Assembly (NCBI GenBank): GCA_017548545.1 | Contig: JAFYZW010000026.1 | Location: 3,440-35,439, forward strand | Source: Bacteroidales bacterium | GTDB lineage: Bacteria; Bacteroidota; Bacteroidia; Bacteroidales; UBA3663 | Direction: 5' to 3' | DNA length: 32,000 nt | Part shown: positions 1 through 32,000 of the stretch, piece by piece | Layout: the number at the start of each line of letters is the position of its first letter | How positions within the stretch are numbered: the stretch's first letter is position 1 | The notes under the pieces: generated by a model | Told to the model about the DNA's origin: nothing | Database searches by the model: none | Seen by the model: only the letters and a program-made list of their open reading frames with translations | Program-made: the position numbers and the translations under genes

Positions 1-91
1 TCACCAGAATTGCCGAACAGTCGGCATCCAAAGGAAGCTGACCGTAACCGGATGCCTCCAGACGAAAAGATGATTGGAGGATATTATCCAT
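1..91 (-). CDS. Partial CDS (5' end only, runs off the window); product unknown
   Basis: A minus-strand ATG at 91-89 opens a frame that stays open to position 1 ([30 protein letters not shown]...). Codon choice (CTG, GGT, GCC, GAC) resembles neighbouring genes. Too short to identify. Confidence 0.3.
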
Positions 92-331
92 GCTCAATTT
101 GCCGTTTTACGAATCTATTGGTTAGTGTTAGATGCTACGCATATAATTCGGGTGGCAAAGATACTGTTTTTTCATGATATGGCCAAAAAAAAAGGACAAA
201 TTTCACTATTTCGCCTCGAAAGTTATCAACAAATGGGGCAGTTATCAACAATTTTCTCATTATTTAATAGAATTAATTGGCCATTGACAAAAAAAGTCTC
301 ATCTTTGCAGCGTGAAACTAGAATTATTTAT

Positions 332-1111
332 ATGGGATTAGTTATAGCAATAGCCAACCAAAAGGGCGGTGTAGGCAAGACTACCACCGCGATTAATCTG
401 GCTGCCTCTCTGGCCACCCTCGATAAGAAAGTGCTTCTCATAGATGCCGATCCACAGGCCAACGCAACCAGTGGCCTCGGCATTGACCATACAAAAGTCG
501 ATACTACCGTCTATGACTGCCTTATCGGCAGCGCCACGGCGACAGAGGCCATCATTCCGACATGCGTCGATAGGCTGGACGTCATCTCAAGCCGAATTGA
601 TTTGGTAGGAGCCGAATTGGAGCTTCTTAATCTTGAGAACCGCGAACAGATGCTTCGCAAACAACTGCGTTCGATCCGCAATCTTTACGACTATATTCTG
701 ATTGACTGTTCTCCTTCACTCGGACTGATAACCGTCAACTGTCTCACGGCCGCCGACTCCGTCATCATCCCCGTGCAGGCAGAATACTTCGCTCTAGAGG
801 GGATTTCCAAGTTGCTCAACACGATCAAGATTATCAAGAACAAGCTCAATCCGAAACTGCAGATTGAAGGTTTCCTTCTCACGATGTACGATGCACGACT
901 GCGTCTGGCCAACCAAATTTACGAAGAGGTGAAACGCCACTTCCAGAACCTGGTCTTCGACACGGTCATCCAACGTAACATCCGACTGAGCGAAGCTCCA
1001 AGTTTCGGACTACCCGCACTCTTATACTCTCCCGATTCAAAAGGCTCGCAAAATTACATGTCACTAGCCCGAGAATTGCTGGCAAAGCACCACGACACTA
1101 TTAAAAATTAA
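332..1111 (+). CDS. parA: ParA/Soj family chromosome-partitioning ATPase
   Basis: Deviant Walker A motif in [20 protein letters not shown], plus DADPQANAT and ParA-like LIDCSPSLG motifs. I chose the ATG at 332 ([13 protein letters not shown]...) because the 74-331 extension is AT-rich and not protein-like. Confidence 0.93.
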
Positions 1112-1116
1112 TAAAT

Positions 1117-1150
1117 AACGCGGGTGATATTTGGATATCTCCGCGTTTTA
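1117..1150 (+). terminator. Terminator/attenuator-like hairpin between parA and parB
   Basis: AACGCGG (1117-1123) pairs with CCGCGTT (1141-1147), with inner GATAT/ATATC pairing. It is followed by TTTTAT, 6 nt after the parA stop. Confidence 0.4.
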
Positions 1151-1161
1151 TCATATCTTTG
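1130..1161 (+). promoter_or_regulatory. Bacteroidetes-type promoter for parB (-33 TTTG, -7 TATCTTTG)
   Basis: TTTG at 1130-1133, a 20-nt spacer, then TATCTTTG at 1154-1161. The box ends 4 nt before the parB ATG at 1166. Confidence 0.5.
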
Positions 1162-1165
1162 CAAC

Positions 1166-2080
1166 ATGAAACCTATCAAGACCGGCCTGGGTCGAGGCCT
1201 TGGCGCCCTCATCCCTATGGATGATACCAGCAGCTCAATGGCCCCCCAGAATGCCCCATCCTCGATCAACGAGATCGACCTTGAACTCATTCACGCCAAC
1301 CCGTCACAACCACGTCGCGAGTTCGACGAACAGGCGCTCGAAGAACTGGCAAATTCTATTCGAAGCGTCGGCATCATACAGCCTATCACCCTTCGTCAAG
1401 AGGAAGATGGCACTTATCTGATCATCGCTGGTGAACGTCGCTATCGTGCGGCACAGCGAGCAGGCCTTCTCAGCATCCCCGCATATATCCGCAAGGTCAA
1501 CGACGATGCCGTGATGGAAATGACCCTCATCGAGAACATCCAACGCGAGGATCTGAACGCCATCGAAGTAGCCTTGGCTTACCAACAGCTGTTGACTCGC
1601 AACCAACTGACACAAGAGGAACTCTCACAACATGTAGGTAAAAGCAGAGCCACAGTGGCCAACTTCATGCGTCTCCTACGCCTCCCCGCTGAGATTCAGC
1701 TGGCGCTCAAGGACCGTCGCATCTCTATGGGCCACGCTCGTGCTCTGCTCAGCCTTGAGGATGCCGAACAACAGGTTGCCCTCTACCATCAGATTGTGGC
1801 CCAAGACCTCTCGGTACGTCGTGTAGAAAATCTGGTACGCGAATTTGTTGAAGGCCGCATCCTCGACTTCCGCACAGAAGGTCTGACCAGCAAGAAGGCC
1901 GCCAATGGCAAACAAGAGTCTGACGAACTCTTTAGTCAAATGACCCAACACCTCTCTGAGATGTTCAGCACAAAGGTCAGGATGTCATGCAATGAGAAGG
2001 GACAAGGGAAGATTACGATCCCCTTCAGGAACGATGAAGAATTGCGTAACATCATCGCCCTGCTCGACAAACTTAATTAA
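1166..2080 (+). CDS. parB: ParB/Spo0J chromosome-partitioning protein
   Basis: N-terminal GLGRGLGALI, the ParB box GERRYRAA, an HTH segment (LTQEELSQHVGKSRATVANFMRLL) and HARALL. Start taken at the ATG at 1166 (MKPIKTGLGRGL). Confidence 0.93.
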   Translation: MKPIKTGLGRGLGALIPMDDTSSSMAPQNAPSSINEIDLELIHANPSQPRREFDEQALEELANSIRSVGIIQPITLRQEEDGTYLIIAGERRYRAAQRAGLLSIPAYIRKVNDDAVMEMTLIENIQREDLNAIEVALAYQQLLTRNQLTQEELSQHVGKSRATVANFMRLLRLPAEIQLALKDRRISMGHARALLSLEDAEQQVALYHQIVAQDLSVRRVENLVREFVEGRILDFRTEGLTSKKAANGKQESDELFSQMTQHLSEMFSTKVRMSCNEKGQGKITIPFRNDEELRNIIALLDKLN

Positions 2081-2841
2081 TGACAATTCCCACAAAGAAT
2101 CATATTCAACACATACTGATGCTGCTCCTCGTCGGAGTCCTGTCGGTTTGCAGTCTGTCCGCTCAGATTGCAGTCGATTCCATACGGTCTGCCAAGACCG
2201 ACAGGCTCATGGATTCTTTCGAAGGTGTATCATTTGAAGACGCGTTGCCTCAGTATGCCGAAGCCGACACCCTGCAGCCTTTCAACGAGGATTCAATAGC
2301 CGCTCTCCATGCTCGATTGATTCTCGACGAACAAGCAGAATACGAGTATGTCGATTCCTACTTCCTGCGGTTCAATCCTAGTCCACAGAAAGCTGTTTGG
2401 ATGGCTGTACTCTTCCCAGGTGGCGGACAAATATATAATCGCAAATACTGGAAGCTCCCGATCATCTACGGCGGATTCCTTGGTCTGGTTTATGGTTACA
2501 ACTGGAACCAACGCTACTTCAAGACCTATCAGAATGCCTATCGCGACCTGATGAACGGAAGCGCGAATGCCAGTTATCTGCAATTCTTGCCCGGCAAGAC
2601 CGAGGAACTGAAGAAACAATATGCAAAGAACCATTACTCCTACCTGCAAACCACTTTCCAGCGAAAGAGGAACACCTATCGCAACTGGCGCGACTACTGC
2701 GTAGTGGGCATGTTGGGCGTTTATCTGGTTGGAATTGTCGATGCATATGTTGACGCAGCTCTTTACCACTTTGACGTTTCACCTGAGCTCGATGCCATGA
2801 ACAATCCCGTCATGGTAGTGAGCTACAAAATAGATTTCTAA
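2080..2841 (+). CDS. DUF5683-like membrane protein (function unknown)
   Basis: Signal or anchor peptide, then LFPGGGQIYNRKYWKLPIIYGGF and a second hydrophobic segment. From memory this resembles the DUF5683 proteins that follow parB in Bacteroidales. Its ATG overlaps the parB TAA (TAATG). Confidence 0.75.
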   Translation: MTIPTKNHIQHILMLLLVGVLSVCSLSAQIAVDSIRSAKTDRLMDSFEGVSFEDALPQYAEADTLQPFNEDSIAALHARLILDEQAEYEYVDSYFLRFNPSPQKAVWMAVLFPGGGQIYNRKYWKLPIIYGGFLGLVYGYNWNQRYFKTYQNAYRDLMNGSANASYLQFLPGKTEELKKQYAKNHYSYLQTTFQRKRNTYRNWRDYCVVGMLGVYLVGIVDAYVDAALYHFDVSPELDAMNNPVMVVSYKIDF

Positions 2842-4190
2842 TGAAAAAGATGAAGAAGAGACTACATTTTCTGACTCTTGCCTTGCCCATGTTGGCAGGC
2901 GCTCCACTTTTCGCGCAAGAACACGAAATGACTATCGACGAAAAGCTGGAGTCTGCCGCCTATCGTGCCATGGTGGAAGCCCAGGATTCTTCGCTATACA
3001 TACTCGAAAGTCTCGAAGAGAATGATGAATCCGATTATACCTGGACCGAGCGCCAGTTTATCCATATTGACCCCAACTGTGTAAGGGTGCTCGAACAAGA
3101 GCCCGTGCCCGATTCGATCTACATCATGAGGCTGCGTGCATTACCTACCATCATTGAAATGCCATTCAACCAACCCGTCAAGAAGGCAATCGACTTTTAC
3201 CTCATGCGCCGTCGATCTCTTGTTGAACGTATGGTAAGCGTTGGATTCAACTACTACTTCCCTATCTTCGAAGATGCACTCCAAAAATACGAGCTGCCGT
3301 CCGAACTCAAATATCTGGCATGTATCGAATCCGCATTGCGACAGAATGCGTATAGTCCTGCCCGAGCAGCCGGTCTGTGGCAATTCGTCCCTGCCACTGG
3401 TATCATGCAAGGTCTGGAGGTCAACAGCTATATCGACGAACGCTACGACCTATACAAATCGACCGAAGCCGCCTGCCGATTCCTCAAAAAACTCTACAAC
3501 AAGTTCGACGACTGGCACCTGGCTATCGCTGCCTATAACTGTGGCCCTGGCAATATTGATAAAGCTATTGCTCGTTCGGGCGGACATCGTACCTTCTGGG
3601 AGATATACAATTATCTGCCACAAGAGACACGCGCATACGTTCCATTCTTCATCGCTGTCACTTATGTGATGACATACCATTGCGAACATGGACTTTGCGG
3701 CTCGGTGACCGATATCCCTGTCGAGTGTGACACAATCATGGTGAATCGCATGGTTCATTTTGAACAGATCGCTCATTGCCTAAAACTTCCCCTCGAAGAA
3801 ATCGAAAGCCTCAACCCTCAATATATCCGCGACATTGTCCCCGGTTCTCCCGAAAAACCACACAGCATCACATTGCCAGCCAACAAGGCAGTGGGGTTTC
3901 TTGAGCATCAGGACAGTATCTTTGCGTATAAGGCCGAGACCCTTCTACCGCGCAACGGGCGAATCACTGAAGTCTCAACACGAGGCCGTCAAAATGAATA
4001 TGTACGGCAAGGCGGTAATCAAGGGACGAAAGGATCTACGGCAGGTCGTGGCCGAATCTACACAGTGCGTAAAGGTGAATCATTGGGATCCATTGCCCGA
4101 AAAAATCATACAACAACCGCAAAATTGAGAAGTGTGAACAAGCTAAAATCTGACCGTATCCACCCAGGACAAAAATTACGTTTACCCTAA
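2841..4190 (+). CDS. Lytic murein transglycosylase (SLT/MltD-like) with a C-terminal LysM domain
   Basis: Signal peptide MKKMKKRLHFLTLALPMLAGAPLFAQ. SLT motifs IESALRQNAYSPARAAGLWQF and AYNCGPGN. C-terminal LysM domain YTVRKGESLGSIARKNHTTTAKLRSVNKL...GQKLRLP. Confidence 0.87.
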   Translation: MKKMKKRLHFLTLALPMLAGAPLFAQEHEMTIDEKLESAAYRAMVEAQDSSLYILESLEENDESDYTWTERQFIHIDPNCVRVLEQEPVPDSIYIMRLRALPTIIEMPFNQPVKKAIDFYLMRRRSLVERMVSVGFNYYFPIFEDALQKYELPSELKYLACIESALRQNAYSPARAAGLWQFVPATGIMQGLEVNSYIDERYDLYKSTEAACRFLKKLYNKFDDWHLAIAAYNCGPGNIDKAIARSGGHRTFWEIYNYLPQETRAYVPFFIAVTYVMTYHCEHGLCGSVTDIPVECDTIMVNRMVHFEQIAHCLKLPLEEIESLNPQYIRDIVPGSPEKPHSITLPANKAVGFLEHQDSIFAYKAETLLPRNGRITEVSTRGRQNEYVRQGGNQGTKGSTAGRGRIYTVRKGESLGSIARKNHTTTAKLRSVNKLKSDRIHPGQKLRLP

Positions 4191-4195
4191 TTTTG
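4188..4195 (+). promoter_or_regulatory. Candidate -7 box (TAATTTTG) for the RelA/SpoT gene
   Basis: Matches TAnnTTTG and lies 19 nt upstream of the ATG at 4215. No clean -33 TTTG was found, so this call is weak. Confidence 0.3.
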
Positions 4196-4214
4196 ACTCT
4201 TTCTTACTGTAACC

Positions 4215-6152
4215 ATGAACATCATAAACACAAGAAAAAGGACCCAAAAAGAAGACGAGCCACAAGCCACGCCCAAACCTATCACTCCAGACGAGGAAGT
4301 AATGATTCAGAAGGAATTTGAGGGTTTGCTCGAAGACTATAAACACACGCGCAATGGCGACAAGTCGGAACTGTTAAAGAGAGTTTTCGACTTCGCGAAG
4401 AATGCACACGGCTGTGACCGACGCCTTAATGGGGATCCCTATATCTGTCACCCTTTGGCTGTAGCCCGAATCGTGGCCCGCGAAATCGGTTTAGGTAGTA
4501 CCAGCATCTCAGCTGCATTGCTGCACGATGTGGTTAATTGCCAACGCAGCACCTTCGAAGATGTAGAGACAGAATTCGGTCCCTACATCGGCTCATTGGT
4601 ACGTGGTCTTACTCTGATTTCAGGCAAAAACTTCCGCTTCTTGAACGAAGAATCCGACGAGGACAACATGTCTTCGATCACAACCTCGGAGGAACAGGCA
4701 GAAAACTTCCGCAACCTTCTTCTTACCATCGCCGATGATGTACGTGTCATCCTGGTCAAGGTAGCCGATCGACTACACAACATGCGCACACTGGATGCGC
4801 TTTCAGAAGAGAAGCAGAGACGTGTCGCCACCGAAACGATGTCGCTCTACGCCCCCATCGCCGATCGCCTCGGACTTTACAACATCAAGAAGGAACTCGA
4901 GGACCTGGGCTTGAAATACAATCATCCCAAAGAATACCAGTTGCTCAAAAACCGCATGCAGGAAGCTGAAGAGAACTACAAGTTGCTCTTCACGACATTT
5001 GCTGCCCCGGTCAAATCACTGCTTGACGACCTTGGCCTGAAATACACCTTCACCTACCGCATCAAGACGATCTATTCCGTCTGGCGAAAGATGCAGAAGA
5101 AACACATCTCCTTCGACGAAATCTACGACCTGTACGCAGCCCGAATCGTCTTCACGCCCTCAAGTCCTGAGAACGAGAAGACCGACTGCTGGCGCATTTA
5201 CAATGTCTTGACCAGCATCTACAAGATACACCCCGACCGCATTCGTGACTGGATATCTCACCCCAAGGAATCGGGCTATCAGGCGCTGCAGGTAACCATC
5301 ATGGGACCCGACAACAATTGGATTGAGGTGCAGATTCGTTCGGAAAGGATGAACGAAAAAGCCGAAGAAGGCGATGCTGCCCACTGGAAATACAAGTCGG
5401 GAAAGATTTCGGACAATGATCTCGGCAAATGGATGAAGGACATCAAGGATATCCTCGATAATCCTGCGCCCAATGCCATGGACTTCCTTGCGCAGATCAA
5501 CCTAAACGTGCTGTCGAAGTCGATCTATGTTTTCACCACGAAAGGCGAACTGACCCAGTTGCCCAAGGAAGCCACGGCCCTCGACTTTGCCTTCACCATC
5601 CACACCGATATTGGCATCCATGCCGAAGCAGCGCGCATAGACCACGAACTGAAACCTCTCAACACCACACTTGAGAACGGCCAGCAAGTCGAGATTATCA
5701 CATCCGAAAAGGAGATGGTAACCAAGGAATGGTTCAACTGGGTAAGTACCACAAAAGCACGTGCCAAGATTCGTGGCTGGCTGAGGGCCAACAATAAGCT
5801 CGACCCAGCAACTCCCGATGAGACCAAGAAGAAGGGCATGTTCTCCAACCTCATTGGCATGGTCACCAAAACAAAGAAGAAGAAAGCCCAGCCACCCAAG
5901 GAAGAGTACGTTCCACGTTCCACCACCATCGAGCTCTCAGGCATCGACGCACAAGGTCTGCTCAACACTATCACCCACGTCATCGGCGAAGTTTGCTCCT
6001 GCAACATCGTCAATATCCATATTGAATGCAAGGACGGCCTATTCAAAGGTTATATCACATTCAACACGGGCGATACCAAAGTCGTGAATAAAATGTGTGC
6101 CGAACTCAAAAAAGTACACGGCATCGACAAGGCACACATCAAAAACAAATAA
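4215..6152 (+). CDS. RelA/SpoT-family bifunctional (p)ppGpp synthetase/hydrolase
   Basis: HD hydrolase motifs (CHPLAV...LLHDVV, DRLHNMRT). Synthetase motifs (YRIKTIYSVWRKM, GYQALQV, EVQIRSERMNEKAEEGDAAHWKYK). A TGS domain (IYVFTTKGELTQLPKEATALDFAF) and a C-terminal ACT-like domain. Confidence 0.92.
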   Translation: MNIINTRKRTQKEDEPQATPKPITPDEEVMIQKEFEGLLEDYKHTRNGDKSELLKRVFDFAKNAHGCDRRLNGDPYICHPLAVARIVAREIGLGSTSISAALLHDVVNCQRSTFEDVETEFGPYIGSLVRGLTLISGKNFRFLNEESDEDNMSSITTSEEQAENFRNLLLTIADDVRVILVKVADRLHNMRTLDALSEEKQRRVATETMSLYAPIADRLGLYNIKKELEDLGLKYNHPKEYQLLKNRMQEAEENYKLLFTTFAAPVKSLLDDLGLKYTFTYRIKTIYSVWRKMQKKHISFDEIYDLYAARIVFTPSSPENEKTDCWRIYNVLTSIYKIHPDRIRDWISHPKESGYQALQVTIMGPDNNWIEVQIRSERMNEKAEEGDAAHWKYKSGKISDNDLGKWMKDIKDILDNPAPNAMDFLAQINLNVLSKSIYVFTTKGELTQLPKEATALDFAFTIHTDIGIHAEAARIDHELKPLNTTLENGQQVEIITSEKEMVTKEWFNWVSTTKARAKIRGWLRANNKLDPATPDETKKKGMFSNLIGMVTKTKKKKAQPPKEEYVPRSTTIELSGIDAQGLLNTITHVIGEVCSCNIVNIHIECKDGLFKGYITFNTGDTKVVNKMCAELKKVHGIDKAHIKNK

Positions 6153-6161
6153 CATCCACCA

Positions 6162-6719
6162 ATGATCATTGCACAACAAAAGAGAAAAGAAAACATTGCC
6201 GAGTATCTGCTTTACATGTGGCAGGTCGAGGATCTCCTTCGGGCATGCGACCTGGACGAAGATCGTATCGACCAGCTTCTGGTAAGCCGTTTCAATGGAA
6301 TCGTGCCCGATGAACAGCTCCCCGCTATCCGGCAATGGTATCTCGAACTGCGCGATATGTTGCTCACCGAAGGCAAACGCCAAAGCGGTCACCTGCAGAT
6401 CAACGAGAATGTCGTTGCCGATATGACCGACTTGCATCTGCGCATGCTCAAAGAAGGACATGACGCCATCTATACCTCGTGCTTCTACTCCACTCTACCC
6501 TATATTGTGGAATTGCGCGGACGAGAAGGCGAAAAGAAACTTGGGGAACTCGACACCTGCTTCACAGCTCTCTACGGACTCATGATCCTCAACATGCAGA
6601 AACGCGAGATCAGCGAGCCTACCAAGGTTGCCATGCAACAGATCAGCAAATTCATCGCACTCCTTGCCGAAAAGTACAAGGTCTGGAAAAACGGCGACTT
6701 GAAATTTGAAAACGAGTAG
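6162..6719 (+). CDS. DUF4924-like protein (function unknown)
   Basis: The N-terminus KRKENIAEYLLYMWQVEDLLRA matches my memory of the DUF4924 family. It starts 9 nt after the RelA/SpoT stop. Confidence 0.7.
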   Translation: MIIAQQKRKENIAEYLLYMWQVEDLLRACDLDEDRIDQLLVSRFNGIVPDEQLPAIRQWYLELRDMLLTEGKRQSGHLQINENVVADMTDLHLRMLKEGHDAIYTSCFYSTLPYIVELRGREGEKKLGELDTCFTALYGLMILNMQKREISEPTKVAMQQISKFIALLAEKYKVWKNGDLKFENE

Positions 6720-6762
6720 CGGTAACTCCTATTATTCCGATCACTCCTATTCCTTCTATACA

Positions 6763-8814
6763 ATGAAAACAATCACACCACTACTCCTCCTAGGAGCCCT
6801 TTTCTGTGGCGCAGCCACTGCACAAACTACACATACATTCAACATCCAGACAGCCAAGCCTGGTGCAGTAATTCAACCTACAATGTACGGCATCTTCTTC
6901 GAAGACATCAACTTCGGAGCTGATGGCGGTCTATATGCCGAGATGGTCAAGAACCGCTCGTTCGAATTTGACAACCCGTGGATGGGATGGAACACGACAG
7001 GCAATGTCGAGATTATGGAAGATGGTCCCTTTGAGCGCAACCCGCATTATGCACGCCTCCACTTCTCGGGCCATCGTGTCAAGCACACTGCCATCGAGAA
7101 CACCGGTTTCTTCGGAATATCGGTCAAGAAAGGCGAGACCTATAAGTTCTCGGTCTATGCCCGCGTACCCGAGGGACAGGGCAATCAGGCTTATTTCGAA
7201 GTGCAACTCTGCGACAAGGCGCTCGATATCAATCAGCACAAGCTTGCCTCGGCCAAAATTACTGTCGAAGGCAATGAATGGGCGAAATATGAAGCCGATC
7301 TCACTCCTTTTGCCACCTGTGAGGATGGCGTGCTCCGCATCTTCCTTCGCAACAGCAAATTCAGAAAGCCACAGGATGCCGTTGATGGCCCGAGTCTCGA
7401 TCTCGAACATGTGAGCCTCTTCCCCGCCAAGACATGGAAGGATCGTCCAGACGGCATGCGTCAGGATCTTGCTCAAGCTCTTTATGACCTACATCCCGGT
7501 ATCTTCCGTTTTCCCGGCGGCTGTATCGTCGAGGGTACAGACCTCGCCGACCGCTATCAGTGGAAGAACACTGTAGGGCCTGTCGAGAATCGCCCATTGA
7601 ACCTCAACCGTTGGCAGTTTGAGTTCGACTATCGCTTCTATCCCGATTACTATCAGTCCTACGGTCTTGGCTTCTTCGAGTATTTCCAGCTCAGTGAGGA
7701 TTTCGGTGCCGAACCTCTCCCCGTACTCAACTGCGGCATGACCTGCCAGTACGAGAACGACATTAAAGATGAAGCAAAATATCATGTAGCCGTTGAAGAT
7801 CTGGATCCATACATTCAGGACGCTGTCGATCTCGTTGAGTTTGCCAATGGTAATGTCACCACCACATGGGGCAAACTGCGTGCTGAGATGGGACACCCCG
7901 AGCCCTTCAACCTCAAGTTCCTCGCCATCGGCAACGAACAGTGGGATTACAAGGACAATCCCGCCTACACCAAGCGACTGGCACGATTCATCGAGGTGCT
8001 TCGCAAGAAGTGTCCCGAAATCAAGATCATCGGCACCACCGGCCCTAACTCCGAAGGTTGGGACTTCGACCTGTTGCAACCTCGCATGAAGCAGTTAGGC
8101 GTGGATCTCTACGACGAACACTTCTATCGCGATGAGGAGTGGTTCCTCACGCATGGTCTTCGATATGATAGCTACGACCGAAAGGGGCCAAAAGTCTTTG
8201 CAGGCGAATATGCTTGCCACGGAAAAGGCAAATATGCCGATGGCAAGGAGAAGAAATGCAACCACTTTGAGACTTCGCTCTACGAGGCAGCCTTCCTCAC
8301 GGGCATCGAGCGCAATGCCGATATTGTTCACATGGCCACCTACGCACCTCTCTTTGCCCATGTCAAAGGTTGGCAATGGCGTCCTGACCTCATTTGGTTC
8401 GACAACTACCGTTCGTTCCGTTCCATCAGCTACTACGTTCAGCAGCTCTACAGTCATTACAAAGGCACACGTGTCCTGCCGCTCACCATGGCAGACAAGC
8501 CCGTGGCAGGACAGGAAGGACAAGACGGACTCTTTGCAAGTGCCGTTGTCGATGAGACTGCTGGCTCAGTCATCGTCAAAGTGGCCAATGTTTCCGAATC
8601 TCCAGCTTCCATCCACCTCAATCTTCTCAACAAGAAAAAGGCTGCGAAGTTCGCATCCGCAGAAGTCATCACGCTTCACAGCGACAACCTCGATGCCGAG
8701 AATTCTCTCGATCACCCAGAAGCCGTTGTCCCTGTCAAAGCTGCTTTCGATGCTGCCTCGCGTGACATTACCATTGGAGCTAAGACCTTCCAGGTTTATA
8801 TCTTCAAGTATTGA
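6763..8814 (+). CDS. Secreted GH51-type alpha-L-arabinofuranosidase
   Basis: Signal peptide MKTITPLLLLGALFCGAATAQ. N-terminal YGIFFEDINFGADGGLYAEMVKNRSFEF, FRFPGGC, the catalytic-type LAIGNEQW and FAGEYA. Start taken at the ATG at 6763 rather than 6706, which would overlap the previous gene. Confidence 0.85.
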   Translation: MKTITPLLLLGALFCGAATAQTTHTFNIQTAKPGAVIQPTMYGIFFEDINFGADGGLYAEMVKNRSFEFDNPWMGWNTTGNVEIMEDGPFERNPHYARLHFSGHRVKHTAIENTGFFGISVKKGETYKFSVYARVPEGQGNQAYFEVQLCDKALDINQHKLASAKITVEGNEWAKYEADLTPFATCEDGVLRIFLRNSKFRKPQDAVDGPSLDLEHVSLFPAKTWKDRPDGMRQDLAQALYDLHPGIFRFPGGCIVEGTDLADRYQWKNTVGPVENRPLNLNRWQFEFDYRFYPDYYQSYGLGFFEYFQLSEDFGAEPLPVLNCGMTCQYENDIKDEAKYHVAVEDLDPYIQDAVDLVEFANGNVTTTWGKLRAEMGHPEPFNLKFLAIGNEQWDYKDNPAYTKRLARFIEVLRKKCPEIKIIGTTGPNSEGWDFDLLQPRMKQLGVDLYDEHFYRDEEWFLTHGLRYDSYDRKGPKVFAGEYACHGKGKYADGKEKKCNHFETSLYEAAFLTGIERNADIVHMATYAPLFAHVKGWQWRPDLIWFDNYRSFRSISYYVQQLYSHYKGTRVLPLTMADKPVAGQEGQDGLFASAVVDETAGSVIVKVANVSESPASIHLNLLNKKKAAKFASAEVITLHSDNLDAENSLDHPEAVVPVKAAFDAASRDITIGAKTFQVYIFKY

Positions 8815-8930
8815 TATTTATCCCGAATTAGCGAATTATTGAATTTATTTTCATTGGTGTCATGATTAAAAATCTCAAATTCGATAATTCGTGATAAAAA
8901 CAAAACTACAATTCGTGATAAAATAAGAAA

Positions 8931-10025
8931 ATGCAAAGACTCATATTCTACGGCATCATCGTCGCGTTCGTGATTCTGCTATTGCTGCTAATAGATGTCG
9001 TCATCTATTGGACACTCAGAATCTTTCTACAGAAGGCAACTGCCCACTTCATCAACAGGATTATCCTGTGCATCATGTTTCTCACGGTGAGCATCGCCTC
9101 TCTTGTGGGACATTACATCACGCGGCGCCAGATCGTAGTTCATGAGGTTCAGATCGTATCACCACGCGTTCCCGAGTCATTCGATGGCTATCGCATTGTC
9201 CAGATCTCAGATCTTCATCTCGATTCGTTCAACAAGGATGAAGGTCGCACTTTCCTCAAGAAGTTGGCCGACAGTATTGCTGCGACACGACCCGACGTGA
9301 TTGTCTTCACGGGGGATCTCGTCACCCTTCGTGCTGCCGATGCCGTACCCTTCAGGCAAGCCATCGCCGACATTGCCAGCATCAAGCGGAACGATGGGCA
9401 GGGATTCGTTCCCGTTTATAGCATTTTGGGCAATCACGACTACGCCGATTACGTGCGCGGCTTCGATCGGAATCGTCGTAACGCTGACGTCGACAGCCTC
9501 ATCTTGATTCAAGAAGAAGCAGGATGGCACATGCTCAAGAATTCGTGTGTAGAGCTGAGCCGTCAAGCAGACGACTCAGCATCACAAAAGATTGCCCTGA
9601 TTGGTGTAGAAAATATCGGCGAACCGCCGTTCAGCACATACGGAGATTTGGATAAGGCGATGGCTCCCTTGGGTGGCATTACAGCCGCAGATTCTCTCTT
9701 CTCCGTGCTCCTCACCCACAATCCGACACATTGGCGCAAGGAAGTGCTGCCTCGCACGCACATCGATCTCTCGCTGGCAGGCCACACCCATGCCACGCAA
9801 ATAAAGATAGGCTCATGGAGTCCCGCGCGATGGAAGTATTCCGAATGGATAGGACTTTACGATGCACGTCAACAATCTGAAGACCCTACCCAACCCTATC
9901 CTGAATACCAGACGGGCAATCCCCAATACCTCTACGTCAACACTGGTATCGGCTGTGTCGGTCCACGTGTCCGCATCGGAATCCCTCCCGAGGTTTCTGT
10001 ACTGGTGCTTAGAAAGGAGTTATGA
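8931..10025 (+). CDS. Membrane-anchored metallophosphoesterase
   Basis: Three N-terminal hydrophobic helices followed by calcineurin-like motifs: ISDLHLD, FTGDLV, LGNHDY and AGHTH. Confidence 0.85.
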   Translation: MQRLIFYGIIVAFVILLLLLIDVVIYWTLRIFLQKATAHFINRIILCIMFLTVSIASLVGHYITRRQIVVHEVQIVSPRVPESFDGYRIVQISDLHLDSFNKDEGRTFLKKLADSIAATRPDVIVFTGDLVTLRAADAVPFRQAIADIASIKRNDGQGFVPVYSILGNHDYADYVRGFDRNRRNADVDSLILIQEEAGWHMLKNSCVELSRQADDSASQKIALIGVENIGEPPFSTYGDLDKAMAPLGGITAADSLFSVLLTHNPTHWRKEVLPRTHIDLSLAGHTHATQIKIGSWSPARWKYSEWIGLYDARQQSEDPTQPYPEYQTGNPQYLYVNTGIGCVGPRVRIGIPPEVSVLVLRKEL

Positions 10026-10026
10026 G

Positions 10027-10524
10027 CTATTCCATCTCCCTTATCGGATTGACAAAGATAGTATGGAATTTCGGATCCCAACGCCAATCGCCTTGTGGAA
10101 TAATGGTGGAAATGCTGTAATGCAGATGCGATGGCTTGCCCTTTGCATTCCCCGTATCACCGACTTTTCCAATGACTGATTTTCGGGTTACAATGGCACC
10201 AACGTGAGTATCAATCTCGCTCAAATGAGCATAGTAATGAAGGCGCAGGCCGGAACTAAGCACCAAGATGCAGTTTCCGCCTGCGCCCTTGTTATGTGCT
10301 GTAGCCACCACAATTCCTCCAATTGCAGGACGAACAGGTGTGCCCTTGCGTGCAAAGATGTCGATGCCACGATGCTTGTGGTCACCCCACGGATGCCAGA
10401 ATGACTGAGGGTTGTAACTCTCCTTGCCACAGCCCTCCACAGGATTTTGTATCTTCGTTGGCAACAACATCATAACAACCATCGTTGCCAAAATGATAAT
10501 CAGTGTCCAAAATATCTTCTTCAT
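10027..10524 (-). CDS. M23-family (LytM-type) peptidoglycan metallopeptidase, N-terminal membrane anchor
   Basis: HxxxD motif (HRGIDIF) and HxH motif (SHLHYSI), plus VGDTGNA. Start taken at the ATG at 10524 (MKKIFWTLIIILATMVV). Confidence 0.85.
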   Translation of the reverse strand: MKKIFWTLIIILATMVVMMLLPTKIQNPVEGCGKESYNPQSFWHPWGDHKHRGIDIFARKGTPVRPAIGGIVVATAHNKGAGGNCILVLSSGLRLHYYAHLSEIDTHVGAIVTRKSVIGKVGDTGNAKGKPSHLHYSISTIIPQGDWRWDPKFHTIFVNPIREME

Positions 10525-10540
10525 AATGCAAATTGAAAAG

Positions 10541-10990
10541 TCATTGTTTGTAACGATATACACGATATGGGACATCATGATCGTATGGATTCATTTTCCT
10601 TTGTTTGTAGTCGCTGATCCACTGCTCACCATTATACATGGCTACATGTCCCCACCATTGTGATATCTTCTTCCAATCTTTCCATGCGGGACGTTCAAAG
10701 ACGACCACATCCCCTTTTTTCGCCTTGTAGCCTTTCTTCGGCACTTCTTCAAACTGCACCAGAGGCATGTAATATTTGTACCATTGGGCAGGCAAGATAA
10801 TTGCAGGACATCCTCCCGCTTGCAATGCTCGCATCGTGTACCATGCACACCAATGTTTGGATTTGTTAAGACCATGCTCGGTCAAATGAGATGTAGCTTT
10901 TTCAGAATCGAATTTGTAGGTCTGACTCCACACGACATAACCAGCCAAAATGATAAGTAGGCCAGCGATGATTTTCTTCCCTTTAGTCAT
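10541..10990 (-). CDS. CHAP/NlpC-P60-like cysteine peptidase or amidase, N-terminal membrane anchor
   Basis: TM helix IIAGLLIILAGYVVW. Candidate catalytic Cys in KHWCAWYTMRAL and His in WWGHVAMYNG, separated by GDVVVF. It ends 16 nt upstream of the M23 gene, so the two probably form an operon. Confidence 0.6.
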   Translation of the reverse strand: MTKGKKIIAGLLIILAGYVVWSQTYKFDSEKATSHLTEHGLNKSKHWCAWYTMRALQAGGCPAIILPAQWYKYYMPLVQFEEVPKKGYKAKKGDVVVFERPAWKDWKKISQWWGHVAMYNGEQWISDYKQRKMNPYDHDVPYRVYRYKQ

Positions 10991-11108
10991 ATTCCTATTC
11001 ACCAATTATATAATATTAATGTGATTTCAATAATATATGCTATAATGCTTCAAAAGGTAAACTATACAATGCAAAGAAAAGGACGCGAAACGAGGTATAA
11101 CCATTTTT

Positions 11109-11509
11109 GGCTAAGATTGGGTATAGTGCGACTGGAGCATGACCATTCTTGGCCAAGATTGGGTATGGTGCGACTGGAGCATGACCATTCCTGGCCAAGA
11201 TTGGTTATAGTGCGATTGGAGCATGATCTTTCCTGGCCAAGATTGGGTATGGTGCGACTGGAGAATTACCTTTCCTGGCCAAGATTGGTTATAGTGCGAT
11301 TGGAGCATGACCTTTCTTGGCCAAGATTGGTTATAGTGCGATTGGAGCATGACCTTCCCTGGCCAAGATTGGGTATGGTACGATTGGAGGATGACCTTTC
11401 CTGGCCAAGATTGGTTATAGTGCGACTGGGGCATGACCATTCTTGGCCAAGATTGGTTATAAAACGACTACGGCATGACTTTTCTTGGCCAAGAAAGGTC
11501 ATGCCGTAG
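11109..11509. repeat. Tandem array of about 9.5 copies of a 42-bp imperfect palindrome (core TCTTGGCCAAGA)
   Basis: Unit starts at 11109, 11151, 11193, 11235, 11277, 11319, 11361, 11403, 11445 and 11487, exactly 42 bp apart. Consensus GGCCAAGATTGGKTATRGTGCGAYTGGAGCATGACCWTTCYT. Three reading frames are open only because the unit lacks stop codons. Confidence 0.95.
11468..11509 (-). terminator. Perfect 42-nt palindromic hairpin, probable terminator of the rlmI-folA transcript
   Basis: CTACGGCATGAC (11468-11479) pairs with GTCATGCCGTAG (11498-11509), with inner TTTCTTGG/CCAAGAAA pairing. On the minus strand it is followed by TCGTTTTAT. It lies 74 nt downstream of the folA stop. Confidence 0.6.
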
Positions 11510-11582
11510 TTTAAGAATAGGAATTCCTTATTGGAATTGAGTTATCCACTCAATGATATTGTGTGCCTTGGTGTTGAACTGG

Positions 11583-12089
11583 TCAACTGCGTTTCCACAC
11601 CTCGAAAGTCATGGGGAAATCGTTGTTTTCGTCGGCCTCGACATCCTGGCTGCTGATACATTCAAAGCCTTCGGGGATGGGCGGGATACTGGCATCAAAA
11701 TCCTCGACAAAGGTATGGACGCGGGTCAAATAGATGCAATCGGCATCGCTCCATGCCTGATTGTATATTTGTGCTCCTCCAATCACGAAGCAGTCAACCG
11801 GGCTGTGTTCAATGGCCTCAATGAGCGAGTGATAAACTTCGATACTGGTGCCAGGCTTGAGGTTGCTCATCACTTCCTCCGAGATATGAAAGAGACCATC
11901 GCGCGTTACCACAACATTACGACGTCCAGGAAGTGGACGACCAATTGACTCGTAGGTCTTTCGACCCATGATGACAGTGTGACCTTTGGTAGTCACCTTG
12001 AAGTACTGCAGGTCGGCACGCAGATGCCAAGGCATAGTGCCCTGGTTACCGATGGCGTTGTTTTCGGATGCAGCTACAATAATGTTCAT
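11583..12089 (-). CDS. folA: Dihydrofolate reductase
   Basis: MNIIVAASENNAIGNQGTMPWHL...DLQYFKVTTKGHTVIMGRKTYESIGRPLPGRRNVVVTR is a classic DHFR signature. Confidence 0.93.
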   Translation of the reverse strand: MNIIVAASENNAIGNQGTMPWHLRADLQYFKVTTKGHTVIMGRKTYESIGRPLPGRRNVVVTRDGLFHISEEVMSNLKPGTSIEVYHSLIEAIEHSPVDCFVIGGAQIYNQAWSDADCIYLTRVHTFVEDFDASIPPIPEGFECISSQDVEADENNDFPMTFEVWKRS

Positions 12090-12098
12090 TGTTTCTTA

Positions 12099-13391
12099 CT
12101 ATTCTACATAGAGTACTAGACCCTTCAGGTATTCGCCCTCGGGATGGTAAATACTGATGGGATGGTCGGCAGGCTGATGGAGCTGATAGAGGATACGTAC
12201 ACGACGGCCTGTTTGGGCGGCTGCGCTGAACACAGCACAGCGGAAATCTTCCTTGGTCACCACCTGCGAACAGGAGAAAGTGAAGAGAATGCTGCCCGAA
12301 GGCATCTTCTCGAGCACCTTTGCGTTGAGTTTCTGGTAGCCACGTAGCGCATTATGCAAAACCTTGCGATGCTTGGCGAAGGCCGGAGGATCGAGGATGA
12401 CGAGATCGTAGGGGAAAGCCTCTCCATCTTCCGATCCCGTGTAACCAGCAGGATCCCTAAGGAAATCGAACACATCGGCCACATATGCCTGATGGCGCGA
12501 ATCATTAGGGTAGTTCAATTCCACATTGGCATTGGTGAAGCCGATTGCCTGCTTCGATACATCGACGGAATGTACAAGCTCTGCCCCACCCCGCATGGCA
12601 TAGAACGAGAAGCCACCGGTATAGCAGAACATATTGAGCACCTTACGTCCCTTGGCGAAATGCTCGACGAGGGCGCGGTTCTCGCGCTGATCAACGAAGA
12701 ATCCGGTCTTCTGCCCCTTGAGCCAATCGACGTGGAACTTCAAACCATTTTCAAGAGCCACGTCACTAATGGTCTGTTCGAGCGCACGTCCTTGCGCGGC
12801 ATCTTTGACAGGCTTGCCATCGATAATCAGGTATCCATTCACCGATTCTCCTTCGGCCTCAGCCTCCTGTCGCGCCTCGGTCTTATAACCCAATGTCGTC
12901 TCCGACTTGTAATAGACATTGCGAATCTCTGCACCCGCAACACGAATTAAATCTTCGGCCAGCGCCTGTCGTATATAGTGAATACCGGCCGTATGCGCCT
13001 GCATCACAGCCGTGTGAGCATAGACATCGATGATGAGTCCCGGGAGTCCGTCACCCTCGCCATGCACCAGACGATAAGCGTTGTTGTCGGGACGAATCAA
13101 GCCGAGCGACTGACGCAACGCGTAGGCCGACTGCAAACGACGCAGGAAGAACTCTTCGTCGAACTCATTTTCATCGAACGAGAAGATACGTACAGCGATG
13201 GAGCCAATCTGATACTGACCCAAGGCGAGGAATTCGCCCTGCGAAGAGACCACACGTACCCAATCGCCTTCCTCAGGCTGTATCTCGTTGCCGAACTCAT
13301 CCTCCATCCTGTAGATGGCACCGGAGAAAACCCACGGATGGAATCTCAGCAACGACTCCTCTTTCCTATGCTTCAATATGATAGTGATCAT
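12099..13391 (-). CDS. rlmI: Class I SAM-dependent 23S rRNA (cytosine-C5) methyltransferase, RlmI-like
   Basis: PUA-like N-terminus (LRFHPWVFSGAI). Methyltransferase core (VLNMFCYTGGFS, LVILDPPAFAK) typical of the RlmI/YccW family. Confidence 0.8.
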   Translation of the reverse strand: MITIILKHRKEESLLRFHPWVFSGAIYRMEDEFGNEIQPEEGDWVRVVSSQGEFLALGQYQIGSIAVRIFSFDENEFDEEFFLRRLQSAYALRQSLGLIRPDNNAYRLVHGEGDGLPGLIIDVYAHTAVMQAHTAGIHYIRQALAEDLIRVAGAEIRNVYYKSETTLGYKTEARQEAEAEGESVNGYLIIDGKPVKDAAQGRALEQTISDVALENGLKFHVDWLKGQKTGFFVDQRENRALVEHFAKGRKVLNMFCYTGGFSFYAMRGGAELVHSVDVSKQAIGFTNANVELNYPNDSRHQAYVADVFDFLRDPAGYTGSEDGEAFPYDLVILDPPAFAKHRKVLHNALRGYQKLNAKVLEKMPSGSILFTFSCSQVVTKEDFRCAVFSAAAQTGRRVRILYQLHQPADHPISIYHPEGEYLKGLVLYVE

Positions 13392-13403
13392 AGCTCCAGA
13401 ATG

Positions 13404-14762
13404 TTAGCCAAACAAGGGTTGGATGATGAACTTCCAAATGTCGTTGAGGTTGACGAAGAGCATCAACGCAATGATGATGGCAAAGCCGATGATCTGTGCG
13501 CGCTCCTTGGCCTTGTCGCTGATGGGGCGACGGATGATGGCTTCGATGAGCAGGATGAAGATGTGTCCACCATCAAGACCAGGGATTGGCAGGATGTTCA
13601 TGAAGGCCAAAGCCACGGAGAAGAAGGCCGTCATCGACCAGAACTGCAACCACTGCCATGTATCGGGGAAGATGGAGCCCATGGTGCCAAAGCCGCCCAA
13701 CGACTCAGCGCCCTCCTTCGTGAAGACGAGCTTAAACTGGCGCACGTAGTTGTAAAGCATGTTCCAGCCGCGCTTGATGCCCGCAGGAATCGACTCGAAG
13801 AAAGAGTAGTCGATGTGCGTGAAGACATCGTCGGTCATATAGTTGCGAAAGAATGCTCCCATCATGCCCTCGTCGCTCACCCGCATTGTCGTGGACATCA
13901 AGGAATCGCCACGGTAGAAATTCACCGTAAGCGTATCGCCCTTATGCGCCTTCAAGGCCAAGGTGACCTCATGACGAAGCATCGTCAGCGAGTCGCCAGC
14001 CATCAGTCCCGCCTTCTGGGCTGGGCTATCAGTCAAGACTGAATCGATGACAAAAGGCATACGGGCAATAGCAAAGAGTTCAAGCTGGAGATTATCGCGC
14101 AAGAAAACCTGGCCGATGGTGTCGGGCAAGGCTATCTTTACCTCCTGTCCATCGCGACGCACGGTGACATCGTTGGCCAACAGCAAGGCGCTGCCAAGAC
14201 GTGTGTAGTCGGTGGTTTTTCCATCGACAGCAAGAATCTGGTCCCCGGGACGGAATCCGATCTGCTGGGCATACTCGGAATACTCGACACCGAAAGGCAA
14301 GTCTTCAATCTTGATGATATCCGAACCCCAGTGCCATGCCATGCAGATGTAGATGATGACTGCCAGAATCAGGTTGTTGAGCACACCACCCACCATAATC
14401 ATGAACTGCGCAAACTTGCCACGTTTGGCAAATCCATCAGCGCGATCGGTTTCGGCATGTTCGGCATCATGCGTCTCATCGACCATGCCTACAATAGCAC
14501 AATAGCCACCCAATGGAACCCAACCGATGCCATATTCAGTCTCGCTTGGATTAGGTTTGGTGCTTACCAGCTTGTTACAAACGAAGATTCCTTCCTTGTT
14601 CCACTTGAGGAATGAGAAACTATAGGCATCGAAGAAAAGATAGAACTTCTCGACACCAACCTTAAAGATACGGGCCCACATGAAGTGTCCCAGCTCATGC
14701 ACAAATACCAGAATTGACAGCGAAATGATGAGCTGCAGGGCCTTGAATAATATCGTTTCCAA
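13404..14762 (-). CDS. rseP: RIP (site-2) zinc metalloprotease RseP
   Basis: HELGH zinc motif in TM1, a PDZ region (GFRPGDQILAVDG, AGLMAGD) and NILPIPGLDGG. The only start that retains TM1 is the TTG at 14762, which is directly preceded by an in-frame TAA. Confidence 0.9.
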   Translation of the reverse strand: METILFKALQLIISLSILVFVHELGHFMWARIFKVGVEKFYLFFDAYSFSFLKWNKEGIFVCNKLVSTKPNPSETEYGIGWVPLGGYCAIVGMVDETHDAEHAETDRADGFAKRGKFAQFMIMVGGVLNNLILAVIIYICMAWHWGSDIIKIEDLPFGVEYSEYAQQIGFRPGDQILAVDGKTTDYTRLGSALLLANDVTVRRDGQEVKIALPDTIGQVFLRDNLQLELFAIARMPFVIDSVLTDSPAQKAGLMAGDSLTMLRHEVTLALKAHKGDTLTVNFYRGDSLMSTTMRVSDEGMMGAFFRNYMTDDVFTHIDYSFFESIPAGIKRGWNMLYNYVRQFKLVFTKEGAESLGGFGTMGSIFPDTWQWLQFWSMTAFFSVALAFMNILPIPGLDGGHIFILLIEAIIRRPISDKAKERAQIIGFAIIIALMLFVNLNDIWKFIIQPLFG

Positions 14763-14790
14763 TTAACAATGAATAATTAACAATTAACAA

Positions 14791-16011
14791 TTAAAGCCCC
14801 AAGATCTCACGAGCCTTGATGCGTGCTTCAGCATCGATTTCAAAATAATCTTCGAGCGAAGGACTTGCCACGAAAGGCATAGTGGCCACCGTCTTTTCGT
14901 TGACCTCGGCCATCTGCAGGAACTTGCATTGTCCGCGACGGAATGCTTCGTTGGTCACCTCGTTGGCTGCATTGAGCACACAAGTGCGGTCGCCGCCTGC
15001 TGCCAAAGCCTCGAATGCGAGACGCAGATTGGGGAATCGCTCCAAGTCGGGACGCTCGAAGGAGAGATGGGCATAATCCTCAATCTTGAGTTTGCCATTG
15101 ATTTGCGATGGCATGCGATCGGGATAGCTGAGGGCGTAGGCGATAGGCACCTTCATGTCTGGACAGCCCAATTGCGCCTTGATGGCACCGTCGCTGAACT
15201 GAACCATCGAATGAACGATGGACTGCGGATGAACAGCCACCTCAATCTGATCAGTGTTCATGCCAAAGAGCCAGCGTGCCTCGATGACCTCGAAACCTTT
15301 GTTCATCATCGATGCCGAGTCAATGGTAATCTTGGCTCCCATGTCCCAATTGGGATGCTTGAGCGCCTGTGTTGCCGTCACGTCGCGCATCTGCTCCATC
15401 GTGAAGGTGCGGAACGGGCCACCGGAAGCAGTGATAATGAGCTTGTCAATGGGATTGTCGAGATAATGAGGTTTCTCGGCGTTCTCGTTGTCGTTCTTGA
15501 TCCAAGGGAAGCAACCGCGGGCAATGCTCTCGCCCTGCAGGCACTGGAAGATGGCCGAATGCTCGGAATCGACAGGTAGGATAGGCACCTGATATTCGGC
15601 ACATAGACCTTCGATCAACTGGCCAGCTACGACAAGCGTCTCCTTATTGGCTAGCGCCAGCATCTTCTGCGCCTTGATGGCAGCAACTGTTGGGCGCAGA
15701 CCTGCAAAGCCTACCATAGCGGTGACGACAACGTCGATAGGGCCAGCAGTCACTACTTGACAAAGACTTTCGGCTCCCGTCCAAACCTTGATGGGCAAGT
15801 CGCTCAGCGCCTCACGTACCTTGTCGTAACAGGTCTCGTCGGCAATGACTACAACCTCAGGATGGAACTGGCGAGCCTGCTCAATAATCAAATCTGCCGA
15901 ACGATTGGCAGTGATGGCATATACACTGAAAAGATCGGGATGTTCGGCACAAACCTCCAAGGTCTGCCGCCCAATACTTCCCGTACTGCCGAGAATAGCT
16001 ATATTACGCAT
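14791..16011 (-). CDS. dxr: 1-deoxy-D-xylulose-5-phosphate reductoisomerase
   Basis: ILGSTGSIGRQTLEV NADPH-binding N-terminus, LANKETLV, DSEHSAIFQCL and NKGFEVIEA. Confidence 0.95.
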   Translation of the reverse strand: MRNIAILGSTGSIGRQTLEVCAEHPDLFSVYAITANRSADLIIEQARQFHPEVVVIADETCYDKVREALSDLPIKVWTGAESLCQVVTAGPIDVVVTAMVGFAGLRPTVAAIKAQKMLALANKETLVVAGQLIEGLCAEYQVPILPVDSEHSAIFQCLQGESIARGCFPWIKNDNENAEKPHYLDNPIDKLIITASGGPFRTFTMEQMRDVTATQALKHPNWDMGAKITIDSASMMNKGFEVIEARWLFGMNTDQIEVAVHPQSIVHSMVQFSDGAIKAQLGCPDMKVPIAYALSYPDRMPSQINGKLKIEDYAHLSFERPDLERFPNLRLAFEALAAGGDRTCVLNAANEVTNEAFRRGQCKFLQMAEVNEKTVATMPFVASPSLEDYFEIDAEARIKAREILGL

Positions 16012-16061
16012 AATATTGATAATCTATAAATAAAAACCTGATACACTCAGATTTCAGGGTG

Positions 16062-16069
16062 CAAAAATA
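16062..16069 (-). promoter_or_regulatory. Candidate -7 box (TATTTTTG) for the dxr-rseP-rlmI-folA operon
   Basis: The minus strand reads TATTTTTG, about 50 nt upstream of the dxr ATG. TTCG (3 of 4 matches to TTTG) lies 20 nt further upstream. Confidence 0.4.
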
Positions 16070-16140
16070 CTAAATATTTTTGATATTTCCGAACATATTC
16101 AAGAAAATTATGACTCAAAGGGTAAAATTTCGTTTTTTTA

Positions 16141-16172
16141 TTTGTTTCGACAACAAAAAAGACATATCTTTG
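16141..16172 (+). promoter_or_regulatory. Bacteroidetes-type promoter for ispD (-33 TTTG, -7 TATCTTTG)
   Basis: TTTG at 16141-16144, a 20-nt spacer, then TATCTTTG at 16165-16172. The box ends 4 nt before the ATG at 16177. Confidence 0.55.
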
Positions 16173-16176
16173 CGGT

Positions 16177-16869
16177 ATGAACGCAGCAGTTTTATTGGCA
16201 GGTGGCAGCGGCCGCCGTATGGGTGGTCCGGCACCCAAGCAATTCATCCAGATAGCCGGACGCAGTATTCTCGAACACTCCATCCGTGCCTTCCATCAGC
16301 ATGAAGGCATCGATGAGATTGTCATCGTGGCCCATGCCGACTTCATGGCCCAAATCCGCGAGATTGCGGCTCCTTATCCGAAGGTGAAGCACATCGTACC
16401 CGGTGGCAAGGAACGCTACGATTCTTCGCTGGCTGCCATCACTTGCTATCAGGGAAAATCAAACATAAACCTGCTGATACACGATGCCGTTCGTCCTCTC
16501 GTTTCCAATACTATAATCACCGATTGTATCGAGGCTCTCAAGACTTATAAAGCCGTCGATGTAGCCATACCCTGTACCGACACCATCGTGGAAGTCAACG
16601 AAGAAGGTGCAATTTGCCGTATCACTCCCCGCTCGATGCTGCGCAACGTACAGACGCCCCAGTGTTTCCAACTGGAGACCATCGCCAAGGCGTATGAGAT
16701 AGGTCTCACGGATCCCAATTTCGTTACTACAGATGACTGCGGTGTCGTCTTCCGTTATCTCCCCAATGTGCCAATCTACGTGGTGGCTGGCGAAACGACC
16801 AACATCAAGGTCACCTATCCAGAAGATCTCATTTTAGCGGAGAAGATACTGAACGGGCGTGCCAATTGA
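16177..16869 (+). CDS. ispD: 2-C-methyl-D-erythritol 4-phosphate cytidylyltransferase
   Basis: AVLLAGGSGRRMGG..PKQF N-terminal motif, VIVAHAD, IHDAVRP, and a fold length typical of IspD. Confidence 0.92.
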   Translation: MNAAVLLAGGSGRRMGGPAPKQFIQIAGRSILEHSIRAFHQHEGIDEIVIVAHADFMAQIREIAAPYPKVKHIVPGGKERYDSSLAAITCYQGKSNINLLIHDAVRPLVSNTIITDCIEALKTYKAVDVAIPCTDTIVEVNEEGAICRITPRSMLRNVQTPQCFQLETIAKAYEIGLTDPNFVTTDDCGVVFRYLPNVPIYVVAGETTNIKVTYPEDLILAEKILNGRAN

Positions 16870-16890
16870 GTTTGACACGCCCGCTGTTTT
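16854..16890 (+). terminator. Intrinsic terminator-like hairpin at the ispD 3' end
   Basis: CGGGCGTG (16854-16861) pairs with CACGCCCG (16876-16883), followed by CTGTTTT. The left arm lies within the last ispD codons. The site sits between convergent genes. Confidence 0.5.
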
Positions 16891-16893
16891 AAC

Positions 16894-17505
16894 TTAGAGC
16901 ATCCTGAATTCATACCCCTGCTCCATCAGATATTCAATGGAGGCAGGAAGGGCCTCCTGAATATTTCGCCACGACTTTGGCTGGTCGTGGAAAGTGATGA
17001 TGGAACCATTGCGCACATACTTCTTCACATTGTTGATGACATCCTGCGCATTGAGGCGACTGGAATAATCGCGAGGCACCACATCCCACATGATGATACG
17101 GTATTTCTTTTGAAGCAACGATGCCTGACCAAAACGGAGCCATCCATGAGGCGGACGGAAGAGGTCGGACTGGATGAGCACGTTGGCCTTCTCTACATTG
17201 GCAAGGTAAGCTTTCGACTCGTAGGTAAGCGCCGAGATGTGATTCATCGTATGATTGCCAAGACGATGACCCGAGGCCTTGACCTGTTCGAAGACGGCAC
17301 GATAGCGTGCAACATTCTCACCGACACAGAAGAAGGTGGCTTTGATACCATATCGAGCAAGCACATCCAACACCCAAGGGGTTACCTGGGGTGTGGGACC
17401 GTCGTCGAATGTCAGATAGACGCATTTCGGCTGAGAAGGAATCCGCCAAAAGCTGTCTTGAAACATCAAACGACGAAACCATGTGGGTGGCTGCTCGATG
17501 AACAC
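16894..17505 (-). CDS. Polysaccharide deacetylase family protein (CE4 / NodB homology)
   Basis: YLTFDDGP motif, ATFFCVGENV, GNHTMNH, and a length typical of single-domain CE4 enzymes. Confidence 0.88.
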   Translation of the reverse strand: MFIEQPPTWFRRLMFQDSFWRIPSQPKCVYLTFDDGPTPQVTPWVLDVLARYGIKATFFCVGENVARYRAVFEQVKASGHRLGNHTMNHISALTYESKAYLANVEKANVLIQSDLFRPPHGWLRFGQASLLQKKYRIIMWDVVPRDYSSRLNAQDVINNVKKYVRNGSIITFHDQPKSWRNIQEALPASIEYLMEQGYEFRML

Positions 17506-17514
17506 GCTATAGGT

Positions 17515-20500
17515 TTACTTAAGCAACTTGTACTTGTCGTATGCCAAGTCAAAGTACTTGCGGAACTTGTCGGAGTATTCCTCATCGAACTGATGATCGC
17601 CGGCATCCTGAGCCATCTGGAGTGCATCGCGCATCGTAAGCAATTGCTCACGGATAGTTCGGCCCACGCCCTGAATCTCGGGCTTGTCAAGACGGAATAC
17701 CCACTGGAGATAATCCTCGTTCTGCGCCAGGATGTCACCAACGATACGACTTCCCTCCTCCATCTTGTCGCAGAGATAATAGGTCTGGGCAAGGGTGAGC
17801 GCAGTATAGTCGTAAGGCACGTTGCACGACGGGATGGTCTTGTCGCAGTACTCGGTAGCGGCAAGGGCACGAGCGGTATCGCCGTGCTCAAGAAGCTCGT
17901 CGATCATGGTGACGAACATCATACGCTGGGTGCGGCACATGCGGCGATTGTTCTCGTCGAGATAGATGTTAGGATCCTGGATGTTGCCCCAGACGAACTT
18001 GTTCATCATGTTGTCGTAGGTCTTGTCGATATCGCAGGAGCTGGTACCACCATGCTCAAGTGGAACAATCTGATAAGCCAAACCGACGAGACGGAAGTAG
18101 CGATTGAGCGAGAGATACATCTCCGAACCGACAGTGGTAGCGAAATAGATCGGACGTTTCCAACCATCGCGTGCAATGTTGTCAATCATTGACAGCACAG
18201 CTATCTCGTTCTTGGTGATGTAACGCTTGTTCGACAAGTCGATGTGCATGCGCTTGGAGATAAGACTCTTGTCGGGCGTGTCGATGACCGGTGAATTGGC
18301 CACAGCAGCCGAATCGACGTCGATGTACATCTTGGTTGCAGGAATGATAGGCACATCATCGTATTTGCGAAGCTTTTCCTTATAGAACTGGTCCATCACA
18401 GCTGCAAACGACGCCTCACGGCCATCGGTCTCATCGCTCACATAAGCATAATTGAGCTTGTCAGCCACATACTGTGCAGGTGTGAAAGAAATAGGGAGCG
18501 GATCAGACTCATATGCCTGCGACTTCATCTGGTTGACATACCAGTCGGTCTGCAGATAAGAAAGGTTGCAGACACGCACATCGGTGCGATAACCCTCAAC
18601 ATCCTGATTGTACCACAATGGGAAGGTATCGTTATCTCCATTGGTAAAGATGATGGCATTGGGTTCGAGAGAGGTGAGATAGTTCTTGCCGAAATCGCGA
18701 GCTGTGAAACGGCCCGAACGATCGTGGTCGTCCCAGTTCTGACCTACCATCTGGAAGGGTACACCGAGGCATAGCACACCGAGAACGGCCGAAATGACAG
18801 CGCTCTGCTTCTTGGTAAGATGTTCTACAATGGCAACCAGGCCAGCGACACCCATGCCCACCCAGATGGAGAAGGCATAGAACGAGCCCGCATAAGCGTA
18901 GTCTCGCTCACGTGGCTGATAAGGAGTCTGGTTGAGGTAAAGCACAATAGCCAAACCTGTCATGAAGAAGAGGAAGAAAACAACCCAGAAGCCCTGGATA
19001 CCCTTCTGTCCCGAGAATGCCTGCCAAAGCAGACCAATCAGACCAAGAAGGAGGGGAAGCATGTAATAGACATTGTGTCCCTTGTTATCCTTGATGGATG
19101 CAGGCATGTGGTCCTGATCGCCCACCAGAATCTCATCGATGAACTTGATACCAGTGATCCAATTGCCACGGTCAATCTCACCATAGCTCTGCACATCGCT
19201 CTGACGTCCGGAGAAGTTCCAAAGGAAGTAACGCCAGTACATGAAGTTGACCTGATAGCTCAGGAAGTACTGAATGTTCTCGGCGAAAGTAGGAACGGTG
19301 ATAGTCTTGCCATCGATACGCACCTTCTGTCCCTTGAAGTTGCTCCACTGCTTGTAACCATCTACATGATTACCCTGCTTGGAGTACATACGTGGGAAGA
19401 ACGTAGTGTAGTTGTATTCGTAAGTCTCCTTATGACCGCTGACAAAATACTTATCAGGATCGTCTGGATTGGTCTTGACCACCTTGGTGTAAATAGGCGA
19501 ACCCTCCTTGACAATCGGTGCGCCACTGGAATCGCGCTTCACTTCGCTGGCGAAAGTTTGGCCGAAGAAGAGTGGATTCTCACCATACTGCTCACGATTC
19601 AGGTACTTGGTGAACGAGAAGATCTCGTCGGGAGAGTTCTGGTCCATTGGAAGTTGGGCCGAAGAACGGATGATGATCTGTGCAAAGGTGGAGTAACCGA
19701 CGAGAATGGTGAGCAAACAAAGCAGTATATTGCTAGCCAGACGTGCGTTCAGTTTCTTCCAAGTAAAGATACCGACAACGAAGGCAATAGAAAGGACGAT
19801 ACCAAGCAGCCAACCATCACCTACGAATGGCATACCACAAAGAACGACACCCGCAGCAAGCAGGATGCGCAAGGTGCGATCGGAAGTTTCCTTTTTGTAA
19901 CTCTTCCATACGCCAAAGGCAAGAAGTGCAAGCACGAAGAAGAAATAGAACACAGTACCCGTATTGAACGGACAACCAAGGGTGTTGACTGCAAAGAGTT
20001 CGATCTGCCCAGCCAGTTTGATGAAGCCAGGAATCATGCCATAAAGGATGAAGGCAATAATGAAGACCGAAAGAATCAACGCACCGAGAGTTCCCTTGAG
20101 TTCGGCATTGGGCTTCTTCTTGAAGTAATAGACCAGTACAATAGCAGGGATGCAGAGGAGGTTCAAAAGGTGAACACCGATGGAAAGGCCGATGATATAG
20201 GCCAAAAGGATGATGTAGCGATCACCCTCGACACCTGCACTCCGGCTCTCCCACTTGAGAATCAACCAGAATACCAGAGCCGTCATGAATGACGAGAAGG
20301 CGTAGACCTCTGCTTCGACAGCCGAGAACCAGAAGGTATCGGACCATGTGTAAACCAAGGCTCCTACCATACCGGAGAGAAGGATGGTGATGGCCTGACT
20401 CCACGTCATGTCGTTGGCAGACTTGTTGTTGCGACATACGACCTTCTTGGTGAGGGCAGTGATCGTCCAGAAGAGGAAGAGGATAGCACCGGCCGAGAAG

Positions 20501-20757
20501 AGTGCAGACATACGGTTGACCCAAAGGCCAGCCTGTGCCATATCGCCACCTGCAAAGTTAACGAAGAAACGTCCAGTAAGATTGAAAAAAGTATTTCCAG
20601 GAGGGTGACCCACCTCGCCCTTAGCGGCACAGGTGATGAACTCCGGACAATCCCAGAAGGATGCAGTAGGCTCTACCGTGTTGAGGTAGGTGAATGCCGC
20701 CACCACAAAGACTATCCATCCAAGGATGTTGTTAAGCAACTTGTATTGCTTGATCAT
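17515..20757 (-). CDS. DUF2723-type (TMEM260-like, GT-C fold) polytopic membrane protein with a large C-terminal soluble domain
   Basis: The N-terminal loop SFWDCPEFI follows TM1. There are more than 10 predicted hydrophobic helices over about 650 aa, then a helical-repeat-like tail of about 400 aa. The stop lies 9 nt upstream of the CE4 start. Confidence 0.8.
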   Translation of the reverse strand: MIKQYKLLNNILGWIVFVVAAFTYLNTVEPTASFWDCPEFITCAAKGEVGHPPGNTFFNLTGRFFVNFAGGDMAQAGLWVNRMSALFSAGAILFLFWTITALTKKVVCRNNKSANDMTWSQAITILLSGMVGALVYTWSDTFWFSAVEAEVYAFSSFMTALVFWLILKWESRSAGVEGDRYIILLAYIIGLSIGVHLLNLLCIPAIVLVYYFKKKPNAELKGTLGALILSVFIIAFILYGMIPGFIKLAGQIELFAVNTLGCPFNTGTVFYFFFVLALLAFGVWKSYKKETSDRTLRILLAAGVVLCGMPFVGDGWLLGIVLSIAFVVGIFTWKKLNARLASNILLCLLTILVGYSTFAQIIIRSSAQLPMDQNSPDEIFSFTKYLNREQYGENPLFFGQTFASEVKRDSSGAPIVKEGSPIYTKVVKTNPDDPDKYFVSGHKETYEYNYTTFFPRMYSKQGNHVDGYKQWSNFKGQKVRIDGKTITVPTFAENIQYFLSYQVNFMYWRYFLWNFSGRQSDVQSYGEIDRGNWITGIKFIDEILVGDQDHMPASIKDNKGHNVYYMLPLLLGLIGLLWQAFSGQKGIQGFWVVFFLFFMTGLAIVLYLNQTPYQPRERDYAYAGSFYAFSIWVGMGVAGLVAIVEHLTKKQSAVISAVLGVLCLGVPFQMVGQNWDDHDRSGRFTARDFGKNYLTSLEPNAIIFTNGDNDTFPLWYNQDVEGYRTDVRVCNLSYLQTDWYVNQMKSQAYESDPLPISFTPAQYVADKLNYAYVSDETDGREASFAAVMDQFYKEKLRKYDDVPIIPATKMYIDVDSAAVANSPVIDTPDKSLISKRMHIDLSNKRYITKNEIAVLSMIDNIARDGWKRPIYFATTVGSEMYLSLNRYFRLVGLAYQIVPLEHGGTSSCDIDKTYDNMMNKFVWGNIQDPNIYLDENNRRMCRTQRMMFVTMIDELLEHGDTARALAATEYCDKTIPSCNVPYDYTALTLAQTYYLCDKMEEGSRIVGDILAQNEDYLQWVFRLDKPEIQGVGRTIREQLLTMRDALQMAQDAGDHQFDEEYSDKFRKYFDLAYDKYKLLK

Positions 20758-20796
20758 GATAGTTTATTGATTGGTTGTTATTATATAATTTGGGCG

Positions 20797-20828
20797 CAAA
20801 TTTACTAAAATATCCTCAAAATCCCAAA
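20797..20828 (-). promoter_or_regulatory. Bacteroidetes-type promoter for the DUF2723-CE4 operon
   Basis: On the minus strand: TTTG (20828-20825), a 20-nt spacer, then TAAATTTG (20804-20797). It lies about 39 nt upstream of the ATG at 20757. Confidence 0.5.
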
Positions 20829-20917
20829 TTTTGAACGCTGATATTATGATTTTTAAGCAATCAACGACCCAATTTTTACAATCTTACAGTTTCACTTAAC
20901 ATTTATCCAAGATATTT

Positions 20918-23900
20918 TTACTGCTCCAAAGTAATTGCCATCAATCCAATGACTACGTCATTAGAGAGTGTACACAAGGTGAAACTTTCGAGATGCCGCT
21001 CCGAATCGAGAGGCATTTTGAGGAGCTGAGCTGCGCCATTGGGAATACTCAAACCCTTGGCGATCGGTGTGTCGGCCTCGAAATCGGTGACGTGAATATT
21101 AACGGCACCATTGTCCTCACCGGCCTTCTGAAGATCTAATTTAAGATTTCGCGACACCTTACCACTCCCCAAATGCACACGATACGGATGCTGTTTCGTA
21201 CTCCAGAATGCATGGTCATCGTAATAATAGTCTTGCTCAATCGGACACCAGTTATAAGGATTTGTCAAATGCAATGTATCAGCGCTGCCATCCGAATAGT
21301 TTGCAACGGCAAGGCCGTTGTCGATGCGGCTTTGCATGTTGTTGGTACTTCCAGCGAGGAGAAGGTAAGCGTAAGAAAACTTTGTTCCCCTATCTTTGCT
21401 GCCCGATCCTGCATCGATGCGTTCCTTTTCGACAGGAATACTCATGCTGTTGGGGAAATTATCCCAAAGAGACGTGTAAATTACATTCAAGCCTTCCTTC
21501 GGCAAGCGGAAACGAAGACCAAGGCCAGTATCAAAGACATTGTCCGAAGAAATCACCTTGCGAAGACCGTCATCCTCAATTGTCGCAGTCATCAATGGCA
21601 CGCACCAATCGCCCATGCCTTGAGAGGGAATCTCAAGGGTGGTATAAGGTGAACGTGGCGACAAATATTGCTCACGATAAATATCATCGACAGAAGCATT
21701 GTAGTAATCGCTCAGCTGTAGATAAGCATGGCGGCTCATTGCATTTGGAGTAATATCATCCAAACCAAGTACCGTCTCATCGAGTGCAGGGCGATAAGCC
21801 TTGGCTGCGGGCTGATCGTGTGCAGGCACAGCGCTGGTGGGCACGACAATGCGCTGCACACGTTCATTATTGCCCTTCACCTCCAGGAACCTTCCATCGC
21901 CCAATGGCAAACGCAGGATGACCTGCAATGCCTGTGGGAAGCGCTGATCGATGTCGTAGATATCTTCACCGTTTTCACGATGGAACCGATAACTGAAATA
22001 GGGAGTCCTTACATTGGCATAGTTCCATTCCGGCGGGAATCCTGGTTGAAGGTAACAGTGACCGTAGAGCGCATCCGGACGAATGCCAAAAAGGCCCTGC
22101 ATGATAGCACGTGATGTGATGCCTACGTTGTCCCCGAAGTCACGATAAGCCTCCTTAAGTGCCTTGTCGTAAAAACTGATCTGACCGAAGTTGCCGGGAC
22201 AGGCACCAGCGCACATCTCGTCGAGCAAGTCGCTATAAAGCAGCCGATAGCCCATCTCGCGACGACCTGCAATAAAATATGCCAGAGCCATATTGGCCAC
22301 TTCCTCATGAGCCACATTGTTGGTGCTCCAAGCGTATGGCATCCAATCGGAAGTGCTGATAGTAAACAGTTCGGCCATAGGAAATGCATATTCAGCACTT
22401 GAGATATTCAAAGGGATATGTGGAATACAGGCATCTACCCACCTTGTCGCCTGATATGCCTGCTCAGGCGAACAAGCACCGCAATCGATGGGAGTATAGA
22501 TGCTCCAGATCGCTGGAATGGCATGAATTCGTTTCAGCCCCATGAAATCCTGAAATTCTGCCCAGTGTCCGTCAACCTGATTATTGGCTGGAAGCCATAA
22601 GCGTCGGTTCATGGCTTCGAGAATAGCCTCAGCTTCCTTGCGATAAGGGGTTGGATCCTCCCCTATCAACTCAGCGATGCGAGCGATAAGCAGATTGCCC
22701 CGATAATTATATGCCGACGCATGGGTCACAGCTCCACTATTGTAATATAGGGCATCGCTTGCCCAGATGCAACAATAACCATCGTAGAGATGGTCGCCAT
22801 CGGGATCCCAATTGCGTTTTTCCCAGTCAAGATGGAGTTTCAGCGTGGGCCAAAACTCGCGCATAAGTGCCGTGTCGGCATCATACTGGAAATGCCAGAG
22901 GAGTTCGTCGATATAATTTAAGTTCATGTCATAGTGGCTCATCTTGCGATCGTCATTGGGCAACTTACAGATGTAACCATTGCTATACATTGGAGTGCCC
23001 CATTTTTCGGCAGAGCGAGCCAGATTCTTGGTAGTATCCTGTGCCGGATGCGGATAGATGGGGTCAATGTCGCGAACCATGCTGCGGGCGTATGCACGAA
23101 AATGACTGAGTTGACGATCGAACCAACCGGTCACATCACCCACATAACCTCCACGCCAACCGGCAAGAGGTGTGCGCCAGCCAATACAACCATGTTGCCA
23201 AGTCAAGCCATCCCACAATCCGTCGGCGGCAGCCATCAGAGTTGGACCAAGGGTATTGATGAGAGGATCGGGCGTCTCAAAACTCAGTTGTCCGATCAAC
23301 TTCTCATGGTACGCGAGCTCCTCTTCCATTCGTTTGGCACCTTCCTGCACGTCGACCAATATGAGGTGGTCATTATCGACAAGACGCAGATAGGTTGTGC
23401 CCACGGCATCCCACACCAACTGTTGACGCAGCGAATCGGGACAAGGACTTAATGCCTCGAAATGCTCACGCGGATCGGTTCCCAGATCTCCATTGCGCTT
23501 CATCTTCAACTGAGCGATGGGCCGACGCAATGCAATTAGTTTCAAGGCCCTGCTTTTGCCCAAGACTCTCTTTGGGAATCCCTTTGCTTCGAACTTCCAA
23601 AGGGCATTGTTACCCTCATGTTCTGCGATTGCTGACACATGCAGTTCTCCTCCCTGCCAAGCCTCATCACGCACCACATACTCTCGCTGACCACCTTCGT
23701 AATATGCACGACAGTAGGAAGTGGAGTCGAGTGCATAAAGACGATCGCCCACCTGCAAGTGGAGCTGGATATTCCATGCTTTGCCTTTGTCGTAGGTCGC
23801 AAAAAGGGGACGGTCGCTGGTTTCGAGCCTCCAATTGGCGTGCGATCCATAAAGTGCTCGGGAATAACGGTTCCATCCATTCTCACAAACGAAGCCACGG

Positions 23901-23992
23901 CCTTCGGGACGATATTGCAGTTCACGTTGTCCTGCCGCCATGGCAGACATGGTAAGCATCAAAGATAGAATGTAAAATAGTGCGCGTTTCAT
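20918..23992 (-). CDS. Large secreted protein, putative glycoside hydrolase with an (alpha/alpha)6-like central domain; family not assignable by eye
   Basis: Signal peptide MKRALFYILSLMLTMSAMAAG. An uninterrupted 1024-aa ORF. The central Trp/Asp-rich region (WRGGYVGDVTGW, DGDHLYDGYCCIWASDALYY, WLPANNQVDGHWAEFQD) is reminiscent of six-hairpin glycosidases. Confidence 0.7.
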   Translation of the reverse strand: MKRALFYILSLMLTMSAMAAGQRELQYRPEGRGFVCENGWNRYSRALYGSHANWRLETSDRPLFATYDKGKAWNIQLHLQVGDRLYALDSTSYCRAYYEGGQREYVVRDEAWQGGELHVSAIAEHEGNNALWKFEAKGFPKRVLGKSRALKLIALRRPIAQLKMKRNGDLGTDPREHFEALSPCPDSLRQQLVWDAVGTTYLRLVDNDHLILVDVQEGAKRMEEELAYHEKLIGQLSFETPDPLINTLGPTLMAAADGLWDGLTWQHGCIGWRTPLAGWRGGYVGDVTGWFDRQLSHFRAYARSMVRDIDPIYPHPAQDTTKNLARSAEKWGTPMYSNGYICKLPNDDRKMSHYDMNLNYIDELLWHFQYDADTALMREFWPTLKLHLDWEKRNWDPDGDHLYDGYCCIWASDALYYNSGAVTHASAYNYRGNLLIARIAELIGEDPTPYRKEAEAILEAMNRRLWLPANNQVDGHWAEFQDFMGLKRIHAIPAIWSIYTPIDCGACSPEQAYQATRWVDACIPHIPLNISSAEYAFPMAELFTISTSDWMPYAWSTNNVAHEEVANMALAYFIAGRREMGYRLLYSDLLDEMCAGACPGNFGQISFYDKALKEAYRDFGDNVGITSRAIMQGLFGIRPDALYGHCYLQPGFPPEWNYANVRTPYFSYRFHRENGEDIYDIDQRFPQALQVILRLPLGDGRFLEVKGNNERVQRIVVPTSAVPAHDQPAAKAYRPALDETVLGLDDITPNAMSRHAYLQLSDYYNASVDDIYREQYLSPRSPYTTLEIPSQGMGDWCVPLMTATIEDDGLRKVISSDNVFDTGLGLRFRLPKEGLNVIYTSLWDNFPNSMSIPVEKERIDAGSGSKDRGTKFSYAYLLLAGSTNNMQSRIDNGLAVANYSDGSADTLHLTNPYNWCPIEQDYYYDDHAFWSTKQHPYRVHLGSGKVSRNLKLDLQKAGEDNGAVNIHVTDFEADTPIAKGLSIPNGAAQLLKMPLDSERHLESFTLCTLSNDVVIGLMAITLEQ

Positions 23993-23996
23993 GGGG

Positions 23997-24027
23997 CAAA
24001 GATAAAGAAAAATAAATGAAAAACAAA
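23997..24027 (-). promoter_or_regulatory. Bacteroidetes-type promoter for the 1024-aa secreted protein gene
   Basis: On the minus strand: TTTG (24027-24024), a 19-nt spacer, then TATCTTTG (24004-23997). The box ends 4 nt before the ATG at 23992. Confidence 0.55.
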
Positions 24028-24042
24028 ATTTAGCTTATATTT

Positions 24043-24074
24043 TTTGTACAATTGAAGAAAAAGCCTTATATTTG
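24043..24074 (+). promoter_or_regulatory. Bacteroidetes-type promoter for murI
   Basis: TTTG at 24043-24046, a 20-nt spacer, then TATATTTG at 24067-24074. The box ends 4 nt before the ATG at 24079. Confidence 0.55.
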
Positions 24075-24078
24075 CGGC

Positions 24079-25023
24079 ATGAATCAGAATCAATCAGGCC
24101 CAATAGGTATTTTTGACAGTGGCTTCGGCGGTCTTTCCATCTTCCGAGAAATACGCCACGTCCTCCCCGAGTATGATTACATCTACTTGGGTGACAATGC
24201 ACGTGCCCCTTACGGTGACCTACCTTACGATAAGGTTTATCACTTTACGCGTCAGGCTGTCTTTCGCATGTTCGATATGGGTTGCCCGCTCGTTATCCTC
24301 GCTTGCAATACCGCATCGGCTCGAGCTCTTCGCACTATCCAACGTAAGGATTTGCCTGTGAGCGAAGACCCTACACGTCGAGTGCTGGGAGTAATACGCC
24401 CAACCGTGGAACGGGTCGAACATCTCACCTATTCCCGACACATCGGACTTATCGGAACTATTGCGACAGTCTCTTCGCATTCTTATGACCTCGAGATTGC
24501 AAAGGATCCCGCGTACTTCTCCCAAGTGGAAGGTAATGCAACGGCAACAGAACCCACGGAGCCGTCGTTCTACGTGCATGAAAACTCGAAGATTGTGGCC
24601 AGTAACCCCAATCCCGTTATTCTTACCTCGCGAGCATGTCCCGACTGGGTACCCATGATCGAGGCTGGCAAGATGAAGGAGATGCACGGCATCGTAAAGA
24701 ATGACCTGGCGGAACTTTTGGATCAAGATCCCGAAATTGACACCATCATTCTCGGATGCACACATTACCCATTGATCACATCACTCATTCAAACAGTACT
24801 CCAGGAACTCGACCATCCTGAGATCATCCTGATGCCACAAGGCAAGCCTGTGGCATATAGTCTGAAGGATTATCTCGTAAGGCACCCCGAAATGAAGGCT
24901 CGTCTTTCCACCGAAGGTAGCGCCAAGTACTTTACATCGGGAGACACTGAAAGATTCGAGGAACTTGGTTCCCAACTCATCGGCAAGGGTGTAAAGATCC
25001 ATGCAGAAAAACTGATCTGGTAA
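24079..25023 (+). CDS. murI: Glutamate racemase
   Basis: FDSGFGGLS, GDNARAPYG, and the catalytic Cys motifs LACNTASA and LGCTHYPL. Start taken at the ATG at 24079 rather than the upstream TTG at 24052. Confidence 0.92.
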   Translation: MNQNQSGPIGIFDSGFGGLSIFREIRHVLPEYDYIYLGDNARAPYGDLPYDKVYHFTRQAVFRMFDMGCPLVILACNTASARALRTIQRKDLPVSEDPTRRVLGVIRPTVERVEHLTYSRHIGLIGTIATVSSHSYDLEIAKDPAYFSQVEGNATATEPTEPSFYVHENSKIVASNPNPVILTSRACPDWVPMIEAGKMKEMHGIVKNDLAELLDQDPEIDTIILGCTHYPLITSLIQTVLQELDHPEIILMPQGKPVAYSLKDYLVRHPEMKARLSTEGSAKYFTSGDTERFEELGSQLIGKGVKIHAEKLIW

Positions 25024-25039
25024 AGGAACGACATTAACG

Positions 25040-25076
25040 AAAAACGGCATGACCAGTCAATAGATGGTCATGCCGT
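25040..25076 (-). terminator. Intrinsic terminator of sufS (possibly bidirectional, between convergent murI and sufS)
   Basis: A perfect 12-bp stem, ACGGCATGACCA (25044-25055) with TGGTCATGCCGT (25065-25076), and a 9-nt loop. On the minus strand it is followed by TTTTTCG. Confidence 0.7.
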
Positions 25077-25120
25077 AGTTCGTATCAGCACCTCAACAAG
25101 GAGAGACCTGCCGAATCAAA

Positions 25121-26341
25121 TTACAATCCAAACATCTTGGACACACGCCGGATGCCCGCAACGAGCTTCTCTATCTCTTCTTCAGTGTTGTAGAAGGAGA
25201 AACTTGCACGCACTGTGCCCAGTATTCCCAGACTCTGCATCAAAGGCTCAGCACAATGATGGCCTGTACGAACAGCGATACCCAGCTTGTCGAGCAACAT
25301 GCCCATATCATAGTGGTGAATATCTCCCACAAGGAAACTCATCACTGCTGATTTCTCATGCGCATTGCCGAAGATTCGCATTCCAGGAATCTTGTGGAAC
25401 TCGTCCGTACAGAACGTGAGCAACTGGTGCTCATATTCCATGATATTATCCAGACCTATAGCCTCGACATAATCGAGCGCTGTTGCCAAAGCCACAGTAC
25501 TGATGAAGTCTGGCGTACCCGCCTCAAACTTGTAAGGCAGTTCGTTGAAAGTTGTACCTTCGAACGACACTGTCTTGATCATCTCGCCACCTCCCTGGTA
25601 TGGCGGCATCTTTTCGAGCCATTCACGCTTGCCATAGAGCACACCTACACCTGTAGGACCATAGATCTTATGGCCAGAGAAGACGAAGAAGTCACAATCG
25701 AGGGCTTGAACATCCACCTTCAGGTGTGGAACGGATTGTGCGCCATCCACAAGGACAGGTACATTCCTGCTATGCGCGAAATCAATAACCATCTTGACGG
25801 GATTGACGGTTCCCAGCACATTCGACACATGCGTTAGGCTAACCAGTCTTGTGCGCTCGGAGAAAAGACTTCGAAGATGCTCCAAGTCCAATTCCTGAAG
25901 CTCGTTAAGGCGAGCATGACGGATGACTATACCCTTACGTGCCTGAAGCAGCTGCCAACTGACGATATTGGAGTGATGTTCCATATCGGTGACAATCACC
26001 TCATCGCCCTCGTTCAGGAATGCCTCACCAAACGAATAAGCCACAAGATTGATGCTCTCAGTGGTTCCACGAGTGAAAATGATCTCGGCGCTCTCACGGG
26101 CATTGAGGAACTGTTGCACACGCTGACGAGCACTTTCATGCAAATCGGTGGCATCCTGGCTCAGGAAATGCACGCCACGATGAACATTGGCATTGTGATG
26201 CAGATAACCGTCGCGAAGCTTGTCGATGACACAAAGCGGTTTCTGGGTAGTGGCGCCATTGTCGAGATAGACAAGAGACTTGCCATAGACTGTGCTTTCG
26301 AGAATAGGGAAATCCTTTCGGATAGAATTTATGTCCAGCAT
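25121..26341 (-). CDS. sufS: Cysteine desulfurase, SufS type (class V aminotransferase)
   Basis: DFPIL...VYLDNGATTQKP N-terminus, the PLP lysine in FSGHKIYGPTG, and the catalytic Cys loop RTGHHCAEP. Confidence 0.93.
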   Translation of the reverse strand: MLDINSIRKDFPILESTVYGKSLVYLDNGATTQKPLCVIDKLRDGYLHHNANVHRGVHFLSQDATDLHESARQRVQQFLNARESAEIIFTRGTTESINLVAYSFGEAFLNEGDEVIVTDMEHHSNIVSWQLLQARKGIVIRHARLNELQELDLEHLRSLFSERTRLVSLTHVSNVLGTVNPVKMVIDFAHSRNVPVLVDGAQSVPHLKVDVQALDCDFFVFSGHKIYGPTGVGVLYGKREWLEKMPPYQGGGEMIKTVSFEGTTFNELPYKFEAGTPDFISTVALATALDYVEAIGLDNIMEYEHQLLTFCTDEFHKIPGMRIFGNAHEKSAVMSFLVGDIHHYDMGMLLDKLGIAVRTGHHCAEPLMQSLGILGTVRASFSFYNTEEEIEKLVAGIRRVSKMFGL

Positions 26342-26343
26342 AT

Positions 26344-26384
26344 CTAGAATATCTAGAGCCTCTAGAAAAACTAGAAAAAACTAG
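26344..26384. repeat. Five CTAG(A) motifs at 9-10 bp spacing, directly upstream of the sufS ATG
   Basis: CTAG at 26344, 26353, 26362, 26371 and 26381. The units read ATATCTAGA, ATATCTAGA, GCCTCTAGA, AAAACTAGA and AAAAACTAG. Confidence 0.7.
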
Positions 26385-26401
26385 TCTCTAATGCTCAATG
26401 G

Positions 26402-26440
26402 AAAAACTAAAGCCCATACAAGAGAACTTGTACGGGCTTT
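26402..26440 (-). terminator. Intrinsic terminator of the ribosomal alpha operon (after rplQ)
   Basis: On the minus strand, AAAGCCCGTACAAG pairs with CTTGTATGGGCTTT (one G-U pair, 4-nt loop), followed by AGTTTTTC. It starts about 35 nt after the rplQ stop. Confidence 0.65.
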
Positions 26441-26474
26441 ATCATTGTTTGGGCATGATGCCCGAAAGTACCGA

Positions 26475-26945
26475 TTACTCAGCCTTTGCCTCTGGTTCAG
26501 CAGCGGGAGCGGCCTCAGCAGCCTTCTTCGAACGTGAACGACGAGTCTTGGCCTTCTTCTCGACGTTGTCCTTGAGAAGGTTCTCGTTGTAATCCACGAA
26601 CTCGATCATTGCCATTTCGGCGTTATCACCGAGACGGTTCTGGCCAAGCTTAAGGATGCGCAGATAGCCACCAGGACGGTTAGCAATCTTCACTGCGATA
26701 TCGCCGAAAAGCTCCTTCACAGCCTCCTTATCCTGGAGGTAAGAGAAGACGATACGACGGCTGTTGGTAGTATCCTCCTTAGCGCGATTGATGATTGGTT
26801 CAGCGTAAACGCGCAGTGCCTTAGCCTTGGCAACTGTGGTGTTGATGCGCTTAGCCCTGATCAACGAAACAGTCATGTTGGCGAGCATAGCCTCACGATG
26901 AGACTTGGTGCGTCCAAGGTGATTGAATTTCTTATTATGTCTCAT
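26475..26945 (-). CDS. rplQ: 50S ribosomal protein L17
   Basis: [24 protein letters not shown]... is the canonical L17 N-terminus. It has a Lys/Ala/Glu-rich C-terminal tail. Confidence 0.95.
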
Positions 26946-26953
26946 TGTTGTAA

Positions 26954-27946
26954 TTAATCTTTATCAAGTTTATATTTGGTGATATCCATTCCGAACGACA
27001 GGTTGAGACTCTGGAGGAGCTCCTCAAGCTCGGTGAGAGACTTCTTACCAAAGTTACGGAACTTGAGAAGGTCAGTCTTATTGAATACAACCAACTCGCC
27101 AAGGGTCTCGACCTCAGCGCTCTTCAAGCAGTTGAGAGCACGTACAGAAAGATCCATATCAGTGAGCTTGGTCTTGAGAAGCTGACGCATGTGGAGAACT
27201 TCCTCATCGAATTCCTCGTTGGTGTCAGTCTCAGTGGTCTCAATAGCGATCTTCTCATCGGAGAAGAGCATGAAGTGATAAATCAAGATCTTAGCAGCTT
27301 CACGCAATGCATCCTTTGGATGAATTGAGCCATCGGTAGTCACCTCAATCACCAGTTTCTCGTAGTCGGTACGCTGCTCAACACGATAAGGTTCAACAGT
27401 GTACTTCACGTTGCGAATAGGTGTGAAGATTGAGTCGATAGCAATAGTGGTTACCTCAGCATTGGGATTGCGGTTCTCCTCACCAGGAACATAACCGCGA
27501 CCCTTGTTGATGGTCAATGTGATATCAAAACTTGCACTAGAGTCCATGTGGCAGATAACCAAGTCTGGATTAAGGACATCGAATGCAGTCATTCCCATGT
27601 GCAAATCGCTTGCCTTGAGAACTTCTGTATTCTTAACCTTAACAGTGATGGTTTCGCTCTCTGTTCCTTCGACGATCTGCTTCAAGCGGACCTGCTTGAG
27701 GTTCAAGATGATGTTGGTAACATCCTCTAGTACACCCGGAATGGTCGCAAACTCGTGCTCAACACCTGAAATTTTAACACTGGTGAAAGCAAAGCCTTCG
27801 AGTGACGAAAGCAGAATTCGGCGTAAAGCATTACCAACAGTAATGCCGTAGCCTGGTTCCAGAGGTCGGAATTCGAACTTGCCAGAGAACTGGTCAGATT
27901 CCAACATGATAACCTTTTCGGGTCTTTGAAATGCTAAAATCGCCAT
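26954..27946 (-). CDS. rpoA: DNA-directed RNA polymerase subunit alpha
   Basis: [24 protein letters not shown] in the N-terminal domain. The C-terminal domain carries [10 protein letters not shown]. Confidence 0.97.
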
Positions 27947-27960
27947 ATATGGACTATTTA

Positions 27961-28566
27961 TTATTTAGAGTACAATTCGACAATGAGCTGCTCCTGAATG
28001 TTCTCAGGGATATCAGCACGCTCAGGAGTGTGGAGATACTTGCCGCTGAGTGAATTCTGGTCCCACTCAAGCCATGGATACTTGCTGTGGTTGAAGCCAG
28101 CAAGGGCGTTATCAACGACCTCAAGAGCCTTAGAGCGCTCGCGTACGCCAACAATCTGGCCAGGCTTTACGCTATAGGATGCGATGTTGACAACCTTACC
28201 GTCAACGACTACATGCTTGTGGAGGACGAGCTGACGAGCAGCAGAGCGGGTTGGAGCGATACCTAAACGGTAAACGATGTTATCGAGACGGCTCTCAAGA
28301 AGCTGAAGGAGTACCTCACCGGTAACGCCCTTAGTACGCTCAGCCTTCTCGAAGAGACGACGGAACTGTGATTCGAGCACACCGTAGGTATATTTAGCCT
28401 TCTGCTTTTCCTTAAGCTGAGTGCCATACTCGGAAGTTTTCTTACGACGATTAAGGCCATGCTGACCAGGGGCATAGTTCTTTTTTGCGAGAACCTTGTC
28501 TGGTCCATAGATAGCCTCGCCAAGTTTGCGGGCAATGCGGGTTTTAGGTCCAGTATATCTTGCCAT
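27961..28566 (-). CDS. rpsD: 30S ribosomal protein S4
   Basis: [19 protein letters not shown]..., with [10 protein letters not shown] in the S4 RNA-binding domain. Confidence 0.97.
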
Positions 28567-28620
28567 AGTTTTTTTACAATTTAAGCATTAAATTAATTAA
28601 AAAACCACAATAATCACACA

Positions 28621-29010
28621 TTATACCTTGCGACGCTTTGGTGGGCGGCAACCGTTGTGTGGAAGTGGTGTTACGTCGATAATCTCAGTTACCTCGATAC
28701 CAGCGCCATGGATGGTACGGATAGCCGACTCACGACCATTACCTGGACCCTTAACATAAGCCTTCACTTTGCGAAGACCAAGATCATAGGCGATTTTTGC
28801 GCAATCCTGAGCTGCCATCTGAGCAGCATATGGAGTGTTCTTCTTCGAACCTCTGAAGCCCATCTTACCTGCAGATGACCAAGAGATCACCTGACCCTCG
28901 CTGTTAGCGAGTGAAACAATAACGTTGTTGAACGACGAATGTACGTGAAGCTGGCCATTGGCACTAACCTTCACATTACGCTTTTTAGCTGCAACTGTTT
29001 TCTTTGCCAT
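28621..29010 (-). CDS. rpsK: 30S ribosomal protein S11
   Basis: [13 protein letters not shown]...[14 protein letters not shown]...[11 protein letters not shown]...[15 protein letters not shown]. Confidence 0.97.
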
Positions 29011-29032
29011 AGTTTTCTTCTACTTTAACAGA

Positions 29033-29413
29033 TTACTTTGTAGCCTTCTTCTTGTTGGCAACAGTCTTCTTCTTACCCTTGCGTGTACGAGCGTTGTTCT
29101 TAGTGCTCTGGCCACGAACTGGCAAGCCAAGACGATGACGGATACCACGGTAGCAGCCGATATCCATGAGACGCTTAATGTTCAACTGAACTTCAGAACG
29201 AAGATCGCCCTCTACCTTGTAGTTGGCACCGATATACTCACGAATAGCGGCGGCCTGTGAATCAGTCCAATCTTTTACCTTGATGTCTTTATCGACACCA
29301 GCATTCATTAAAATGGTATTTGCGGCGCTACGGCCGATACCATAGATGTAAGTCAACGCGATTTCTCCACGCTTGTTCTGCGGGAGATCTACGCCTACAA
29401 TTCTAACTGCCAT
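29033..29413 (-). CDS. rpsM: 30S ribosomal protein S13
   Basis: [29 protein letters not shown]...[26 protein letters not shown]. Confidence 0.97.
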
Positions 29414-29453
29414 ATAAGTTTAAATAAGTTGTGTTTTTTGCGAAAAATGCCTG

Positions 29454-29461
29454 CAAATATA
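29454..29461 (-). promoter_or_regulatory. Candidate internal -7 box (TATATTTG) upstream of rpsM (alpha-operon promoter candidate)
   Basis: The minus strand reads TATATTTG about 40 nt upstream of the rpsM ATG, in the rpmJ-rpsM spacer. Only a TTTA (3 of 4) sits at the -33 position. Confidence 0.3.
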
Positions 29462-29467
29462 CGTAAT

Positions 29468-29584
29468 TTATCCCTGACGTAGCTTAAATTTGGGATTTTT
29501 TTTGTTAATTACGTACAAAACTCCGCGGCGACGGACGATTTTGCAATCTGGAGTGCGCTTTTTAAGCGATGCTTTTACTTTCAT
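29468..29584 (-). CDS. rpmJ: 50S ribosomal protein L36
   Basis: Not in the ORF track because it is under 60 aa. My manual minus-strand translation gives [38 protein letters not shown], a canonical L36 of 38 aa. Confidence 0.9.
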
Positions 29585-29596
29585 ATCGTAAGATTT

Positions 29597-29815
29597 TTAT
29601 TTGTAGCGGAAAGAAATTCTGCCTTTCGAGAGGTCGTATGGCGACATCTCTACTCGAACCTTGTCACCTGGCAGGATCTTGATGTAATGCATACGCATCT
29701 TGCCAGAAATATGGGCGGTAATCTCGTGTCCATTTTCGAGCTCTACGCGGAACATAGCGTTCGAAAGTGCTTCAACGATGGTACCATCTTGTTCAATTGC
29801 TGCTTGTTTTGCCAT
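29597..29815 (-). CDS. infA: Translation initiation factor IF-1
   Basis: [72 protein letters not shown]. Confidence 0.97.
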
Positions 29816-29836
29816 TCAATAATTTTGAAATTTTAC

Positions 29837-30619
29837 TTAGATAAATCTATCGCCTAATACTTCTTGAATATAGTCGAAGGTGGAAAGGATCTCTGTCTTC
29901 TCCTGGCGGATTGCGACGCAATGCTCGTAGTGGGCCGACCACTTGTGGTCGCGGGTACGCACCGTCCATCCGTTGCGATCGATGATGACATTCCTCGATC
30001 CCATGTTGATCATCGGCTCGATGCAGATACACATCCCCGGACGGAGGAGCGATCCGACACCGCGGCGTCCATAATTGGGGACATCCGGATCCTCATGAAG
30101 ACCGTGACCGATGCCATGACCTGTAAGCTCACGAACGACAGTATAGCCTCGCTTCTCGCAGTAATCCTGTACGGCATAACCGATATGTCCTACGCGATTT
30201 CCGACCCTAGCCTGTTCGATGCCGACATAGAGACTCTCCTTCGTTGTACGCAACAGGCGGAGCACCTGCTCGTCAACCTCGCCTACTGGGAAGGTGTAAC
30301 AGCTGTCACCATTGAAACCGTTGATGACTGCACCGCAGTCGCATCCAACGATATCTCCATCCCTAAGTTCATAGTCCGAGGGGAATCCGTGAACTACCTC
30401 GTCGTTGACTTCGATGCAGAGTGTGCCAGGAAATCCATCGTAGCCCTTGAACCCAGGGACTCCGCCGTGATCTCGAATAAACTCTTCTGCAATTTGGTCA
30501 AGCTTAAGAGTAGTAACACCTGGCTGGACCCACTTGGCGACTTCGCCAAGTGTTTGTCCAACCAGTTGATTAGCCTGTCGTATCAGCTCTATTTCTTCGT
30601 CAGTCTTCAGAAATATCAT
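29837..30619 (-). CDS. map: Type I methionine aminopeptidase
   Basis: Metal-ligand context VVHGFP, GDIVGCDCG, LTGHGIG, CIEPM and EHCV. Confidence 0.95.
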   Translation of the reverse strand: MIFLKTDEEIELIRQANQLVGQTLGEVAKWVQPGVTTLKLDQIAEEFIRDHGGVPGFKGYDGFPGTLCIEVNDEVVHGFPSDYELRDGDIVGCDCGAVINGFNGDSCYTFPVGEVDEQVLRLLRTTKESLYVGIEQARVGNRVGHIGYAVQDYCEKRGYTVVRELTGHGIGHGLHEDPDVPNYGRRGVGSLLRPGMCICIEPMINMGSRNVIIDRNGWTVRTRDHKWSAHYEHCVAIRQEKTEILSTFDYIQEVLGDRFI

Positions 30620-30629
30620 AGCGAGATTA

Positions 30630-31958
30630 TCAATAAGCAGCTACAGAACCTGTGCGACCTTTGATCTTGCCATTCTTCATCAGACCATCATAATGATGCA
30701 TCATCAGGTGCGACTCAATCTGCTGAAGCGTATCGAGGATTACACCTACAAGAATCAGGAGTGACGTGCCACCAAAGAACTGTGAGAACTCCTGAGTAAC
30801 GCCGAGAATACGTGCGAAACATGGGAGAATAGCCACAAATGCCAGGAAGATAGAACCTGGGAGGGTGATACGCGACATGATCTTGTCAAGGAACTCGGTG
30901 GTCTTCTTGCCAGGCTTGATGCCTGGGATGAAGCCATTCTGAGATTTGATCGCATCCGACATCTGCTGAGGATTCATTGTGATGGCGGTGTAGAAATAGG
31001 TGAAGACAATGATCAAGATTGCAAATACAAAGTTATAGGTGAACGTTGTATTGTCAAAGAAGCTTGACCAGAAGCTTGCAGTGTTCTGGCTTGCAAAACC
31101 TGCAAACACAAGAGGGATGAACATGATAGCCTGTGCGAAAATGATAGGCATTACGCCTGCAGCATTCACCTTGAGAGGGATATACTGACGAACACCACCG
31201 TACTGACGGTTACCACGAATCTGCTTAGCGTACTGTACGGGCACTTTGCGAGTACCCTGTACCAAGAGAATGCTGATACCAATCACGATAAGGAGGAACA
31301 CAATCTCGAGGAGGAAGAGCACGAGGTTGCCGGTTGAAGAGGCAGCCTGTACAAACTCCTGCGAAATTGCAGTTGGGAAGCGTGCGATGATACCGATCAT
31401 GATAAGGAACGAGATACCGTTGCCAATACCCTTGTCGGTGATACGCTCGCCAAGCCACATCACGAACATTGAACCTGCTGTCAGGATAATGATGCTGCTG
31501 AAGTTGAACCACCAGCCCTGATTAACAATAGCCGGACCGATCTGATAACGAAGGTTGGTCAGATAAGCGAAGCTCTGGAAAATGAGCACAACTACTGTGA
31601 GCAGACGTGTGTACTGATTGATCTTGTTACGACCACTCTCACCTTCCATCGAAAGCTTGCGGAGCGATGGGAGCACCATCGTCAGAAGCTGAATAATAAT
31701 GGAAGCCGAGATGTAGGGCATAATACCCAAAGCGAAGATTGAGGCATTCGAGAATGCTCCACCAGAGAACATATCCAGGAGTGCCATAAGGCCACCGCGT
31801 GTCTGATTGTGCAACTCATCGAGCATACTGGCATCGATGCCTGGAAGCACTATGAAGCAACCCAGACGATAGATTGCTACGAGACCGAGCGTCCAAAGGA
31901 TACGGGTACGGAGCTCTTCAATCTTCCAAATGTTTTTGAATGTCTCAACTATTCTCAT
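30630..31958 (-). CDS. secY: Preprotein translocase subunit SecY
   Basis: ELRTRILWTLGLVAIYRLG, LFALGIMPYISASIIIQLL, and a 10-TM architecture. Confidence 0.97.
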   Translation of the reverse strand: MRIVETFKNIWKIEELRTRILWTLGLVAIYRLGCFIVLPGIDASMLDELHNQTRGGLMALLDMFSGGAFSNASIFALGIMPYISASIIIQLLTMVLPSLRKLSMEGESGRNKINQYTRLLTVVVLIFQSFAYLTNLRYQIGPAIVNQGWWFNFSSIIILTAGSMFVMWLGERITDKGIGNGISFLIMIGIIARFPTAISQEFVQAASSTGNLVLFLLEIVFLLIVIGISILLVQGTRKVPVQYAKQIRGNRQYGGVRQYIPLKVNAAGVMPIIFAQAIMFIPLVFAGFASQNTASFWSSFFDNTTFTYNFVFAILIIVFTYFYTAITMNPQQMSDAIKSQNGFIPGIKPGKKTTEFLDKIMSRITLPGSIFLAFVAILPCFARILGVTQEFSQFFGGTSLLILVGVILDTLQQIESHLMMHHYDGLMKNGKIKGRTGSVAAY

Positions 31959-31963
31959 GACGT

Positions 31964-32000
31964 TTATGCGTTAACTTTTACTACTGTGCCACCAGCTGCA
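31964..32000 (-). CDS. rplO: 50S ribosomal protein L15, 3' end only (partial at the window edge)
   Basis: The minus-strand frame reads ...AAGGTVVKVNA* with its stop at 31966-31964, 5 nt upstream of secY. The position matches the conserved rplO-secY order. The visible peptide is too short to confirm on its own. Confidence 0.55.
   Translation of the reverse strand, partial: AAGGTVVKVNA

Follow-up and report, generated by a model that had tools for sequence, protein, structure and literature searches.

The 42-bp palindromic array located between folA and a pair of cell-wall hydrolase genes is a member of a dispersed family of intergenic, non-coding arrays in Bacteroidales, which share a common geometry and are constrained in sequence. 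In the window (the whole stretch of 32,000 nucleotides of Bacteroidales DNA that was analysed), positions 11090-11509 are occupied by ten 42-bp units, 420 bp in total, if the degenerate last unit and the terminal palindrome are included in the count. The reading preferred here, with a probability of about 45%, is that the array is one copy of a dispersed, BIME-like mosaic palindrome family, in which the head would terminate folA transcription and the body would serve as a phased DNA site for protein binding. As a part of this explanation, the family seems to have been inherited vertically in a clade of uncultured rumen and gut Bacteroidales. The features of the locus, in the order of their coordinates, are as follows.

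10027..10578, minus strand: M23 peptidase gene (Pfam Peptidase_M23, E = 3.8e-20).
10541..10990, minus strand: CHAP-like gene of 149 aa, the downstream neighbour of the array (76 homologues, several with PF05257).
11028..11067, minus strand: conserved promoter-like stretch ahead of the CHAP-like gene, with GTATAGTTTACCTTTTG and, about 18 nt further downstream, TATTATTG.
11090..11467, minus strand: units 2-10, nine A-type 42-bp modules, from the period of 42 given by Tandem Repeats Finder and the unit register.
11090-11131, minus strand: the degenerate last unit, unit 10 in the reading direction of folA.
11459..11467, minus strand: T-rich tract TCGTTTTAT, read from the sequence, directly 3' of the head hairpin on the folA strand.
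11468..11509, minus strand: head unit, unit 1 in the reading direction of folA, a near-perfect 42-nt palindrome CTACGGCATGACC...GGTCATGCCGTAG.
11510..11534, minus strand: leader, made up of an orphan left half-unit (CCAATAAGGAATTCCTATTCTTAAA) immediately next to unit 1.
11535..11560, minus strand: small inverted repeat ATTGAGTGGATAACTCAAT, containing TTATCCAC, in the spacer that separates the array from folA, with a 7-bp stem in the minimum-free-energy fold.
11583..12089, minus strand: folA, dihydrofolate reductase (Pfam DHFR_1, E = 5.9e-47), the 3' end of which faces the head unit.

The original prediction of a tandem 42-bp palindromic array between folA and the hydrolase genes was borne out by both Tandem Repeats Finder and the unit register. 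A single array was reported by Tandem Repeats Finder (11108-11494, period 42, 9.2 copies, 87% matches, 0 indels, score 543). The core TTGGCCAAGA occurs 18 times within the array with at most one mismatch, compared with 2.3 +/- 1.5 occurrences when the whole window is shuffled. The consensus of the A module across the family is TCGAAGCATAACCAATCTTGG|CCAAGAATGGTCATGCTGCGA, and AAAAAAAAAA was used as the pattern to scan for it. The proposed 42-bp phasing was upheld and extends to the family as a whole. A higher-order period of about 84 bp had also been suggested; it is absent in the folA array, where lags of 42, 84 and 126 give identities of 0.875, 0.871 and 0.881. True periods of 84 and 126 bp exist in related arrays, and are produced there by alternation of A and B modules. 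Logan contigs were observed to terminate inside the folA array. Of the genes said to flank the array, folA and the M23 gene were confirmed by Pfam. The CHAP member of the hydrolase pair was confirmed in part: homologues carry the CHAP domain PF05257, but the 149-aa window protein (10541-10990) itself has no Pfam match.

With the strict 22-mer pattern, 34 array loci were found in MAGs of about nine species of rumen Bacteroidales, a single genome having as many as 7, and the skeleton pattern extended the family to at least 120 metagenome contigs. Similarity of the flanks sorts these arrays into 35 locus groups. Ten is the commonest number of units, being found in 22 of 32 locus groups and in 74 of 105 complete metagenome arrays, and 60 of these 105 arrays measure exactly 420 bp. 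Unit spacing is exactly 42 bp in 1242 of 1315 cases (94%), and units of 41 and 43 nt also occur. Three interchangeable types of palindromic module, A, B and C, share one common register and have unrelated arm sequences; the collection comprises 927 distinct units of type A and 215 of type B. Module orders include AABAABACAA, ABABABABAB, and one array composed entirely of 10 B units. The A module contains a 30-bp imperfect palindrome, and A units inside one array mostly have the same orientation, with the exception of some first units. The 12-nt linkers are repeated and conserved.

All 36 arrays from genome contigs are intergenic (36/36), and in most locus groups the array starts between -2 and 70 bp past a stop codon. 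Orientation relative to the upstream gene is mixed (12 vs 7, a noisy count), three locus groups sit between divergent gene starts, and a T-tract follows the last unit in several groups. The flanking genes are heterogeneous, and no Pfam family was shared by more than 2 of the 44 neighbours scanned. The original prediction had tied the array to folA and the CHAP-M23 genes, and had derived it from serial, diverging duplications of a terminator-like palindromic element. The same element was found at about 35 other intergenic loci with unrelated neighbours, so the array is not tied to these genes; this distribution also speaks against local serial duplication of the folA terminator and against a regulator dedicated to the hydrolase operon. 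The array had no match among phages, plasmids and viral contigs. Rfam returned nothing at gathering thresholds, and a permissive search produced only eukaryotic miRNA-precursor hairpin models, far below threshold. The array had not been recognised as a described element, and no published description was found; in the literature on REP, BIME or tandem palindromes in Bacteroidales only BrickBuilt was encountered.

The arrays are also constrained in sequence: overall, orthologous arrays share 80-90% identity, and four-fold degenerate sites of flanking genes 47-74%. Orthologues of the window array are 80-86% identical to it and show no small indels, with one whole unit missing from L171; at four-fold degenerate sites of CHAP and folA, identity is 47-71%. 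Units at matching positions in the window array and in related species likewise agree at 80-86%. In other locus groups the corresponding values are 0.78-0.90 for arrays against 0.65-0.74 for four-fold sites, but the pair L032/L039 shows no excess conservation of the array over four-fold sites. Gains and losses of whole units do occur, and relatives of the window array have 9-10 units. Positional orthology of units is visible among L005, L027 and L033. Strong concerted evolution within arrays was considered and rejected, as its effect is only modest: identity is 36.9/42 within arrays against 34-36/42 between most orthologues and 31/42 for L023. Gene conversion among paralogous arrays, rather than selection, could partly account for the conservation above four-fold sites. 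Taken together, ten modules, a phase of 42.0 bp, interchangeable palindromes and conservation above silent sites make neutral repeat dynamics hard to invoke.

The level at which this constraint acts was approached through arm pairing. Among 827 distinct A units, the observed number of Watson-Crick pairs never exceeded that expected under independent variation of the arms, and mismatches are conserved at pair 7 (A.A) and pair 12 (A.C). Assignment of an RNA strand from G-U versus A-C counts was attempted and abandoned, as no bias was present except the fixed A.C at pair 12. Judged from these patterns of variation, the constraint probably acts on the DNA sequence rather than on RNA.

The head unit differs from the other units in its longer and more GC-rich stem. 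It had been described as a perfect palindrome; the 42-nt hairpin is real, but the palindrome CTACGGCATGAC...GTCATGCCGTAG at 11468-11509 is only near-perfect, with 20 of 21 positions paired and one G-U/A-C position. It is predicted to fold at -27.7 kcal/mol when read on the minus strand and at -32.8 when read on the plus strand (z about -8). None of the six orthologous arrays examined, that of the window included, departs from the stem CGGCATGACC/GGTCATGCCG, and the T-rich tract following the head unit in the orthologues L171, L005, L027, L033 and L023 reads TCGTTTYAT, or TTGTTTGAT in L023. On the folA strand, the hairpin followed by UCGUUUUAU lies 74 nt past the folA stop codon and matches the pattern of an intrinsic terminator, a GC-rich stem-loop with a U-tract. 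The earlier proposal that the terminal palindrome is placed to act as the folA terminator agrees with this strong hairpin followed by UCGUUUUAU and with the conservation of the palindrome in 6/6 orthologous arrays, and the head module is here regarded as the putative terminator of folA transcription. The head hairpin was not listed by a simple consensus terminator scan, possibly due to its long interrupted stem.

The sequences on either side of the array were also compared. The leader consensus GAATGAGGAATAACCCATCTCCAA is found at the same distance before unit 1 at many paralogous loci, and 12% of pairs of leaders from non-orthologous loci reached p<=0.01, compared with 2-4% in controls. A promoter was considered for the leader and rejected: no consistent TTTG / TAnnTTTG pair is present, and an orphan left half-unit explains it better. 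The inverted repeat in the spacer is partially conserved in orthologues. On the other side, AGTTTACCTTTTG upstream of the CHAP gene is kept in relatives both with and without the array, and a sigma-70-type scan also flagged 11061-11032. The stretch at 11028..11067 is interpreted as a putative Bacteroidetes -33/-7 promoter. Since this promoter-like stretch lies downstream of the array, the array would fall outside the 5' UTR of the CHAP gene.

Each element consists of an orphan half-unit leader followed by about ten in-phase 42-bp modules (about 420 bp), usually placed soon after a stop codon. According to the preferred reading, the head module at this locus, with its long GC-rich stem and UCGUUUUAU, would end folA transcription. 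The nine remaining modules would form a phased row of conserved dyad sites, which might be read as double-stranded DNA by a putative dimeric or oligomerising protein. In this way the array may mark or insulate the junction of the folA and CHAP-M23 units, with no specific regulation of the hydrolase genes. Because the arms of A, B and C are unrelated, either several proteins would be needed, or recognition would depend on shape rather than sequence. Palindromy is the sole feature common to the three types and so points to a hairpin or cruciform, for which an RNA or single-stranded-DNA mechanism fits equally well.

The best-surviving alternative, which is nevertheless considered unlikely, is an RNA-level element. 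The array would be co-transcribed as the 3' UTR of the upstream gene, and its stack of hairpins would stop or attenuate read-through both ways and shield the mRNA 3' end from exonucleases. Termination and protection of mRNA 3' ends are the classical RNA role of REP sequences. A location just past stop codons is also expected of an RNA 3'-end element, all three module types are palindromic, the head unit resembles an intrinsic terminator, and T-tracts end several arrays. The array region moreover folds far better than shuffled sequences, with z = -9.5 on the minus strand and z = -9.2 on the plus strand. However, this stability does not extend to the single internal units of the folA array, which on the gene-sense strand reach only -6 to -7 kcal/mol (z about 0 to -0.6) and do not surpass shuffled sequences; the plus strand gives -10 to -14 kcal/mol. 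The claim that every unit can form a hairpin is weak for this array, the internal units of which are not convincing hairpins. The absence of compensatory covariation in 827 A units also opposes an RNA role, as does the conservation rather than repair of mismatches, with G-U not favoured over A-C on either strand. The mixed orientation to the upstream gene, on its noisy count, and the three locus groups between divergent gene starts are further difficulties. Finally, an exact 42-nt phase and ten units are unnecessary for a hairpin stack.

It is somewhat less likely still that the array is the relic of a non-autonomous mobile element, of the MITE, BrickBuilt or BOX-like kind, in which a ten-unit founder spread in an ancestor and has since been passively inherited. 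Many dispersed copies (about 35 locus groups) with an orphan half-unit leader common to one end would be expected of such a relic, and the uniform size across paralogous loci would then reflect the ten units of the founder. The family is confined to one clade, and the intergenic site between folA and CHAP is prone to insertion in relatives, where a GH5 gene, an R-M system and a second repeat family were found. BrickBuilt provides a precedent in the same order (PMC4596501). Terminal inverted repeats seemed visible by eye; they were not supported by a shuffle test of the leader against the reverse-complemented tail, in which 1/24 loci reached p<0.05 and the fraction of significant pairs equalled that of the control. 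No target duplication was seen, the site in the array-less relatives L008-L011 being rearranged by an R-M insertion that leaves no comparable edges, and near-identical copies at different loci of one genome were not observed. A mobilising enzyme did not emerge from the neighbourhood either: no family occurs in more than 2/44 flanking proteins, and no transposase is among the 25 of 62 families listed. By phmmer with an IS608 TnpA seed, neither a RAYT gene nor any other Y1-transposase-like ORF was matched in 5864 ORF segments (1.13 Mb of fetched loci), a weak test with this single seed. Moreover, passive inheritance is difficult to reconcile with arrays conserved above four-fold sites, as phase and length are kept while silent sites are 47-74% identical.

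An independent non-coding RNA gene, giving a transcript of about 450 nt with ten hairpins that an RNA-binding protein might, for example, use as a sponge or scaffold, is considered very unlikely. Such a gene would suit the polarity of the element, which has its leader on one side and often a T-tract on the opposite side, and the plus strand of the array region (antisense to the neighbours here) folds at -217 kcal/mol. However, no conserved Bacteroidetes-type promoter (TTTG ... TAnnTTTG) was read by eye before the leader, the leader is accounted for as a half-unit, and both covariation in A units and a match in Rfam are lacking.

Still less probable is a locus-specific array, as originally framed, whether it regulates CHAP-M23, serves as an iteron or a centromere-like site, or is a minisatellite that expanded neutrally from the folA terminator. 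The array does directly precede the CHAP promoter, also in five related contigs (L171, L005, L023, L027 and L033), and stays beside it even where a GH5 gene separates the array from folA. It is absent, however, beside equally similar CHAP genes (L008-L011, L172, L173), and its distribution over about 35 loci with unrelated neighbours largely refutes this reading. The genes parA and parB lie 9 kb from the array, but no canonical parS was present in the window at <=2 mismatches and no plasmid was matched; an iteron or parS centromere array, inferred earlier from the geometry, was rejected on these grounds and on the scatter of the loci. Nor is the array freely variable, since 7 contigs share exactly the same translation of it and 9-10 units are present in relatives. 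A coding repeat protein, the 14-aa repeat of which would read WPRLGxVRLEHDxS (plus strand) or MLQSHYNQSWPGKV (minus strand), has a negligible probability: ORFs of 162, 109 and 78 aa do span the folA array and a public 154-aa gene call exists on the plus strand, but the best frame is open in only 7 of 28 related arrays, most of which have stops in all six frames as the original prediction of a non-coding array would lead one to expect, units of 41 and 43 nt break the frame, the orthologous region in L005 has no gene call, and the ORFs across the array have no significant Pfam match.

A bolder version of the DNA-level reading may also be proposed, although we consider it unlikely. The arrays would be functional chromosomal landmarks of one size, 420 bp, in which ten dyad sites follow one another at exactly four helical turns and seed a protein-DNA assembly of defined make-up between genes. 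The assembly might involve, for example, a topoisomerase, a nucleoid protein or a complex that insulates transcription, and the length of the array would be a 'ruler' maintained by selection. If true, this would be a novel type of chromatin or boundary element in bacteria, confined to a clade of rumen Bacteroidales. Bacteroidales dominate gut and rumen communities. Palindromic repeats of the interspersed kind have been studied thoroughly in proteobacteria and in a few Gram-positives but are hardly known in this order, and the present family is apparently undescribed. The regularity of the family points to a function at gene boundaries. In practice, the arrays break short-read assemblies and yield spurious ORF calls, such as the 154-aa 'protein' in 7 contigs, and they are also a clade-specific marker.

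Several known systems resemble these arrays to different degrees. Regular spacing, partly palindromic repeats and a leader at one end are shared with CRISPR. Unlike CRISPR, no unique spacers exist here and the 12-nt linkers are repeated; the earlier exclusion of a CRISPR array is upheld by these linkers and by a whole-unit identity of 0.875 at lag 42. Cas families gave no Pfam match in 27 of the 28 large window ORFs, a scan that covered all but the dxr ORF at 14791-16011. A type III toxin-antitoxin RNA array of the ToxI kind was rejected, as flanking genes differ from locus to locus and no Pfam family occurs in more than 2/44 neighbours. The MIRU loci of mycobacteria resemble the present arrays in their tandem units (40-100 bp), in numbering a few dozen and in lying between genes, right against the gene ends, but MIRU copy number varies among strains and the units are non-palindromic, with small ORFs overlapping the flanking genes. 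In the BOX elements of Streptococcus pneumoniae, a tandemly repeated module of about 45 bp lies between a head and a tail module. Like the present family they are modular, dispersed and intergenic, with stable predicted secondary structure; they differ in boxB repeats numbering 0 to about 8, in modules that are not palindromes of one register, in a Firmicute host and in unrelated sequences.

The BrickBuilt MITE of P. gingivalis belongs to the same order and is likewise intergenic, dispersed (19 loci) and limited in host range, with a tandem-repeat core and a distinct leader, to which BrickBuilt adds a tail (PMC4596501). Its repeat, however, is 23 nt long, non-palindromic and present in 1 to 22.8 copies, compared with a palindromic 42-bp unit in nearly always about ten copies here, and it has small terminal inverted repeats, none of which were detected in the present arrays (PMC4596501). 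BrickBuilt and the 42-bp family have no similarity in sequence.

The closest comparison is with the REP and BIME sequences of E. coli and other proteobacteria, although the host here belongs to another phylum. Units in the present arrays mostly have direct orientation, whereas REPs alternate, and nearly all of them form arrays of about ten in an exact 42-bp phase, whereas REPs occur as singles, pairs and variable clusters. The GTAG/CGTC tag of REPs is not conserved here: positions -19 to -16 read G-N-A-G, with N = T in 52 of 263 units, and the GTAG at the end of the window head unit is not general in the family. Protein binding is among the roles proposed for BIMEs: BIME-2 is bound by gyrase, and other BIMEs by IHF, in the manner supposed here for the nine body modules. 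Both families consist of extragenic imperfect palindromes of about 30 bp, arranged as mosaic clusters of several palindrome types with linkers. Both are found after gene ends and between convergent genes, and both preserve conserved mismatches inside the palindrome. Termination and mRNA stabilisation have also been proposed as roles of BIMEs (PMC3733652).

A single strong tandem array was detected in the window by Tandem Repeats Finder (11108-11494, period 42, 9.2 copies, 87% matches, no indels, score 543), confirming the 42-bp array of the original prediction. The in-register layout takes in the terminal palindrome as well as a degenerate final unit and spans 11090-11509, corresponding to ten units and exactly 420 bp. 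The core TTGGCCAAGA (at most 1 mismatch) occurs 18 times in the array, compared to 2.3 +/- 1.5 across the whole shuffled window. All of the neighbouring genes are encoded on the minus strand, as listed here.

Features around the array in the window
12099-13391, minus strand, RlmI-like methyltransferase
11583-12089, minus strand, folA
11090-11509, array, between folA and the 149-aa gene
10541-10990, minus strand, 149-aa gene, with a CHAP domain in its homologues
10027-10578, minus strand, M23 peptidase

The longest M23 ORF shares 38 bp with the CHAP-like ORF (10541-10578); M23 gene calls in relatives vary from 148 to 200 aa, leaving the true start of M23 uncertain. Just 3' of folA lies an inverted repeat, ATTGAGTGGATAACTCAAT (11535-11560), which contains the DnaA-box-like TTATCCAC and is partly conserved among orthologues. 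The genes parA (179-1111) and parB (1166-2080) are found 9 kb away from the array, and no canonical parS TGTTNCACGTGNAACA (at most 2 mismatches) was found across the 32-kb window.

The terminal unit (11468-11509), nearest folA, had been described as a perfect palindrome; it is a strong, near-perfect one, with 20 of 21 positions paired. Its predicted folding energy is -27.7 kcal/mol for the minus strand and -32.8 kcal/mol for the plus strand (z ~ -8). Read on the gene-sense strand, single internal units reach only -6 to -7 kcal/mol, which does not improve on shuffles, so the idea that every unit folds as a hairpin is not upheld. Nor was an 84-bp higher-order period observed (identity 0.875 at lag 42 vs 0.871 at lag 84).

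Besides the source contig, several sister contigs could be retrieved. A search of related genomes, as had been proposed, showed that the array is very probably one member of a dispersed family. A TCTTGGCCANNAANGGTCATGC scan of one genome per species yielded 38 loci, 34 of them full arrays, in about nine Bacteroidales MAG species from the rumen or herbivore gut, and as many as seven loci in a single genome. A looser skeleton pattern of two adjacent units matched at least 120 metagenome contigs. No match came from plasmids, phage genomes, viral contigs or Rfam. Short-read Logan contigs from other runs (L002, L003 and L004) stop inside the array, two units beyond the head hairpin, which indicates that the family fragments assemblies; arrays of above-average length or uniformity are probably under-represented.

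Relatives of the window locus were located through the CHAP-like protein. In contigs L005 and L007 (CHAP 81% identical) the same ten-unit array lies directly upstream of the CHAP promoter, while in the similarly distant L008-L011 it is absent and a restriction-modification insertion takes its place. The folA-CHAP interval is itself an insertion hotspot in relatives: in one lineage a GH5 cellulase gene stands between array and folA (L005/L007, 760-2463), and in another (L008/L009, ~200-2600) an XhoI-like endonuclease and an Eco57I-type methylase occur.

Uniform analysis of 156 arrays, divided into 35 groups by flank similarity, revealed a consistent anatomy. Ten units is the modal size for 22 of 32 groups, nine for five and eleven for two; 74 of 105 complete metagenome arrays contain 10 units, and 60 measure exactly 420 bp. 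The predicted 42-bp phase holds family-wide, with 1242 of 1315 spacings exactly 42 bp. The arrays are mosaics of three palindromic module types in one register: A (ATAACCAATCTTGG|CCAAGAATGGTCAT), B (GCACTCTGACGG|CCGACAGAGTGC) and the rarer C (GCATAA...TATGC). Observed orders include AABAABACAA, AAABAABAAA, ABABABABAB, all-A (the window locus) and all-B, the last also with ten units. Single 42-nt modules outside these types, such as TTGCGGCAAACAGATTTCGTTTTTCGATTCGCTATTCTTCCA, occur in locus group 2 (L054 2566-2608 and similar); they stay in register, so the phase is preserved even when the palindrome is lost. A second, unrelated tandem-repeat family of period 41 adjoins the arrays in several relatives (L025 942-1284; L027 1442-1520; L171 ~1700-2030; the tail of L023). 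Its units resemble GTACTACTTGCGAACACTTGATACCATCTCGCGGCAATATG, with CAATATTG-type palindromes, and it occurs at the window-locus orthologue in relatives and is absent from the window.

Every array is intergenic. For most groups, a stop codon is found -2 to 70 bp from one edge, with gene starts 100-640 bp off; three groups sit between divergent gene starts, and orientation relative to the adjacent gene is variable. The 44 flanking proteins comprise housekeeping enzymes, glycoside hydrolases and peptidases, at most two per Pfam family. This heterogeneity indicates that the array's supposed tie to folA and the hydrolase pair is incidental.

By position, the window array and its orthologues are 80-86% identical without small indels, one whole unit being missing in L171, compared to only 47-71% at four-fold degenerate sites in the neighbouring CHAP and folA genes. 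Other locus groups gave 0.78-0.90 against 0.65-0.74; in one close pair the arrays were no better conserved than these sites, and gain or loss of whole units happens occasionally. The exact translation of a 154-aa ORF spanning the array is shared by 7 contigs of 20-200 kb, showing that this array is stable within its species. These results mean that the arrays are not neutral minisatellites. Part of the conservation could stem from gene conversion between paralogous arrays rather than from selection.

The 827 distinct A units share the invariant skeleton AT..CC......GG|CC....A..GG..AT. Watson-Crick counts at the variable pairs never exceed those expected for independent arms, mismatches are conserved at pairs 7 (A.A) and 12 (A.C), and G-U versus A-C counts are free of strand bias except at pair 12. 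This pattern fits conserved sequence rather than an RNA helix kept by compensatory change. Against this, the sole feature common to A, B and C is palindromy with the same centre and length, which speaks for a structural property: hairpin, cruciform or dyad.

The head module, a GC-rich 21-bp stem followed by UCGUUUUAU, is a good candidate for the folA terminator, as originally placed, and is kept in all 6 orthologous arrays examined, the window's included. The nine other modules may be bound in double-stranded form, at the gene boundary, by a protein that dimerises or oligomerises. Duplex recognition is favoured by phasing of exactly four turns, dyad symmetry that shows no strand bias, orientation independence, sequence-level conservation and conserved array length. 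The combined statement of dispersed family and mechanism is given a probability of roughly 0.45; for the array body, the DNA-protein mechanism is a tentative proposal. The main rivals are less likely. A stack of RNA 3'-end hairpins would suit the shared palindromy and the head hairpin; against it stand the weak folding of internal units on the gene-sense strand and the lack of covariation between arms. Somewhat less likely still is a non-autonomous mobile element that had a ten-unit founder and survives as a passive relic. In its favour, the same orphan left half-unit, or leader, opens many paralogous arrays; against it, terminal inverted repeats were not confirmed on testing. A coding repeat was rejected, as had been anticipated: at best 7 of 28 arrays keep any one frame open, most arrays have stops in all six frames, and 41- and 43-nt units exist. 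The public 154-aa gene call (window 11045-11509, plus strand; L001 4581-5045) is thus almost certainly a spurious protein entry.

Among known elements, the family is most like the mosaic REP clusters (BIMEs) of enterobacteria, from which it differs in lacking the GTAG/CGTC tag as a general feature and alternating unit orientation; a weak search of the fetched loci found no RAYT gene. No description of these arrays was found in the literature searched. Within the order, the closest precedent is the P. gingivalis element BrickBuilt, which has terminal inverted repeats and whose 23-nt repeats are not palindromic and number 1 to 22.8 copies (PMC4596501). The present arrays constitute a dispersed palindromic repeat family set apart by its ten-module size, strict 42-bp phase and interchangeable modules.
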